From an uncultured archaeon (GTDB lineage: Archaea > Thermoproteota > Nitrososphaeria > Nitrososphaerales > Gagatemarchaeaceae): a DNA stretch of 64,000 nt. Numbering within the stretch: the stretch's first letter is position 1; each line of letters opens with the position of its first letter. Of the stretch, positions 1 to 64,000 are shown piece after piece. A program made the position numbers and the translations under genes. The stretch lies in NCBI GenBank assembly GCA_963799775.1, contig CAWCYD010000003.1:992001-1056000 (forward strand). The letters run 5' to 3'. The notes under the pieces were generated by a model. That model was given only the letters and a program-made list of their open reading frames with translations. It made no database searches and had not been told where the DNA came from.

Positions 1-2717
1 AGCATCGCCTCGAGGCCGCCGATGCTCCCTGCCTTGACTATGACCCCCACGTTGTCGCTTCTGCGCCTGAGGGTCCCGAGGTCTTTCTCCAGTTCGGCTC
101 TGAGGGCTGGGAGCTCGGAGTCTTCCTGGAAGGACATCACCGCTGTCCCTGGGATCACGCCTTCGAGGTCGGGGCTTACCAGCTTTACGCCGGCCGCGGC
201 GTAGACCTCGCCCACGGCCGTGAACTTGTCGCGAGGGTCCTTCATCTCGTCGAGGGCCTTTGGCATGAACAGCGCCTTGACCTTGGACTCGGCGATGCCG
301 TCTCTCTTCACCACCACTATCCTGTCGCCGACGTGCAGCGTCCCGTCGGTGAGGATTATGTTCGCCGTCTCCCCCATGCCGACCTCCTCCTGGAGCTCGA
401 GCACTATCCCCTTGGACCTCCCGAGACGCTCGCGCCTCCTTGCGAGAGCTTGGCGGTGAGGAACTGCTGCGCGAGGCCTATCAAGACCGCCAGGAGCTCC
501 GGTATCCCTACGCCGTAGCGCGCGGAGACGGGGATTATCGAGACCTGCTTCCGAAAGTCCTTGATTCGGTAGAACGCCTCCGCCTGGAACCCGGAGCGGG
601 AGAGGCCCCCGACGACGTTGTAGAGCTTCTCCTCCAGCTCGTCGTTCCACTCTGGAGGCTGCTGCTTCAGGGCGGCCGCGAGGGGTATGCTCTCCTTGCC
701 GGCCACTGTGTCCTTCCTCCACCCCTTGATCATGTCCACCTTGTTGAGGGCCACCAGGAACGGGACGTGCCTGTCCTTGAGGATCTCGATGCTCTCGAAG
801 GTCTGGTTCTCAAGGCCCTTCTGGACGTCGACGACGAGTATGGCGATGTCTGCCGCCGAGCCGCCGCGCATCCGGAGGTTGGAGAAGATCTCGTGGCCAG
901 GGGTGTCGATGACGAGCAGGCCTGGGATCCTCAGCTGGGCTCCAGTCTTTTGGAGTAGCGAGCCGCATATGGCCTCGAGCGTCTCCATCGGGAAGAAGCT
1001 AGCGCCAATCTCTTGGGTGATCCCGCCCGCCTCTCGGGCCTGGACGCCTGTACCCCGAATCTTGTCCAGAAGGGAGGTGTTGTGGATGATGAGACCGTTG
1101 GCCAAGAAATTATGGTGGTCTTCCACCGTGAAGTCAAAGACGTCGCATCCGCCCTCAATCGCCTTGAGGCCCGAGACCTGAACGCTGGCGTAGTTGTTGA
1201 CGGTCTCGAGGAGGACTGGATTCTGATAGGTCGGAGCGACCTCGGGGAGGCGCTTGAGTAGACCTCTGCTGATATGATTCAGCCCTTCGAGAGTGTTCCA
1301 CTGGAAGTGGTTTTCCCAGCTCACCTGGTGCGACCTCCGGATCTCCGCGAGGAACTCTCCTGAAATTGGGGTGATGTCGAAGATCCTGCTGGTCTCGGCC
1401 CTCTCGCCTCTTATCCTTGCAGCAAGCATCTTCTCTTTCTCTCCGAAACCAATCCGAGAGAGGAAGGAGTTCACGTTGTCCTTCCCGCTGATGAAGATCT
1501 CCCTCTGGTGAGAACGCTTGCCAAAGTAGGCGAGGCAGCCGAAACGCGAGAGGAGCATGGGGAGCTGCCTCATCAAGAGGGGGCTCTCGCAGCCGACGCC
1601 GATGTTCCTTCCTTCTTGCACGAAGCCTTCAGCATCGAAGAACCCTCGCAAGAATTTGGCGACAAGGTTATCGGGCATTCCTGCGATTATTTCCGGCACG
1701 TGAAGCGTCCTCGTCTTGTCCTTGGTGGGGTAGTCGAAGACCTCTGCGAAGAACCTGAGGAGCGACTTACCGCCTTTGTGCGAGATGATGTAGCAGGTCC
1801 ATCCTCCAGGCTTTGCTGGCTTGAACGCCGAACGCCTTCTCGAGTCCTAGGAAATAAAGGTCCATCAGATAGGGAGAGTTGTTCGCGAGGTGACCAGATT
1901 CGGCAACCCCGTCCCCATAAAGCAGACCCACGAGATACGTGAGCGCCTCGAACCCGGTCTCATCCTTGGGGAGCGATATCCATATTGAGTTGTGAGACGC
2001 CCTCTTCTTAGGTGAAGCGGATTTTATCCTGTCAATCTCGTCGTAAGCCCTCGCAGGCGGAAGGCCCATGAGTGCTACTACTTTCCTGAAAGTGCTCGCT
2101 CGGTAATATCCCTTGTCTGAGTGAAAGAGAAACTGGGGGTCTCCGACCAGTGCGCCGACCTTCGCCCTGCGACCCTTGGAAAAGGCCAGAATCTTATCGT
2201 TCAAAGACGCGGAGACCTTGATAAGAAAGACATCAGAGAGCCGCGAGAGAATCGATTCTTTAACGGCGGGAAGGCCCTTCGGCATGACTTCGACGCGAAC
2301 GGGGAGGATCAGGTGATCGCCAAGAGAGAGCTTCTCCGCCTCGACGTATCCTAGATTCCCAGCCTTTGACATCACCATGAACTTGTGCTCCGGAGTACAC
2401 TTTACTGAGTACCCGGCTTTCGTCTGGACCTCAATCATCTTTTCAGCGTGAAGCTTCCACACATGAGTAGCTCGCTTGGGTACCGTCTTGCCTTCTGGAG
2501 CAGTGGAGAGAAGGAACAGGTCGGTCGCCTCATAGGCGACTCCATCGGGACGCTGAATTGGATCTCCCGACTTGAATTTCTCGAAGATACTTGACGCGGT
2601 GCTGATGCGGCCGTCAGCTAACTGGACTAGAGTGTCGCCGCTGACGCATTTTCCGCTGTCTACGTGCCCCAGCACGACGACCACTGGTTGTCGGAGTTTT
2701 TGTTCTGACTGGGACAT
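1..2717 (-). CDS. infB: Translation initiation factor aIF5B/IF-2; contains an intein, has apparent frameshifts near 1798 and 412, and runs off the window start
   Basis: LRQPVVVVLGHVDSGK-[intein]-TSLLDKIRGT, REAGGITQEIGA, DTPGHE, NKVD; C-terminal frame GSIGGLEAM continues to position 1. Confidence 0.95.
1079..2648 (-). mobile_element. Intein with LAGLIDADG homing endonuclease inserted in the aIF5B P-loop
   Basis: Block A CVSGDTLVQLADG, block B CTPEHKF, LAGLIDADG motifs LVGLLYGDG and FLRGFFDAEG, block F/G VFDFTVEDHHNFLANGLIIHN followed by +1 Thr; span of 1570 nt implies one indel. Confidence 0.93.
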
Positions 2718-2788
2718 CGGAAATCAGCATTCATGGATGTAGCGAGCCCACTAGTAATTATCCCTTGCTCGGCCCGATGGGGCACCGC

Positions 2789-3205
2789 TCACGGATAGCC
2801 TATGGTCGTGGAGTTCGAGATGGCGACGCCTCCCTGGGACATCACGAAGATGGTCGCGCTGTATTGACCCGGGTTCACGCCAGAGATCACCAGGTAGACG
2901 GTCCCGTACTGGTCCGGTGTGAGGCTGATCGTCGATGTCGTGATGTAGACGCACTGACCGAGGTTGTTGTGGAGGACCAGCAAGGCCAATCCCAGGACGG
3001 TCGAGTTGAAGTGGTTCTGGAACGTCGCCTGGGCGGCCGTGAATATCCCCACGGATTTGAAGGTCACTGGAAAGGCGAAGGTCCACTGGGTGGTGCCTCC
3101 GACCACCGTCGCGGCGCCGACGGGCCTGGCAAAGAGACATGAGGAGACGAGCAGGGCGACGGCGATGGTCGCCGCGACCCTAGAGGACGGGTTCAACAAA
3201 TTCAA
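2789..3205 (-). CDS. Secreted/surface protein, small beta-rich domain, unknown function
   Basis: N-terminal hydrophobic signal peptide followed by a Thr/Val/Gly-rich beta-strand pattern. Confidence 0.6.
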   Translation of the reverse strand: MNLLNPSSRVAATIAVALLVSSCLFARPVGAATVVGGTTQWTFAFPVTFKSVGIFTAAQATFQNHFNSTVLGLALLVLHNNLGQCVYITTSTISLTPDQYGTVYLVISGVNPGQYSATIFVMSQGGVAISNSTTIGYP

Positions 3206-3311
3206 GCCGAACTTTCCGTGCTCTTATCCCTTGTGAGAGATGATGCCAGAAACAGCTTGCGCTAGGCTGTGAAAAATAAAAAAAGAGTGAAGAGAAAAGG
3301 CTGTGATGCCT

Positions 3312-4367
3312 TTAGCTCTTCGGACCGATTTTGATCGGACCCAGTGAGAAGCTGTACTCTTGCTGCTGAGCGAGGAAGGTGCTCTCCACGCCAGTGAGCA
3401 TGACCATCGTCTTCACTCGTCCTTCGAGAGTCGGGTCCACACGTGCGCCCCAGACGATCCTTACTCGTGGAGGCAGCGACTTTGTTACAAGTTCGCCTGC
3501 CCTTGTGACCTCCTCGAGTGTCACGTCTGAGCCGCCTGTCACGTGGACGAGGGCCCCTTGAGACTTGGTCACGTCCCTGATGTCAAGTAGCTGCCCTTCG
3601 ATGGCCTGCCTGATCGCGATCTCTACCCTGTCCGACCCCTTGGCCTCGCCTACACCGATAGCTGCAAGACCCTTGCGCTCACATATGGCGCGGAGGTCTG
3701 CGTAGTCGATGTTGATGAGACTGGCCGTGGTGATGGTCTCGGTGATGCCCTTGACGAACTGGCCTACCAGCTCGTTTGCAACTCCCAGCGCCTGCTGCAG
3801 TGGCAGGTCGCCTGCGACCTTGGACAGTTTGGTGTTGTCGATTGCGACGACGGTGTCACAGTACTGGCGGAGAACCTTGAGAGCGTTCTTCGCGTTGTCG
3901 TACCTGTATCTCTCGACAGAGAACGGCAAAGTCACGACGCCTATTACTAGGCGGCCCTGCTTCGCGAGTTCCTTGGAGAGCACCTCGATCGCTCCTGTGC
4001 CAGTACCCCCTCCGAGGCCTGCGCAAAGGAAGATGATGTTGCTGTTTTGTGTTTCTTTCTGGAAGTCGTCGAGCGACTCCCTTGTGGCTGCCGCACCGCG
4101 CTGAGGGTACCCTCCGGCGCCCTGGCCGTGCGTGAGCTTCTCACCCATGAGGATCCTGCGATCCGCCTTGGTGATGCTCAGGTGTGCTGCGTCTGTGTTG
4201 GCGGCTATGAGTTTGCCGCCGGTGATGCCTCTCTCCTTGATCCAGGAGATGATGTTGCTTCCGGCTCCCCCGACACCTATTACGGTGACGTTGGGTTTGG
4301 CCATCCGCATGACTGCGGCGATTTTTTCGGCTTCTATGAAGTCCATTCCTTCGTTAGATACTTCCAT
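3312..4367 (-). CDS. ftsZ: Cell division GTPase FtsZ
   Basis: GVGGAGSN, AANTD, tubulin signature GLGGGTGTG, T7 loop INIDYAD, VWGARVD. Confidence 0.95.
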   Translation of the reverse strand: MEVSNEGMDFIEAEKIAAVMRMAKPNVTVIGVGGAGSNIISWIKERGITGGKLIAANTDAAHLSITKADRRILMGEKLTHGQGAGGYPQRGAAATRESLDDFQKETQNSNIIFLCAGLGGGTGTGAIEVLSKELAKQGRLVIGVVTLPFSVERYRYDNAKNALKVLRQYCDTVVAIDNTKLSKVAGDLPLQQALGVANELVGQFVKGITETITTASLINIDYADLRAICERKGLAAIGVGEAKGSDRVEIAIRQAIEGQLLDIRDVTKSQGALVHVTGGSDVTLEEVTRAGELVTKSLPPRVRIVWGARVDPTLEGRVKTMVMLTGVESTFLAQQQEYSFSLGPIKIGPKS

Positions 4368-4380
4368 CGTAGCCTTGTTA

Positions 4381-4524
4381 ATGTAAATTTTTATAGAAAA
4401 AGGTTATGAATTCTGATAAGTTAACATCTTTCTAACGTTAAGTTAACGGGCCTCCTCGGAACAAGGCGTAAATTAACTTAGTCAAGCTTATATTCGGCGC
4501 TCGAGCGGACTAACTTAACGTGGA
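4381..4524. promoter_or_regulatory. AT-rich divergent promoter region with four TAAGTTA boxes
   Basis: TAAGTTA at 4417 and 4439 (+) and at 4474-4480 and 4511-4517 (-); 11-bp inverted repeat 4435-4445/4511-4521. Confidence 0.6.
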
Positions 4525-5094
4525 TTGACTAGTCCCGCCCCATCCGCATCACCTACAATCATCGAGTACCTCTCAACCTGGGTCAAGGACAAGGATGTCG
4601 TCAAGCGGAGCCGGATCCCCACCGAAAAGAAAGTCCTCGCAGCGGTGATGTGCGCATCGGGCTACACGTATAGGGACGCTTCCAAGATATTGGGTGGAAT
4701 CTCCCACGTCGCGGTCCACGACGCCTACAAGTCGGTCATCGCCGCCATGGCTCCCCTCGCAAAGAAGGACCGGACGGTGACGATCGAGGAGAATGCTGCT
4801 TATCTTAACAGCGAGACTCCTGGAGTGGTGTGGATGGCCAGGGACTTCGACACCGGCGAGATACTCTCCTTCCGATGCTCGGTGACCAAATCGCCTGCGG
4901 ATAGCAAGAAGTTCATCGAATCCGTCCTGGCTAGCTGCAACGACAGGCCCTTGTTGAGGGTCGGAAGAGGGCCTAACTTCCCACATTCTTTGAAATATTT
5001 GGACCTTTACTTCCGGATAGACACGACGGCCACGACGAAGTTCCGCCAGAGGATCAGCAACTTCTTCCTGGGCGGTTCCGAGCCGAAGAGCTAG
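4525..5094 (+). CDS. HTH protein with degenerate IS6-like DDE transposase fold, catalytic acidic residues apparently lost
   Basis: HTH GYTYRDASKILGGISHVAVHDAY; VTIEENA, VVWMARDFDTGEILSFRCS and KKFIESVLASCNDRPLLRVGRGPNF resemble archaeal IS6 segments (xxDET, W.A.D....EIL, KP.I.VDRGPWY). Confidence 0.65.
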   Translation: MTSPAPSASPTIIEYLSTWVKDKDVVKRSRIPTEKKVLAAVMCASGYTYRDASKILGGISHVAVHDAYKSVIAAMAPLAKKDRTVTIEENAAYLNSETPGVVWMARDFDTGEILSFRCSVTKSPADSKKFIESVLASCNDRPLLRVGRGPNFPHSLKYLDLYFRIDTTATTKFRQRISNFFLGGSEPKS

Positions 5095-5218
5095 ACGTCC
5101 CGACCCTGTCTCCCGCGTCAGAAACTCTGGGGAGGGGCCGGCCCCTTGCTCTAGAGGCTGCTGGAGGTGCCTATTCTTCGCCTGTGCCTGGGGCGCAGGG
5201 CTATCGACCGGAAGAACC

Positions 5219-5584
5219 TCACGCGGGTGGACATGCCCTCTGCAACACCTGTGTTATCGCCCTCGTCCTCGCCGTCGCCATCTCTCCATCCGAGCCGCAC
5301 CTCGAGTAGCAGTCGGAGGCCCTCTGCACGAAGAAGAGCGCCTGAGAGACCTTGCGGGGCACGGGAGACGAGTCTGACGCGAGGGTGAGCTGTCCTGCGG
5401 TCTCGTACCAGAGACCTGCGTTGGCGTCCTCGCCCATCTTCTCATAGTCGTCGGCTATCCATTCTGCGACGCTCTCCCACTCCGAGGAAGCCTCGATGTC
5501 GTCCAGGATTCCCATCAACGACTTTACGGCGTTCTTGTAATCGCCCGACTTTTCAAGCGCGAATGCTCGCGAGATTTGACCCAT
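5219..5584 (-). CDS. Hypothetical helical-repeat (TPR/SNAP-like) protein
   Basis: Repeated helices with A..Y..A spacing (GDYKNA, ADDYEKMG, WYETAG, ASDCYSRCG). Confidence 0.5.
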   Translation of the reverse strand: MGQISRAFALEKSGDYKNAVKSLMGILDDIEASSEWESVAEWIADDYEKMGEDANAGLWYETAGQLTLASDSSPVPRKVSQALFFVQRASDCYSRCGSDGEMATARTRAITQVLQRACPPA

Positions 5585-5676
5585 TGGCGAGCAGAGAATG
5601 CCTGCCCGCGTCTAAGATGGCGCCACTCAACTATTTTGGAGCAAGCGGTCAGGAAACCGTCAAGAATGAAGCGGAC

Positions 5677-6096
5677 CTAGCCGAAGTAGGCCTTGCTCTC
5701 TCTCTCGAACGACTCTTTCGAGTCGGAGGCGTGGATTGCGTTGTCCGTCAGGCCTATCGCGAGGTCACCCCTTATCGTCCCAGGCGAAGCCTCCCAGCTC
5801 TTGGTGGCCCCGACCATCCTCCTCACCGTGGCGACCGCGTCCATGCCTTGGATGATGGCTCCCACCGTCATCCCGCCCGAGAAGGACGCGACGAGCTCAC
5901 CGAAGAAAGGCCTCTCCTTGTGGACGCTGTAGAACTCCTCCGCCTTGGCCTTGCTCATGGTCTGGGACTTCACCTGGACCAGCTTCATCCCCCTCTTCTC
6001 GAACCTCCCAAGGATCTCGCCGACCAGGCCTCTCGCGACAGCGGCCGGCTTCACGACGATGAGCGTCTTCTCGCTGGGGTCAGGTTGAGATGACAT
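5677..6096 (-). CDS. ndk: Nucleoside diphosphate kinase
   Basis: EKTLIVVKP, HKERPFF, PGTIRGD, NAIHASDS. Confidence 0.95.
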   Translation of the reverse strand: MSSQPDPSEKTLIVVKPAAVARGLVGEILGRFEKRGMKLVQVKSQTMSKAKAEEFYSVHKERPFFGELVASFSGGMTVGAIIQGMDAVATVRRMVGATKSWEASPGTIRGDLAIGLTDNAIHASDSKESFERESKAYFG

Positions 6097-6107
6097 GGCG
6101 AACTATT

Positions 6108-6292
6108 CTAACGGACTGTGGTTTTTCTGCGAGCCCACTTTAGCTTGCGCGGTCCCTCTTCAGCTTGAGGTCGTTCACCTTGCACTTGTTAGAGCAGAAA
6201 CTCTTCGAGGACCCGTCGTTCATGACCAGGAGTATGCCCGTGCCGAGGTGCACATCCTTCCCACAGAAATGACATCGTTTAGGCGTGTACAA
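6108..6292 (-). CDS. rpl24e: 50S ribosomal protein L24e (apparent frameshift near 6152; not in ORF track)
   Basis: Manual translation MYTPKRCHFCGKDVHLGTGILLVMNDGSSKSFCSNKC...KRD(P)RKLKW. Confidence 0.9.
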
Positions 6293-6452
6293 GACAAGGT
6301 ATCACCGGGTTTCCTTGATTTGGAAACGAGGCCTCTTCGGATGTCCATATAAAGCTAAAGACGGCATCGAGCTTCTCTTCTAAGGCTCGCGCTGCAGGAA
6401 GCCCAGCGAGCCCGCAAAGATTGCGAGGACTAGCAGGAGCGGAAGAAGGAGA

Positions 6453-7526
6453 CTAAGGGCGCAGGAGAGAGACCGTGGAGTTGCCATAGTTCGTGACAAG
6501 GGCACCCCCGACCGCGGAATCGTAGACGACCTCTCTCGGGTCGTTCCCCACGGGTACGTTCGAAGAGCCAGAGGCAGATACTTCGGTGACAGTCGCGTTC
6601 CCTGAGTTGACGACGTACACTGTCGAGCCGGCGGCATCGGACGCGATGCCGATCGGGTCGTTGAACCCTCCCAGAGACCTCACGATCGTGGAGCCGTTGA
6701 CTACTATGACCGTGCCGTCCGTGTAGCTTGTGACGTACATGCTCTGGTCGTGCGGGTCGAACGCTACCCCGAGGAGATTGGAGCTCGGCCCGCCAAGCTG
6801 GAGCGTGTTGAGAAGGTCGCCGCTCGTGCCGTTGATGATGAAGACCGCGCCGTCGTTGTTCGTGACATACATGTCCCCGTCGGAGGGGTCGTAGGCGACG
6901 GCGAAGGGCAAGCCTGTGAGAGAGATCGTCTTGGTGACCGTCGTCCCCGAGATGACGTAGACGCTGTTCGCCTCTCTGTCGACGGAGTAGACCGTCCTCG
7001 ACGCCGGGTCATAGGCCATCCAGCCCGAGCTCGTTGGGACGCTGATGTGGGAGACGACCTCGCCGGAGGTCGTGTTGATGAGGGCGACCGAGTTGTTGCC
7101 GACGAGCGCGGTGTAGAGAAGCCCGTTCGCCGCATTGTAGGCCAGAAAGTCGGCCGGGCCGCCCGTAGGGATTTCGTTGAGCACATGACCCTGGCTGTCC
7201 AAGACCGCGACGCTATCTGCGTTGGAGACTGCGACGAACGCGTCACCGCTCACCGGGTCGAAGGACGACCCGTACGGTGCGGAGCCCAACGGGATGGTCT
7301 CGACCGTGGGTACTTCGGCGGTCGGTAGACTGGCGACGGACGAAGTTGATTGAGCACCGGTCGAGCCAGTCGTCGAAGCTTGGGGAGTCAGGTAGGCAGA
7401 CTCGATCAGTGCCACTCCAATCACGAACAAGATGGCGCAGACCACGAGGATCAGCTTTGTCTCGGGAGCGGGAGGGCGCTTGGGGCTCTCGATATCGGCG
7501 CGCATGTTGACCTGGTCAGGCCGCAC
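6453..7526 (-). CDS. Membrane-anchored YVTN/YncE beta-propeller protein
   Basis: TM helix, Ser/Thr linker, repeats such as AYDPSDGDMYVTN and VYVVNSGNATV. Confidence 0.85.
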   Translation of the reverse strand: MRPDQVNMRADIESPKRPPAPETKLILVVCAILFVIGVALIESAYLTPQASTTGSTGAQSTSSVASLPTAEVPTVETIPLGSAPYGSSFDPVSGDAFVAVSNADSVAVLDSQGHVLNEIPTGGPADFLAYNAANGLLYTALVGNNSVALINTTSGEVVSHISVPTSSGWMAYDPASRTVYSVDREANSVYVISGTTVTKTISLTGLPFAVAYDPSDGDMYVTNNDGAVFIINGTSGDLLNTLQLGGPSSNLLGVAFDPHDQSMYVTSYTDGTVIVVNGSTIVRSLGGFNDPIGIASDAAGSTVYVVNSGNATVTEVSASGSSNVPVGNDPREVVYDSAVGGALVTNYGNSTVSLLRP

Positions 7527-7564
7527 CGCTTGGGCGCTTAATTACCTTCGAGCGCTTCTCTCAC

Positions 7565-8845
7565 ATGGGGTCATCTCCTCACGAAATCAACGACAAGATA
7601 GTCCGACATGTGGTGGAAAATGGGGCTGACCTCGGATTTACGAAGTTCTTTTGGAAAGAGTGCGAGCCACTTCCGAGAGACGTCGACAACTACTCCAAGT
7701 TCGCATCAATAATCAAGGATTATGCGCGAGGGATTGACCCGAGACCAATGAAGATGGGAGTCGGGCTCGGGACATCTCAAGCGTGGGCATACATGGATGC
7801 AATGCCCAAACTGGGACACTATCTGAAGGCCTTCGTCGAGCTCGGGCCACCAATGCAAGGCAGACTCTGGCTTACGCTCGAATGTACTCATGGCTACGCC
7901 AATCCAATCGGCCAGTTCGTTCAAGTCCCGACGAAAATCGAATCATGGAGTGACGTACAAGGCGTCTTGGCTCAGATAACGCCGCTCGGACCGGAAACGC
8001 CAACCTTCAGCAGAGAGTATTTGTTTGGCTTCTTCCTAGGCATGCTAATCGGTGACGCGCACAAGCCTAAGCAAGGACGGGGTCACAGGCACGTCAACAT
8101 CACTTTGAGCAAGAAGTATGACACCAACGTTGCTATAGGCGAGTTCTCAAGCCGCTCGGCCCACCAACTCGGTCTTCGGATGGAGAGACGTCCAGACTTG
8201 CCCAAGCCAGAAGACAAGCCGCACGGCTTCTACATTTGGACATCCCAATCATCACCTCTAATCGATTGGATCTTCAACGTGGTACTCGGCTTGAACGATG
8301 GTCAACACACGACGTACGATGCTGTCCGGATGGATTGGGCCTATGAGGCCCCAATTGATTTTCGGCTCGGTCTTCTTCATGGAATCGCCGAGTCGGACGG
8401 GTCGGTGAGTGTGGCAAGTCAAACCGTCGAGTTCTGGGTCATACCCGATTGGGATTTTATGATCAAGCTGCTTGCAACTTTCGGTCTTAGGGGATTTCGG
8501 AACCGGGAGGCAGTTTCCCTATCGAAATCGCAGGCGATAAATTCATTCCAAGTTCCAATCTTCTCTCCCCATCTCCGGACCGTGCGGTATCAATCACACG
8601 AGTTGATGGCGACTACAAGAACTCTGGAGAAGAAGGAAAGGCTGCCCGAAGACGCTAGGGTGGACATCATGCGACTCGCCAAAGAGGGCATGTCGATTCC
8701 TAGAATCGTAGTCGAAATAGCAAAAACGAAGAAGCTTCTCGTTTCGTTTGAGGCTGCTCAGCGATGGGCTAAGAAGAGCGGAGCTTACAAGCCGAAGGGG
8801 ACTCGTGAGCCGAATGAGGAAGACTCTGAGTCGCGTCCCGAGTAA
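7565..8845 (+). CDS. Free-standing double-LAGLIDADG homing endonuclease-like protein with C-terminal HTH
   Basis: Motifs FFLGMLIGDA and LLHGIAESDG; HTH IMRLAKEGMSIPRIV...VSFEAAQRW; no intein splice motifs; codon usage less GC-biased than neighbours. Confidence 0.75.
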   Translation: MGSSPHEINDKIVRHVVENGADLGFTKFFWKECEPLPRDVDNYSKFASIIKDYARGIDPRPMKMGVGLGTSQAWAYMDAMPKLGHYLKAFVELGPPMQGRLWLTLECTHGYANPIGQFVQVPTKIESWSDVQGVLAQITPLGPETPTFSREYLFGFFLGMLIGDAHKPKQGRGHRHVNITLSKKYDTNVAIGEFSSRSAHQLGLRMERRPDLPKPEDKPHGFYIWTSQSSPLIDWIFNVVLGLNDGQHTTYDAVRMDWAYEAPIDFRLGLLHGIAESDGSVSVASQTVEFWVIPDWDFMIKLLATFGLRGFRNREAVSLSKSQAINSFQVPIFSPHLRTVRYQSHELMATTRTLEKKERLPEDARVDIMRLAKEGMSIPRIVVEIAKTKKLLVSFEAAQRWAKKSGAYKPKGTREPNEEDSESRPE

Positions 8846-8858
8846 AGTAAGACGCGTC

Positions 8859-9089
8859 TTACCTGATTTTTCTTGCCTCGCGCTCTGTGTCTCTCAACAA
8901 CAGGATGTCTGCGAGCCTGATGGGGCCTTTGACGTTCCTTGTGAGGATGCGCCCCTTCTCCTTTCCCTCTAGGATCTTGACTCTGACCTGGGTGATCTCG
9001 CCCGCGACCCCGGTTCGCCCCACGATCTGGACGACCTCGGCAGGGGTGATCGACTCTGCGCTCTGCCTGCTGCTGCTGGCGCCGCTCAA
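8859..9089 (-). CDS. rps28e: 30S ribosomal protein S28e
   Basis: [12 protein letters not shown]...RNVKGPIR...TEREARK. Confidence 0.95.
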
Positions 9090-9096
9090 CTAGGAC

Positions 9097-9499
9097 TCAC
9101 GCCTTTGGTGCTGCGGCCTGGGCAGCGCTTCTGACCCGCGCCAGCTCCTGGGTGACCTGGTCGAGGATCGCCTGCCCCTCTCCTGCCTCCGTCACAGCCG
9201 CGGCGGCCGTGGAGACGTCGATGCCTATCGCGGGGCCGATCTGGTCCTTTGAGGAGACGAAGACGTAGGGGATGTTCCTCTCGTCGCAGATTATCGGAAG
9301 GTGTGCGACGACCTCTGGGGGCTGGACATCCTCGGCGATTATCACGAGCTTGGCGAGGCCGCGCTCGACCGCCTTGGTGGTCTCGTTGGTCCCTTTCCGG
9401 ACCTTTCCACTTCTCGAGGCCTGTCTGATGAACCTCGTAGGCTGCTTCAGAGACCTCTTTCGGGGTCTCGAACTTTACAAAGTAAGGCTTCGGGGTCAT
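9097..9499 (-). CDS. rpl7ae: Ribosomal protein L7Ae (apparent frameshift near 9430)
   Basis: YFVKFETPKE; then IIAEDVQPPEVVAHLPIIC in the other frame. Confidence 0.93.
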
Positions 9500-9574
9500 A
9501 TTTCAAAAATCTCCCAGGCCGGGGCTTTTTGTCCGATACTTAAGGCTTAGTCGCTGGAACCGACCCCCGGGCGA

Positions 9575-11331
9575 TCACGGATGGGCGAGGATGCATCTTC
9601 CCGGCGCGTCCACCCTCACGAACCCGTAGCGGGGGAACTGGAGTATCTCCCCGACGGGGAGCGTGGCGAACGCTGCCTCCGCGACCCCCTTGCGGACCAC
9701 GAGGCTGTGCGGGTTGAGGCTCTCGTCCTCGAGGTATAGCTCGTAGGGCTCCAGCACCTTCACGCTGACCTTCGACTCGTCGTCGACGACCCACTGGACC
9801 TTCCTAGACTCTTGGATCCTCTCGTCTCCTGCGAACTCCGCGGCCCCCTTGCCATCGGACAAGCGGACGTTGTAGAGGTCCATGAGGCGGAAGACCTCGC
9901 CTTCCTTGAGCGTCGAGAGGTCGTTGGAGGGGACGAAGAGGGTCGGGTCTGCCCCCACGGAGACCTCTCTCTTCCCCAGCTTCTCGTCCGTGGGGTGGAA
10001 CGGGATGGATACTTTGCGGGCCGGGGCCCTGTCGACCTTCAGCTTGACCGGGTCGGGGACGAAGAAGACCCTCTTCGAGATGGGGTCGAGTATCTTCCTG
10101 TTCACTGCGAAGAGGAGGCTCCAGTCGAAGACGTGCTCGGACTTTCCGTATCCCACCTGGAGCGTGAACTGGCGTATCGCCTCGGGGACAATGCCCCGGC
10201 GCCTCACCCCCTCGACCGTCGGCATCCTCGGGTCGTCCCACCCCTCCACGACCTTTGTCTCCACGAGAGGACGGAGGAGCCGCTTGGAGACGGGGTGCCC
10301 CTTGAAGTTGAAGCGGGAGAACTGCTCGACCACGATCCGGGGGAACCCGAGGATGCTCCTCGAGCCTCTCCTGGAGTGCGACGTGGAACTCGGAGCTCCG
10401 GAGGACGTGAGTGACCTTGCAGAGGTCGTCCTCGACGACGTTCTCAAAGTCGTAGATGGGCCAGACGACGTAGCGCGTCCCGGTCATGGGGTGCGGGTAG
10501 TCGATCACCCTTAGGAGGTTCGGGTCCCTTCAGGGAGTGGTCGAGGTTCGACATGTCCCCCTTCAGCCTGATGACCCACTCGCCTTCCTTGAACTTCCTC
10601 GAGAGCATCCCCTCCCAGACCTCGAGGCTCTCCTTGACGGAGCTGCCCCGGTGCTCGCAGGCCTTGCCCTCGAAGCGCAGCTTCTTCACTAGGTCGGCGG
10701 GGCAGGAGCACGAGTAGGCGTTCCCCTCCGTGATGAGCCGCCTGGCGTTCGAGTAGAGGAGCTCCATGTCCGAGGAGACGCTCTTCTCGTGGTCCCAGAC
10801 TATCCCCAGCCAGTTGTAGCCGTCCTTGAACGACTCGTAGTATGCCTTCTTCACCTTCTTGGGGTTGGTGTCTTCGAACCTGAGCCAGAGCTCCCCCTCG
10901 TACATGTCCCTGTAGGTCGCGTTGATGATCCCCGCCATCGCGTGCCCGATGGTCATGTATCCGGAGGGCTCGGGCGGGAGACGGAGGACGACCTTCCCCT
11001 TCTCCGCGTTTGGCAGCGGTGGAAGCTGGGTGCTCCTCGCCTCCTCATCCTTCTTCCGCTGGACCTTCCTCTCCTCGGTGGCCTCGACGGCCTCAGGGTA
11101 CTTCTCTTGGAGGAGCTGCTGCTGGGCGGCGAGAGTCATCGAGTTGATCTCCCTCACCCTCTCGATCACGGCCTTCGAGACGTCCTTTGCAGAGCTCCTC
11201 AGCTCCGGGAAGGCTCCCATCATCTTGCCGACGACCGCGCCGACCTCGGCCTTGCCAGCGTGGGACACCGAGTTCAGGAGCGCGTGCATTTCCACGGCCT
11301 TGAGCTGCTGCTCGTCGAGGGTCGTGACCAT
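9575..11331 (-). CDS. gltX: Glutamate--tRNA ligase (two apparent frameshifts)
   Basis: RLPPEPSGYMTIGH (HIGH variant), RFEDTNP, VWPIYDF, GWDDPRMPT, QFPRYGFVR, spread over three frames. Confidence 0.93.
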
Positions 11332-11407
11332 GTGGAAGACGCTTCTGCGGGTCTCCTCGGGTCTGGATATATAGTTCTGAAGTTGGGTTCCGGCTCGTCG
11401 GTCCCGC

Positions 11408-11806
11408 TTACCACATGTTGGGGGCGTTGGGCGCCCCTTCGGGTGCCGCCTGCGTCACGTCCCAGTACTCTGCTATCTTGCCGCCCTTGAGCTTGAAGAT
11501 GTGGACCTGCCTCATGCCCTTGGACTTGTCGGACGCGGAGACGAGGGTGGTGTAGACGACGACGCTGTTGCCCTCGGCTATCGCGTCGGCGATCTTGAAG
11601 ACGCCGTCGCTGGGCAAGGTGGTGTCCCCTCGCTGGGCCTCCGCCATCGACGAGAGGACCGCTTCCATCCCCGGCGGGAGGTAGGGGTTGTGGTGCCTGG
11701 CGCCGGGAGCGAAGAGGACTATCGCTTCCTTCGGCTTGCCCGACATGATGTACTTGAAGTACTGGCGCACGACCGCCTTGTTCTCCTTCTCGGGACTCGC
11801 GGTCAC
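11408..11806 (-). CDS. SnoaL/NTF2-like protein
   Basis: ENKAVVRQYF, HHNP, IAEGNSVVV, GKIAEYWDV. Confidence 0.8.
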   Translation of the reverse strand: MTASPEKENKAVVRQYFKYIMSGKPKEAIVLFAPGARHHNPYLPPGMEAVLSSMAEAQRGDTTLPSDGVFKIADAIAEGNSVVVYTTLVSASDKSKGMRQVHIFKLKGGKIAEYWDVTQAAPEGAPNAPNMW

Positions 11807-11913
11807 TCTTCGCTTTGCCAAACCATCTCGGGCCTGCGGGCCCCTAGAGTGGCCCTGGATAATAAGCGCCCACGCTGGACTTTTCTTGCTCCAGTGCGGA
11901 CGCTGGGATGATG

Positions 11914-12963
11914 TCACCAGTCGCGCTCGACGGCGAACCTGGCGACCGCGTCCAGGCAGTCCACGGCCTCGGCGGCCTCCCGCCCCTCCTTCCATTTCAC
12001 CTCGCTCAGCATCGCCCTTGCTTCGTTGACGAGGCGCGAGGACATGCGCCTCGCGTAGCCGATCGCGTCGTACTTCTGGATCAGGTCCATGACGACCGCG
12101 GCCTCCTTCTTCCTCTGGTCGCGCGGCAGCTTGAAGACCGCCTTGATCTTCTGCCTCTCCGCGTCGGTGCAGAGCGAGAGCAGGCGGATGAGGACGAGCG
12201 TCCTCTTCCCCTCAAGGAGGTCGTCGCCGATCTCCTTCCCGTACTTGGTCTGGTCGCCTGAGAGGTTGAGTATGTCGTCGTGTATCTGGAACCCGACCCC
12301 CAGCTTCTTCCCGGCCTCCACGATCAGCTTCATCGACCCATTGTCAGCCCCGCCTATCACGCCGCCGAGGCGCATGGGGCCTATGACCGTGTACCAAGAG
12401 GTCTTGCTCGTGCACATCGTGACGTAGTCTTCCTCGGTAAGGTCCCACCTGTCGCTCACCACCCAGCCCAGCTCGATGTGCTGGCCTTCGGTCGTCTTGC
12501 TCACCATGTTGTAGAACTCGTCCATCACCCTGAGCGTCTTCTCGTCGGTGAGCCTCCTCCTGTTCCTGAGGAGCGCGCCCCACATCAGGGCGTGCAGCCC
12601 GTCACCTGCGTTGAGCGCGAGGCGCCAGTCGTATTTCTTGTGCAGCGCCGGCGAGCCCCTCCTCATCTCCGAGGAGTCCTCGATGTCGTCGTGGATGAGG
12701 ATCCAGTGCTGGAAGATCTCGATGCAGGCCGCTGTTATCAGGACGTCCTCCTCCTTCCCGCCGAACGCCTTGCAGGCCTCCACGCACATCAGCGCCCGCA
12801 TCCCCTTCGCCGGCCTCGCGGGATAGTCCCTGAGCATCTTGTAGAGGAGGTTCACCTCTTTGATCGGGCTCGACTTTGGGAGGAAGTCGTCCATGATCAG
12901 CTTGTCGACGGACGACTTGATCCTCGTCATCTCAGAGAGCATCTTCTCAGTCTGCATGGTCAT
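11914..12963 (-). CDS. idsA: Polyprenyl (geranylgeranyl) diphosphate synthase
   Basis: LIHDDIEDSSEMRRG and FQIHDDIL aspartate-rich motifs. Confidence 0.9.
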   Translation of the reverse strand: MTMQTEKMLSEMTRIKSSVDKLIMDDFLPKSSPIKEVNLLYKMLRDYPARPAKGMRALMCVEACKAFGGKEEDVLITAACIEIFQHWILIHDDIEDSSEMRRGSPALHKKYDWRLALNAGDGLHALMWGALLRNRRRLTDEKTLRVMDEFYNMVSKTTEGQHIELGWVVSDRWDLTEEDYVTMCTSKTSWYTVIGPMRLGGVIGGADNGSMKLIVEAGKKLGVGFQIHDDILNLSGDQTKYGKEIGDDLLEGKRTLVLIRLLSLCTDAERQKIKAVFKLPRDQRKKEAAVVMDLIQKYDAIGYARRMSSRLVNEARAMLSEVKWKEGREAAEAVDCLDAVARFAVERDW

Positions 12964-13026
12964 TGTCGTGATTGCCTCCAGGTTCGTTGAGATGTGGCGC
13001 TCACAAGGTCACGCAAGGCGAGTCCT

Positions 13027-13794
13027 CTACCCGATGGAGACATCGTGAGGTACCTTTACCGAGGTTCCGCTGAACGCCACCCCGTTTAAGGCTTTAGAGA
13101 ATTCAGAGGGCGTCAGGCCCGAGACGAGGCGGACCTCGGTCCCTGACGCGGCCATCCTCATCGCCTCGGCGACCTTGAAGGAGACCCCACCTGTCGCGTC
13201 GGTGCCCTTCTTCCACCTGAGGTCGGCCTCTCCCTCCCTGAGCACCTTGATGACCTCGCCTTTCCGGTCCAGCACCCCCGGGACGTCCATGGCCATCACG
13301 CATCTCTCCGCACCCAGCAGCTGCGCCAGCTCGACGCACATCGTGTCGCTTGAGATTATCCTGAAGCCTCTACCGTCGTGGACGACGTCTCCAAACGTAA
13401 TCGGCGTCGCGCCTGCGTCCAGCAGATTCTCCAGGAACGCCCTGCCTCCCTCGCCCTCTCTGTCGAGAAGGGTGAACGGCGAGAAGGGATAGGGGTGCAT
13501 GCCCGCCGAGAGGAGAGAGGCGGAGACCTTCGCGTCGAGCTTGAGCATCGCGTCCCGGGTCTCGCTCACGCCCCTGGGCGATTTGGTCGACCTTCTCGAC
13601 GATAGCCCGTATTCCCGCGCCACCGTGTGGCCGAACGACCCTCCGCCGTGGACTATCACGATCGGCAGCCCCGAGGCCGCCATCGCCTTGCCGAGCGTCC
13701 GCACGACCACCTCCTTGTAGGAGAAAGCGACCTCCTTGTCCGTGATGACGGAGCCGCCTAGCTTGACGACGATTGGCCGCGTCACTCTGACCAC
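13027..13794 (-). CDS. ipk: Isopentenyl phosphate kinase
   Basis: VKLGGSVITDK, VHGGGSFGH, DATGG; follows mvk. Confidence 0.9.
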   Translation of the reverse strand: MVRVTRPIVVKLGGSVITDKEVAFSYKEVVVRTLGKAMAASGLPIVIVHGGGSFGHTVAREYGLSSRRSTKSPRGVSETRDAMLKLDAKVSASLLSAGMHPYPFSPFTLLDREGEGGRAFLENLLDAGATPITFGDVVHDGRGFRIISSDTMCVELAQLLGAERCVMAMDVPGVLDRKGEVIKVLREGEADLRWKKGTDATGGVSFKVAEAMRMAASGTEVRLVSGLTPSEFSKALNGVAFSGTSVKVPHDVSIG

Positions 13795-14711
13795 GACCTC
13801 GCCCCCGAGACAGGGATCTTCGTGAAGAACACCTCGTAGCCTCCCTTGGCGACCTTCTTGGCGGCAGCCTGAGCTTCTGACTCCTCAGCGGGCGGGACGG
13901 CGATGACGCTGCCCCCTCCTCCAGCGCCGGTCAGCTTGGCACCCAGGCATCCAGAGCTAAGGCAGAGCTCGACGAGCTGGTCCAAGGTCTTGTTGGACGC
14001 GCCTGCCCGCGTGAGAACGGCATGGCTGTAGGTCATCAGTGACCCGAGCGTCGCCCTGTCGCCCTTCTCGAGCGCCGTGGCGCACAGCTCGGAGACGAGC
14101 GTCGCGCTCTCGCAAAGGCTCGCGAACAAGGAGGGATAGGTCGTCTTCATCTCGCTCACCTTGGCTACGAGCCTGCCCGTGTTCCGCTTCTTGCCGGAGA
14201 AGGCGACCATGAGCGTCAGCGGCGAGGCAGGCTGTACGGCGCGCGGTCTCTCGCCCCTCCTGAACAAGACCACGCCGCCCAGCGCAGAGGTCATCGCGTC
14301 GATGCCCGATGGGTTGCCGTGCACGTGCTTCTCGCCAGCGGCCGCGGCCTCCGCGAGACCGGCGGCGTCGAGCCCCCATCCTTCGAGAGCGCTCACGGCC
14401 CCGGCGACGGCTACCATCGTGGCGGCCGAAGAGCCGAGGCCCGCACCCGCGGCGAGGCCGGAATCGATCGAGAGGGCGACGCGCGGCTTGGCCCCGTTCC
14501 TCTCGTAGAGAGACTCGACGACCTTCTTCGCCGGCGCGAGGGCCCCTTCCTCTCTGAGCTTCGAGCGCACCTCGAGCCGGTCGCTCTTCGTGGCCTCGAC
14601 CCTCACCTTTCTCTCGATGGCCGCGGCGATTGCGGTCGCCCCGTGGACGACGAAGTGCTCACCAGAGATTATGACCTTCCCGGGGGCCTCGCAGACCGCC
14701 TTCTGCGGCAT
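13782..14711 (-). CDS. mvk: Mevalonate kinase
   Basis: APGKVIISGEHFVVHG, GAGLGSSAA, HGNPSGID, KLTGAGGGG. Confidence 0.95.
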   Translation of the reverse strand: MPQKAVCEAPGKVIISGEHFVVHGATAIAAAIERKVRVEATKSDRLEVRSKLREEGALAPAKKVVESLYERNGAKPRVALSIDSGLAAGAGLGSSAATMVAVAGAVSALEGWGLDAAGLAEAAAAGEKHVHGNPSGIDAMTSALGGVVLFRRGERPRAVQPASPLTLMVAFSGKKRNTGRLVAKVSEMKTTYPSLFASLCESATLVSELCATALEKGDRATLGSLMTYSHAVLTRAGASNKTLDQLVELCLSSGCLGAKLTGAGGGGSVIAVPPAEESEAQAAAKKVAKGGYEVFFTKIPVSGARSWSE

Positions 14712-14757
14712 ATGCTCGCCCTCTCCCTTGTCTCGACGAAATAAGCGTGACTGGCTC

Positions 14758-15462
14758 TCAGTAGCGGTCGTGGCGCCTTGGCCTTTCCTCTTCCTCTTCT
14801 TCCATCTCGGACTCTGTTATCTTGGTCTCAAAGTCGTCGATCGTGTACTTTAGCGGCTGGTCGCCGGTGAGCAGCGAGGAGTGGGTGAGGACCGACCTTG
14901 TGAGGAGGTAGAATATCGTCGCCAGGGCACTCCTGCCCCTGTTGTTCCCCGGGATGACGAGGTCGACGTCGTCCGTGATGTTGTCCGTGTCGCAGATGGC
15001 GATCACAGGCGTGCCCATGTTGGCCGCCTCGACTATCGCCTGCGTGTCCGAAGCGGGGTCGGCCACGACTATCAGGTCGACGTCGAGGTGTCCGGGGAAG
15101 AGGGGGTTTGTCAGCGTCCCGGGCATGAAACGCCCTGTGACCGCGATGGCTTTTGTCAGCTCGCAGAACTTTTCGACCGGGACCTTGCCGTAGTCTCGGC
15201 TGGTGTAGACGACCACGTTCTGCGGGCCCACGAAAGAGATGAACTTGCCCGCCACGTCGATCCTGTGGAGCGTCTTTGAGTAGTCGAGGAGGTGGAGACC
15301 GTCAGGCCTGGGCCTGGTGGTGAACTGCTCCATGCTCTTCGTCCTCACCTGGGTGCCTATCCTGATCCCTGTCGCCAGCAGCGCCTTCTCGGACAGCTGG
15401 GGGAAGATGAGCTTCTCTTCCGAGCCGCTGTCGTCTCCGTCTTCAGACATGAGGTTCGCCAT
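14758..15462 (-). CDS. rps2: 30S ribosomal protein uS2
   Basis: GIRIGTQ, GRFMPGTLTN, IPGNNRGR. Confidence 0.95.
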   Translation of the reverse strand: MANLMSEDGDDSGSEEKLIFPQLSEKALLATGIRIGTQVRTKSMEQFTTRPRPDGLHLLDYSKTLHRIDVAGKFISFVGPQNVVVYTSRDYGKVPVEKFCELTKAIAVTGRFMPGTLTNPLFPGHLDVDLIVVADPASDTQAIVEAANMGTPVIAICDTDNITDDVDLVIPGNNRGRSALATIFYLLTRSVLTHSSLLTGDQPLKYTIDDFETKITESEMEEEEEERPRRHDRY

Positions 15463-15517
15463 TAGCTGCCAACGAGCTTTTCGCCATCTTTTCGAACCTC
15501 ATTTAAGCGTTGGGGGT

Positions 15518-16768
15518 CTACGGGCGGACCACGGCCATCTTTTGGCTCGTGCCAAGCTCCTCCCCTATCCTGATCAGCTCGTTGAGCTTCGAGGTCCTCT
15601 CGCCCCCCATCACGCCCGACTTCATCAAGCCGCAGCCGAAACCGACCGCAAAGTGAGCGAGGTGCCCGCCCTCGTTGTCGCCCGAGCGATGGGAGGCCGC
15701 GACCACGTGGCCAGTCTTCCTCGCGAGGTCGGAGAACTGCTGGGCCTCCCAGAGAGTCCCTATCTGGTTGACCTTCATGATCACCCCGTTCGTGCTCTTC
15801 TTCGCCGCGCCCGTCCTGAGGCGCTCGATGTCGGTGGTGTAGAGGTCGTCGCCCGTGATCAGAGTCCCCTCGAGCCCTGCGTGGAGCTCGGCATACCCCT
15901 CGAAGTCGTCCTCGTAGAGAGGGCCCTCGACGTAGAGGAGGTCGTATCTGTCGCAGAGCTCGGAGATGAAGACGATCTGCTCCTCCCTGGTGAGCGTCTT
16001 CTTCGTGGTCCTGTAGTAGTAGCCGCCCTTCTTCTCGTCGTGGAGGCTGTCTGCGGCGACGTCCACCCCGACCCTCACCTTCCTTCCCGTCTCGTCCTCG
16101 ACCTCGGCGGCCACCCGGGAGACGACGCCCATCGCCTCCACGTCGGTGATCCCCGGGCTCCAGCCCCCTTCGTCGCCCTTGCCCACGGGATAGTTCAGCA
16201 TCTTCGAGAGGGTCTTCCCGACCCCCCTGTGGACCTTGATGTTGAGCTCTATCGCCTCGCGGACGCTCCTGGCCCCCAGAGGGACCACCAGTATCTCCTG
16301 GAACGCCGGCGAGAGGTCGCTGGCGTGCTTCCCGCCCCCGATGACGTTCCCCAGCGGGAAAGGCAGGGCGCCTGAGGCGCTGTCTATGACCCGGCACATC
16401 GGGACCCCGCGCGCCCTCGCCTCGGCCTGCGAAGCCGCGACGCTGACCGCGTATGCGAGAGAGCCGCCTATCTTGGAGAAGTTCTTCGTCCCGTCCATCC
16501 TGCGGAGCGCCTTTGCGATGCCCTCCGAGTCTGCAGCATCGAGGCCGATTATCTTGCTGGCGTTCCTCTTGAACCCGGAGACGGTCTTGTCAGGGTCGTC
16601 GTCCACGAAGGGGACGGCCTCGTTGGTGCCACGGCTGGCGCCCGAAGGGGAGAGTGCGCGCCCCATCTTCCCGTCTACGATCACGTCCGCTTCGATTCCA
16701 GGGTCTCCGCGCCCGTTGAAGCAGACCCTCACTTTGAGGTCTTGGATGAGCATCCGGTGCCTGCTCAC
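15518..16768 (-). CDS. eno: Enolase
   Basis: PSGASRG, GDEGG, GDDLYTT, KVNQIGTL, SHRSG. Confidence 0.93.
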   Translation of the reverse strand: MSRHRMLIQDLKVRVCFNGRGDPGIEADVIVDGKMGRALSPSGASRGTNEAVPFVDDDPDKTVSGFKRNASKIIGLDAADSEGIAKALRRMDGTKNFSKIGGSLAYAVSVAASQAEARARGVPMCRVIDSASGALPFPLGNVIGGGKHASDLSPAFQEILVVPLGARSVREAIELNIKVHRGVGKTLSKMLNYPVGKGDEGGWSPGITDVEAMGVVSRVAAEVEDETGRKVRVGVDVAADSLHDEKKGGYYYRTTKKTLTREEQIVFISELCDRYDLLYVEGPLYEDDFEGYAELHAGLEGTLITGDDLYTTDIERLRTGAAKKSTNGVIMKVNQIGTLWEAQQFSDLARKTGHVVAASHRSGDNEGGHLAHFAVGFGCGLMKSGVMGGERTSKLNELIRIGEELGTSQKMAVVRP

Positions 16769-16801
16769 TCTCGAAGGGTGCGCTCGCTACGGCTCGCCCT
16801 G

Positions 16802-17014
16802 CTATGGGGCTGGGTTCTTTTGGGCGTAGTATGGGAGCACTTGGTCAATCAGGTCGACGGAGGAGATGAGCATCCTCCGGCAGCAATAGCGCTTGATCTT
16901 CAGGTCGTCGAGGGCCTTGCCGGGGTCTTCGCCGGACTTGACCTTGGACTCAAAGTCTGCGAACTTGTCGCCGATGAGCTTGCCGCAAGTGAAGCAGCGG
17001 ATTGGTATCATCAT
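16802..17014 (-). CDS. rpoN: RNA polymerase subunit N (Rpo10)
   Basis: [17 protein letters not shown]. Confidence 0.96.
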
Positions 17015-17026
17015 TTTGTTATCGAA

Positions 17027-17449
17027 TCACCTGTATGACTTTTGGCGTCTTCGTCTTGCTCCTGGTCCGCCGAACTTCTTGGGCTCGGTCTGTCTTGGAT
17101 CGCCGGCTAGGAGGTATTTATTGTAGGCGGCCATCCTTTCTCTCAGGCTGGCGCCCTTCACCTGGTCGATGTAGGCCCGCGCGATCGCCATCGCCGCGGC
17201 GTCCGCTTGGCTCATGAACCCGCCTCCGGCGACGCTGACTTCGACGTCGAACTTGTCCCTGAGCTCGCCGACGATGGTCACGGGGGCCAACATGTGGAGC
17301 CGGGCGACCTCGGGCTGATAGAGCTCGAGCGGCACCCCGTTGACCCTGATCCTCCCCTTGCCGAGGATGAGGGCCGCGGTCGCCCTGGAGGTCTTCCTGG
17401 CGCCCGGGTAGAGCTTTGGCCTTGTTGCCGGCTTTGTCTGTGTCACCAT
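17027..17449 (-). CDS. rps9: 30S ribosomal protein uS9
   Basis: EPKKFGGPGARRRRQKSYR. Confidence 0.96.
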   Translation of the reverse strand: MVTQTKPATRPKLYPGARKTSRATAALILGKGRIRVNGVPLELYQPEVARLHMLAPVTIVGELRDKFDVEVSVAGGGFMSQADAAAMAIARAYIDQVKGASLRERMAAYNKYLLAGDPRQTEPKKFGGPGARRRRQKSYR

Positions 17450-17456
17450 GCGGGGA

Positions 17457-17990
17457 TCAACCGTTCCATCCTATGTTGTGCGAGAGCTCGGCGATCGTGA
17501 CGTACATTGGGAGGGGCCTGGTCGCCATCGCCTGGTCGACCTTTGACATCGAGACCCCCGAGTATTTTTGGGGCACGCCCATGTAGACGCGGAGGCGCTT
17601 CAGGCCCTCCGTGCCCTTGGCCTTCTCTTTCGGGACCATGCCTCGGACCATCCTCCAGAGGATGTTGTCCGGCCGCCTTGGGTGGAAGGGGCCGTACATG
17701 GGGTTGACCTTGCTCCCTAGCTCGAGCTTCTGCTTCCACTGGTCCATCACAGAGTCGCGGTTCCCTGAGAGGACTGCCTTCTCCGCGTTTAGCACGACTA
17801 TCCGCTTCCCTCTGATTATCTCCGAGGCCACGACCGAGCAGAGCCTTCCGGCGACGTGCCCGGTGGCGTCGATGTAGAGCGTGCCATCACCGGCCCGCTC
17901 CGGCTTTTGCTCCTTCGTTGGAGCCTCCGGCTTTGCCTTGGGTGCGGGGGCGGCCTTGGGCTCCTTCGTCGCCTTTGCCTTAGCTGACAA
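17457..17990 (-). CDS. rpl13: 50S ribosomal protein uL13
   Basis: IDATGHVAGRL, GPFHPRRP, MVRGMVP. Confidence 0.95.
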   Translation of the reverse strand: MSAKAKATKEPKAAPAPKAKPEAPTKEQKPERAGDGTLYIDATGHVAGRLCSVVASEIIRGKRIVVLNAEKAVLSGNRDSVMDQWKQKLELGSKVNPMYGPFHPRRPDNILWRMVRGMVPKEKAKGTEGLKRLRVYMGVPQKYSGVSMSKVDQAMATRPLPMYVTIAELSHNIGWNG

Positions 17991-18346
17991 GTGCCACGCC
18001 GCTCCCTTCGGGGTATTTCTTTACGAACTCTTCGATCGTGAAGGCCCTGCCGCCCGCCGCCTCTATCTTCATCCTGGCTGACGCGGAGAACGAGAAGGCG
18101 CCGACGTTGATCTTCTTGTCGACGTTCCCAGCGCCGATGAACTTTTCCGGGGACGAGCACGGCGGCGGCTTCTCCGACGCGTGACAGGTGCCCTACGTTG
18201 ACCTCGGGCCAGGTCACAGCCCCAGAGGCCAGGTGTCTCGCTGCTTCCTTCCATATCCCAGCCTTCCCGTTGCGCCCCTTGCGCTCAAGGAGGACTATCG
18301 CGCTCCTGAGCATCTTGTCGGACTTTCTGATCTTCAAGGCTGTCAT
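17980..18346 (-). CDS. rpl18e: 50S ribosomal protein L18e (apparent frameshift near 18140)
   Basis: IWKEAARHL, EVNVGHL, VPGKV then AFSFSASARMKIEAAGG in the next frame. Confidence 0.9.
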
Positions 18347-18990
18347 TCTGCGGCCTTCTCCTCCACTTCCTTCTGCAGCTCCCTCAGCTTCTCCTCCACC
18401 TTCTCGATAGACCTCGTGACGATCTCCTTCGCTGGCAGGGTGCCGCTGGACTCGACCTTGAGCACGTAGACCCCTTCGCCCTTGCCCTCAAGGAGGACCG
18501 AGGCTGTGGCGGGCTGCCACTTTGCGTGCTCCTTGCCCCTGCCCAGGCGGGCGTACGCCTCTAGCTTTACTGACTGGCCTACGGCGAGCTTGACTATCGG
18601 GATGTTGGGGCTGATGGGGCTGATGTCCCTGTCCTCAGAGACCAGGGCCCCCGAGACGACGGTCCTCAGCTTGTCCTTGGCTGTCGCGTCCAGGACCAAG
18701 ATGACCCTGCACTTTTGGCACCCCAGCGGGGTTCCGCAGTCGCATTTTTCTGGGAGGACATACCTCTCGAGGTCTGTCTTCAGCGGGATCATGCCCAGCC
18801 TGTGGGCGAGTATCTCGTCGTAGAGGACGGACGAGTTCTCGAGTATCACGATGTCGTCGATCGCCATCGACGGGACCTCGGAGATGCAGAAGCGCCTCAC
18901 AGCATTCGCGTAGCTACGGTCGACACCCTCGAGCTGGAGGGAGATCGTCTCGTCGCTCTCTTGCAATACCTTTACCTTGGGCGCTGGCAA
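18343..18990 (-). CDS. rpoD: RNA polymerase subunit D (Rpo3)
   Basis: ANAVRR, NSSVLYDEILAHRLGMIPL, GKEHAKWQP. Confidence 0.95.
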   Translation of the reverse strand: MPAPKVKVLQESDETISLQLEGVDRSYANAVRRFCISEVPSMAIDDIVILENSSVLYDEILAHRLGMIPLKTDLERYVLPEKCDCGTPLGCQKCRVILVLDATAKDKLRTVVSGALVSEDRDISPISPNIPIVKLAVGQSVKLEAYARLGRGKEHAKWQPATASVLLEGKGEGVYVLKVESSGTLPAKEIVTRSIEKVEEKLRELQKEVEEKAAE

Positions 18991-19172
18991 TTCCTTGATA
19001 TCACTTGCTACCTTGAACGGGAAAGCCGAAGAATTTTCTGGGGTTTAAAAGCCTTTGAGGACCAAAGCGCTCTTGACAGGGCAGAATCGCGCTATTGGGA
19101 ACATGGCGGCGCCTACCGACCCTATACATCCTATATTCAACCGCTAAATATCAGGCAGCCCACGCAAACGCC

Positions 19173-19598
19173 ATGGTTGTCAAGACGATAACACACTTCG
19201 AGATCCCCGCGAAGGACGTGGAAACTCTGAGCAAGTTCTACGCCGACGTCTTCGGCTGGAAGTTCAAGAAGATGCCGATGGGCGAGATGGACTACTGGAT
19301 GATCACCACCGGCCCGAGGAACAGGAGCGTCGGGGGAGGGATGTACAAGAAGCAGATGGACATGGAGGCGCCGAGGAACTACATCGCTGTCGACAGGATC
19401 GACGAGGCCATCACAACGTTCACGAGCGCGGGCGGGAAGCAGGCCGTGGGGAAGATGGAGGTTCCAGGTTTTGGCTGGTCATACATCGGCGTCGACCCCG
19501 AAGGCAATATGGTCGGCTTGTTCGAGCCGGTCACTCGAAGACAAGCGCACAAGGCCAAGCGGGCGACCAAGAGAGCCGCCCGACGCGCGAAGCGCTGA
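19173..19598 (+). CDS. VOC/glyoxalase family protein
   Basis: HFEIPAKD, FYADVFGW, DPEGNMVGL. Confidence 0.85.
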   Translation: MVVKTITHFEIPAKDVETLSKFYADVFGWKFKKMPMGEMDYWMITTGPRNRSVGGGMYKKQMDMEAPRNYIAVDRIDEAITTFTSAGGKQAVGKMEVPGFGWSYIGVDPEGNMVGLFEPVTRRQAHKAKRATKRAARRAKR

Positions 19599-19624
19599 GA
19601 AAGAAAAGAGCCTCTTCTGCGGGG

Positions 19625-20167
19625 CTAGGCTCTGCGGCCCCGCCTTCCACCCTTCTTCCTTGTGGTGTCGTGAGGGATAGGGGTCGCGTCCTCGATGCGC
19701 CCTATCCTGAAGCCCGACCTTGCGATCGCCCTAATCGCAGCTTGAGCACCATGACCCGGCGTCCTCGGGCCTGTGCCGCCGACGGCTCTCACCTTGATGT
19801 GGACGGCCGTGATCCCCTTGCCCTTGGCCACGTCGGAGGCAGCTGAGGCGGAGCGCATCGCCGCGTACGGAGACGCCTCGAACCTGTCAGCCTTGACGTG
19901 CCTCCCGCCGGATGAGAACGATATCGTCTCCGCCCCAGTGAGGTCGGTGATATGCACGATCGTGTTGTTGTAGCTGCTGTAGATGTGGACGACGGCCCAT
20001 TTCTCCTTCAGGGACTCGTCTTCGTCGAGAGACGGGGTGATCTGTCCTGTCGTCCCGCTCGAAGAGATCTCTTCCTCCTCTTCGACCTCCTCCGCTCCCT
20101 CGGCAGAGGCCTCTTCGGTCTTTGGCTCCTTCTCGTCTACCTCGAGCTCTTCTTCTGGGACTCCCAT
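19625..20167 (-). CDS. rps11: 30S ribosomal protein uS11 with acidic N-terminal extension
   Basis: [33 protein letters not shown]. Confidence 0.95.
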
Positions 20168-20180
20168 CTAGATCACCAAA

Positions 20181-20756
20181 TCATGCGGGCGCGGCCGCTG
20201 CCACCTGGGGTGCCACTGCCTCTGGCGCCGGGGAGGCAGCCGGGGCTTCGACTTGTGCCGGGGCAGGAGCCTTTGGCGTCCCTATCCCGCCGACGACCTG
20301 CATCGAGCCCTCCTCTTGCGCTGTGACGTGATAACCTGGAATGTCCACCGTCCTGCTGCCTATCTTGACGTGGCCATGGACTATCAATTGGCGGGCCTGG
20401 AGCGGCGATACCGCGGCCCCCTTCTTGTAGACCAGGGTCTGCAGCCTCCTTCCCAGCAGGTCCTCGACGCTGAGGTTCAGCACGTCGTCGAGCGCGACAC
20501 CCTCGGCCACGAGTCCCCTCCTGCTCAGGCTGTCCAGGAGCTTCTTTCCGTCCTTGGCGCGCACCTCGGCAGACGCGGCGAGAAGGTGCCTGGCCTGCTT
20601 TCTGATGTTGCTGAGCTCTCCTTGGGTCTTCCACAGCTCTCTCTTGTTCCTTAGGCCGTAGGTCCCGAGAAGGTAGAGCTCCTGGGCGAGCTGCTCACTG
20701 CGCCACGGGTTCTTCGGTCTCGAGAACGACTTCCTCGGCTTTTTCGGATCGCCCAA
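20181..20756 (-). CDS. rps4: 30S ribosomal protein uS4
   Basis: MGDPKKPRK, YGLRNKRELW, QARQLIVHGH. Confidence 0.96.
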   Translation of the reverse strand: MGDPKKPRKSFSRPKNPWRSEQLAQELYLLGTYGLRNKRELWKTQGELSNIRKQARHLLAASAEVRAKDGKKLLDSLSRRGLVAEGVALDDVLNLSVEDLLGRRLQTLVYKKGAAVSPLQARQLIVHGHVKIGSRTVDIPGYHVTAQEEGSMQVVGGIGTPKAPAPAQVEAPAASPAPEAVAPQVAAAAPA

Positions 20757-20775
20757 CTAGTCTCTTTATCTCCCT

Positions 20776-21282
20776 CTACTTCTTCTCTTCAGCAGGCTTG
20801 GCCGCCGCTGCTGCTGCCGCTTGGAGCGCGGACTTGCGGACGCCGACTGTCTTGCCCTTCCTGCCGGTGGTCCTCGTCCTCTGCCCGCGCACCTTTAACC
20901 CTAACGAGTGCCTGACTCCTCTCCAGCTCTGGATGTTCCGCTCCCTCTCGACGTCCTCCCTGTTCGCAAGGTCGAGGTCTGAGCCGATTAGCTGCTTCGT
21001 CAGTCCGGTGTCAGGGCCCCTCCTCCTGTTGAATGCCCACTGCGGGACGTTTAGTGACGACGTGTCCGAGAGTACCCGCTCTATGTCTTTGATCTGGGCC
21101 TCTGACAATGATCCGAACCTCATCTTTGGGTCGATACCTGCCCCCCTCGCGATGGCCTGCGCAAAGTTGTAACCCACGCCCTTCAGGTCAGCGAGGGCCG
21201 CTACAGCCTTCTTCCGTCCGTCCAGGTCCTTTCCTTTCACCCTGACCAGGTACCTGAACTCGGAAGCTTGGGAAGCCGACAA
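20776..21282 (-). CDS. rps13: 30S ribosomal protein uS13
   Basis: WRGVRHSLGLKVRGQRTRTTGR. Confidence 0.96.
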   Translation of the reverse strand: MSASQASEFRYLVRVKGKDLDGRKKAVAALADLKGVGYNFAQAIARGAGIDPKMRFGSLSEAQIKDIERVLSDTSSLNVPQWAFNRRRGPDTGLTKQLIGSDLDLANREDVERERNIQSWRGVRHSLGLKVRGQRTRTTGRKGKTVGVRKSALQAAAAAAAKPAEEKK

Positions 21283-21383
21283 TTTCCAATTTCAGCCCCC
21301 AGCGGTCACATTATAAGAATTGCCTTCATGAACCCTCGTTTCCAAGTCATGGGTGCTTAATAGCCGAGTCCGATTCCTCGTAT

Positions 21384-22556
21384 ATGCTCGTCCTGAAATG
21401 CGTGGCACAGGGATGGGGCCCGCCGCAGGAGATCCTCGATGCCCTTGAAGCTTTTCGCCAGATGATAAACGAATGCATCGCAATCGGAACCAGGGAAAAC
21501 GTAACCTCAATGAGGTCGCTGGGGTCGCGAGCATATCACCGGCTTTCCAGGTACGACGTGCCCGCGTGCTACAGACTCACAGCCATCTCGAAGGCCGCAG
21601 GAATTCTCAGAAACCACCGCAAGTCCCTCAGGAAAAACCCGAATTCTAAGCTTCCACACGCGAAAAAGCCTTGCCCCGTCGACTGTTATGCTTTCAGAGT
21701 CCTCGGAAATCAACTTAGATTGACCGTGAGGCCACATCAATTTGTATTCGTTGTTCTCAATTCTCACACACTCAAGATGATAGCAGGTATGTCACTCCGA
21801 TCCGTCACACTCACGCCGACTCGACTGAGCATAAGCTACGCGAAACTCGCCGAGCCCATCGAACCGGAAGGACTCATAGGCATTGACAGTAACCTCGATA
21901 ATGTTACCATTGCCTCTAGCAATGGAAAAGTTCAAGCGTTCGACCTGTCTCAAGCGACTCAAATCAAGTCGACCTACAGAATGGTAACAGCCCATCTATA
22001 TCGTATCGACCAGAGAATAAGACGGCGCCTTCTTCAAAAATACGGTGCCCTTCAACGAAACAGAGTCGGCTGGATTCTTAACAACGTCTCAAGCTCAATA
22101 GTCAAAATGGCCAAAGCACGGAAATTCGGGATAGTCATGGAGAACCTCAAGGGAATTAGGAGACTTTACGGGAGGAGTTCAGGAAACGGGATGACCCTTA
22201 GATGGCGGATGAACTCGTGGAGCTTCCATGAGCTTCAAAGGCAGATTGAGTATAAGGCGAGGTGGGAGGGAATTCCTGTGACTTACATCGCCTCATGGGG
22301 GACGACTTCGAAGTGCTCGATATGTGGGAAAAGGACAATCCCGAATGAGCACCGCACCTTGTACTGTCCCCAATGTCAAACAAGAGTTGACCGAGATGTA
22401 AATGCAGCACGGAACATCTTGGCAAAGGGAGCGCTGAGGTTCAGCGCTAACGGGTTCGCAAATGAAACGACGAACAGGAACAACGATGAGCCTAGCTTCA
22501 GAGTTGATGCGAATCAGTTGGCATCCGCAGGAACGCGGGATGTTGACGGAACCTAA
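21384..22556 (+). CDS. tnpB: TnpB RNA-guided endonuclease (IS200/IS605 family), no tnpA nearby
   Basis: RuvC GIDSN, IVMENL, DRDVNAARNI; Zn finger CSICG...CPQC; IEYKARWEG; lower GC than flanks. Confidence 0.92.
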   Translation: MLVLKCVAQGWGPPQEILDALEAFRQMINECIAIGTRENVTSMRSLGSRAYHRLSRYDVPACYRLTAISKAAGILRNHRKSLRKNPNSKLPHAKKPCPVDCYAFRVLGNQLRLTVRPHQFVFVVLNSHTLKMIAGMSLRSVTLTPTRLSISYAKLAEPIEPEGLIGIDSNLDNVTIASSNGKVQAFDLSQATQIKSTYRMVTAHLYRIDQRIRRRLLQKYGALQRNRVGWILNNVSSSIVKMAKARKFGIVMENLKGIRRLYGRSSGNGMTLRWRMNSWSFHELQRQIEYKARWEGIPVTYIASWGTTSKCSICGKRTIPNEHRTLYCPQCQTRVDRDVNAARNILAKGALRFSANGFANETTNRNNDEPSFRVDANQLASAGTRDVDGT

Positions 22557-22568
22557 CTTTTTGCGCTT

Positions 22569-23519
22569 CTATAGGATCTCGACGCTGTCGACCTTCCCGT
22601 CCCCGTCCATGTCGAGGCCGTGGAGCACGACGGCGAAGTCCCCGCCCTGCTCAGTGTAACCCTCCAGCACGTGGTCTGCCATGTTGGTGAGCCCTATTAT
22701 CGCCGCCTTCGTCGCGGCGCCCGAGAGGCCGGCGGCGACGACGCACACCTTCGACGGGTCCCACGGGTTCCTGATCTTGGCCAGGACCGAGTCGAACTCC
22801 GAGAGGTATTTGCGGCCCGCCGGGTCCACCAGCGCCCCGAAGAAACCCTCCTCCGTGAAGCGGATGGGCATGTATGAGTTGAGCTCGCCGGAGATGACGT
22901 TCGTGCGAGGGCCGCCGACGACGAGCAGGTTGGAGCCCTGTAGCTTCTCGGCCTTGAGGTCCACGTCCAGCTTCACGGGGAAGACCTTGGGGAGCTTGAC
23001 GTATTGCCCCAGTGCGAAGCCGAGCTGCACCGCGTAGTGGGCGTCCCTCCCCTGCGTCCGGTTGGGGCCGTGGGCTTCAGGGGAGCCGACCACTATCCAG
23101 CCGTCGAGCTGCGAGTCCTCGGAGATGAACTCCTTGAGGAACCTCCCCAGCCTCCCGGAGCGGGACAAGGTCGACGGAGGACCGAACTCCTCGCCTTTGG
23201 TGTCGAACTCGACGGCGTAGCCGTCGGCGGCCAGAGAGTAGAGCTGCGCCTTGCCGCCCCTCACGGTCTTCTGGGTGGTCCGCTCCACGAGGCCCGCCTC
23301 CTCCAGCCTCTTCATGTGGTAGTAGACCGCCTGGTGGTAGAGCTTGAGCTCCCTGGCGATGTTCGAAGGGTAGTTCGGCCCCTTCGCGAGATGGCGGAGG
23401 ATCTTGTGCCCTAGTCCGGCGGCCGCAGGGAAGAAGCCCGACGGGTCCGTATCCGTGAGAACCCGCTTCGCGCGCCCGCTGCGCAGATGGGGGTCGACGA
23501 GCACCTTCTGTTGGCGCAT
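22569..23519 (-). CDS. ArsR-like winged-HTH protein fused to an S-layer_C-like alpha/beta domain
   Basis: YPSNIARELKLYHQAVYYHMKRL; IVVGSPEAHGP; NLLVVGGPRTN; GLDMDGDGKVD. Confidence 0.75.
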   Translation of the reverse strand: MRQQKVLVDPHLRSGRAKRVLTDTDPSGFFPAAAGLGHKILRHLAKGPNYPSNIARELKLYHQAVYYHMKRLEEAGLVERTTQKTVRGGKAQLYSLAADGYAVEFDTKGEEFGPPSTLSRSGRLGRFLKEFISEDSQLDGWIVVGSPEAHGPNRTQGRDAHYAVQLGFALGQYVKLPKVFPVKLDVDLKAEKLQGSNLLVVGGPRTNVISGELNSYMPIRFTEEGFFGALVDPAGRKYLSEFDSVLAKIRNPWDPSKVCVVAAGLSGAATKAAIIGLTNMADHVLEGYTEQGGDFAVVLHGLDMDGDGKVDSVEIL

Positions 23520-23681
23520 GCGACTCGGCGGGGGTTTGACTATTATTAAAGAAATATGCATGGTCTTGTAACAACGGGTCGGGGCTTGCGACCACCATGC
23601 ACAGCCATCTCGGCATACTGGTCTCGGGGAGCAAGGGCTGCTTATTACGTCGCTAGAGCGGGCGGCTCTTCCAGCAGACTC

Positions 23682-25466
23682 ATGTGTGGCATCATCGCGG
23701 CTGTGTCTTCAGAAGAAGAGGTGGCGCCGCTCCTTCTTCAGGGCCTGAAGAGAGAGGAGTACAGGGGCTACGACTCCGCAGGGGTCGCACTGCTCAACGG
23801 GCGAGGCACGATCACAGTCAGAAAGGACGTGGGGCGCGTCGAGCAGCTCCAGAAGAGATACGACGTGGTCAGCCTTCACGGGAAGGCCGGCATCGCCCAC
23901 ACGAGGTGGGCCACTCACGGCGGGGTGTCCCAGAGGAACGCGCATCCGCAGATGTCCTGCAAGGGCGAGGTCGCGGTCGTCCACAATGGGATAATCGGGA
24001 ACTACCTTACGCTCAAGAAGCAGTTGCAGTCAAGGGGCCACAAGTTCGCAAGCGAGACAGACAGCGAGGTGATCCCGCACCTAATCGAGGAGGAATACGC
24101 GAAGCTCGGCGACCCGCTCAAGGCGACGCTCGCTGCGGCGAGGGTGATGAAGGGCCAGTTCGCGTTCGTCGCTCTCTTCAAGGACAGGCCTCAGCTCCTG
24201 ACCGGGGCCAGGTACGACGCGCCGCTGGTCGTCGGGATGGGCGAGAGGACCAAGTTCCTCGCGAGCGACGTGCTCGCGTTCTTGGAGAGGACAGATAGGG
24301 CGGTCTTCCTCGACAACAGGGAGGTGGTCGAGCTCACGCCGGAGGGGCTCCGGGTTTTTGGGATCAACGGGAAGGAGATCCCGTCGAAGCCCAAGGGGGC
24401 GACCCAGGTGGCGTGGGAGCTTGGGAGCCTCTCAAAGGCGAACTACACGCACTACACTCTGAAAGAGATCAACGAGCAGCCAAGGACGGTCCAGAGCGCG
24501 CTCTCTCAGGAGCCCGAGAAGGTGAGGGCGGTCGCGGAGAGGATCAAGAGAGCGAGGTCGGTGGTCTTCACGGCGGCCGGGTCTTCTTACCACGCGGCGC
24601 TCCTCCTGCGGCTAAGGCTCGCCGCTGAGGCGAAGATGAGGTGCGAGGTCGTCATATCGGGAGAGTTCGAGAGGGAGCTCCCTTTCATCGACGAGGGGAC
24701 ACTTGTCGTCGCGCTGAGCCAGAGCGGAGAGACGGCGGACGTCCTCGAGGCGGTGAAGATGGCGAGGAAGCACAATGTGGGAGGCGTGGTCGCCCTGGTG
24801 AACGCGGCGGGCTCGTCGCTCGCAAGGCAGAGCGACGAGACGCTCCTCTTGAACTGCGGCCCCGAGGTCGGTGTAGCGGCGACGAAGAGCTTCACGGCGC
24901 AGGTCATGCTGGGGAACCTGATCCTGGACGAGATGATGGGGAAGGACACGATAGGCGACAGGAGGAAGCTGCAGGGCCTCGTGGAGAAGGCGCTAGAGAC
25001 GGAGAAGCTCATGAAGAAGCTGGCCCGGGAATACAGCGACAGGCCCGACTTTTACTTCATCGCGAGGGGCGGGAACTACCCCGTGGCGCAGGAGGGGGCG
25101 CTCAAGCTCAAGGAGCTCTCGTACATCCACGCCGAGGGGATGCCTGCGAGCGAGCTCAAGCACGGCACGCTCGCCCTCATCGAGAAGGGCACCCCGGTTG
25201 TGGTGATCGCGCCATCTGGTCCGGGATACGAGGACACGATCTCCAACGCGCAGGAGCTCGCGGCGAGGGGGGCGGAGATCATCGGCGTGGGCCAAAGGAA
25301 CCACCCCGTCTTCAAGCACTTTGTGAGGATCCCACCGTCCAACGGGAGCATCGCACCGGTGCTGGAGGTCATCCCCCTCCAGCTCTTGGCGTACTCGATG
25401 GCCACCGAGAGGAAGCACGACCCGGACCATCCGAGGAACCTCGCGAAGTCTGTCACCGTCAAGTAG
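23682..25466 (+). CDS. glmS: Glutamine--fructose-6-phosphate transaminase
   Basis: MCGII, YRGYDSAG, HTRWATHG, SQSGETAD, PRNLAKSVTVK. Confidence 0.97.
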   Translation: MCGIIAAVSSEEEVAPLLLQGLKREEYRGYDSAGVALLNGRGTITVRKDVGRVEQLQKRYDVVSLHGKAGIAHTRWATHGGVSQRNAHPQMSCKGEVAVVHNGIIGNYLTLKKQLQSRGHKFASETDSEVIPHLIEEEYAKLGDPLKATLAAARVMKGQFAFVALFKDRPQLLTGARYDAPLVVGMGERTKFLASDVLAFLERTDRAVFLDNREVVELTPEGLRVFGINGKEIPSKPKGATQVAWELGSLSKANYTHYTLKEINEQPRTVQSALSQEPEKVRAVAERIKRARSVVFTAAGSSYHAALLLRLRLAAEAKMRCEVVISGEFERELPFIDEGTLVVALSQSGETADVLEAVKMARKHNVGGVVALVNAAGSSLARQSDETLLLNCGPEVGVAATKSFTAQVMLGNLILDEMMGKDTIGDRRKLQGLVEKALETEKLMKKLAREYSDRPDFYFIARGGNYPVAQEGALKLKELSYIHAEGMPASELKHGTLALIEKGTPVVVIAPSGPGYEDTISNAQELAARGAEIIGVGQRNHPVFKHFVRIPPSNGSIAPVLEVIPLQLLAYSMATERKHDPDHPRNLAKSVTVK

Positions 25467-25630
25467 TGCTGGTTCCGCTATGTCATGAGTTCATGACCTA
25501 GCTTCGAGGCTTCGACTCTGAGGATTAGTGGCTCCCCTCCGTGTTTCACCCAAACGCAGCTTGTAACAGTATTTAATCGCCCATGCGACCCTGAATAGTC
25601 CTTAAAGCGGGTTCCCGCCGGTGCGAAGTC

Positions 25631-26677
25631 GTGGGACAAAGTAGCGAAGCCAGAGCCGCCAGGAAGAAATCCAAGAAATATCTGCTGAACCCCGAGAAGG
25701 CCATAGAGGTGACGCCGAAGAGCGTCTCCGAGCTCTTGGACGCCATGAGCCAGACCGGGTTCCAGGGCAAGAGGCTGGGCGAGGCGGCGCGCATCTGGGC
25801 GGAGATGGTCAGGGCCGAGGGACTTACGATCTTCATGGGCTACGCGGGTTCCATGAGCACTACGGGTCAGTGGAAGATAGTGAGGTGGCTCATAGAGAAC
25901 AGGTACATCGACGTGCTGGTGAGCACGGGTGCCAACGTCTCGGAGGACATATTCGAGGCGATGGGCCACAACTACTACCAGGGGACATGGATGGCGAACG
26001 ACGAAGAGCTACTCGACGCCAAGATAGACAGGTTCTACGATATCTACGCCGACGAGTACGACTACCGCGAATTGGAGGGTTTGATCAAGAAGTTCGCTTC
26101 GACCCTGGACGCGAAGCGTGTGTACTCAACGAGGGAGTTCCTGAACAGGTTCGGCAAGTACCAGTGGGAAAAGGGCATCAGGAGCATAACGGCCGCGGCG
26201 TGGAGATACAACGTGCCCGTCTACAGCCCGGGACTGATCGACAGCGGCTACGGCGTCGCGCTGAGCCTCCTCAAGAGGGAAGGCAAGCTCATCAGGCTCG
26301 ACCAGACGCAGGACATGGAGGAGCTGGGGCAGATCGCGGAGAGGACGAAGAAGACGGGAGTCGTCTACATCGGCGGCGGCGTCCCCAAGGACACGATCCA
26401 GCTAGCGACGATAATCAAGTCCCTCGCGGAGGGAGGTGAAGTGGAGACGCCGCACGACTATGCGATCCAGATCACCACAGACTCGCCGCAGTGGGGAGGG
26501 CTCTCGGGGTGCACGCTGGAAGAGGCGATAAGCTGGGGGAAGATCGCCGCGGACTCGAAGAGGAGCGTCGTATACTGTGACGCGACGCTGGCTCTGCCCC
26601 TCATCGCGCACGCGCTCAACGAGAAGGTAAAGTCAAGGAAAGACCCGCCCGACCTGAGGTGGGTCTTCAAGCAGTAA
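25631..26677 (+). CDS. dys: Deoxyhypusine synthase (family)
   Basis: TGFQG, STGAN, GGGVPK, GGLSGCTLEEAISWGKI, CDAT. Confidence 0.88.
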   Translation: MGQSSEARAARKKSKKYLLNPEKAIEVTPKSVSELLDAMSQTGFQGKRLGEAARIWAEMVRAEGLTIFMGYAGSMSTTGQWKIVRWLIENRYIDVLVSTGANVSEDIFEAMGHNYYQGTWMANDEELLDAKIDRFYDIYADEYDYRELEGLIKKFASTLDAKRVYSTREFLNRFGKYQWEKGIRSITAAAWRYNVPVYSPGLIDSGYGVALSLLKREGKLIRLDQTQDMEELGQIAERTKKTGVVYIGGGVPKDTIQLATIIKSLAEGGEVETPHDYAIQITTDSPQWGGLSGCTLEEAISWGKIAADSKRSVVYCDATLALPLIAHALNEKVKSRKDPPDLRWVFKQ

Positions 26678-26693
26678 GACGGCCGTCTCCCCA

Positions 26694-28310
26694 TCAAGGA
26701 GAGTACGCCCCCTGGACCAGGCTCCCGTAGCCCGTGGAGTTCCGGAGCAGGGCGACGTAGCTCGTCGAGTTGAGCACGAGGAAGGAGGGCTGCACCATCT
26801 GCGGCTCCATTTGCTTTGAGTTCGAAGTCGAGTAGAATGTCAAGGGGGAGAAGACGATTGTCTTCTCCAAGGCCATGGAGGAAGAATACACCTGGATCCG
26901 GTTCTCGGATAGCGCGAAGAGCGAGCCGTAGGCCCAGACCAGGCTCGCTGCCGGCATCCCTACGTTGTAGAACGCCCCACCCCCGCTTCCAGACGCGCTG
27001 AGCACCTCTATCTGGTCCGTGGAGGGGATGGAGAGGAAGATGTGCGCCCCGTCTGTGGCAAGGCTGGTGTAGCCGTTCGAGTCGAGGTTCCCGTCTCTGA
27101 GCACGCTCCCCGAGGACGCGGAGAAGACGGCGAGGAACGGGTTGGAGCCCTGGTACGGTCCTCCGTAGTAGTTAGGCTGGGACCAGTAGGTCTCGGAGAA
27201 TACAGCCGCGAAGAGGCCCGACCCGGCAGATGACGCGAGGAGGTCGTCGGGGTAGAGGTTGCACACGTTCAGGAACGCAGTCGAGGCCCAGGGGCTGATC
27301 ACCCCTTGCGCGGTCGCGGAGTAGGCGTAGACTGTCACCTCGTTCCCCCTGGGGTTGGAGCATCCGAACCCTCCGGGGTTGGAGGCCGCCTGGTAGACGT
27401 AGAACTGGTTCGCATCGGACGCGGCGAGGTCGTAGCCGTCCGAGGGGAGCGTGGTCGGGGAGGGTCATGTCGACGAGAGGAACCAGCCGTCGTAGTAGGC
27501 GTACAGCGAGTCGGCACCCTTCTGAACCGGTTGGAGGCCGACGGGGTATGGCGGCTGGCCGTTGTTCGGGTACTGGACCTCGATGGTGGTGTAGAGCCTA
27601 AGCAGCCTCATCGAGTAGGTCGAGGTGACGGACCCTGAGGAGCTGAGCCTGTAGAGGTTCGACGTGAAGATGTCGCCGTAGTAGCCGTCCGAGACGTAGA
27701 CCGTCCCTCCCGTCAAGGGCAGGACGTCCGTGACCTCCCCTTGTCCGGCGTCGAAGGACCACTGCTTGAGCCCGGTCTGCGAAGAGAAGGCGCTGGCCGC
27801 GGTCCCCGCGCTCAAGAAATAGCGCGTAGGGTCGCTCGGGTTCTGGTAGAGCTGGGCGTCCACCCCCGGGCCTCCCACCACGGACACCAAGGTCTTCAGG
27901 ACGCCGCTTGGCTGGGAGGAGCCTCCCACAGAGGCCGGGAAGACGTCGCCCAGCTTGGTCACCACGGCGACCGACGTTGGAGAGGGCCCCACTTGGACGA
28001 GGGTGGTCGCGCCCACGGGGAGCGAGGCGCCCACGCTCAGCGTCCTGGAGCCGGTCTTCTCCTGGATGAGCAGGAGAGTGGCGACGGAGGTGATGAGGCC
28101 GTCGTTCACTATCGTCACGTTCCCGCCCTGCGAGAGGCTCACCTTCAGGTGCTCGAGCGACCGCGACTGCTGCACCTGTGCAGCCTGCTGCGCCGCCGCC
28201 TCCGCGCTCTCTCCAGACGATAGCGTGAGAGACAGGGCCTGGAGGGACGCGATGACCAGCAGATAGATCATGATGAACCCGTAGACGGAGGCGAGGCCGC
28301 GACGCCTCAT
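26694..28310 (-). CDS. Pilin-like (class III signal peptide) surface protein with beta-propeller-like region; one in-frame TGA at 27465-27467
   Basis: MRRRG|LASVYGFIMIYLL; ORFs 27465..28400 and 26694..27338 share a frame separated by a single TGA. Confidence 0.65.
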
Positions 28311-28524
28311 GGCCCTGGCCTCTCGGGCCTTCCATCCGCGCCTGCCCCTCACGGGACGATATTGGCGGCCGATATTTAGCCGGCAATGCGCTGTGTTCAA
28401 CGCCTCTCATTCTCTTGTATGCGAGAGCCAATTTTATTCGCCCATGCGCGATTGACGAGCTGACGAAGTAATATCACAGTCGAATGCGCAAAGGGATTTA
28501 TGGGCGCCGGGGAGGCGGGCATCA

Positions 28525-28968
28525 ATGCACTTCGACGGGTCATTCGAGTTCCCTACAGAGAGGCAGAAGGTCTACGATTTCGTGACAGAGCCGATGAAGG
28601 TCACGTCCATCTTCCCGGACGTGCAGGACGTCAAGGTGATCGACGCGAACAATTTCTCGCTAAAGGCGAAGGTGGGGATATCGTTCATCAGAGGGATGAT
28701 GGACGTCAAGATGGCGATAACGGAGAGGAACCCGCCGAACTCCGTCAAGATGCACGCGAAGGGCAACGGCCTCAGCAGCTCCGTCGAGCTGGACACCTCG
28801 TTCACGACGGAGGATTCCCCCACAGGGAAGGGAACGGTGGTAAAGTGGGCAGCGGACGCCAAGATAGCCGGCCTGATGGCGAGCGTCGGCTCAAGGCTGA
28901 TGGACGCCGCCGCTCAAAAGTACGTGACCGAGATCATCGCGTCGCTGAAGGAAAAGCTCTCAGCCTAG
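28525..28968 (+). CDS. coxG: CoxG/SRPBCC family protein
   Basis: FDGSFEF...KVYDF, LMASVGSRLMD; next to a CoxL-like gene. Confidence 0.8.
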   Translation: MHFDGSFEFPTERQKVYDFVTEPMKVTSIFPDVQDVKVIDANNFSLKAKVGISFIRGMMDVKMAITERNPPNSVKMHAKGNGLSSSVELDTSFTTEDSPTGKGTVVKWAADAKIAGLMASVGSRLMDAAAQKYVTEIIASLKEKLSA

Positions 28969-31391
28969 GCGGCCCCGCGGACCATCAAGGACTTGACGTA
29001 GTCCGGCGAGGCCGGCATCCTGTCCACGACCACGTGAAAGTCCGAGAGCGCATCCTCGACGGCGTTCATTATCGTGGGGGTCGCGGCGATCGTCCCCGCC
29101 TCGCCCAGCCCTTTGACGCCGAGGAGGTTCGCGGAGGTGGGCGTCTCGGTCCTGTCCAGGACCATCTCGGGGAACATGTCGGCAGACGGGATGAGGTAGT
29201 CGGAGAAGGTCGTGGTGAGCGGCTGACCGTCCTCGTTGAACTCCACCCTCTCTGTCAATGCCTGCCCGATACCCTGGACGATGCCCCCGTGGAGCTGCCC
29301 CTCGACGATGAGGGGGTTGATCACCTTGGCACCGTCGTCGACCGCGAAATACTTCAGAACCTTGACCAGTCCCGAGCCCCGGTCGACCTCGACGAGCGCC
29401 ACGTGGGTGCCGAAGGGGTATGCGTTGTTCTTCGGCACGTAGACGCTGTAAGCGAAGAGGGTGGGCTCCATCCCCGGCGGGATGCCCCACGTCCCATAGG
29501 CGGCGCTCGCGACGTCGGCGAACTTTAGCTTCTTCGAGGGCTGGTCCTCTCTGTAGATCGTCCCCTTGCTGAAGACCATCCCCGAGCCTGAGCGGGACTT
29601 CATCTGGTAGGAGGCGATGACCGACATCTTCTCCCGTATCTTGCGCGCGCAGACGAGGGCCGCACTCCCAGAGAGCGCGGCAGACCTGCTCCCCGCTGTG
29701 AGGCTGCTCCACGGCAGCATCGCGGTGTCCCCGTCCTGGATCGCCACGTCGTCGATGGAGACCCCGAGCTCGTCTGCTACCACCTGTGCGAAAGCCGTCG
29801 CGTGGCCTTGGCCGTGGGAGTGACCCCCGAGGTTCACCAGGACACGCCCTTCTTCGGTGACGGTCATCGAGGCGGCCTGAGGCCAATCCGGGCCGAAGGA
29901 GGAGACCTCGATCCATGTGGCCAGCCCTATGCCCACGAGCCTCCCTTCCGCCCTTGCTCGGGCTCGCTCTCTCACGAGGCCGTCGTAGCCTGAGAGCTTG
30001 AGCGCCTTCGCAAGGTTCGCGCCGTAGTCCCCGCTGTCATAATCATGGTCGCCCGCGCTGTGATACGGGAACCTGTCCTTCGGGATGTAGTTGAGCCGCC
30101 TCACCTTGACCGGGTCGAGCTTCATTTTAGAGGACGCGATGTTGATCGCGCGCTCGATGAGATAAGATGCCTCGGGCCTTCCAGCCCCGCGATAGGCCCC
30201 CTGCGGGACCTTGTTGGTGATCACGACGTCCGCCTCGGCCTTGTAGTTTCGGATGTCGTAGACACCGGGGCACATCTTCAGCGTTATCTCGGCAAGTGCT
30301 GCCTCGCCGCCGTAGGCCCCGCCGTCCTGTATCAACCTGACCTTAAGTCCAAGGATCTTGCCCTCCCTCGAGAGCGCGAGCTCGGCGAACTGCACCTGGC
30401 CTCTCCCTTGCTTCATGGTGACCAGGTTCTCCCTCCTCGACTCCGTCCACTTCACCGGGCGCTTCGTGACCATCGCCGCGTAGCATACGACAGGGTCTTC
30501 CGTGTAGATGCCCGCCTTGCCACCAAAGGCTCCGCCGACGTCGGGTGCGATGAGCCTGACCTTGTCCCTTGGGACGGAGAGGTTGTCTGCGAGCTCGTCT
30601 CTCGCGCCGTGGGGGTCCTGCGTGGAGAGATAGACGGTCAAGACTCCCGTCCCCTCGTCGAACTGGGCCACGATGCCCCTTGGCTCCATCGGAGCGGGAG
30701 AGAGACGCTGGTTGTAGAGCTTGACCTTCACGACCTCGTCGGCCCTCTTGAACGCCTTGTCGACGTCCCCTGCCTCGAATGAGACGTGAGAGGCGACGTT
30801 GCTCTCGAGGTAGTCATGGACCTTGAGAGACCTGGGGCTGATCGCCTTCTCCGGATCAACGACGGCTGGCAGGGGTTCGTAGTCTACCTGGACGAGCTCT
30901 GCCCCGTCCTCTGCCGCGTAGGCGTCCTCCGCCACGACGACCGCGACCGCCTCGCCTACAAAGTTCACCGTGTCCGTGGCCAGCACCTTCCACGTCGTCC
31001 CTGCGGTGTTGGCGCCCCATTCGCCTTCCTCCCCTTCACCCGCCGGTTCGAGGAGGGGTTTGACTTTGCCCTCGAGGTCGGCTCCGGTCAATATCGCAGC
31101 GACGCCCGGGCTGCTCGCTGCCTGAGAGGTGTCCACCTTGAGGACCCGGGCGTGGGCGTGGGGGCTCCTCACGAAGACGGCGCTCAGCATTCCGGGGAGC
31201 TTGATGTCGTCTGCGTATCTCGCCTTGCCTGTGAGGAACTTCCTGTCCTCGACCCTCTTGATGGGCGCGCCGAAGAGGAGGGCAGGCTTGACCGCGACCT
31301 TCGTCGCGGCCCTTTGCCCTCTTGGCCTCCTCGACATGACGGTCCCGCTGGCTTGATGGCTATGAAAGTCTTGTTTCGGAGCCCCGCTCAC
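28965..31391 (-). CDS. Xanthine dehydrogenase family molybdopterin large subunit (form II CoxL-like)
   Basis: KRVED, RSPHAHA, GGAFGGK, active-site AYRGAGR, HGQGH, KGLGEAG. Confidence 0.9.
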   Translation of the reverse strand: MSGAPKQDFHSHQASGTVMSRRPRGQRAATKVAVKPALLFGAPIKRVEDRKFLTGKARYADDIKLPGMLSAVFVRSPHAHARVLKVDTSQAASSPGVAAILTGADLEGKVKPLLEPAGEGEEGEWGANTAGTTWKVLATDTVNFVGEAVAVVVAEDAYAAEDGAELVQVDYEPLPAVVDPEKAISPRSLKVHDYLESNVASHVSFEAGDVDKAFKRADEVVKVKLYNQRLSPAPMEPRGIVAQFDEGTGVLTVYLSTQDPHGARDELADNLSVPRDKVRLIAPDVGGAFGGKAGIYTEDPVVCYAAMVTKRPVKWTESRRENLVTMKQGRGQVQFAELALSREGKILGLKVRLIQDGGAYGGEAALAEITLKMCPGVYDIRNYKAEADVVITNKVPQGAYRGAGRPEASYLIERAINIASSKMKLDPVKVRRLNYIPKDRFPYHSAGDHDYDSGDYGANLAKALKLSGYDGLVRERARARAEGRLVGIGLATWIEVSSFGPDWPQAASMTVTEEGRVLVNLGGHSHGQGHATAFAQVVADELGVSIDDVAIQDGDTAMLPWSSLTAGSRSAALSGSAALVCARKIREKMSVIASYQMKSRSGSGMVFSKGTIYREDQPSKKLKFADVASAAYGTWGIPPGMEPTLFAYSVYVPKNNAYPFGTHVALVEVDRGSGLVKVLKYFAVDDGAKVINPLIVEGQLHGGIVQGIGQALTERVEFNEDGQPLTTTFSDYLIPSADMFPEMVLDRTETPTSANLLGVKGLGEAGTIAATPTIMNAVEDALSDFHVVVDRMPASPDYVKSLMVRGAA

Positions 31392-32622
31392 TGCGCGGCC
31401 CTTTGGTGGGTCGCCGTCCTCTCCTCTCCCATGGAGACGATGCTCACGCTCACCTTCATCTCCTCCTCGAGGTACTCTACGAACTTCTCGACCGGTCTGT
31501 GGAGGCGCGCCGTCGTGAGCTCGGCGCCGAACAGGGGAGGGAGGTCCATGTAGACGGGCTTCACAGAGTCGAGCTCAGGGAGCGCACGCGAGAACTCGGC
31601 GGTCTCCCTCCCGTTGACGTTGTAATGGGTGCAGACCTTGAACTCCTTGAGCTTCGTGAGGATGTCGAGCTTTGTGAGCGCGAGGGTCGAGACGCCGTTC
31701 ATCTTCACGGCGTATTTGAGGGCGACGAGGTCGAGCCATCCGACCCGCCTGGGCCTCCCCGTCGTCGCGCCGTACTCTCTGCCCGTCTCTCTGATGAGCG
31801 TCTCGAGCTTGCCGTGGATCTCTGTCGGGAACGGGCCTCCGCCGACGCGCGTCGCGTAGGCCTTTGCGACTCCCATCACGTCTCCTAGGGAGGTGACCGG
31901 GATGCCGAGGCTGGCTGGGGCGTAGCTTGCGAGGGTGTGGTGCCCTGTCACGTACGGGTAGTGCCCCGTGGATTAGGTCGAGCAGGACGCCCTGGGCCCC
32001 CTCGAAGAGGACCGAGTGCCCCTCCTCGTTCGTCTTCATGATCTCCTCGCCGACGTCTCCCACGAGGCCCTTCAACGAGGCCTTTGCGGACTGGGTCCAG
32101 CCCTCCATGGGGGGCGTCTTCTTCATGAACGAGCGGTAGAACGCGAGCGCGGACCTTAGGTCGAATGCGCCCCCTCTCGAGGTCTCCGGCCCTGGGCGTG
32201 AGGCGGAGCGCGCGCATCGCGTAGGACGGGCCGATCCCTCTCTTGGTCGTCCCGATCGCCCTGTCTCCCCGCAGCTCCTCGATGAAGGCGTCCATCTCCT
32301 TCTCCAGAGGGGTAACTATGGTGCACCTCCCGTCGACCATGAGGTTCGGCTTGTGGCCCTCGCGCTTTATCATCTCGACCTCCTCCGTGAGCGTCTGGGG
32401 GTCCACTGCCACGCCGGGACCGATGAGGAGCCTCTTCCCCTTTAGGAGGCCGGATGGGAGCAGGTGGAAGACGTAGCTCTTCTTCCCGATCACTATGGTG
32501 TGGCCGGCGTTGCTCCCTCCGTTGTAGCGGACGACGGAATGGAACCTGTCAGCGTAGTAGTCTACAATCTTCCCTTTGCCTTCGTCTCCCCACTGGAGAC
32601 CGACGATGCAAAGGTTACGCAA
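31388..32622 (-). CDS. purA: Adenylosuccinate synthetase (two apparent frameshifts)
   Basis: QWGDEGKGK, GGSNAGHT, GTTKRGIGP, FEGAQG, GATTGRPRRVGWLD. Confidence 0.94.
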
Positions 32623-32709
32623 ACCGCGCCACCTACGTCGAGCGGAATTTAACTGTATACGGGGAAAAAGTCAGAAAGGCCCTTGCATCTTGCAGTCGGG
32701 GTCGCCCGC

Positions 32710-33835
32710 CTATCCCGCCTGTCCGTCCTCTTGGGTCGAGGCTCCTGGTCCGCTCTCCTTCGTCTCGTTCGAATGCTCGACGATCCTCGAGATCTCTCCC
32801 TTGGAGAGGGTGTGGCTGGGCTTCTCTGGAAGTATCCCCTGAGGCCTCAGGAGCAGCACGACGATCAGGAGAGACCCGAAGAGAAGGTACTCGAGCCAGG
32901 TAACGTCGAACGGGAGGACGTCCTGCAGGTAGAACTTCGTCGCGTCGATATACTGGAGGAGGAAGATGAAGACGAAGTGCCCGATGGCGACTCCGGAGTT
33001 GCTGGCCACGCCTCCCAAGATAACTATGAGCCAGGGCCAGAATGTCCAGGTGACCCTGTCGTAGGTTGCCGCGTTGGTGTCCCCCGTGTAGATTGTGTAC
33101 AGTGCTCCTGCGACCCCGGTAATGATTGAGGCGATTATCAAGACGTTCCTCCTGAGCACGACGGTGTCCTTCCCCAATGCCTCAGCCGCAGCTTCGTTGT
33201 CCCTCAGGGCCCTCAGAGTCCTTCCGAGAGGTGCACCTGACCATCCTCTCCGCGTAGATGTAGACGACCAGCGCGAAGGCCGCGATGAGGAGGGTCGCTC
33301 CGATGGTGGCATTTGAGCCCATCCACGCGAAGAAGTTAGGTATCCCAATCCCCAGATATCCGTTGATTATCGGAGTGTAGTTGCCGAGGAAGACCTGGAA
33401 GAACGCGGCCGACCCTAGGAGGAGCATCGCCAGATAGTCTTCGCGGAGCCTTATGGCCGGGAATATGGAGATGTACCCCAGGACGCCGCCGACCAACCCT
33501 CCGATGGCCATCGTGATGGCGATCAGGACCAGCGAGGCAGGGATGTCCGAACGGAGCATCGTGGTGAGTTTTCCAGCGATCAGGAAGTTGTCGAAGCCGA
33601 CGACGTTCCCCGGGACGTGCATTATCCACGCTGCAGCCCGGATGGCGACGCTGCCCGAGAACGCAGCCCCTCCCATGAAGTAGAGGACTTTGCCGAAGTT
33701 CGGGATGCCGGCGTATCCCATCTCGAGGTTCAGGCTTATGCTGATAATGAGGTAGAGGGCGAAGAAGGCGAGGAGCCCGCTGAGGAACGAGGTCCAGTCC
33801 GTTATCCCGAGGAACGCGAACTGGGACAGCATCAT
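32710..33835 (-). CDS. livM: Branched-chain amino acid ABC permease (LivM-like, frameshift near 33235)
   Basis: SLNLEMGYAGIPNFG, RLREDYL, GRTLRALRDNEAAA, RPQGILP. Confidence 0.85.
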
Positions 33836-34771
33836 TTCCTCCACCTTGAGAGCGGCCGCCTCCAGTGAAGCGACGTTATCCCTCCTGGCAGGACTAGCAA
33901 CGTGACGACCATTACGAGCAGCGGGATGCCGGGCTGATAGGCCGTCACCCACGACCCGATGTACTGAGCCCCCAACGTCGTGACCACGATCTCGCTTCCG
34001 CCCACGACGAGCCCTCCGACCACCGCCCCGTAGATGCTCTTGAGGCCCCCGAGGATGCTGCCTGCGAACATCGATATCAGGAGGATCGACCCGATGTCAG
34101 GCTCCCCTCCGAGCCAGAAGGAGTAGAAGACGCCCGCGATGGCCGCGACGCCCCCCGCGATGAACCACGATGTGACATAGATCGCCTCGGTGTTCACCCC
34201 GACCACTTTTGCGAGGTTTGAGTTCTCCACAGTTGCCCTCATCGCAAGCCCGAAACGAGTCCGCGTCATCACAAGGTACAAGATGACCGTTGTGAGCGCA
34301 AGTGCCGTGGGGGCGACGTACACGACTCCGTTCACCCCGAAGAGGGTGAAGTCGGCCCCCGTGAGCGCATAGAAGAGCTTCGCATCATAGACCTCCTTCG
34401 CCTGATAGAGGTAGTCCGAGTAGATTCCGAAGATCCCGACGAATACGATGTCGACCGCCAGGGTGGCGATCATGAGGGAGATAATCGAGGCGCCCCTCTT
34501 GGAGAGCGGCCTTAGAACGATTAGATAGATGGCGACCGCTACGAACCCGCCGACCAGGAAAGAGATTGGAAGGGTCGCGTAGGGGTTGATCCTGTTGATG
34601 CGGAAAAGCGCGAAACCGGTATAGAGGCCCACCGTGACGAGGGCCCCCTGGGCGAAGTTCGGCACTTTGGTGGTGATGTAGGTGAGCGTGAGACTGACGC
34701 TCATCAGGCCAAAGAGGCACCGTATACAATCGCGCTGATGACGTACGGCGGTAGAGCGAAGATCGCCTACA
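33832..34771 (-). CDS. livH: Branched-chain amino acid ABC permease (LivH-like; 5' end uncertain, apparent frameshift)
   Basis: VPNFAQG, TRFGLAMRA, ILGGLKS. Confidence 0.85.
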
Positions 34772-34830
34772 CCCTTCGAAGTCAAAACCCCGCTCAAGTC
34801 TTAAATAGTTTCCTAAGCTATCGGGCCCGC

Positions 34831-36174
34831 ATGAGACTATTGAGAAGGGGGGCGGCCTCCACCGCTATGATGGCAGCTTTGCTTGTAGTAGGACTGCTCG
34901 TGGGGGCGGGACTCACATACGCCGTATCCTCTGGCTCAAAGTCGACCGTGACCTCGACAGAGACAATTACCGGGACGGGAGCTGCGAGCGGACTCTCCGG
35001 GACCATCAACATTGGGCTGCTGACAGACCTCTCGGGGAGCCTCTCGGCCATAGGCACCCAGATCAAGACAGCCCAGGGTCTCGCCATTAGCGATATCAAC
35101 GCCTATCTTCCGACGGTAGGGGTGACCAACGTCAAGTTTGCGAGCATCTCTGAAGACACGGGTTCGAACCCAGCGACCGCTCTGACCGACCTGCAGACCC
35201 TCCATTCCGACGGAGTCACAGTCGTAGTTGGGCCGATAACGAGCAGTGAGGCAAGCAACATCCTCTCGTATTCACAATCCAACCAGATCGTTTTGATCAG
35301 TCCGTCCTCGACCGCAATCAGCTTGGCAGGCGCGAGCCCGTACCTGTTCAGGCTGGTCCCCAACGACGCGGCTCAGAGCTTTGCGATCGCCCGCGCTCTG
35401 GTGACCCAGAACATCACGGACATCGTTCCGATCAACCAGCAGAGCGTGTACGGCACTGGGCTCGCCAACGCCACGATGAACAGGTTCGCGACGCTAGGAG
35501 GGCACTCTGAGGCGGAGATCCAGTACGCCACGACGGCGACAGACTTCACGCCGACGTTGACAACAGCCCAGAGCGAGTACCAGTCCGCGGTAGCCAAGTA
35601 CGGGGCGAGCCACGTGGCCGTCGTCGCGATAGGGTTCCAAGAGGTGGGACAGATGCTCGTCCAAGCAAAGAGCAGCTTCTCCGGCCTTCTCGCCACGACC
35701 TGGTTCGGCTCGGACGGCGAGTCACAGAACACCGATTTCACGAACTCCACCAGCGCAGCGGCCCCCGTAGCGGCCCAGGTGAAGCTCCTCAGCACCATCG
35801 GCCAGTCGCCGTCGCCCTCGGCCAAGACAGAGGCCTTCTACGCGGAGTTCAACGCCACGGCTCACACGACCCCTGTGTCGTATGCGACCAACGCGTACGA
35901 CGCGACCTGGGTTGCCGCGTTGTCAATCCTGGCGGCGGGCAGCAACACCGGTCAGGCGATCGCAAAAGCGTTCCCTGGCGTCGCCAACAACTTCTACGGA
36001 GCCTCAGGTTGGACTGAGCTGCAGCCAACGGGCCAGCTCGGAGCAGGCCATGACGAAGCGCCGGTCGGGTACGACGTCTACGGCGTGCAGACGGTGAGCG
36101 GGACCACGCAATGGGTCTTGGAAGCGACCTACTCCTCGGGCACCGACACCATAGCCTGGCAGCCAGGAATGTAA
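34831..36174 (+). CDS. ABC substrate-binding protein (LivK-like) with class III-like signal peptide
   Basis: MRLLRRG|AASTAMMAALL, IGLLTDLSGSL, ISPSST, FRLVPND, AYDA. Confidence 0.88.
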   Translation: MRLLRRGAASTAMMAALLVVGLLVGAGLTYAVSSGSKSTVTSTETITGTGAASGLSGTINIGLLTDLSGSLSAIGTQIKTAQGLAISDINAYLPTVGVTNVKFASISEDTGSNPATALTDLQTLHSDGVTVVVGPITSSEASNILSYSQSNQIVLISPSSTAISLAGASPYLFRLVPNDAAQSFAIARALVTQNITDIVPINQQSVYGTGLANATMNRFATLGGHSEAEIQYATTATDFTPTLTTAQSEYQSAVAKYGASHVAVVAIGFQEVGQMLVQAKSSFSGLLATTWFGSDGESQNTDFTNSTSAAAPVAAQVKLLSTIGQSPSPSAKTEAFYAEFNATAHTTPVSYATNAYDATWVAALSILAAGSNTGQAIAKAFPGVANNFYGASGWTELQPTGQLGAGHDEAPVGYDVYGVQTVSGTTQWVLEATYSSGTDTIAWQPGM

Positions 36175-36218
36175 GTCCCTGGAACGCCTTAAAGACGAGT
36201 TCCATCCCTGCTTTTTCA

Positions 36219-36986
36219 ATGCCCGCGGCAAAGGACATCCTGCAGGTCAAAGACCTCGCCAAGTCCTTCGGCAAGCTCCAGGCAGTCGACGGAATCTCGT
36301 TCGACCTACAGGCGAAGAAGATAACGATCCTGATAGGGCCGAACGGGTCGGGGAAGACGACGTTGGTCAACCTCATCTCGGGGTTCTACAAGCCCGACCG
36401 GGGCGACGTCTTCTACAAGTCGAAGCGGATAACGGGCTGGGCCCCGCACAGGGTGTACCGAGCCGGCATCGCGAGGACGTTTCAGATCCCGGCGCTGTTC
36501 TCGAGGCTGAGCGTCCTCGAGAACGTCCTCGTCGCGGAGAAGCATAACCCCGGCGAGGGGTTCCTCCGGGCCCCGCTCGAGACGCTCTGGAAGGGTGCAG
36601 AGGAGCGCTCGACGGAGCGCGCGGCAAAGATCCTCGAGCTCTTGGGGCTCTCCAAGCTCTGGGAGAGGCAGGCGAACGCGCTGAGCGGCGGCCAGATGAA
36701 GCTGCTCGAGATTGGGCGCGCGCTCATGAGCGGGGCGGACCTCCTGCTCCTCGACGAGCCTATCTCCGGCGTCAACCCGACCCTTGCCCACGAGATATTC
36801 AACACGATCGTCCGGCTAAGAGAGGAGCTGGGCGTCACCTTCCTGATAATTGAGCACAGGCTCGACATCGCCCTGGGATATGTGGACAGCGTGATAGCGA
36901 TGGCGTATGGGAAGCTCATCGCCTCCGGGTCGCCGGACTCGGTGATCGGCGACCCCCACGTAATCGAAGCCTACCTCGGTGCCTAG
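36219..36986 (+). CDS. livG: ABC ATPase (LivG-like)
   Basis: GPNGSGKT, ARTFQ, LSGGQ, LLDEP, EAYLG. Confidence 0.9.
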   Translation: MPAAKDILQVKDLAKSFGKLQAVDGISFDLQAKKITILIGPNGSGKTTLVNLISGFYKPDRGDVFYKSKRITGWAPHRVYRAGIARTFQIPALFSRLSVLENVLVAEKHNPGEGFLRAPLETLWKGAEERSTERAAKILELLGLSKLWERQANALSGGQMKLLEIGRALMSGADLLLLDEPISGVNPTLAHEIFNTIVRLREELGVTFLIIEHRLDIALGYVDSVIAMAYGKLIASGSPDSVIGDPHVIEAYLGA

Positions 36987-37701
36987 TTTGCTGGACGTCG
37001 AAGGCCTCTACGCCGGCTATGGGAAGCTCCAGATCCTCAACGGCGTCACCCTGGAGGCCTCGCCCGGGAAGGTCACGGTGATAGTCGGCCCGAACGGCTC
37101 GGGCAAGAGCACCCTCCTCAAATCGATCTCGGGGATAGCCTCGATCTTCCAGGGTAGCATCGAACTCGACGGGGTCGCCCTCGTGGGCAAGTCTCCGACG
37201 GAGATCGCCAGGCGGGGGGTGGCCTACCTGCCCCAGACCGACAACATCTTCACCGTTCTGACGGTGAAGGAGAACCTTCGTCTTGCCGGGTACACGGTGA
37301 GCGAGAGCGACTACGCCGCGAGGTTCCAGGCTGCCCTCGCGCTCTTCCCGCAGCTCTCAAGGTACCTCGAGACGAAGTCTTCCAACCTCAGCGGAGGGGA
37401 GAGACAGATGGTTGCCATGGCGATGGCGATGATGAGGAAACCCAGCGTCGTCATGTTCGACGAGCCCACTGCGAACCTCGCGCCGAAGATAGCCACCCAG
37501 GTGCTGGAGACCGTGGCCACGATAACGAGGAGCATGAACCTCACGACCGTGCTCGTCGAGCAGAACGCCAAGCGCGCGCTGGAGATGGGGGACGAGGCGT
37601 TCCTTCTGGTCAGCGGCAAGACGGTGTTCAGCGGGACCTGCAAGGAGCTGCTCGAGCACAAGGAGCTGGGAAGGCTGTACCTGGGTCTGCAACGGGCCTA
37701 G
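36979..37701 (+). CDS. livF: ABC ATPase (LivF-like)
   Basis: GPNGSGKS, LSGGERQ, LVEQNA, LYLG. Confidence 0.9.
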   Translation: MPSLLDVEGLYAGYGKLQILNGVTLEASPGKVTVIVGPNGSGKSTLLKSISGIASIFQGSIELDGVALVGKSPTEIARRGVAYLPQTDNIFTVLTVKENLRLAGYTVSESDYAARFQAALALFPQLSRYLETKSSNLSGGERQMVAMAMAMMRKPSVVMFDEPTANLAPKIATQVLETVATITRSMNLTTVLVEQNAKRALEMGDEAFLLVSGKTVFSGTCKELLEHKELGRLYLGLQRA

Positions 37702-37813
37702 AGTCATGAAACGCCTAGCCATCAGGCTGCTCGCACTGGGAAGCGCCGACCCCTGCCCGTCTTCGCCCCTTGTTGTCTCAAAACGTTAATTGGAGGGTAC
37801 GGTAAGGGTTGCC

Positions 37814-38203
37814 ATGGACGCGTCCAAGCTCATCGACAAGCGAATCGCAGAGCTCGACGACTGGCGCGGGCAGACGTTTACCGGGCTCCGGAAAGTCATC
37901 CACGAAGCGGACCCCGAGGCAGTCGAGGAAGTAAAGTGGATCAAGTCTGACAAGCCGCTGGGCACCGCGGTCTGGTCCCACAACGGAGGGGTCGTGCTTG
38001 TGAACGCGTTCAAGGACAAGGTCAACCTGACCTTCTACGAGGGCGCGCGGCTTGCGGATCCGAAGAAGCTCTTCAACTCACGCCTCGAGGGCCACCGGTG
38101 GCGGGCGATAGACTTCAGCGAGGGGGACAAGATCAACGAGCCTGCCCTGAAGGCTTTGATACGCGCCGCGGTCGCTTACAACACTTCCAAGCCGAGAAAG
38201 TGA
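37814..38203 (+). CDS. DUF1801/YdhG-like protein
   Basis: DWRGQT...EEVKW, GARLADPKKLFN, LIRAAV. Confidence 0.8.
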   Translation: MDASKLIDKRIAELDDWRGQTFTGLRKVIHEADPEAVEEVKWIKSDKPLGTAVWSHNGGVVLVNAFKDKVNLTFYEGARLADPKKLFNSRLEGHRWRAIDFSEGDKINEPALKALIRAAVAYNTSKPRK

Positions 38204-38237
38204 AGGGGATCGAGTGGGAGCGCCAGCAGAGGAGAAG

Positions 38238-38325
38238 TGGCGCCGGCGACGAGATTTGAACTCGCAAGCCCTTTCGAGCGGCAGCTTTCCAGGCTGCTGG
38301 GTTACCAGGTTACCCATACGCCGGC
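38238..38325 (-). tRNA. tRNA-Ser(GGA) with encoded CCA
   Basis: Acceptor GCCGGCG/CGCCGGC-G-CCA, anticodon arm GCAGC-CTGGAAA-GCTGC, long variable arm GCTC-GAAA-GGGC, T loop TTCAAAT. Confidence 0.92.
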
Positions 38326-38404
38326 TTGAGGGCAGCCGTCTTTCATGAGTTAGAAATAGGTTGCCCGCTCAGCACAATAACCTCCGTCGCCGGGACGCTG
38401 GAAG

Positions 38405-39601
38405 ATGAACGCGCGGCAGCTCGTAGCGGTCTTCGCTGTCCTCCTGCCGGCCTTCATGTACGGCTTCTATCGCTTCTCAGTGGGCGTCCTGGTCCCCACG
38501 CTCGAGAAGGTCTACTCCGTCGGCGACCCTACGGCCGGTGCGATAGTCTCCGGGTCGGTGGGGCTCGTAGGAATCGGCGTGATCGCCTCGGGGTTCCTCT
38601 CGCAGCGCTACGGCGACCTGAAGGTGATCCTCGGAGGGCTGGTCCTCTTTTCAGTGGCGATGGCCGCAGTCACCATCTCCGCCGGCATAGCGGCCTTCTC
38701 AGCCCTCTTCCTGGTCGCGTCGCTCGGCAGCGGGCTGGTCATCACCCCTTCGTATAGCATCGCCGCAGCGCTCTTCCCCAAGCGCAAGGGGTTCGCCGCC
38801 AGCTACGTCTCGGCTGGATACAACTTCGCAGGTTTCATAGGGCCCGCCGCGACCTCCTACCTTCTGGCAGGCTACGGGTGGAACGCGCCGTTCTTGATGT
38901 TCACAGGGGTGGGCCTCCTGATCTTCCTCGTTGTGATCGCGGTCCTCGGGAGGGGGGCACCCCCGTCGTCGGGCAGCGGACTGAGGTCGTTCGCGAGCCT
39001 CTTGAAGATCAGGGTCGTGCGGGTCTTGTCCCTAGCCGTCTTCTTCGCGGACCTCGGCTTCCTCGTCTATCTCTCGTGGGCCCCGAAGTTCCTCGCCCTG
39101 AACTTTGGCGCGACGGCGAGCGACGCGACGACCCTGGACTCCGTCTTCGGGATAGGGCTCGGACTTGGAGGACTGGGAACGCTCGCCGGAGGCAACCTCT
39201 ACGACCGGATAGGAGGGAGGAAGAGCATAGTCGTCGCCGGATTACTCCCCGCCGGGGCGCTGGTCGGCACATATCTGGCGCCCTCGTTCCTGGTGGTGGT
39301 CGTCTTCGTCCTCTTGACTGGGATCCTGGGGAACATCTTCTGGCCCTTGATCACGGCGATGTGCCAGGAGAACGTCTCGCAGCAGGACAGGACTGCCGCC
39401 ACGAGCGTGGTCCAGACCGCCGGGTTCGTGGGGGCCTTCATCGGGCCTGGACTCGCCGGGGCGGCTGGCGGGCCGATCGCACCCGTGCTCCTGCTGACCT
39501 CCGCAGCGCCGTACCTCGTCCTCACGTTCATAGGCGGCGTGTTCTACGTCGACCCCAAGCGTCAGGCCGCGCCAAGGACTATAACCGGCGAGACTGGGTG
39601 A
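38405..39601 (+). CDS. MFS transporter
   Basis: About 12 hydrophobic segments; motif A-like GNLYDRIGGRK. Confidence 0.88.
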   Translation: MNARQLVAVFAVLLPAFMYGFYRFSVGVLVPTLEKVYSVGDPTAGAIVSGSVGLVGIGVIASGFLSQRYGDLKVILGGLVLFSVAMAAVTISAGIAAFSALFLVASLGSGLVITPSYSIAAALFPKRKGFAASYVSAGYNFAGFIGPAATSYLLAGYGWNAPFLMFTGVGLLIFLVVIAVLGRGAPPSSGSGLRSFASLLKIRVVRVLSLAVFFADLGFLVYLSWAPKFLALNFGATASDATTLDSVFGIGLGLGGLGTLAGGNLYDRIGGRKSIVVAGLLPAGALVGTYLAPSFLVVVVFVLLTGILGNIFWPLITAMCQENVSQQDRTAATSVVQTAGFVGAFIGPGLAGAAGGPIAPVLLLTSAAPYLVLTFIGGVFYVDPKRQAAPRTITGETG

Positions 39602-39610
39602 GGAGCGTCC

Positions 39611-40435
39611 TTGGTCCGGATCATCGACGCCCACGTCCATTCTTCTGACAAGCTCAGGGACGACAGGCTGAGGCCGTACGCCGAGCTCAACGGGTTGAGG
39701 TACGACCTGGCGGAGCTCCTCGACCTCATGGAGAGGAACGACGTCGAGAAGGGCCTCCTGCTCAGCCCCCCGATGGGGAGCGGGGCGCCCTTGCCCAACC
39801 CGCAGGTGGTGAAGCTCTGCGGGAAGAGCAGGGGCAGGCTGTCGCCTGTCTTCACGGTCGAGCCGGAGCAGAAGGCGGTGACTGAGGCCCTGAGGGAGGC
39901 GAGGCGCTCCGGCGAGGTGAAGGCCTTCAAGATATGGTTGGGCTATCGCAAGGTGTACGCGACCGACCCCGTCTTCGGTCCTCTCTACGACTACGCGGAG
40001 GAGAGAGGGCTTCCGGTCCTCTTCCACACGGGGGACACGGCGAGCAGCGACGGCAGCCTGGTCCACGCGCACCCCCTGACCCTTGACGAGCTGGCCAACG
40101 AGCGCGAGGACTTGAAGGTCGTCATATGCCATCTCGGGAACCCATGGATCCTGGACACCGCAGAGTTGCTCTACAAGCATAAGAGCGTCTACGCCGACAT
40201 CTCGGGGCTCGTCGTCGGCGGGGGCGGATACTCGAAGGAATACGTCGAGCTCCTCGCACAGAGGATCAGCGAGGCCGTCTTCTACGCCGGAGGGGCGGAC
40301 AAGTTCATCTTCGGGACCGACTATCCGGTCGAGACATACGCCAACGGCCTCAGTCTCGTCTCGAGGCTGAAGATCACTCCTGCGGACAAGGAGAAGATCC
40401 TCTGGCGGAACGCCGCGAAGGTCTACTCGCTGTGA
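39611..40435 (+). CDS. Amidohydrolase_2 family metallohydrolase
   Basis: IDAHVH, LFHTG, ICHLG, FGTDYP. Confidence 0.88.
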   Translation: MVRIIDAHVHSSDKLRDDRLRPYAELNGLRYDLAELLDLMERNDVEKGLLLSPPMGSGAPLPNPQVVKLCGKSRGRLSPVFTVEPEQKAVTEALREARRSGEVKAFKIWLGYRKVYATDPVFGPLYDYAEERGLPVLFHTGDTASSDGSLVHAHPLTLDELANEREDLKVVICHLGNPWILDTAELLYKHKSVYADISGLVVGGGGYSKEYVELLAQRISEAVFYAGGADKFIFGTDYPVETYANGLSLVSRLKITPADKEKILWRNAAKVYSL

Positions 40436-40941
40436 CGGACCAGCCAGTGGAGGTCTCGGACGTGCCAAGGGCCGAGAGGGCGAAGCTCTTCCCCATACTC
40501 GAACAGAGCTTCGAGGGCATCTACCTCTGGCACGCGCGGCGCACGCTCCGGAGCATAGAGACCGTGCGGGTGGCCAGGACCGCCGAAGGCGACGACGCAG
40601 GGCTGATAATGCTGAAGCAGGTAACGGAAGGGGCCGGGTACGTCTACTACGTGGCCGTCCACCCGAGGTTCAGGGGGATGGGCATAGGCGGGAGGCTCCT
40701 CGACGGGGCCCTGGAGGATTTCGCGAAGAGGGGATTCGAGGACGTCTACGCGAGCGTGGAGGAGGACAACCTAGGGTCGAAGAGGCTGTTCGAGTCTAGG
40801 GGGTTCGCGAGGCTGGAGGGATCTGAGATGTCCGAGAGGTACGGACGGCTGCGCTCTTTCGTCATGTATCGCGAGATGATGGTGGTCCGCGGCGAGGTGC
40901 TCCTGGGCAAGCGCCTGGGCGGCCCCAATAGGGAAGCCTAG
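40432..40941 (+). CDS. GNAT family N-acetyltransferase
   Basis: VAVHPRFRGMGIG, N..S..LFESRGF. Confidence 0.88.
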   Translation: MTDQPVEVSDVPRAERAKLFPILEQSFEGIYLWHARRTLRSIETVRVARTAEGDDAGLIMLKQVTEGAGYVYYVAVHPRFRGMGIGGRLLDGALEDFAKRGFEDVYASVEEDNLGSKRLFESRGFARLEGSEMSERYGRLRSFVMYREMMVVRGEVLLGKRLGGPNREA

Positions 40942-41974
40942 TCACCCGGCGCTCGCGGTCGCTTCCGGCTCGTCCGGCTTGTCCTGCTTCTTCCACATCT
41001 TGGGGTAGGTTCCTTGGTCCATGATCACGCGCCTGACGGGGAAGGCGATCCCCTTCGGGGATGCCTGGACCTCTTCCGTGGTCATCGAGGCCTCCGCGAT
41101 GCCTATGAGCTCTCCCTTGGCAGTGAGGAGGACGACGGTCTCGCCCTTCGCGATGCCCTGCGAGAGCGAGATCACGCCCGGGATGGCGAGCATCGCTCCG
41201 TGGCAGACCGCGTCCACCGCGGAGTCCTTGACGACAACCTTCTTGATCCCCTCGAGACAGGACTCGATGGGCCAGACCGCCTTGCGGAGCCTGGTCTCCA
41301 GCCCGTCCTTCTTCCACTCTTGCATCGCGATGTCAAGCTCGTGGAGCGTCACGATCCCCTTGTTCTCGTCGAGTGGACCGACCTCGGTCCTACGGAGCTC
41401 CACCATCGTGGCGCCGACGACGAGCACCTCGCCGATGTCGTAGAAGAGCTTCCTGATGTAGGTGCCTGCCTGGCAGACGCACCTGAGCAGGTAGAGGTTC
41501 CCCTTCTGCTCTATGACCTCGAGCTCGTAGATCCTGCGCGTCCTCGTCTCCCTCTTGACGGATGAACGTTTGCGGAGGTCGCTGGTAGATCTCGTCTGTG
41601 AACTCGGCCAGCACCCTGTCGACCTCCTCGCGGGGGACGGAAGAGTGCAGCCGCATTATCCCGACGTACTCCTTCGGGAAGAGGAGCAGGAGGCCAAGCG
41701 CCTTCGTCGCCCTCCCCAAGCCGATCGGGAGCATCCCTGAGACCCCGGGGTCGAGTGTGCCGCTGTGGCCTGCCTTGTCCACGCCGGTCAGCCGCCTCAC
41801 CCAGGAGACCTCCTCGTGGCTGGTGGGGCCTTGCGTCTTGTCCAGTGGGATCAGGCCGTAGTCGAGCAGCTTCTTGACCGGCCGCTTCGAAGGCTCCCAC
41901 CCGTAGTTCGGGTCGGTGGGCTCGTCGCTGATGGTGACCATCCTGCCGGTCACCTGGCCCTTCAGGACGCTCAA
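40942..41974 (-). CDS. cbf5: H/ACA pseudouridine synthase Cbf5 (frameshift near 41568)
   Basis: GPTSHE, GHSGTLDP, IYQRPP, ELRRT, PUA domain, YPKMW. Confidence 0.93.
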
Positions 41975-42585
41975 GCCGCTTTCTTCTTCTTTCTGCTTGC
42001 AGGCCTCTTGGGGGCTGGCTTCTTCTTGCCGGTGTGGTCGGGGAGCTGCTGGAAGACCGCGTCCGCAACCTTCTCCGCCGGGACGCCGTCGGTCCCGACT
42101 ATGATGTTGAAGGGCGAGAGGTCCATTCCCGAAGCGGATCCCGTAGAGCTTCTTGTAGAGGAGGTAGTTCTCAGTGTCCCTGGCCTCTATGACCTTCGTG
42201 CACTCCTCCGGCGAGGTAGAGTCGCGCTTCGCCATCCTCTCCGCCCGGCTCCTCTTAGTCCCCGAGAGCCAGACCTTCACGCCGTCCTTCGCGAGCCAGG
42301 GCAGCGTGTAACTCGTTATCACGACGTCGCCCTTCTCCGCCCTCTTGAGCAGCCTCTTGTCGACCTCCTTGTCGAACTCGGGGCCCCTGCGCGCTCTTCC
42401 ATGAACCTCATCCCCTCCTCTGTGTCCCACCAGTCGTCCCCCACGGCGTTGTACCCCTCCTCGAGGGCGATCTCCTTGAGTATGTCCCCGCCGCCGATGA
42501 CCTTCAGCTTCAGGCGAGAGGCTAGGAGCTTCGCTACAGTGGTCTTGCCTACCGCTGGCATCCCGCAGAGAATAATGGCCTTCAA
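41971..42585 (-). CDS. cmk: Cytidylate kinase (two apparent frameshifts)
   Basis: GMPAVGKTT, GGDILK, DKEVDKRL, RAERMAKRD; conserved position before cbf5. Confidence 0.85.
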
Positions 42586-42601
42586 GGTCTATGCAGTCGG
42601 G

Positions 42602-43093
42602 TCACATCGTCTGGGAGGTCCCTAGTAGCTTGGTCATGATCGTTGAGAATGAGAGCGATGAGAGGAAGTACCACCACAGGAGCACCATGCCCCCGGTAGG
42701 CGCCACTATGAACGGGATGGGTATCGGCGAGTAGGCGACGACCCCTGAGACGCATATCGATGGGAAGTGGCACCCGCTGACAAAGTCGCCCATGAGGTAG
42801 TAGACGATGATGAACGGCAGCCAGGTGACGAGCACGACCTTGAAACGTCCCGAGGAGGCCTTCAGGCGCATCTGGTCCATCTGCGGCTTCTTCTTCTTGA
42901 GCTTCTCCTCCTTGTCCTTGTCCTTGTCAGCTACGGCCGCCTTCAGCTCCTTGTCGAAGGCCGCGACCTCCGCCTTCATCCGCCTCTCCCTCTTCAAGTC
43001 GACCAGCAGCCTTGTCGCCATGTTCGACATGAAGCCCAGGAAGATGGCGGTGCACGTGATGATCAGGGTCGACTCTGGGATTCCGAGGCTCAG
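42602..43093 (-). CDS. EMC3/TMCO1 (DUF106, Oxa1 superfamily) membrane protein; start uncertain
   Basis: TM, coiled coil, TM, WWYFLSS; conserved position after adk. Confidence 0.85.
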   Translation of the reverse strand: MSLGIPESTLIITCTAIFLGFMSNMATRLLVDLKRERRMKAEVAAFDKELKAAVADKDKDKEEKLKKKKPQMDQMRLKASSGRFKVVLVTWLPFIIVYYLMGDFVSGCHFPSICVSGVVAYSPIPIPFIVAPTGGMVLLWWYFLSSLSFSTIMTKLLGTSQTM

Positions 43094-43663
43094 ACTCTGG
43101 CACCTCTTACGAGGGCGGCTATCTGGGCTGCGGCCTTATCTGACTTGCCCTCCTCGTTCTTGAGGAAGAGCATCGGCGCACCGCTCACCAGGGACGCCGT
43201 CGTGAGGAAGCTCCTCGCGAGGTCGAGCTCTTCGTTGACCTCCTCCTCCGTTATCTCGTCCCTGTACCTTGTGGTGTCGTTCTTCCTGCGCGCCACGATC
43301 TCCGCGGGCGAGGCCTCCACGAGGAGGAGGTGCGTCGGCTTCATCGGCTGGATCACTCTCAGGGGCAGCCCGGGCCAGAAGCCTTCGGGCGTCCGGATGA
43401 AGAGGTGGGTGTCGATGAAGACGACCTTGCCCTTGCCCCTGCTGATCCTCGAAGCCGCAGCCTCTTGGAGCTTCTTCTGCTTCTCGACTGGGAGCTTGCG
43501 CATCTCGTCCCTGTGCTTGACCCACTTCAGCCTGAGCGCCTCCTCGAACATCGCCGTGCCGAAGACCTGGACCGTGGAGCCCTTTACCGCGGCCTGGGCC
43601 TTCGCCACGACGGTGCTCTTCCCCACTCCGGGGGACCCCCACTATGACTATGCGTAGACCCAC
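43090..43663 (-). CDS. adkA: Archaeal adenylate kinase (frameshift near 43635)
   Basis: IVIVGVP/GVGKST, DTH, GFWPGLP, RRKNDTTRYRD. Confidence 0.92.
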
Positions 43664-43681
43664 TCTGTCCTCATGCCCTCC

Positions 43682-45103
43682 TTAGGCCTGTCCCAGGACT
43701 CCAGCGAGCCTCGGGGAGAACTCCTCAAGCTGCTCCTTGACGAGCATCTGGTAGTATTGAAGCACGATATCGACGCCGAGCAACAGGCCAATGCCGGTCC
43801 CGAAGACGCCGAAGACATCCGAGATGGCTGCTACCAAGCCGATGATTATCCCGCCTATGACCGTGATCGGGGGGATGTACCTGTTGAGGGACCTGCTCGA
43901 TGGAGAGGCCGGCCCTCCTGAAGCCTGGGGACCTGCACGTCCGCGTTCATCAGGTTCTTCGCGACGCTCCTCGAGGAGAGCCCGCCTATCTCCACCCAGA
44001 TCCTGGCGAACATGACCGCTAGGACCATGAGGAACACGCAGTAGATGACGGCGTGGAGCGGGTCGCCGGCGGTCTGTTGGATCCCGTTCGGGGGCGTGAT
44101 GTAGTAGACGAGCCCTCCCGTGGGGTTGAAGTTCGTGTCGTACTTTACGAGGTAGTGCATCCACGAGGGAGGATGGCTACCCACGTAGTTCGAGAGGATG
44201 CGCGTGAAGAAGGAGATGTTGGCCGTGAGCGCGGAGACGAGGATGACGGGGATGTTGGAGACGTAGAGGAGCTTGATCGGGTAGACGCCCTGGAAGCCCC
44301 TGTACTTCACCGACGTGATGGTGGCACTCGACCCTTATCCCCTCTATGTAGGTGATGAACAGTATCACCGCGACCGTCATGACGAAGGTGAACATGCTCG
44401 GGAACTGGTTCGCTCTGATGAAGACAGAGGCCACCCCTCCGCCTCCGGGGAAGAGCGACCCGAGCAAGGCAGGGATGAAGCCGTAGACGACCGCGGGGGC
44501 GCCCTGAGTCGCGGTTACCGGGAACGGCGAGAAAGTGTCCCACCAGAGCGTCTGGGCGACCCCTCCGAGGATGAAGAGACTGATGCCGCTCCCTATCCCC
44601 CACCCCTTTTGGATCAGCTCGTCGAGCAAGAGGATTATGACGCTCGCTCCGAACAGCTGGAAGAAGATGATGATGGCCTGGCTGGACGCGAGAGTGCCCA
44701 ACGCCCCGCCGAGGATGTACGCGCCCGCCTCGATGGCGATCACTAGGAATGTGAGGAGCTTCGTCGCCGTCCCGAAGAGCGCCCTGTCCTCCGTCTCCCC
44801 GAGGTCCAGCTTCAGTATGTCGCTGCCTTGGAGTAGCTGCAGGATGAGGCCGGCCGTGACTATGGGGCCGATGCCCAGCTCGGTGAGCGTCCCTTGGGAA
44901 GATGCGAATATGATCCTGAGATAGGCGAACTGGTCCGCCTCGTTTCCAAAGTGGAAGAGGGGCGTGATGCCCATCAGCATGTAGATGACGAGGGCGCCGC
45001 CCGTCCAGATGAACTTCTCAGTGAGGCTAGGTTTTCTTATTGGTTTCGGGATCTCAGGGAGAATCGTCGCGACGCTCTTGACAAAATTGCGCATCGAGGC
45101 CAA
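43682..45103 (-). CDS. secY: Preprotein translocase SecY (apparent frameshifts)
   Basis: LTELGIGPIVTAG, KGWGIGSGISLFI, YPIKLLYVSNIP, GTGIGLLL. Confidence 0.95.
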
Positions 45104-45124
45104 GGCTAGTCGCGGACTCCTCTC

Positions 45125-45550
45125 TCACTCTGTAAGGATCCTACCACCAGCTTCCTCAAGCTTCTTCTTGGCTCTCTCGGTGTACGACGAGACCTTCACG
45201 CTGAACGCCCTCGTGACCCGGCCTCCTCCGAGAAGCTTCTCGACGCCCTTTGATGCGAGGTCGATGGAAATCGGCGCGTCCTTTGAGCCCTTGGCGGCTC
45301 CGACAGCGAAGGAGTCTAGGTCGCCGACATTGGCCCACCTTGACGCCTGGCGGTAGTAGCTCGGGGGCCTGAACGGGTCGCGCCCGAAGTGGTTTGGGTC
45401 GTTGATGATGAGCCACGACCACTTGTGCTTGTGGAGCCCCGCGTTCCCGTGGCCGCCCTGCTTGCCAGAGTGCCGGTGCTGGCCGACCTGGCCGTAACCG
45501 TGGGTCCTGGAGCCCCTCTGCTTCCTTACCTTCCTGAGCCTGGTCGGCAT
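45125..45550 (-). CDS. rpl15: 50S ribosomal protein uL15
   Basis: RGSRTHGYG, GGHGNAG.HKH. Confidence 0.95.
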   Translation of the reverse strand: MPTRLRKVRKQRGSRTHGYGQVGQHRHSGKQGGHGNAGLHKHKWSWLIINDPNHFGRDPFRPPSYYRQASRWANVGDLDSFAVGAAKGSKDAPISIDLASKGVEKLLGGGRVTRAFSVKVSSYTERAKKKLEEAGGRILTE

Positions 45551-45551
45551 C

Positions 45552-46022
45552 TCAGATCATCCTCCTCACGATGTCTGGGAGTCGCGGGTTCTCACCGAGT
45601 ATCCCTCCCTGCTTGAACTGTCTCCGCGATGAGCGCTTGAACCCGCCCTTGGGCGGCGAGAGGCCGAAGAATGGCTTCATCCCCCTTACAGCCGAGAGCG
45701 TGTCCGTCTCCTTCCCGCTCATTATGGCCTTCGCCAACTCGGCGTGGGTCTTGAAACCCATGGCTTTCAATGCTTCATCGTCCAGCGGCCTGGAGTTGCT
45801 AACCTTTCCCTTTGACTTTAGGATCGCCGTGAGGAGCTCCTCGTCGATAGGGGACCACGCCACGTAGTCCTTGCAGAGGTGGACCGAGCCCTTGGAGACG
45901 GGGTCGTCGCCCACCACGACGGCAGAGAAACGCTTCCCGAGCCCGAGCTGGACGAGCGTCTCCCTCGTCGCGTGGGGGACGTTGATCTGACCGTGCAAGT
46001 TGACGACGAGTAGTTTACCCAT
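45552..46022 (-). CDS. rpl30: 50S ribosomal protein uL30
   Basis: KPFFGLSPPKGGFKR; position in spc cluster. Confidence 0.92.
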   Translation of the reverse strand: MGKLLVVNLHGQINVPHATRETLVQLGLGKRFSAVVVGDDPVSKGSVHLCKDYVAWSPIDEELLTAILKSKGKVSNSRPLDDEALKAMGFKTHAELAKAIMSGKETDTLSAVRGMKPFFGLSPPKGGFKRSSRRQFKQGGILGENPRLPDIVRRMI

Positions 46023-46036
46023 TTTTCCACCAGCTC

Positions 46037-46673
46037 CTATACGTTGAGTCCGTGCGACTTTGAGAACGCGTCATAGACGGCGTTCGCCAGTGAGGAGAGA
46101 GTGTTGGTGGAGCCGAAGGCCCTCACCCAGACGTCCTTCACACCGGCAAGCGCCAAGAGGTTGGTCAGCGCGGGGCCCTGCTACCCTGCCCAGAGAGCGG
46201 GGCCCTGGGAGGAGCTCGACCCTCACGCTCCCCGCCTTGCCCGTGATCCTGTAGGGGACAGAGTGCATGGTCCCGCACTTGCACTCCCAGCTGCCGCAGC
46301 CGAGCTTGACCGGTATGATGTTGAGCAGCGCGTCGTTGGTCGCTTTGTCTATGGCCGATTTCATCTGGGCGGCCTTGCCCTTCCCGACCCCGAACCAGCC
46401 GCTCCCGTTCCCCACGGCGACAACGGCGCCGAACCTTGTGAGCTCGCCGGCGTCGGTCTGCTTCTGGACTATGCCCACGCTCACGACCTCCGAGTTGAGG
46501 TCGGGGACGAGCTTCTTGACCATCTCAGGCTCGCGTATCTTCCAACCCTGCTGGAATATCTCCTCGAGAGAGGTGATCTTCCCCTCCGCGACCATGGTGC
46601 CCAGCTTCGTGCGCGGCACCCAGGGGATCTGCTTCTCTTCTTCTCTGCGCCTGTAACCTCGACCTTGAGACAT
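46037..46673 (-). CDS. rps5: 30S ribosomal protein uS5 (frameshift near 46172)
   Basis: WVPRTKLG, QTDAGE, GCGSWEC. Confidence 0.95.
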
Positions 46674-46683
46674 TTCTATCTGA

Positions 46684-47277
46684 TCACTTGGCTCCCTTCA
46701 ATATCACTTGCTTCAGAGCTGTGGTGTTCTCGGCGTACTCCTCCGGCTTGAAGCCTGCCTTTAGCATCCCCGAGAAGACCTTCGAGTACTTCTCCTTGTT
46801 CTCCGCGAGGAGGGACTTTGCGTACTCGGCCGTGGCCTTGCCGCTGAGCCTCTCCTGCGAGGGTGCGACGTCCTCCGCCATGGGGACGTCCACTCCGGCG
46901 TCCTGGACCCCCTTTACGAGCGCAGAGATCCTAGAGCCGTTCACGAACTGGGAGAGGCCGTTGTAGAGGTGGGCCTTCTCGATGCCCTTCTCCTTCGCGC
47001 GCTTGCCCGCGAGGAGGCCTAGTAGATAGCACGCGGGGACGGACTTGCTCGAGCCCTTCCAGCCCAGCTTCATCAGGTTCCTGGAGTGCGCGGATGAGAC
47101 CACCTTGTCCCCCTCCACCTTCGGCTCGATGAACTGCGCCGAGACGTTCTTCGTCGATATCCTCACCGCCAAGAGCGGGGAGTCTGACGTGATTATCTTC
47201 CTTCGGGCGTGGTAGTTGGTCGCCCCTATCCTTCGTCGCCGATAGATTGGGACGTACTTCTTCTTGGTGCTTACCAT
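46684..47277 (-). CDS. rpl18: 50S ribosomal protein uL18
   Basis: RRRRIGATNYHAR, ACYLLGLLAG. Confidence 0.93.
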   Translation of the reverse strand: MVSTKKKYVPIYRRRRIGATNYHARRKIITSDSPLLAVRISTKNVSAQFIEPKVEGDKVVSSAHSRNLMKLGWKGSSKSVPACYLLGLLAGKRAKEKGIEKAHLYNGLSQFVNGSRISALVKGVQDAGVDVPMAEDVAPSQERLSGKATAEYAKSLLAENKEKYSKVFSGMLKAGFKPEEYAENTTALKQVILKGAK

Positions 47278-47291
47278 CTTCGATATCTCTC

Positions 47292-47723
47292 CTACTTCTT
47301 CGACTCCTTGACCATCTCTAGGAGCCTCTTGACGTCTCTGACCTGCCCGCCCTTGATCTGCCTGTAGAGCTTCTTGTAGTTCTCTTGGGTGACCTCGTTC
47401 CTCTCCCGCGCGACTTTCAGCCTCCACCTGAGGGCGCGGACCTTGTGGACCCACGCCGCCTTCTTCGGGCTGCGCGAGGTCTTCTTGCCCTTCAGCGAGC
47501 CCTGGTGCCTTATCTTGCCCTTCGCGCGCCTCGTGCGGAGCCTGCCCCTGGAGACGCCCTTCTCCGGCGCGACCTTGATCGCCCCCAGCCCGACGAGACC
47601 TCGGATGGTGCTCCTCGTGATCGCATCCTGGACGAAGTCCTCTGACCCTGGGTCGAACCTGATGCGGTCCCCGCCAACGCCGAGGACGTCCGCAGCCAGG
47701 CGGCGCTTATTTCTTAGATTCAA
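47292..47723 (-). CDS. rpl19e: 50S ribosomal protein L19e
   Basis: KRRLAADVLGVG, GVSRGR, LYRQIKGG. Confidence 0.95.
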   Translation of the reverse strand: MNLRNKRRLAADVLGVGGDRIRFDPGSEDFVQDAITRSTIRGLVGLGAIKVAPEKGVSRGRLRTRRAKGKIRHQGSLKGKKTSRSPKKAAWVHKVRALRWRLKVARERNEVTQENYKKLYRQIKGGQVRDVKRLLEMVKESKK

Positions 47724-48162
47724 TTGTCCTCAACCTCGTCGGATTCAAGACTCGCAGCCCCAGCTCGGTGGCCCGCCTGAGTATCTCGGCCCTCTTCCTG
47801 GCCCCCACTCGCCTTCCTATCCGGACGGCGTCCTTCTCCGGGATCAGTCCCTCGAGCTGGGCAGGGTTGTGCACGAGGACGTCGACGTGGCCGCTGGGGT
47901 GGTAGTCGCGCGCCTTGACCGGGCCACGGTAGCCCACCTTCACCCTCTTCGGGTAGCCCTTGAACGACTTGCGAATCTTGTTATCGAGACCTTTCGGCTT
48001 TCGCCATTCGGGATGGATCCGGACGTATCTCCAGCTCTCTGGGCGGAGGAACCTGGGCCTATGCTCCGCTATGCTCCTCCTCAACTTTAGGAGCTCGATG
48101 AGCTCTTTTCGCTCCGAATCCGCCTTTACGCCCTCTTTCTCTTTTTGCTTTGCTTTCGACAT
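47707..48162 (-). CDS. rpl32e: 50S ribosomal protein L32e
   Basis: WRKPKGLDNK, HPSG. Confidence 0.95.
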   Translation of the reverse strand: MSKAKQKEKEGVKADSERKELIELLKLRRSIAEHRPRFLRPESWRYVRIHPEWRKPKGLDNKIRKSFKGYPKRVKVGYRGPVKARDYHPSGHVDVLVHNPAQLEGLIPEKDAVRIGRRVGARKRAEILRRATELGLRVLNPTRLRTIESKK

Positions 48163-48164
48163 GC

Positions 48165-48728
48165 TCAGTTCCTCTTCTTCTCGTATACGTAGACCCCGTC
48201 CAGGAAAATGCGCTGGTCCTTGCGCTTGATCTTCGTCGCCTGCTCGACGTTGGCGGCGGTCTGTCCTATCTGCTCCAGGGAGGTCCCCTTTATTATTATG
48301 TCATCGCCTTCGGTCGTCACCTTACAGCCCGCGAGTATCTTCGCGACCCTCGGCGACCTCTCCCCCATGAAGTTCTCCACCAAGACGGTGTCGTCCTTGA
48401 TCTTGACGGTGACAGGGAAGTGGGCGAAGACCACCTTCATCCTGTACTCGTACCCCTTTGTCACCCCGTGGGCTAGGGCTCTCACGATCGAGGAGACCGT
48501 GTTGGCCGAGATCCTGTCCTTCTTCTTCATTGTGAAGGGCGTTATCTTGACGTTGGCGCCTTGGACCTCGATGTCCACGGGGATCCTCTGGAAGACCTTG
48601 GTCGCCGTGCCGTTGGGCCCCTTCACCACGAGCGACCTGCCGTCGACCTTGGCGCTGACCCCCTGCGGCAGCTCGACAGTCTTCGCGCCGTCCCCCTTTT
48701 GGACGGACTTGCTGGGGCTAGTAGACAT
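48165..48728 (-). CDS. rpl6: 50S ribosomal protein uL6
   Basis: AHFP, NFMGE, DQRIFLDGVYV. Confidence 0.95.
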   Translation of the reverse strand: MSTSPSKSVQKGDGAKTVELPQGVSAKVDGRSLVVKGPNGTATKVFQRIPVDIEVQGANVKITPFTMKKKDRISANTVSSIVRALAHGVTKGYEYRMKVVFAHFPVTVKIKDDTVLVENFMGERSPRVAKILAGCKVTTEGDDIIIKGTSLEQIGQTAANVEQATKIKRKDQRIFLDGVYVYEKKRN

Positions 48729-49110
48729 ATCCTAGGAGCCTCCCGCCCAAGTTCTGCTCCTGGGCCTCGGTCTGCGTAAGAATCCCCTTGGATGTGGAGA
48801 CGACAAGCATCCCGACGCCCACCGCCGGCAGATACCGCGACTCCCACTTTTGGAACTCCTTCGCCTTGATCGGGAAACGAGGCGAGACCGCGCCGCACTT
48901 GTTTATCCTGCCGAGGAGCTGGACGCGGAGCTTCCCTGTCACGCCGTCGTCTATGAACTCGAACTCGCCGATGTACCTCCTCTTCTGGAGCACCCTCATA
49001 ACCTCCTTCGCGAGGTTCGACGCCGGGATGATGACGCACTCCTTCTTGTGCCTCATCTCGGAGTTCTGGAGGGAGATGAACAGGTTCGCGAGGATGTTGG
49101 TCACTGGCAT
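48718..49110 (-). CDS. rps8: 30S ribosomal protein uS8
   Basis: YIGEFEFIDDG, GRINKCG, GGRLLGYVY. Confidence 0.96.
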   Translation of the reverse strand: MPVTNILANLFISLQNSEMRHKKECVIIPASNLAKEVMRVLQKRRYIGEFEFIDDGVTGKLRVQLLGRINKCGAVSPRFPIKAKEFQKWESRYLPAVGVGMLVVSTSKGILTQTEAQEQNLGGRLLGYVY

Positions 49111-49124
49111 TCTCTCTCTATCTC

Positions 49125-49286
49125 CTAGTCGTACTTCCTGAAACCGAGCTTCTCAGCGACTTCTCTAAAACACTGCCGGCAGAGGAAGAGGTCGTAGCTT
49201 CTGATCACTGCCCCGTACTGCCCGCACCTGCGGCAGTAGCGCGTGGACTTGCCGTACTTGCGGGGCTTTGGATGTCTTTCCTTCAC
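49125..49286 (-). CDS. rps14: 30S ribosomal protein uS14 (not in ORF track)
   Basis: Manual translation [22 protein letters not shown]...[19 protein letters not shown]. Confidence 0.95.
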
Positions 49287-49825
49287 TCTATGGCGACCTC
49301 GAATTCGCGCTTGAAGTACTCCATTGCCTCCTCCTTGCTCACGACGTGACCCTTGCCCAGGCTAGCGGTCCTCCGGAGCCGCCTGGAGACCCTGTATCCG
49401 GGACGCTCGAGCAGGACGGAGACGTTCATCCCCCAGATGCCGATCTCCGGGTCGTAGCGTATCCCCGGGATCTCGATGTGCTCCTTGAGCCCGAAGGAGA
49501 CGCTGCCCCTGTCGTCGAAGCTGGAGGATTTCAGCTTCTTCTCCCTTGCGACTAGCAGCCGGCCGATGAGCTCCTTGCAGCGCTCCTGGCCCCTCGTCGT
49601 CACGACGAGCCCTATGGGCTCGCCCTGGTGCGTGCCAAAGTCCCTGATGGACTTCTTCGCCTTGCGCTGGCTGGGCTTTTGCGAGGTTATCTGCTCTAGA
49701 ACCTTCCTCGCCCTCTCCACTGCCTCTCCAGACTTGCCGACCCCTATGTTGATCACGACCTTCCCGATGGAGATCTTCCGCATGTCCCCGCCGTTCCCTT
49801 CGCGGGTCTGTGGGCTGGCCATCAA
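49283..49825 (-). CDS. rpl5: 50S ribosomal protein uL5
   Basis: [23 protein letters not shown]. Confidence 0.96.
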
Positions 49826-50547
49826 CTCTTGACCTGGACCTCTATCGCCGGCTTGTCAGTCCCGACCGCGAAGACGAGCCTCTCAGGCAGCTCCGTCTCT
49901 CCGGACGGGAGCGAGAGCTCGACCATCTTCTCTCGCGTGCTCGTCCCCTTCTTGACGTTGATTATCCTGCCGACCTGCCCGGCCCTCTCGCCCGAGACGA
50001 CCAGGCCCATTGCCCCCTTTGCGAGCTTGACGCTCTCGACCACGTCCTGCGCCGGGGCCCTGAGCAAGACAGAGTCGCCGCAGGTGGCGGCGAGCTTGTC
50101 GTCGAGCATCGAACGACCGTCGTGGAAGCCGAACTGGATGTGCCCTCCGGTGACCCTGACCTTTGACCTGACTCTGCAGAGCTTCACGCCTGCCTCCGTG
50201 GAGACGATGTCGGTGGCGACCAGGCCGTCGGGTGACGGGACGAGCCTGAAGGACTTGTTCTCCGCGGGTATGCTAACGACGTCGAATAGGCCTACCGGGA
50301 AGCCCGGGTCGCGCCTGGGCACCCCGTCGACGAGCACGTCCCCTCTTGTGAGGACCTGTGTGACCTCCTTCTGCGTCTCGACCATCCCTAGGAGGTCTCT
50401 GAGCACGACAGCGAGGGAGTATGACCGATCGATGGGGTGTGTACCGGGGCTCGGTTTCGTGACGAAGCGCGCTGCCTTGCGCGCGATGTCCCAGGACTTG
50501 GGGGCCGAGATCCGCTTCATTCCCCTGCTCCCGCCCTTCTTGCCCAT
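49822..50547 (-). CDS. rps4e: 30S ribosomal protein S4e
   Basis: KRISAPKSW, PSPGTH, FPVGLFDV. Confidence 0.95.
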   Translation of the reverse strand: MGKKGGSRGMKRISAPKSWDIARKAARFVTKPSPGTHPIDRSYSLAVVLRDLLGMVETQKEVTQVLTRGDVLVDGVPRRDPGFPVGLFDVVSIPAENKSFRLVPSPDGLVATDIVSTEAGVKLCRVRSKVRVTGGHIQFGFHDGRSMLDDKLAATCGDSVLLRAPAQDVVESVKLAKGAMGLVVSGERAGQVGRIINVKKGTSTREKMVELSLPSGETELPERLVFAVGTDKPAIEVQVKS

Positions 50548-50550
50548 TCC

Positions 50551-50868
50551 CTAGCTCGCCTCCTCCGCGGAGTTCCCGCGCCGCTCTATCCGAGACCTCC
50601 TCACCTTGTCTTCCAGGTTGAGGCTGGTGACGATGACCTTCGAAGAGTCGACGGGGAAGGGGCTCGTCTTGCCGCCGGCGATCTTCTCGCGCGTGACGCC
50701 CTCCACGAAGAGCTTGCCCAGCCTCGTGTCGACTCCCGTGACCTTCCCCTCTATGCCCTTGAACCCGCCGCGGACTATCCTGACCCCGTCGCCCTTGACT
50801 GGTCTGACGCTCTTGACCGAGTGCTTCTCTTTCAGCTCCTTCGAAAGGGACGCGCCGAATTTCTTCAT
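50551..50868 (-). CDS. rpl24: 50S ribosomal protein uL24
   Basis: LSKELKEK, GDGVRIVRGGFKG KOW motif. Confidence 0.92.
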   Translation of the reverse strand: MKKFGASLSKELKEKHSVKSVRPVKGDGVRIVRGGFKGIEGKVTGVDTRLGKLFVEGVTREKIAGGKTSPFPVDSSKVIVTSLNLEDKVRRSRIERRGNSAEEAS

Positions 50869-50886
50869 TCTTCTTGCATCAATCTC

Positions 50887-51320
50887 CTATACGACTACCG
50901 AGGCGAGGTTGGCTATCCTCGGCCACTTCTCCGCTGCCTCGCTCGCGACGGGGCCCTTGATGTCGGTTCCCTTCATCTCTCCCTCTGGGGTGACCAGGAC
51001 AGCCGCGTTGTCCTCGAAGCAGATCCTCTGACCGCTGACCCTCCTCACCGCGTACTTTTGCCTGATGACGACCGCTCCCCAGACCTGGTTCCTCAGGTCC
51101 GGAGGACCCTCTTGACCGTGCACTGGATGTGGTCGCCCACCGAGGCTGCCGGGTACCTTGCTAGCCTCGTCTTCGCCCTTGTGACCATTATGACCTTGAG
51201 AGTCTTCGCGCCTGTGTTGTCTGCGCAGGTGATGACCGCGTTGAGAGGGATGGAGCGAGTGATGTATGTCTTGAACTCCTCTACTCCCTTTGCGGAGACG
51301 GCTCTGGACTTTGTGGACAT
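50887..51320 (-). CDS. rpl14: 50S ribosomal protein uL14 (frameshift near 51110)
   Basis: CADNTGAK; FEDNAAV, IKGPVA. Confidence 0.95.
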
Positions 51321-51323
51321 TCT

Positions 51324-51650
51324 CTAGGCGCCTCCTCTTGTCTGGACTACGACGAACGAGACCGTCTTCGCCAAGGGCCTGCACTCCGCTATCGTGGCGA
51401 TGTCGCCTTCCTTCGCCTCCACGCACGGTGGGAGGTGGGCGTGTACCTTGCTCCGCCTCCTCTCGTATCGATTGTACTTGGGTACGCGTTGGAGCAGCTC
51501 CCTCTGGATTACGACGGTCTGCTTGTTGGAGACCGAGACTATTGTCCCCACCAGCATCTTGCCTCTGACCTTCAGGTGTCCGTGGAACGGGCAGCGGACG
51601 TCCTCGCACCCGCGCTTCGGCGGGGCCATGTCGAGGCCTGCGGAGTTCAT
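51324..51650 (-). CDS. rps17: 30S ribosomal protein uS17
   Basis: [19 protein letters not shown]. Confidence 0.96.
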
Positions 51651-51904
51651 CTCGTGCGTCTCTCCTTTCTTCCGAGAAGCGCGATCCTGTCCTCGAGCCT
51701 TCCCTCAAGGTCGTCGCCGATGAGTATCTTCCCGCTGGCGAGCTCGAGGGCGCTTCCGGACTTGGGCAGGATGAGCTTCCTGTTGTCAATTGTCTTGAGC
51801 GTCAGGGTGTGCATCGTCTCGAGCACGACCTTTCCCTTTAGGCCCAGCAGCACCGAGTTCTTGGCGGCCGCGACCCTGACATCCTCGCCGATGATGAAGG
51901 TCAT
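51647..51904 (-). CDS. rnp1: RNase P protein component 1 (Rpp29)
   Basis: [19 protein letters not shown]; conserved position. Confidence 0.88.
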
Positions 51905-52107
51905 TCTACTACTCCCTTCTCCTTCATCACCGTCAGCAGTCGCGCGATGTCGCGCTTTACGCGAGCCACCGAGCCGCTCTGCTTCTGGATCATCCCTCTC
52001 GCGGTCAGGCTTGCGAGCCGGGCCTTCTCTCCGCGGAGCTCGAAGAGCCTGTCCTTGAGCTGGTCTGCGTCCTGGTCTCTGAGCGCTTTAGCTTTCACTC
52101 TTGGCAA
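51901..52107 (-). CDS. rpl29: 50S ribosomal protein uL29
   Basis: KRDIARLLT. Confidence 0.93.
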   Translation of the reverse strand: MPRVKAKALRDQDADQLKDRLFELRGEKARLASLTARGMIQKQSGSVARVKRDIARLLTVMKEKGVVE

Positions 52108-53024
52108 TCTCTTCCACTCCTGTCTCTTCCTTCTTCTCAGCGTCTGCTGCCTTCTTCTTTGTTGATCTCTTGCGCGTACCCGTCGTTGTCGTCGTCGACT
52201 TGCGCTTGGCCCGAGTCGCCTTCTTTGGCTTCGCTGCCTGCGCCGCGTCCGGTGCTGCCTCCCCTGCCGGGGCAGTTGGGCCCGCTGGAGCTGGCGTCAT
52301 TGCGGCGACCGCTGGTGCGCTCGGGGCGGCAGGTGTCGCGGCCATGGGTTGGGGCGCAGGGGCTGGTTGGGCCTGTGCTGCCCCTGGGACGGCCTGCTGC
52401 TGTTGCTCCTCCGGCTTTTGGTCGATGAACTCGACAGGCGGCGGGAGCGCGTCTGGTATCGCTATCTTCACCTTGATTCCGAACAGACCGAGCTTGAGCA
52501 GAACGTCCGTGGTCGCCGATCTCACGATCTGGTCGGCTGTCTCCCCGCTCTTCGGGACGACGCCCATCCTGTACTTCTCCTTGTGGGCCCTGTCGCTTCG
52601 CAGCTTCCCCGCGACGCCAATCTCGCAGCCCATTGCACCCGCCTCCATTATGGTTGTCATGGTCCAGTTCGCCGCCCTTCTGAAGGCCGTCCCCCTCGCG
52701 ACTATCTGGGCGGCTCTCTGCGCCATTATCCTCGGGTTGAGCTCGGGCCTCTCGACCTCGGAGACCGCGATCTGGGGATTTGGTAAGTTGAACTTTTGCG
52801 CGACCCTGTCCGTGAGCTCCTTGATCCCTGTGCCGCGCCTCCCGATCGCCAAGCCGGGCCTCGTCACGTAGACCGTGATCCTCGTGCCGACGGGGTTCCT
52901 CTGGATCTCGACGCCTGCGTACCCGGCCTCCTTCAGCTGGCTCTCTAGGAACTCGTCGAGGTCGGCGTAGGTCCATGTGCATCGAGAGCAGGCTTTTGAC
53001 GGCGCTCTTTTCGACCTGCGACAT
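52088..53024 (-). CDS. rps3: 30S ribosomal protein uS3 with long low-complexity C-tail (frameshift near 52972)
   Basis: RPGLAIGRRG KH motif, GAMGCEI.VAGKL. Confidence 0.95.
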
Positions 53025-53033
53025 GCCCCTCTG

Positions 53034-53495
53034 CTATGCCTCCCTCGCCACGAACTCGACGTGCACAAGCACGTGGAAGTTCGGGCTGCTTCGACCGTGC
53101 GCCCTAGGAACGTAGTCCTTTATCGTCCGGCCCGCTTTCGCCGAGGCGTGGACCAGTCGCACTCTCTCTGGGTCGAGGCCCTTGAACTCACAGTTGCCCC
53201 TGAGGTTCTGGAGGACTTCAAGAATTCTTCCAGCCGCCTTCACCGGGTACGAACCCGATGGGAAGCCAACTAGCTCGCTCCTGTGTCCAACCTTCAGTTT
53301 GTGCCGCCTGAACGCGATAGGTGCCTTTTGCGCCTGCACGGTCTCTGCTAGCTCGATTGCCTTCGACAAGGTCATCCCTTTCAGAGTGTTGCATATCTCG
53401 CGCGCCGCCTTTGGCGAGATGTTCAGCTCTCTCCCGCTAGCCCTGACGTGAATCGCTGGGTCGTAACCCTGCATCGTGTATCCATATGTAGGCAT
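53034..53495 (-). CDS. rpl22: 50S ribosomal protein uL22
   Basis: ISPKAAREIC, YPVKAA, PRAHGR. Confidence 0.95.
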   Translation of the reverse strand: MPTYGYTMQGYDPAIHVRASGRELNISPKAAREICNTLKGMTLSKAIELAETVQAQKAPIAFRRHKLKVGHRSELVGFPSGSYPVKAAGRILEVLQNLRGNCEFKGLDPERVRLVHASAKAGRTIKDYVPRAHGRSSPNFHVLVHVEFVAREA

Positions 53496-53666
53496 AGCGA
53501 GTTCGGTTCCTTCCGACCGGCCGGCGGAGTGGATATAAAGCTAACTCAATGAGAGGGTGTCAGTAACCATTTTCTTAGCGGATGCCATGAAAGTTTCGCG
53601 GCCGTTTTTTCGAGACGCCAAGGTTAAACGCAGTCCGGACTTCTTGCGTGCGGAAGGGTTGAGCCT

Positions 53667-55382
53667 CTGGATCGTACGACTCACGACGTGATCATCGTCG
53701 GCTCGGGGATCGCCGGCCTGCGCGCCGCGATCGAGGCGGCGAGGGTGAGCGGGGGCAACATCGACGTCGCGGTCGTCACGAAGCTCCAAGCGATGAGGTC
53801 TCACTCGGTGAGCGCAGAAGGAGGGACCGCCGCCGTGCTCTACCCCGAGCTAGGAGACTCGCTCGAGTCCCACGTCTTCGACACGGTGAAGGGGTCTGAC
53901 TATCTTGGCGACCAGGACGCGATCGAGAGGTTCGTGAGAGCGATGCCCGCCGAGATCTATCAGCTGGACCACTGGGGGATGCCCTGGTCAAGGCGCGAGG
54001 ACGGGAGGATCGCGCAGCGCTGGTTCGGGGGCTACAGCTACCCAAGGGCGACCTTCGCCGAGGACAAGGTCGGGTTCCATGAGATGCAGACCCTCTACGA
54101 CACGTGCACGAGGCACGAGTGCATCACCTTCTACCAAGAGTGCTTCGCCACGTCGCTGGTTGTGGAGCAGGGGGAGTTCAGGGGCATCACCGCGATCGAG
54201 TTGAAGACGGGAGAGCTAATCGCCCTCTCCGCGAAGGCAGGGATTATCGCCACGGGAGGCGCCGGGAGGCTCTACAGCTTCGCCACGTACGGGCACGGGT
54301 CGACGCCGGACGGGATCGTGATGGGCTATCGCGCTGGCATCCCCCTCAAGGACATGGAGTTCGTCCAGTTCCACCCCTCGGGACTGATCCCATCGGGGAT
54401 ACTCATCACGGAAGGGGCGCGGGCGGATGGGGGCGTTCTCCTCAACAAGGAAGGGAAGAGGTTCATGGGAAGGTACGCGCCTGAGAAGCTCGAGCTGGCA
54501 TCCCGGGACGTCGTCTCCCGCGCGATCATGACCGAGATAGAGGAGGGGAGGGGGTTCAGGGACGAAAACAGCGGATACGAGTACGTCGAGCTGGACCTCA
54601 CGAAGATAGGTGCGGAGAAGGTGAAGGCCCGTCTCGCGGGGATAAGGGAGATCTCAATGAAGTTCAGAGGGATCGACCCGATCGAGGAGCCTCTCCCCGT
54701 GCGCCCGGTGTGCCACTACATGATGGGCGGGCTCGACGTGGACATCGACGGGGCGACACGGATCAAGGGTCTCTGGGCTGCGGGCGAGGCCGCGTGCGTC
54801 AGCATCAACGGCGCGAACAGGCTGGGCGCGAACTCGACAGCCGAGTGCTTGGTCTGGGGGACGATAACGGGCGCCCAGGCCGCCAGATACGCTGGGGACA
54901 AGCCTGAGCAGGGTCTCCCCAAGGAGAGAGTCGCTCAAGAGGAGAAGCGGATCTTCGACGGGATACTCCACGGTCGGGGAGGGACGAACCCCTACGACGT
55001 CATGGATTCGATCCAGAAGACCATGGACAAGGGAGCGTTCGTCTACAGGACGGGAGAAGGGATGGCGGAGTCGATCCAGGAGGTCAGGAGGCTGAGGGAG
55101 GAGGACTTCCTACATTGCGACGACCAGAGCAGGCGCTACAATACGAACCTCACGAACGTGCTCGAGGTCGAGGCCATGCTCCTAGCAGCCGAGGCAGTGC
55201 TCGCCTGCGCGTATGCGAGGCGCGAGAGCCGGGGCGCGCACGCGAGGAGGGACTATCCAAAGAGAGACGACGTGAGCTGGCTGAAGCACAGCCTTGCCAC
55301 GTTCAGGCCGGAGGGAGGGCTGGAGCTGGGCTACAGCCCGGTCAAGATAACGGGATACCAGCCAGCGGAGAGACACTACTAA
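53667..55382 (+). CDS. sdhA: Succinate dehydrogenase flavoprotein (start uncertain, 53667 CTG or 53688 GTG)
   Basis: GSGIAG, RSHSVSAEGG, QFHP, HYMMGG, GANRLGANS, ESRGAH. Confidence 0.95.
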   Translation: MDRTTHDVIIVGSGIAGLRAAIEAARVSGGNIDVAVVTKLQAMRSHSVSAEGGTAAVLYPELGDSLESHVFDTVKGSDYLGDQDAIERFVRAMPAEIYQLDHWGMPWSRREDGRIAQRWFGGYSYPRATFAEDKVGFHEMQTLYDTCTRHECITFYQECFATSLVVEQGEFRGITAIELKTGELIALSAKAGIIATGGAGRLYSFATYGHGSTPDGIVMGYRAGIPLKDMEFVQFHPSGLIPSGILITEGARADGGVLLNKEGKRFMGRYAPEKLELASRDVVSRAIMTEIEEGRGFRDENSGYEYVELDLTKIGAEKVKARLAGIREISMKFRGIDPIEEPLPVRPVCHYMMGGLDVDIDGATRIKGLWAAGEAACVSINGANRLGANSTAECLVWGTITGAQAARYAGDKPEQGLPKERVAQEEKRIFDGILHGRGGTNPYDVMDSIQKTMDKGAFVYRTGEGMAESIQEVRRLREEDFLHCDDQSRRYNTNLTNVLEVEAMLLAAEAVLACAYARRESRGAHARRDYPKRDDVSWLKHSLATFRPEGGLELGYSPVKITGYQPAERHY

Positions 55383-55414
55383 AGTAGAAAAACCGCGAGT
55401 GAAATGAGAGGCTC

Positions 55415-55906
55415 GTGAGCGGCGAGCTGGAGGAGGCGAAGAAGGCCGACCCCGGGGCGAAGGCGGCTGCCAACAAGAGGGGCGTGCTCGGATGGCTCGA
55501 CCCTCGCCACCTGAACATGGAGAGGTGGGCCTACGTCTTCCAGAGGGTGACCGGCCTTGCCGTGCTCGCCTATGTCGTCGCCCACATCGGGGACACGAGC
55601 TTCTTCGTGGGAGGGCCTTTCGGTGAGGGCCCGAGCGCCGCGTCGTGGTCGTCAGACCTCAGCGTGACGGAGAACGTCTTCGGCCACGTGGTCCTGGTGA
55701 TGGTCGTGCTCGTGGTGGTCTACCACGGGATAAACGGGATGAGGCTGGTCCTCGCCGAGTACGGGCTCATCTTCGGGAGGCCGACCAGGCCGGACTACCC
55801 GTACAAGGCGAGGTCCCTCCACAATGTCCAGAGGCACCTGATCTGGGTGGCGATAGTCGGCGCGATCCTGGCAGCCCTCTACTCCGGAGGAATCCTGTTT
55901 GGGTGA
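55415..55906 (+). CDS. sdhC: Succinate dehydrogenase cytochrome b subunit
   Basis: QRVTG, AHI, YHGINGMR. Confidence 0.85.
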   Translation: MSGELEEAKKADPGAKAAANKRGVLGWLDPRHLNMERWAYVFQRVTGLAVLAYVVAHIGDTSFFVGGPFGEGPSAASWSSDLSVTENVFGHVVLVMVVLVVVYHGINGMRLVLAEYGLIFGRPTRPDYPYKARSLHNVQRHLIWVAIVGAILAALYSGGILFG

Positions 55907-55912
55907 CCCCAG

Positions 55913-56263
55913 ATGAGGGAGTCGAGGATCATGCAGATCCAGTATGTCACCGCGGTCCTCGCACTAGGGCTCGTCACGCTGCACCTGCTCATGCAAGGCG
56001 TGCTCGTCCCATACGGGGAGGCGGTCTCGTTCCAGAGGGTGCTCTCCATCTACAGGAACGCAGTCGACGGCGCGCTGCTCGAGATACTCTTGATTGTCGT
56101 CTTGGCGCACGGCTTCAACGGCCTCAGGGTCATACTGCTGGAGTGGCGCCAGGGAGAGAGCTGGAGCCGTAGCGTGAACTGGGTGCTCCTGGCCGTGACC
56201 CTGTTGACGATCGCCTATGGCACCAGGACCGTAATACTAGCGGCGACCGGCCAGGTGAGCTAG
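55913..56263 (+). CDS. sdhD: Succinate dehydrogenase membrane anchor
   Basis: TLH, AHGFNGLR, three TM helices. Confidence 0.83.
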   Translation: MRESRIMQIQYVTAVLALGLVTLHLLMQGVLVPYGEAVSFQRVLSIYRNAVDGALLEILLIVVLAHGFNGLRVILLEWRQGESWSRSVNWVLLAVTLLTIAYGTRTVILAATGQVS

Positions 56264-56264
56264 A

Positions 56265-57039
56265 TTGGGCGACATCACACTCAGGATCCAGAGGTTCGAC
56301 CCGTCGGTCGAGAGGGAGCCGCATATGGAGAGCTACTCTGTCCCCTTCACGGACGGGATGACGGTCCTCGACGCTCTCCTCTACGCGAAGAGGAGGCTCG
56401 ACCATGGGATCTCGATCCGCTTCTCGTGCAGGATGGCGTCTTGCGGCTCCTGCGGGATGAAGGTAGACGGCAGGCCGCGCCTCGCATGCGAGACCCAGAT
56501 CTCGGAGCTGGGAGGTTCCTCTGTCAAGGTCCAGCCCATGGACAACTTCCCGATCGTGAGGGACCTGGTGGTCGACCTGGAGGGCTTCTTCGCCAAGCAC
56601 GCCGAGCTCGCCCCTGGGATGACGAGGAAGGGAGACCCAGAGCAAGAGTCCCCGACAGGAGAGTACCTGATGACGCCCGAGGAGCTCGACTCGATCGTCC
56701 AGTTCACCTACTGCATAAAGTGCGGTCTTTGCAGCTCGGCCTGCCCGACGAGCTCTACGGACTCGCTCTTCCCGGGGCCGCAGGCGCTGGCGCAGGCCTA
56801 CAGGTACCTCAGCGACCCGAGGGACGAGGCAGGCGCAGAGAGGGTGGAGAAGGTCGACGCGGAGCACGGCGTCTGGAGGTGCCACTTTGCCGGGACGTGC
56901 TCCGCGGTCTGTCCGAAGGGGGTAGACCCGGCGCTGGGAATACAGCTGCTGAAGCGACACGTGATGGCCGGAAGGTCAGCCAAGAAGAGGGCGGTTCTGT
57001 TCCCGAACCCGAACAAGGGACCTCGTCGGAAGGCGGTAG
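56265..57039 (+). CDS. sdhB: Succinate dehydrogenase Fe-S subunit (true stop probably 57037-57039; an extra G at 57017 extends the ORF)
   Basis: SCRMASCGSC, CIKCGLCSSACP, CHFAGTCSAVCP. Confidence 0.93.
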
Positions 57040-57047
57040 GGCAGGGC

Positions 57048-57455
57048 TCACTCTGTCGGCTCTGTGTAGTGGTCGCCCATGTACCCGTACACCCCCGTCT
57101 TGAGCACCTTGACGGAGAGCATTGCGCACTTTATCCTCGCGGGACCGAGGTCAGAGGTGCCCAGCATCTCTTGGATGTCGTTCCTCGAGAGGCCTCTCAC
57201 CCACTCCAGTTCCTTCCCCTTCGCCATCTCTGTCAGCATCGAAGCGGAGGCCTGGCTGATCGCGCATCCCTTGCCCACGAACTTTACCTCCTCTATGGTT
57301 TTCTTGTCCCCCGAGAGCCGGACCTGCATCTCGACCTCGTCTCCGCACAGGGGGTTCGTGTCCCTGGCGTCGATGTCGTGGGGGTCGAGCTTGCCAAAGT
57401 TCCTGGGGTTGCGATAGTAGTCTAGGATCAGCTCCCGGTAAAAGTCGCTGCTCAA
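57048..57455 (-). CDS. sufU: SufU/IscU-like scaffold/sulfur acceptor
   Basis: NPLCGD, GCAISQAS, RIKCA. Confidence 0.9.
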   Translation of the reverse strand: MSSDFYRELILDYYRNPRNFGKLDPHDIDARDTNPLCGDEVEMQVRLSGDKKTIEEVKFVGKGCAISQASASMLTEMAKGKELEWVRGLSRNDIQEMLGTSDLGPARIKCAMLSVKVLKTGVYGYMGDHYTEPTE

Positions 57456-58708
57456 ACGCAGAACACGCTCTTTGCCTTTAGGAGGGCTCCTATGAACGCA
57501 TCGATGTCCGCGATGGAGTTGTAGACGTAGAAGCTCGCGCGGCTCGTCCCCGGGACGTCGAGGAGCTCCATGAGGGGCTGGGCGCAGTGATGTCCCGACC
57601 TTATCGCCACGCCTTCCTCGTCGAGGATCGAAGCCATGTCGTGCGGATGGATGTCGGCCAGGTTGAACGAGATCACTCCCCCGCGCGCCTCAGGGTCCAT
57701 CGGGCCGTAGATCTTGAGGTTGAGGATGTGCGACATCTTCTCGAACGCGTATCTCAAGAGCTCTACCTCGTGCCTCCTGACCTTGTCCATCCCGAGAGAG
57801 GTGAGGTAGTCGATCGCGACCCCCAGCCCGATCGCGTCGGCGATGTTCGTGGTCCCGGCCTCGAACTTGTATGGCACGTCGTTCCACCTCGCGCCGTCGA
57901 GGTGCACTTCTTTGATCATGTCGCCGCCGGACTGGAAAGGCTCCATCGAGTCGAGGAGCGCCTTCCTTCCGTAGAGAGCGCCTATCCCCGTCGGGCCTAG
58001 CATCTTGTGCCCGGAGAACGCGAAGAAGTCGCACCCGAGGCTCTGGACGTCCACCGGCATGTGGGGGATGGACTGGGCCGCGTCGACGAGGGTCGTCGCG
58101 CCCGCGCCCTTGGCCATCGCGCACATCTTCGCCACGTCGTTTATGGTGCCCAGGACGTTGGAGCACTGGGTGAAGGCTACCATCTTTGGCGAGTCCCCCA
58201 GCATCCTCTCGAACTCACCCATCTCGATCCTCCCGTCGCGCGTGAGCGGGGCATACGCGATCCGCGCGCCCTTCTCCTTGGCGAGGAGCTGCCACGGGAC
58301 GATGTTGCTGTGGTGCTCCATCATTGTGAGCAGTATGACGTCCCCCTGCTTGATGGACTGCGAGCCCCACGCGAACTTTACGAGGTTGATCGATTCCGTC
58401 GTCCCGCGCGTGAAGACGATCTCCTGAGAGGCCGAGGCGTTGATGAACTTCGCCACCTTCTTCCTGGAGTTCTCGTAGGTCTCCGTCGCCTCGATGCTCA
58501 GTTGGTGGACGCCGCGGTGCACGTTCGCGTTGTATCTGGAGTAGTAGTCGACGAGGGCGTCGATGACGACCTTCGGCTTTTGGGTCGTGGCTGCGTTGTC
58601 GAGGTAGACCAGTCGCTTCCCGTTGACCTTCCTGTTCAAGATGGGGAAGTCGTTCCTGACCTTTTCCACATCTACGACCTTCGTGGATTCTAGCATCTCT
58701 ATTCTCAC
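57452..58708 (-). CDS. sufS: Cysteine desulfurase SufS
   Basis: YLDNAATTQKP, SGHKM, RSGHHCAQP. Confidence 0.96.
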   Translation of the reverse strand: MRIEMLESTKVVDVEKVRNDFPILNRKVNGKRLVYLDNAATTQKPKVVIDALVDYYSRYNANVHRGVHQLSIEATETYENSRKKVAKFINASASQEIVFTRGTTESINLVKFAWGSQSIKQGDVILLTMMEHHSNIVPWQLLAKEKGARIAYAPLTRDGRIEMGEFERMLGDSPKMVAFTQCSNVLGTINDVAKMCAMAKGAGATTLVDAAQSIPHMPVDVQSLGCDFFAFSGHKMLGPTGIGALYGRKALLDSMEPFQSGGDMIKEVHLDGARWNDVPYKFEAGTTNIADAIGLGVAIDYLTSLGMDKVRRHEVELLRYAFEKMSHILNLKIYGPMDPEARGGVISFNLADIHPHDMASILDEEGVAIRSGHHCAQPLMELLDVPGTSRASFYVYNSIADIDAFIGALLKAKSVFCV

Positions 58709-58716
58709 GCGACCAG

Positions 58717-59025
58717 TTAGATCTCTACGAAAATGGCTCCTTCCTCTATTTTAACATTGTAACGGCGCAGAGGCTCAGTCGCAGGCGGGTTGTAGACCTC
58801 GCCGGTCCGGAGGTCGAACTGCGAGAGGTGGAGCTGACAGACCACCCTCTCCTCGACCATGAACCCTTGGGAGAGCAGGGCCTCCTCGTGCGTGCAGACC
58901 CCGTCGACGCAGTAGACCTCTCCGCCCAGGTTGGAGAGGAGCAGCTGCCTTCCCTCGAGCTCGACTCCGGCCATCGTTCCCGGAGGGAGCTTCGAGAGGT
59001 CCATCGCTCTTACGAACCGCGGCAC
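58717..59025 (-). CDS. Rieske ferredoxin
   Basis: CTH...CQLH, FDLRTG. Confidence 0.9.
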   Translation of the reverse strand: MPRFVRAMDLSKLPPGTMAGVELEGRQLLLSNLGGEVYCVDGVCTHEEALLSQGFMVEERVVCQLHLSQFDLRTGEVYNPPATEPLRRYNVKIEEGAIFVEI

Positions 59026-59033
59026 CCTCTGCT

Positions 59034-60454
59034 TCAGCCCCGGTACTTGTAATGCCGCTCGAAGATGTCGCCGCCGGTGTGCCTCTCCTCGTCAGGCACC
59101 TCGCCGGTGAGGGCCATCAGCGTCTCCTTGTCGACCAGTCGCCTGCGCTCGCCGGCCCATTTGCCCTCGATGGTGAACTTCGCCCCTTCGCGCGCGTACT
59201 CTATCGGGATCCTCGAGAGGACCGGCTCGAAGAAGCCTATGACGATGATCTTCTTCGCCTCGTCCTGGGGCAGGCCTCTGGCCATCAGGTAGAAGATCTG
59301 CTCCTCGTCGATCTGCGCGACGGAGGCGGAGTGGGTGGCCTTGACCTCGTTCGTGTCGATGTCCAGACCGGGGATGGCGTCCGACCTAGTCCTCTTGTCG
59401 AGGAGCATCGCGTGATGGGCGAGGTAGGAGTGGGAGTTCTTCGCCCCTTTCTTGATCTTTACCATTCCCTTGAAGATCGACTGGGACTCGCCCTTCAGGG
59501 ACCCCCCTCGCGGTAAACGAGCCCGCCGAGTCGGGGGAGTTGTGGATGAGGTTCGCGTCGAGGTCGTATCGCTGCTTGCCGTCGCAGAAGAAGACCTGGT
59601 AGCCCTCGAACGACGAGCCCCTGCCGTTGAGCCCCAGGCTGAACCTCGACCGGGTGATTTGGCTGCCAAGGAGGATCGTGGCGAGCGAGGCCTTTGCGTT
59701 CGCCGCCACCGAGACGCCCTCGTTCGCGAGGTAGACCGCGTTGTCGTCGAGGAGCTGGAGGGTGCTCACGTCGACCTGGGCGCCGTCTTCGGCGAAGACG
59801 TCAAGCGTAGAGCTGGTAAGATAGGGAGCGGCGCTCTCGCCGCTGTAGAACTCCTGCAGGAAGCTGAAGCCCGAGGACTCCTCGGCGTAGATGACCGTCA
59901 TCTCCACGATGCTCGAAGACGGGGAGCGTGCGACGACCATCCTCCGTAGGGAGGAGGGCGCCTTGACCCCCTTCGGGACCCGGATGAAGATGCCAGAGTT
60001 GAAGAATGCGGAGTTGAACGCGGCATACTTCTCCTTGGCCGGGTCGGCGAGCCGCCGGGCCAGGAGCCCTCGAAGCAGGTCACCGTGCTTCGCCACCGCG
60101 TCGCGGATCCCCAGGCACCTCCACCCCGCTCTTCGCGTATTCCAGGTCGAGGTCTACGTGGACGGTGGTCGAGTTTCCCTGGAGGACTATGTTGGACTCT
60201 CTTCCAGTGAGGAAGCCCTTGAAGTGGTCCCGCATGTCGATCGACTGCTCGGCGGGGCCTACAGGGAACTGCTCCGGGTCGAACGCCGAGACGCCTTGGT
60301 ATTTCGTGTATAGCGGCGAGGTCTCGAGAGGGAGAGAGGAGAAGCTCTTGAGGGCCTCCAGCCTGTACTCCCTGAGCCAGTCCGGTTCTTCTAGGCTCTT
60401 GGATAGAGACTGCACCTGTTCGGCCGTGAAGCGAGAGACGGTTCTCTGGGCCAT
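59034..60454 (-). CDS. sufD: SufD (apparent frameshifts)
   Basis: EPDWLREYR, AAFNSA, ATHSASV, YLMARG, over three frames. Confidence 0.88.
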
Positions 60455-60484
60455 CCCATTGCGCGCTCCTCTTCGAGTGCCTGT

Positions 60485-61891
60485 CTAGCCGACCGCGCCC
60501 GTCATCTCTAGAGCCATGAGCCTGTTGATCTCGATCGCGTAGGTCATTGGCAGCTCCTTGGTGAAGGGCTCGACGAAACCGTTTACGATCATGCTCAGCG
60601 CGTCCCTCTCGCTTATCCCCCTCGCCATGAGGTAGAAGATCTGCTCCTCGCCCACCTTCCCAACGCTCGCCTCGTGGGTGACCGTGGCGTCGTCTGCCAT
60701 CACCTCGACGTATGGGATCGTGGACGTCTTGGACCTCTCGTCCAAGAGGAGCGCGTCGCACCTGACGGTGGCCTTTACGTTGTGAGCGCCCTTTGCGATG
60801 TGGAGGAGCCCCCGGTAGACCGCCTCTCCTCCGTCCTTTGAGACGGACTTTGATATTATCTTCGAGGAGGTGTCGGAGGCGAGGTGGATTATCTTGCCCC
60901 CCGTGTCCTGTATCTGGTTGGCTCCGGCGTAGGCCATCGACATGATCTCCGCCGAGGCGCCCTTGCCGAGAAGGTAGACCGAGGGGTACTTCATGTTCCT
61001 GCCCGAGCCGACCTCCCCGTTGAGCCAGGTCACGCTGGCGTTCTCGTAGGCGTGCGCCCTCTTCGTAACGAGGTTGTAGACGTTCTTGCTCCAGTTCTGT
61101 ATAGTGATGTACCGGATCTTCGCGCCCTTCATAGCGACGAGCTCGACGATGGCGGCGTGTAGCATTGACTTTTGGTACATCGCCGCGGTGCATCCTTCGA
61201 TGTAGTGGACCTCGCTGTTGGGCTCGGCGACGATGAGCGTCCTCTCGAATTGTCCCATGCCCTGCGCGTTTATCCTAAAGTACGACTGGAGGGGCATCGT
61301 AATCTTGACGCCCTCCGGGATGTAGATGAACGGCCCGTCGCTCCAGACTGCGCTGTTTAGCGCGGCGAACTTGTTGTCGTTCGAGGGGATAATCGTCCCC
61401 ATGTACTTCTTGATGAGCTCGGGGTAGTCCCGGACCGCGTTGCCCACGCTCGTGAAGATGACGCCCTGCGCCTGCAGGTCCTTCTGGAGGCTGTTGTAGA
61501 CCTCCTGGCTCTCGTAGATCGCGCCTACTCCGGCGAGGAACTTCCTCTCCGCCTCGGGGATGCCCAGCTTCTCGAAGGTATTACGGATCTCAACGGGGAC
61601 ATCCTCCCACTTCTTCGCGGTCTCCTTCGCGGGGTGCGCGTAGTAGTAAAAGTCCTGGAACTTTATCGGCGAGAGGTCGACCCCCCATGTCGGGACGGGC
61701 CTCTCGTTGAAGTGCTTCAGCGCCTTAAGCCTGAACTCCTCCATCCAGATGGGCTCGTTCCGCAGCCTCGAAATCTCCTTGACAACGTCCTCGTTGATGC
61801 CCTTATGGCTCTGGTCGAGGTAGCCGGTCGAGTCCGCGAAACCGTACTTTGTCTTGTAATCGTCAGTTACGATGTCTGCGGCGGCTGTCAT
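60485..61891 (-). CDS. sufB: Fe-S cluster assembly protein SufB
   Basis: GQFERTLI, YIEGC, QNWS, HEASVG. Confidence 0.96.
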   Translation of the reverse strand: MTAAADIVTDDYKTKYGFADSTGYLDQSHKGINEDVVKEISRLRNEPIWMEEFRLKALKHFNERPVPTWGVDLSPIKFQDFYYYAHPAKETAKKWEDVPVEIRNTFEKLGIPEAERKFLAGVGAIYESQEVYNSLQKDLQAQGVIFTSVGNAVRDYPELIKKYMGTIIPSNDNKFAALNSAVWSDGPFIYIPEGVKITMPLQSYFRINAQGMGQFERTLIVAEPNSEVHYIEGCTAAMYQKSMLHAAIVELVAMKGAKIRYITIQNWSKNVYNLVTKRAHAYENASVTWLNGEVGSGRNMKYPSVYLLGKGASAEIMSMAYAGANQIQDTGGKIIHLASDTSSKIISKSVSKDGGEAVYRGLLHIAKGAHNVKATVRCDALLLDERSKTSTIPYVEVMADDATVTHEASVGKVGEEQIFYLMARGISERDALSMIVNGFVEPFTKELPMTYAIEINRLMALEMTGAVG

Positions 61892-61983
61892 GTTAGATGG
61901 ATTCTATTACATATGTTATTATAAAAACGATTCGGGGTCATGTTAGGGGCGCTCGAGAGACATCTTCTGGAGCCCAGCCCTGA

Positions 61984-62358
61984 TCAGCTCTCTGGTCGCT
62001 TCAATCTCTTGAGGAACTCGACGAGCTCGATGAAGGTGGGGTTGTTGTCTGCCTTGCGCATCCTCAAAGGAAACGGCTGGCCGCCGATCCTGACCTCGAT
62101 CTCGTCCTTGAACTCCGTCCTGGTGAAGACCACCGCGGCGTAGTGGATCTTCCCGTTCAGGTTCTCTTTCACGATGTCTTCCGTCGGAGCCATGGGATGC
62201 GTGATGAAAGCGATCCCGTCTACCCAGTTGACGCTCGGGACCATGTAGCCTTGGGGGCCGATCGACTGTCGCACCACGTCTTGGAAGAACACGTCCGAAT
62301 CCTGAGGAAGGATCTCGTGGATGGTGAGCTCGTGGTAGGGCACGTAGTTAATCTTCAA
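61984..62358 (-). CDS. Hypothetical protein
   Basis: Clean 124-aa ORF with host-like codon usage (WVDGIAF). Confidence 0.6.
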   Translation of the reverse strand: MKINYVPYHELTIHEILPQDSDVFFQDVVRQSIGPQGYMVPSVNWVDGIAFITHPMAPTEDIVKENLNGKIHYAAVVFTRTEFKDEIEVRIGGQPFPLRMRKADNNPTFIELVEFLKRLKRPES

Positions 62359-62530
62359 TTCTTGGCGGAAGGCGAAGCTGATATTGAATTAAGGTTATCC
62401 CATCACTCATGAGCGACTTTCACGTCATCGTCGAAGCAGCTTAGCTTCGTCAAGCAAAGTAGTCATAGACCTAGAGTTCGCAACGGTTATATGAGCTGAG
62501 CTAGCTGAACTAGCTGGGGCAGCAGACGAG

Positions 62531-62836
62531 ATGTCTCCAGCTGAGCTCGCCGAGTTCCCGTGCAGGTACTGCGGCAAGACTTTCAGCGATGGTAGACGAC
62601 TGGGGGGCCACGTCCGCCAATCCCATCCTGTTATGAAACCGGGCGCGTCACAGAGCGCCCCCAGGCCGTTCTCAGAAGGCGAGTGCGCTGCAAGGGTGCT
62701 AGAGCTTTGGAGGACGGGAGAAGATCCCTTGACTGTAATCGCGACGCTCAGGGTGCACCCGCGCTTCGTCAAGGATGCTGCCCTCAAGGAATACGACGAG
62801 CTAATCACCGAGTGGAAGAAGTTCAAGGAAGCCTGA
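62531..62836 (+). CDS. C2H2 zinc-finger protein
   Basis: FPCRYCGKTFSDGRRLGGHVRQSH. Confidence 0.75.
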   Translation: MSPAELAEFPCRYCGKTFSDGRRLGGHVRQSHPVMKPGASQSAPRPFSEGECAARVLELWRTGEDPLTVIATLRVHPRFVKDAALKEYDELITEWKKFKEA

Positions 62837-62920
62837 CGAGAGCAGACGCGCGCCTCTCTCTGACGGACCTCCCTGGTATCCATGAGATGGTTTATCTCCG
62901 GCGATCAGGGGCCCAAACCA

Positions 62921-63160
62921 ATGGCGGGGGCCAAAGGCAACAGCCGCGCGAGAGCCATCTTCCTGATGCTACTCGGACTCATCCTCATCGGCCTCGGTGC
63001 ATCTCTCTACACCGGCTCGCTCGACTTGGGTAGCCTGACGAAGACCGCCAGCGGCTCGCAGCAGACTGGGAGCCCCTGGGCCTACGTTCCCGTGGGGTTC
63101 GGCGCCTTGATAATTGTTGTCGGGGCGGTGCTCGCGGTGCGCGATCGTCGACGCAGTTAG
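62921..63160 (+). CDS. Small two-TM membrane protein
   Basis: Two hydrophobic helices with basic termini. Confidence 0.6.
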   Translation: MAGAKGNSRARAIFLMLLGLILIGLGASLYTGSLDLGSLTKTASGSQQTGSPWAYVPVGFGALIIVVGAVLAVRDRRRS

Positions 63161-63252
63161 TCGAAGGCGCCCTCAGCGCTGGATATTATCGGAAAAATTA
63201 CCGGGGGAGGGGCGGCGGAACTCGCCGGACCCCTCTTACTTCTGGTGGTTCG

Positions 63253-64000
63253 CTATTCGTTGAGGAGGTATGCCTGGTAGTATGCGTCGCCTGGCTGGTT
63301 GTAGACGCCGGTGTACTGGTCTTGACTCGGGCCGTGGTCGGATTGTCCGTGGCCGCCCGTCGCGCTTCCGATGAAGTTGGTCACGAAGTTCTCAGGTGTG
63401 CCTGCGTTGTCGTTGTTTAGGTATGTGCTGCCCGTGGCTGCGTCGATTGGCTTTACTTCTAGGGCAGTGTAGAAGGCGCTGCTGCCGAAGGTCGAGGTGC
63501 CGAGGGTCGAGTAGACACCCGCGGCCCACTGCCACTGGAGAGTGAACGAGACCGTGGTCCCGCTAAAGACTCCCTCCCAGTCGGCCTTGGCTCCGGCGAG
63601 GCTAACGCTTGTCGGCGCCTGGTAGGCAACTCCGCCAATGAAGACATTGCCCGTGAACCCGACAGGGACTGTGGTTGTCCAGCCTGCGAACGCACAGGGC
63701 GGTGTCGAGGTCTTAGAAGCGGGTGCGCAGTAGGTCGTGGTCGCAGATTTCGCGCTCGAGCTGAAGACTACCTCGGAGTTGGGGGCTGGGATGGTCAGCG
63801 GTATGCCGTTCCCGCCTACGAGTTGCAGGTTTATCGACTGTCCCGTGAAGTAGACTGTGGTTGGTGTCGAGGACTCTCTCGTTGTGATGTCGGCGGAGGC
63901 GCTGAACCAGACGTCGCTGCCGGCGGATATCGGGCCGCCGTTGAGGTCGTTCTCGGTCGCGCAGACGTCCGGGTTGGTGTCGACGTCCGTGCAGGTCGAT
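63253..64000 (-). CDS. 3' part of a Ser/Thr-rich extracellular protein (5' end outside the window)
   Basis: Manual translation of the C-terminal part ...FYTALEVKPID...AGTPENFVTNFIGSATGG...YLLNE-stop. Confidence 0.6.
   Translation of the reverse strand, partial: STCTDVDTNPDVCATENDLNGGPISAGSDVWFSASADITTRESSTPTTVYFTGQSINLQLVGGNGIPLTIPAPNSEVVFSSSAKSATTTYCAPASKTSTPPCAFAGWTTTVPVGFTGNVFIGGVAYQAPTSVSLAGAKADWEGVFSGTTVSFTLQWQWAAGVYSTLGTSTFGSSAFYTALEVKPIDAATGSTYLNNDNAGTPENFVTNFIGSATGGHGQSDHGPSQDQYTGVYNQPGDAYYQAYLLNE

Follow-up and report, generated by a model that had tools for sequence, protein, structure and literature searches.

The 189-codon open reading frame (ORF189) that is divergent from ftsZ in the 64,000-nucleotide stretch of DNA analyzed here (the window) encodes, with little room for doubt, a catalytically dead, domesticated transposase of the IS6 family. 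On balance, the protein is favored as a putative autoregulator that would bind relics of terminal inverted repeats (TIR) and would have been co-opted in this lineage for the control of ftsZ. The components of this reading differ in strength. Binding of the boxes described below and autoregulation by ORF189 are judged probable from the sequence comparisons, and the chance that the same protein also controls ftsZ transcription is close to evenly balanced. The features of the locus are listed below with their positions in the window.

3312..4367, minus strand: ftsZ, 351 aa; the genome has four canonical FtsZ paralogues, including this one
4368..4524, no strand: divergent control region, 157 bp, GC 0.376, with conserved blocks and three TIR-like boxes
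4404..4412, no strand: TTATGAATT block, located 37–45 nt from the ftsZ ATG and with almost no variation among crown-group spacers; candidate promoter element or site of another factor
4417..4426, plus strand: box 1, TAAGTTAACA, starting 50 nt from the ftsZ ATG
4436..4448, plus strand: box 2, CGTTAAGTTAACG, with a box match on each strand in this sub-lineage (genome matches C3:996436(-) and C3:996439(+))
4484..4494, plus strand: A/T-rich block AAGCTTATATT, which reads AAGCTTATTAAT in the majority of orthologues; candidate TATA/BRE for ORF189
4511..4520, plus strand: box 3 (proximal box), TAACTTAACG, whose end lies 4 nt ahead of the TTG start
4525..5094, plus strand: ORF189, 189 aa, TTG start; catalytically dead, C-terminally truncated and very probably domesticated derivative of an IS6-family transposase
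4555..4752, plus strand: helical HTH DNA-binding domain, aa 11–76, with AF2 helices at 12–22, 33–44, 49–56, and 61–74
4753..5028, plus strand: RNase H-like (integrase/transposase core) domain without the catalytic triad, aa 77–168, secondary structure b-b-b-a-b-a-b-a
4786..4788 and 4963..4965, plus strand: catalytic relic positions E88 and G147 in the RNase H-like core
4801..4810, plus strand: internal box, TATCTTAACA, inside ORF189 at codons Y93-L94-N95
5029..5091, plus strand: C-terminal remnant, aa 169–189, with the helix RQRISNFF followed by the low-confidence tail GGSEPK

The product of the ftsZ gene was identified using profile searches, with a score of 317.7 bits against TIGR00065 (equivalog cutoff 295.2) and with the Pfam domains Tubulin (PF00091, 136.7 bits) and FtsZ_C (PF12327, 89.3 bits). 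The intact frame of ORF189 and its divergence from ftsZ were described correctly in the earlier note, as was its host-like composition: the GC3 of ORF189 is 0.757, compared with 0.715 for ftsZ and 0.769 for the neighboring 121-aa gene. Among same-genus orthologues, ORF189 is the faster-evolving of the divergent pair (65–79% identity versus 94–96% for ftsZ). RNA contigs from four soil/peat metatranscriptomes, matched at a likeness of at least 80%, cover the ftsZ span 3312–4389 and essentially none of ORF189; these contigs are from relatives, the divergence of ORF189 exceeds the threshold, and the result has no bearing on its expression. In each of 24 RNA runs, 10% or less of the sampled words were present.

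The direct score of ORF189 against the IS6 profile NF033587 is weak (18.7 bits, E = 0.0011, cutoff 125). This gap is bridged by L020, an intact IS6 transposase from a same-genus genome, which aligns with ORF189 at E = 7e-15 and itself scores 121.5 bits against NF033587 and 43.7 bits against PF13610 (cutoff 27). The PF13610 families are also the nearest atlas clusters outside that of ORF189, and the phylum assignment used here is taken from the atlas clusters. The protein is assigned as an IS6 homologue over the HTH and the DDE core, though its own NF033587 score lies below the cutoff. The N-terminal HTH, which had been proposed from the letters of the sequence, is detected by Pfam below threshold only (HTH_23, E = 0.14). 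In the AF2 model, four confident HTH helices appear at residues 12–74 with pLDDT values mostly above 90 (83.8 for the whole model), and the VIA-align search provided HTH-domain matches with Z values of about 5. The recognition helix reads ISHVAVHDAY, and its nearest counterpart is ISYVSVRDAF in the IS6 copies of genome G043. A structure search of the model using Foldseek returned the ISCth4 transposase as the best match (E = 2e-4), and the core matches integrase cores with Z values of 6.5–6.8. No match below E = 0.28 was obtained when the PDB was searched with the ORF189 sequence profile.

The catalytic residues of the transposase are lost. IEEN and VGRGP, reported previously in place of the first two catalytic motifs, are present and align with IDET and DGGP of IS6, respectively. 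The region of the third acid had been thought absent and in fact survives as a remnant, the helix RQRISNFF, in which S178 (nt 5056–5058) occupies the place of the catalytic glutamate of the aligned RNTIERFF; the absence does hold for approximately 45 C-terminal residues that follow this helix in the IS6 alignment. ORF189 carries E88, G147, and S178 instead of the DDE triad, and the K/R region has been truncated away, with a length of 189 aa versus 213–254 aa for IS6 transposases. Among 34 unique orthologues, the first aspartate column contains E in 24, D in 8, and Q in 2, the second contains G in 32 and E in 2, and the glutamate column contains S in 22, T in 5, and G in 7. One cluster, P0089, has D at the second position. 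The pLDDT falls below 50 at residues 170–176 and 183–189. The GGSEPK tail is specific to one branch of the family (subfamily A), where it is conserved and predicted to be disordered.

The ends of the element are also missing. L020 was used as the positive control for the detection of IS ends, and a 14-bp perfect TIR together with an 8-bp target duplication (GCTTCTAG) was recovered. No inverted repeat pair bracketing ORF189 and no accompanying target duplication were found, in agreement with the earlier reading. The surviving traces of IS ends at ORF189 are inner-TIR-like boxes only, all of which are located upstream of or within the gene.

ORF189 is single-copy in this genome (G000). A search of genome contigs with the single protein returned one locus only. 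Within the family, 44 of 81 genomes carry the gene, among them 19 of the 26 of high quality, and it occurs in 6 of 10 genera. Orthologues occur in 9 of 22 same-genus genomes, and the order ftsZ / ORF / 121-aa gene / ndk is retained in all nine. Divergent ftsZ is found upstream in 31 of 35 subfamily-A loci from metagenomes and genomes, and the other four have 199 nt or less of upstream sequence. The position is therefore fixed in 9/9 same-genus genomes and in 31/31 informative subfamily-A loci. Synteny in the sister group was also probed with the 121-aa neighbor, whose matches there were confined to paralogues at about 30% identity. Of the 22 same-genus genomes, 12 lack the ORF as well as canonical FtsZ, and thus neither is essential to the group. 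In the phylogenetic tree, a 100/99 branch separates all short forms from 14 IS6 transposases.

Selection was evaluated together with synteny, as the earlier note had suggested. Loci down to 47% identity provided 37 usable ORFs. The median dN/dS is 0.177 (425 of 561 pairs), with values of 0.20 for the HTH and 0.24 for the core. The codon-model omega is 0.066–0.09, and synonymous sites are near saturation in the sequences used. A length of about 180–195 aa is conserved over 112 clusters. Both domains are constrained, and the frame is kept intact by purifying selection despite the lost catalysis. Single-copy, syntenic, vertically inherited orthologues across species, purifying selection, and the missing IS ends together bear out the proposal of a domesticated dead transposase.

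Two other readings of the dead protein can be weighed against these data. The gene could be a decaying IS6 copy in the course of being lost and without a function for the host, as might be suggested by the missing catalytic residues, C-terminus, and ends, by the faster evolution relative to ftsZ, and by apparent frameshifts in two of the nine same-genus copies (G011 and G022). In G011, ndk and the 121-aa gene are broken as well, which suggests an assembly error. Decay is contradicted by the selection analysis, with its low dN/dS and omega at near-saturated synonymous sites, by the usable frames in loci down to 47% identity, by the occurrence in 6 of 10 genera, and by the conserved length, and it is considered very improbable. 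An atypical transposase that is still mobile and uses alternative acidic residues could draw on the D at position 1 in 8/34 orthologues and on the D at position 2 in P0089. The replacement of the third acid by S, T, or G in 34/34 orthologues contradicts this, as do the single copy, the fixed position, and the failure to find TIRs or a target duplication, and there is next to no likelihood that the protein still moves DNA.

The shared spacer was compared using an alignment of 24 unique crown-group spacers, and the boxes were counted in 34 unique subfamily-A spacers. A 9–10 bp box family with the consensus TATCTTAAC is present in three copies within 4368–4524 and is conserved in the alignment. 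The box consensus is identical at 12/12 bases to the inner TIR of active IS6 relatives: the extended consensus CTTATCTTAACG, when reverse-complemented, gives the inner IS6 TIR CGTTAAGATAAG (the inner 12 nt of the TIR of element L171 and 11 nt of that of L165). In 31 of the 34 spacers, a box starts 47–59 nt from the ftsZ ATG, and this ftsZ-side box is still found at 50 nt in two spacers that have grown to 285 and 364 nt. A proximal box occurs in 30 of the 34, and the spacing between the outer and the proximal box is fixed at about 93 nt. A TIR is matched better than in at least 298 of 300 shuffles by 13 of the 34 spacers. In this window, the boxes of the spacer deviate from the family consensus by one base, and its longest exact match to a TIR, 8 nt, is reached by 98/300 shuffles. 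The TTATGAATT block occurs only four times in the 2.47-Mb genome.

The internal box appears as TATCTTAAC in 18 of 34 unique orthologues and as AATCTTAAC in five more. Its leucine is encoded by CTT in 23 of 28 sequences of the type x-L-N, versus 14% CTT across the gene and 8% in the neighbors, and position 4801–4810 is apparently under constraint at the level of DNA. In the entire genome, 13 matches to the box were counted versus 23 expected, with four in the spacer and one in ORF189. The other eight are scattered singles that form no second cluster, and no wider regulon is seen. Boxes were not found at the other three strong ftsZ paralogues, at the divergent tubulin-family gene of this genome, or at the AN1-M50 locus.

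A conserved HTH protein and conserved candidate sites at both promoters are the features expected of a regulator at this locus, and we infer from the TIR likeness that the boxes are sites of the ORF189 protein. An IS6 copy would have become fixed in the ancestor of this thaumarchaeal family, within a neighborhood that also held cell-division genes. The outer ends, the catalytic residues, and the C-terminus of this copy would then have disappeared, with retention of the HTH and the dead RNase H-like core, and the boxes would be the inner part of the IS6 TIR left over from the ends. The boxes would be contacted by the HTH of the protein, probably as an oligomer joined through the dead core. Binding to the proximal box, downstream of the candidate TATA and ahead of the start codon, and to the internal box would repress the gene itself, in the manner of transposases that bind their own promoter-bearing left end. 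The subfamily-A lineage would have gained the extra box upstream of the ftsZ ATG (two in this genome), by which this one ftsZ paralogue may have been placed under the same protein. With about 93 nt between the outer and the proximal box, looping over both divergent promoters would be possible.

The sister branch of the family, subfamily B, carries at least one box upstream of the gene in 43 of 47 loci. These boxes are located at the promoter of the gene itself and never before cdvA, and the distal ftsZ-side box is absent. In subfamily B and in the loci at 47% identity, a left-end-oriented box, TGTTAAGATAA, lies where the AAGCTTATATT block is found, and an inverted pair of boxes is spaced about 43 nt apart. 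The TIR of the IS6 copies in G043, whose HTH is the closest active one, is one base from the subfamily-B box. No adjacent ftsZ was found within the fetched flanks of the 47 subfamily-B loci, and cdvA is downstream of the gene in 22 of 38. In genus g20, the domesticated gene is present in 27 of 39 genomes and canonical FtsZ (E ≤ 1e-30) in 7 of 39; most of the g20 genomes with the gene have no canonical FtsZ, and complete genomes such as G080 contain the gene and no FtsZ at E ≤ 1e-30. The domesticated family is older than the adjacency to ftsZ. Since subfamily B has boxes without an adjacent ftsZ, often beside cdvA, and most gene-bearing g20 genomes lack FtsZ, the ancestral role is independent of ftsZ. 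The regulation of ftsZ proposed earlier gains genuine though indirect support in subfamily A from the TIR-derived candidate boxes; it is not retained for the origin of the family.

The boxes and the dead core are also open to readings in which ftsZ is not the target. ORF189 might act in immunity to insertion sequences, as an autoregulated dominant-negative inhibitor of IS6 that occupies the ends of incoming elements or poisons their multimers via its dead core, with the truncated inhibitors Tn5 Inh and IS1 InsA as analogues and the adjacency to ftsZ being inherited happenstance. This would account for the identity of the box consensus with the inner TIR of active IS6 elements from the same taxonomic order, for purifying selection on the HTH and the dead core alike, and for the persistence of the family in genomes without an adjacent ftsZ. 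Intact IS6 is scarce in the family, with no match at E ≤ 1e-20 in this genome and a match in 2 of 24 family genomes. One genome, G017, contains both the domesticated gene and an IS6 element whose TIRs are perfect and whose 8-bp target duplication is intact, and insertion was thus not prevented there. The near-constant distance of a box from the ftsZ ATG, which persists where the spacer has expanded, and the fixed outer-to-proximal spacing are left unexplained by such a role, and PADLOC and PHROG searches with ORF189, which are weak evidence here, gave no matches. Immunity is regarded as unlikely. A lower probability still is given to a division-protein partner, for which the boxes would serve autoregulation only and the dead core or the C-terminal tail would contact FtsZ, CdvA, or another division component of the neighborhood. 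The location near ftsZ and/or cdvA in several genera, the conserved core, and the conservation of GGSEPK in subfamily A though predicted disordered are in its favor; the partner would need to differ between subfamilies, and the ftsZ-side box in the DNA would have no explanation. The preferred reading, a TIR-binding autoregulator co-opted for ftsZ, covers that box.

Eukaryotes are well known for transposases that were domesticated into host proteins that bind DNA. In examples of the type of CENP-B, ZBED, and FHY3/FAR1, a DDE-type transposase has become a vertically inherited host protein with its DNA-binding domain and a dead core retained, and sites resembling transposon ends are sometimes still recognized. 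All three are named in PMC10027918. They derive from other superfamilies, whereas ORF189 is archaeal and derived from IS6, with an operator apparently formed in situ from the IS end. For prokaryotes, the examples found in print started from nucleases of other kinds, with TldR derived from TnpB, Cas9/Cas12 from IscB/TnpB, and Cas1 from a casposase. TldR proteins are TnpB-derived, nuclease-dead bacterial repressors (PMC10705468, PMC13622181). As in the case of ORF189, a prokaryotic transposon-encoded nuclease has lost catalysis and has been exapted, for TldR as a transcriptional repressor of host genes; TldR differs in its RNA guidance and TnpB origin (RuvC fold), whereas ORF189 is of DDE origin and would recognize TIR relics by protein–DNA contact.

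Tn5 Inh and IS1 InsA are truncated transposase-derived inhibitors that bind the ends, are catalytically inactive, and repress the promoter of the element and/or transposition. They are encoded in active elements and travel with them, whereas ORF189 is immobile and conserved across the whole family. The archaeal clade of IS6/IS26 transposases shares the homologous HTH and RNase H-like core, and the boxes match its inner TIR; the nearest elements found are thaumarchaeal IS6 elements of the G043 and G017/G063 types. ORF189 differs from them by the absence of the DDE triad, the K/R region, TIRs, and target duplication, and by its single fixed copy under purifying selection as a host gene. In haloarchaea, CdrS and CdrL are a pair of ribbon-helix-helix regulators linked to and co-transcribed with ftsZ2. 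A small DNA-binding protein beside an archaeal ftsZ, proposed to tie expression to division, is common to both cases. ORF189 is separate from CdrS/CdrL, with an HTH and a dead RNase H-like core, divergent transcription, and another phylum, and no homology to CdrS/CdrL was found.

In the literature searched, no archaeal example was found of a DDE insertion-sequence transposase that was domesticated for a regulatory role in the cell. If the broader proposal given below is correct, ORF189 would be the first such archaeal case found and a transposon-born switch between, or coordinator of, two archaeal division machineries. For a plain DDE insertion sequence the picture is unusually complete: active relatives can still be recognized, as can the dead protein and the putative end-derived operator, and the gene is distributed across an archaeal family. 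Apart from this, how division genes are regulated in this phylum is, to our knowledge, essentially uncharted, and a concrete hypothesis is provided for the control of one ftsZ in a thaumarchaeal lineage with canonical FtsZ paralogues and CdvA, comprising one protein and four 9–10 bp sites. A broader proposal, that an IS in the division neighborhood of an ancestral thaumarchaeon was turned in place into a module with the transposase as repressor or activator and the terminal repeats as operators, which gates one ftsZ paralogue where canonical FtsZ and Cdv/ESCRT coexist, is put forward tentatively and is rather doubtful. A Snf7/CdvB profile (PF03357) gave no match in this genome, and the control genome itself scored only below the cutoff.

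The adjacency to ftsZ among relatives could be a matter of inheritance and not of selection. Two independent placements of the gene, beside ftsZ in subfamily A and beside cdvA in subfamily B, were considered and dropped, as ftsZ, AN1-M50, the ORF, and cdvA lie within a few kb of each other in G198, G176, and G041. The data are better read as one ancestral neighborhood that was later rearranged; in these three genomes, ftsZ is located 1.2–4.4 kb from the domesticated gene.

ORF189 is an IS6 derivative, as judged from sequence alignment and a structural model. The gene and its divergent neighbor are arranged as follows.

4525-5094, + strand: ORF189, 189 aa, TTG start
3312-4367, − strand: ftsZ, 351 aa, divergent from ORF189 with 157 bp between the two genes

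The neighbor is a genuine ftsZ, whose product scores 317.7 bits with TIGR00065 (cutoff 295.2) and contains both Tubulin and FtsZ_C domains. Searched singly, ORF189 barely touches known families: HTH_23 of Pfam is reached at E = 0.14 and the NCBIfam IS6 transposase at 18.7 bits (cutoff 125, E = 0.0011). A bridge is provided by L020, a 224-aa paralogue of ORF189 in genome G017 of the same genus (33% identity, E = 7e-15). L020 scores 43.7 bits against Pfam DDE_Tnp_IS240 (cutoff 27) and 121.5 bits against NCBIfam IS6, just under the cutoff of 125. Its element is 767 bp long; the terminal inverted repeats (TIRs) are 14 bp and perfect, and a target duplication of 8 bp is present, features given as IS6 hallmarks in the IS6 review.

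The catalytic residues of ORF189 were identified by alignment to L020. The first catalytic D is replaced by E (IEEN vs IDET), the second by G (VGRGP vs ADGGP), and the catalytic E by S (RISNFF vs TIERFF); the C-terminus is approximately 45 residues shorter. The altered first and second motifs reported in the earlier note are correct by this alignment. The region of the third acid, which appeared absent in the note, is a mutated remnant (RISNFF) with a truncation after it. In 34 unique orthologues the catalytic columns read E24/D8/Q2, G32/E2, and S22/T5/G7, with the third acid in none, and these former catalytic sites are drifting.

In a confident AlphaFold2 model of ORF189 (19-row alignment; pLDDT 83.8, pTM 0.76), the N-terminal part consists of four helices, and a b-b-b-a-b-a-b-a domain comes after them. 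The best Foldseek matches are DDE transposases and integrases, with ISCth4 at the top (E = 2e-4), followed by retroviral integrases, Mu, TnsB, Metnase, and IstA. With an independent structural aligner, residues 81-170 superpose on cores of retroviral integrases (Z 6.5-6.8; 75-77 residues at an rmsd of 3.4 Å) and residues 10-78 on HTH domains (Z ~5). These structural scores are modest, and the sequence bridge via L020 is the stronger evidence for derivation from IS6.

ORF189 is domesticated and is neither decaying nor mobile. It is present once in its own genome (G000), and its composition is host-like (GC3 of 0.757, compared with 0.715 for ftsZ and 0.769 for the downstream 121-aa gene). No inverted repeat bracketing the ORF was found in the window, in agreement with the earlier note. 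The gene is found in 9 of 22 other same-genus genomes, one copy each, at 65-78% identity, and the order ftsZ / ORF / 121-aa gene / ndk is retained in all nine. Among 35 further loci of subfamily A (relatives of ORF189 beside ftsZ; 34 from a metagenome scan covering the best 80 of 128 relatives, and one named MAG contig), ftsZ is divergent upstream in 31, and the other four have at most 199 nt of upstream sequence. This arrangement persists down to 47% protein identity (the 47% tier), where the strand of the downstream 121-aa gene is reversed. A profile search detected the gene in 44 of 81 family genomes, 19 of the 26 high-quality ones, and 6 of 10 genera, almost always as a single copy.

The median pairwise dN/dS of the ORF is 0.177 (range 0.047-0.483), calculated from the 425 of 561 pairs with dS of 0.05-1.5 (34 unique sequences among 37 usable ORFs). 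The values for the neighbors are 0.145 (121-aa gene), 0.097 (ftsZ), and 0.084 (ndk). With a codon model on the tree, omega was logged as 0.09 and then 0.066. Constraint is similar on the HTH (0.20) and on the dead core (0.24). The single-copy synteny with ftsZ and the dN/dS values are those expected for a domesticated transposase.

In a library of 1.84 billion representatives, only 66 relatives were obtained at E ≤ 0.001. The family's own clusters, assigned to Nitrososphaerota in the atlas taxonomy, rank first and are followed by full-length IS6 transposases. A tree was constructed from 33 hand-chosen rows (14 IS6 transposases, 9 subfamily-A members, and 10 further short forms; the frameshifted-looking P0167 was left out). 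The short forms all fall on one side of a 100/99 branch. Among them, subfamily A is monophyletic (100/99), with core subfamily B as its sister group (94/88). With an assumed root, this topology fits a single domestication followed by vertical descent.

The ORF appears frameshifted in two same-genus genomes, at L006 (G011) and L010/L018 (G022). In G011, ndk and the 121-aa gene are also broken, which points to assembly indel errors rather than pseudogenes. The 121-aa protein (5219-5584, − strand) gives only faint TPR-like signals (E 0.02-0.2). Its gene is a conserved downstream neighbor (73-85% identity in the genus), and a paralogue (~30% identity) is located at C3:1127033 of the G000 contig.

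An alignment of 24 unique crown-group spacers contains blocks that are much more conserved than their surroundings. These blocks, and an internal box in ORF189, are listed below.

4404-4412, spacer: TTATGAATT block
4417-4426, spacer: TAAGTTAACA block
4436-4448, spacer: CGTTAAGTTAACG block
4484-4494, spacer: A/T-rich AAGCTTATATT block
4511-4520, spacer: TAACTTAACG block, ending 4 nt before the TTG
4801-4810, inside ORF189: fourth, internal box, codons Y-L-N

The repeated unit, TA[ATG][CG]TTAAC[GA], has 13 occurrences in the 2.47-Mb genome, both strands counted, where ~23 are expected from base composition. Four of these (three sites) are in this spacer, one is inside ORF189, and eight are scattered singles. 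The TTATGAATT block, which is distinct from the TIR-like boxes, is near-invariant in crown-group spacers at 37-45 nt from the ftsZ ATG and has only 4 genome occurrences; its two candidate roles are promoter element and site for a different factor.

The TIRs of same-order IS6 relatives (31 loci) share a common inner core (...CCGTTAAGATAAGG in G063, GATGATGTTAAGATAAG in G036, and GATACCGTTAAGAT in G017), and 12 bases of this core are matched exactly, in reverse complement, by CTTATCTTAACG, the family consensus of the proximal box. The IS6 copies with an HTH most like that of ORF189 are the active copies of G043 (ISYVSVRDAF vs ISHVAVHDAY), and their TIR, GATGTTGTTAGGATA, is one base from the subfamily-B box, TGTTAAGATA. 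When the spacer in this window is compared with 12 TIRs, exact matches extend to 8 nt at most, a length reached by 98 of 300 dinucleotide shuffles. A match of 10-13 nt is present in 18 of 34 unique spacers and is equaled by at most 2 of 300 shuffles in 13 of the 34, the related loci not being independent. The likeness to TIRs is a property of the family consensus, one base weaker per box in G000. In G043, five copies (L152, L169, L175, L178, and L180) of the IS6 element closest to the domesticated family are interrupted in frame by a TAG, with an additional TGA in L180; perfect 15-bp TIRs are kept. The stops could reflect one nonsense mutation common to the copies of an element that is still being copied, or read-through/recoding.

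Of 34 orthologues, 18 have TATCTTAAC at the internal site and five others have AATCTTAAC. In 23 of 28 x-L-N sequences the Leu of this site is encoded by CTT, compared with 14% CTT gene-wide and 8% in the neighbors. Because synonymous sites elsewhere are near saturation, this bias points to constraint at the DNA level.

A link to ftsZ is suggested by the position of the distal box. In 31 of the 34 unique subfamily-A spacers this box begins 47-59 nt from the ATG of ftsZ, and in 20 the distance is exactly 50 nt. The 50-nt distance is retained in two loci with spacers expanded to 285 and 364 nt; the outer-to-proximal spacing is ~92-94 nt in spacers of normal length. Against a core role in ftsZ function, genus g20 carries the gene in 27 of 39 genomes but canonical FtsZ (E ≤ 1e-30) in 7 of 39, neither is present in 12 of 22 other genomes of the genus of G000, and no boxes were found at the three other strong ftsZ paralogues or the divergent tubulin-family gene of G000. 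Contigs of four soil/peat metatranscriptomes (three studies) cover 3312-4389 (ftsZ) at 80-99% likeness, so the ftsZ of close relatives is present in RNA libraries of these habitats.

Subfamily B comprises 47 loci at 36-43% identity, and no ftsZ was found within their fetched flanks. In 42 of 44 informative loci, the upstream neighbor on the same strand is a zf-AN1 + Peptidase_M50 gene. CdvA (PF18822, 74.5 bits) follows the subfamily-B gene in the same orientation in 22 of the 38 loci whose downstream sequence reaches at least 400 nt, and in 12 of 20 with at least 1,200 nt. In 43 of 47 loci, boxes occur upstream of the gene itself and only there, as an inverted pair ~43 nt apart; no box was found ahead of cdvA or at other positions over as much as 6.5 kb. 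In the 47% tier of subfamily A this inverted pair is preserved, and a distal box near ftsZ is added. The ancestral shared feature is therefore a TIR-derived putative operator at the gene's own promoter, in keeping with the review's account of a left-end promoter in IS6 elements. The ftsZ-side box is a gain specific to subfamily A.

Whole-genome regions gave the following arrangements.

G198: ftsZ (−), 2 kb, then AN1-M50, ORF, cdvA
G176: ftsZ, 2 kb, AN1-M50, 1.5 kb, ORF
G041: ftsZ convergent with the ORF at 1.2 kb
G174 and G172: same layout as in the window, with ftsZ and the ORF directly divergent
G204: ftsZ and ORF 78 kb apart

The subfamily-A and -B arrangements are versions of one rearranging neighborhood. 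The association with division genes is real across genera but may stem from a single ancestral insertion site.

ORF189 would bind the boxes through its HTH, presumably as an oligomer. It would repress its own promoter by means of the proximal box, between a candidate TATA and the start codon, and the internal box. Through the distal boxes it may also act on the putative ftsZ promoter in this lineage, possibly by looping. Homology, loss of catalysis, and selection are shown, as are the conservation, rarity, and position of the boxes, whereas binding, the sign of regulation, oligomerization, and the promoter assignments are inferred.

No published description of a domesticated, dead IS6-type protein like ORF189 was found in full-text literature searches, within the text accessible. 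In the portions available, domestication ("domesticat") is not mentioned in the IS6 review or the 2026 archaeal IS survey, nor "DDE" in a review of MGE recruitment in prokaryotes, nor FtsZ in the Gagatemarchaeaceae genomics paper. The accessible text of the ESCRT gene-neighborhood survey does not mention "transposase", "AN1", or "M50"; its supplementary neighborhood tables could bear on the cdvA neighbor.

G000 encodes four canonical FtsZ paralogues (65-91% mutual identity) and one divergent tubulin-family gene (~24% identical). The FtsZ/tubulin-family loci are window 3312-4367, C3:558496-559551, C3:1227323-1228327, C3:1909434-1910873, and C3:201098-201562; a CdvA homologue is at C3:1979428-1979991. 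Canonical FtsZ is patchy (26 of 81 family genomes), and half of the "genus" has the divergent form only. The paralogue at C3:1909434-1910873 is 479 aa long. It aligns with the window FtsZ in two parts, aa 1-192 (91%) and aa 193-350 (82%), with ~390 nt of additional in-frame sequence between them; this sequence could be an insertion, perhaps a mini-intein or added domain. A second division-gene neighborhood, C3:558496-562921 on the minus strand, contains, in this order, an AN1-M50 protease, a 203-aa ORF, and an ftsZ paralogue. It echoes the layout of subfamily B, but with a different protein in place of the dead transposase; the N-terminal sequence of the 203-aa ORF looks like that of a winged-helix regulator. 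No boxes were found in this neighborhood.

Elsewhere in the window, two adjoining long ORFs at 404-2717 (−) appear, from their translations, translation-factor GTPase-like (GHVDSGK motif) and interrupted by intein-like sequence. The 426-aa ORF at 7565-8845 (+) has no match in NCBIfam and only a weak resemblance to LAGLIDADG_3 (E = 0.24); it could be a free-standing or degenerate homing-endonuclease-like gene.
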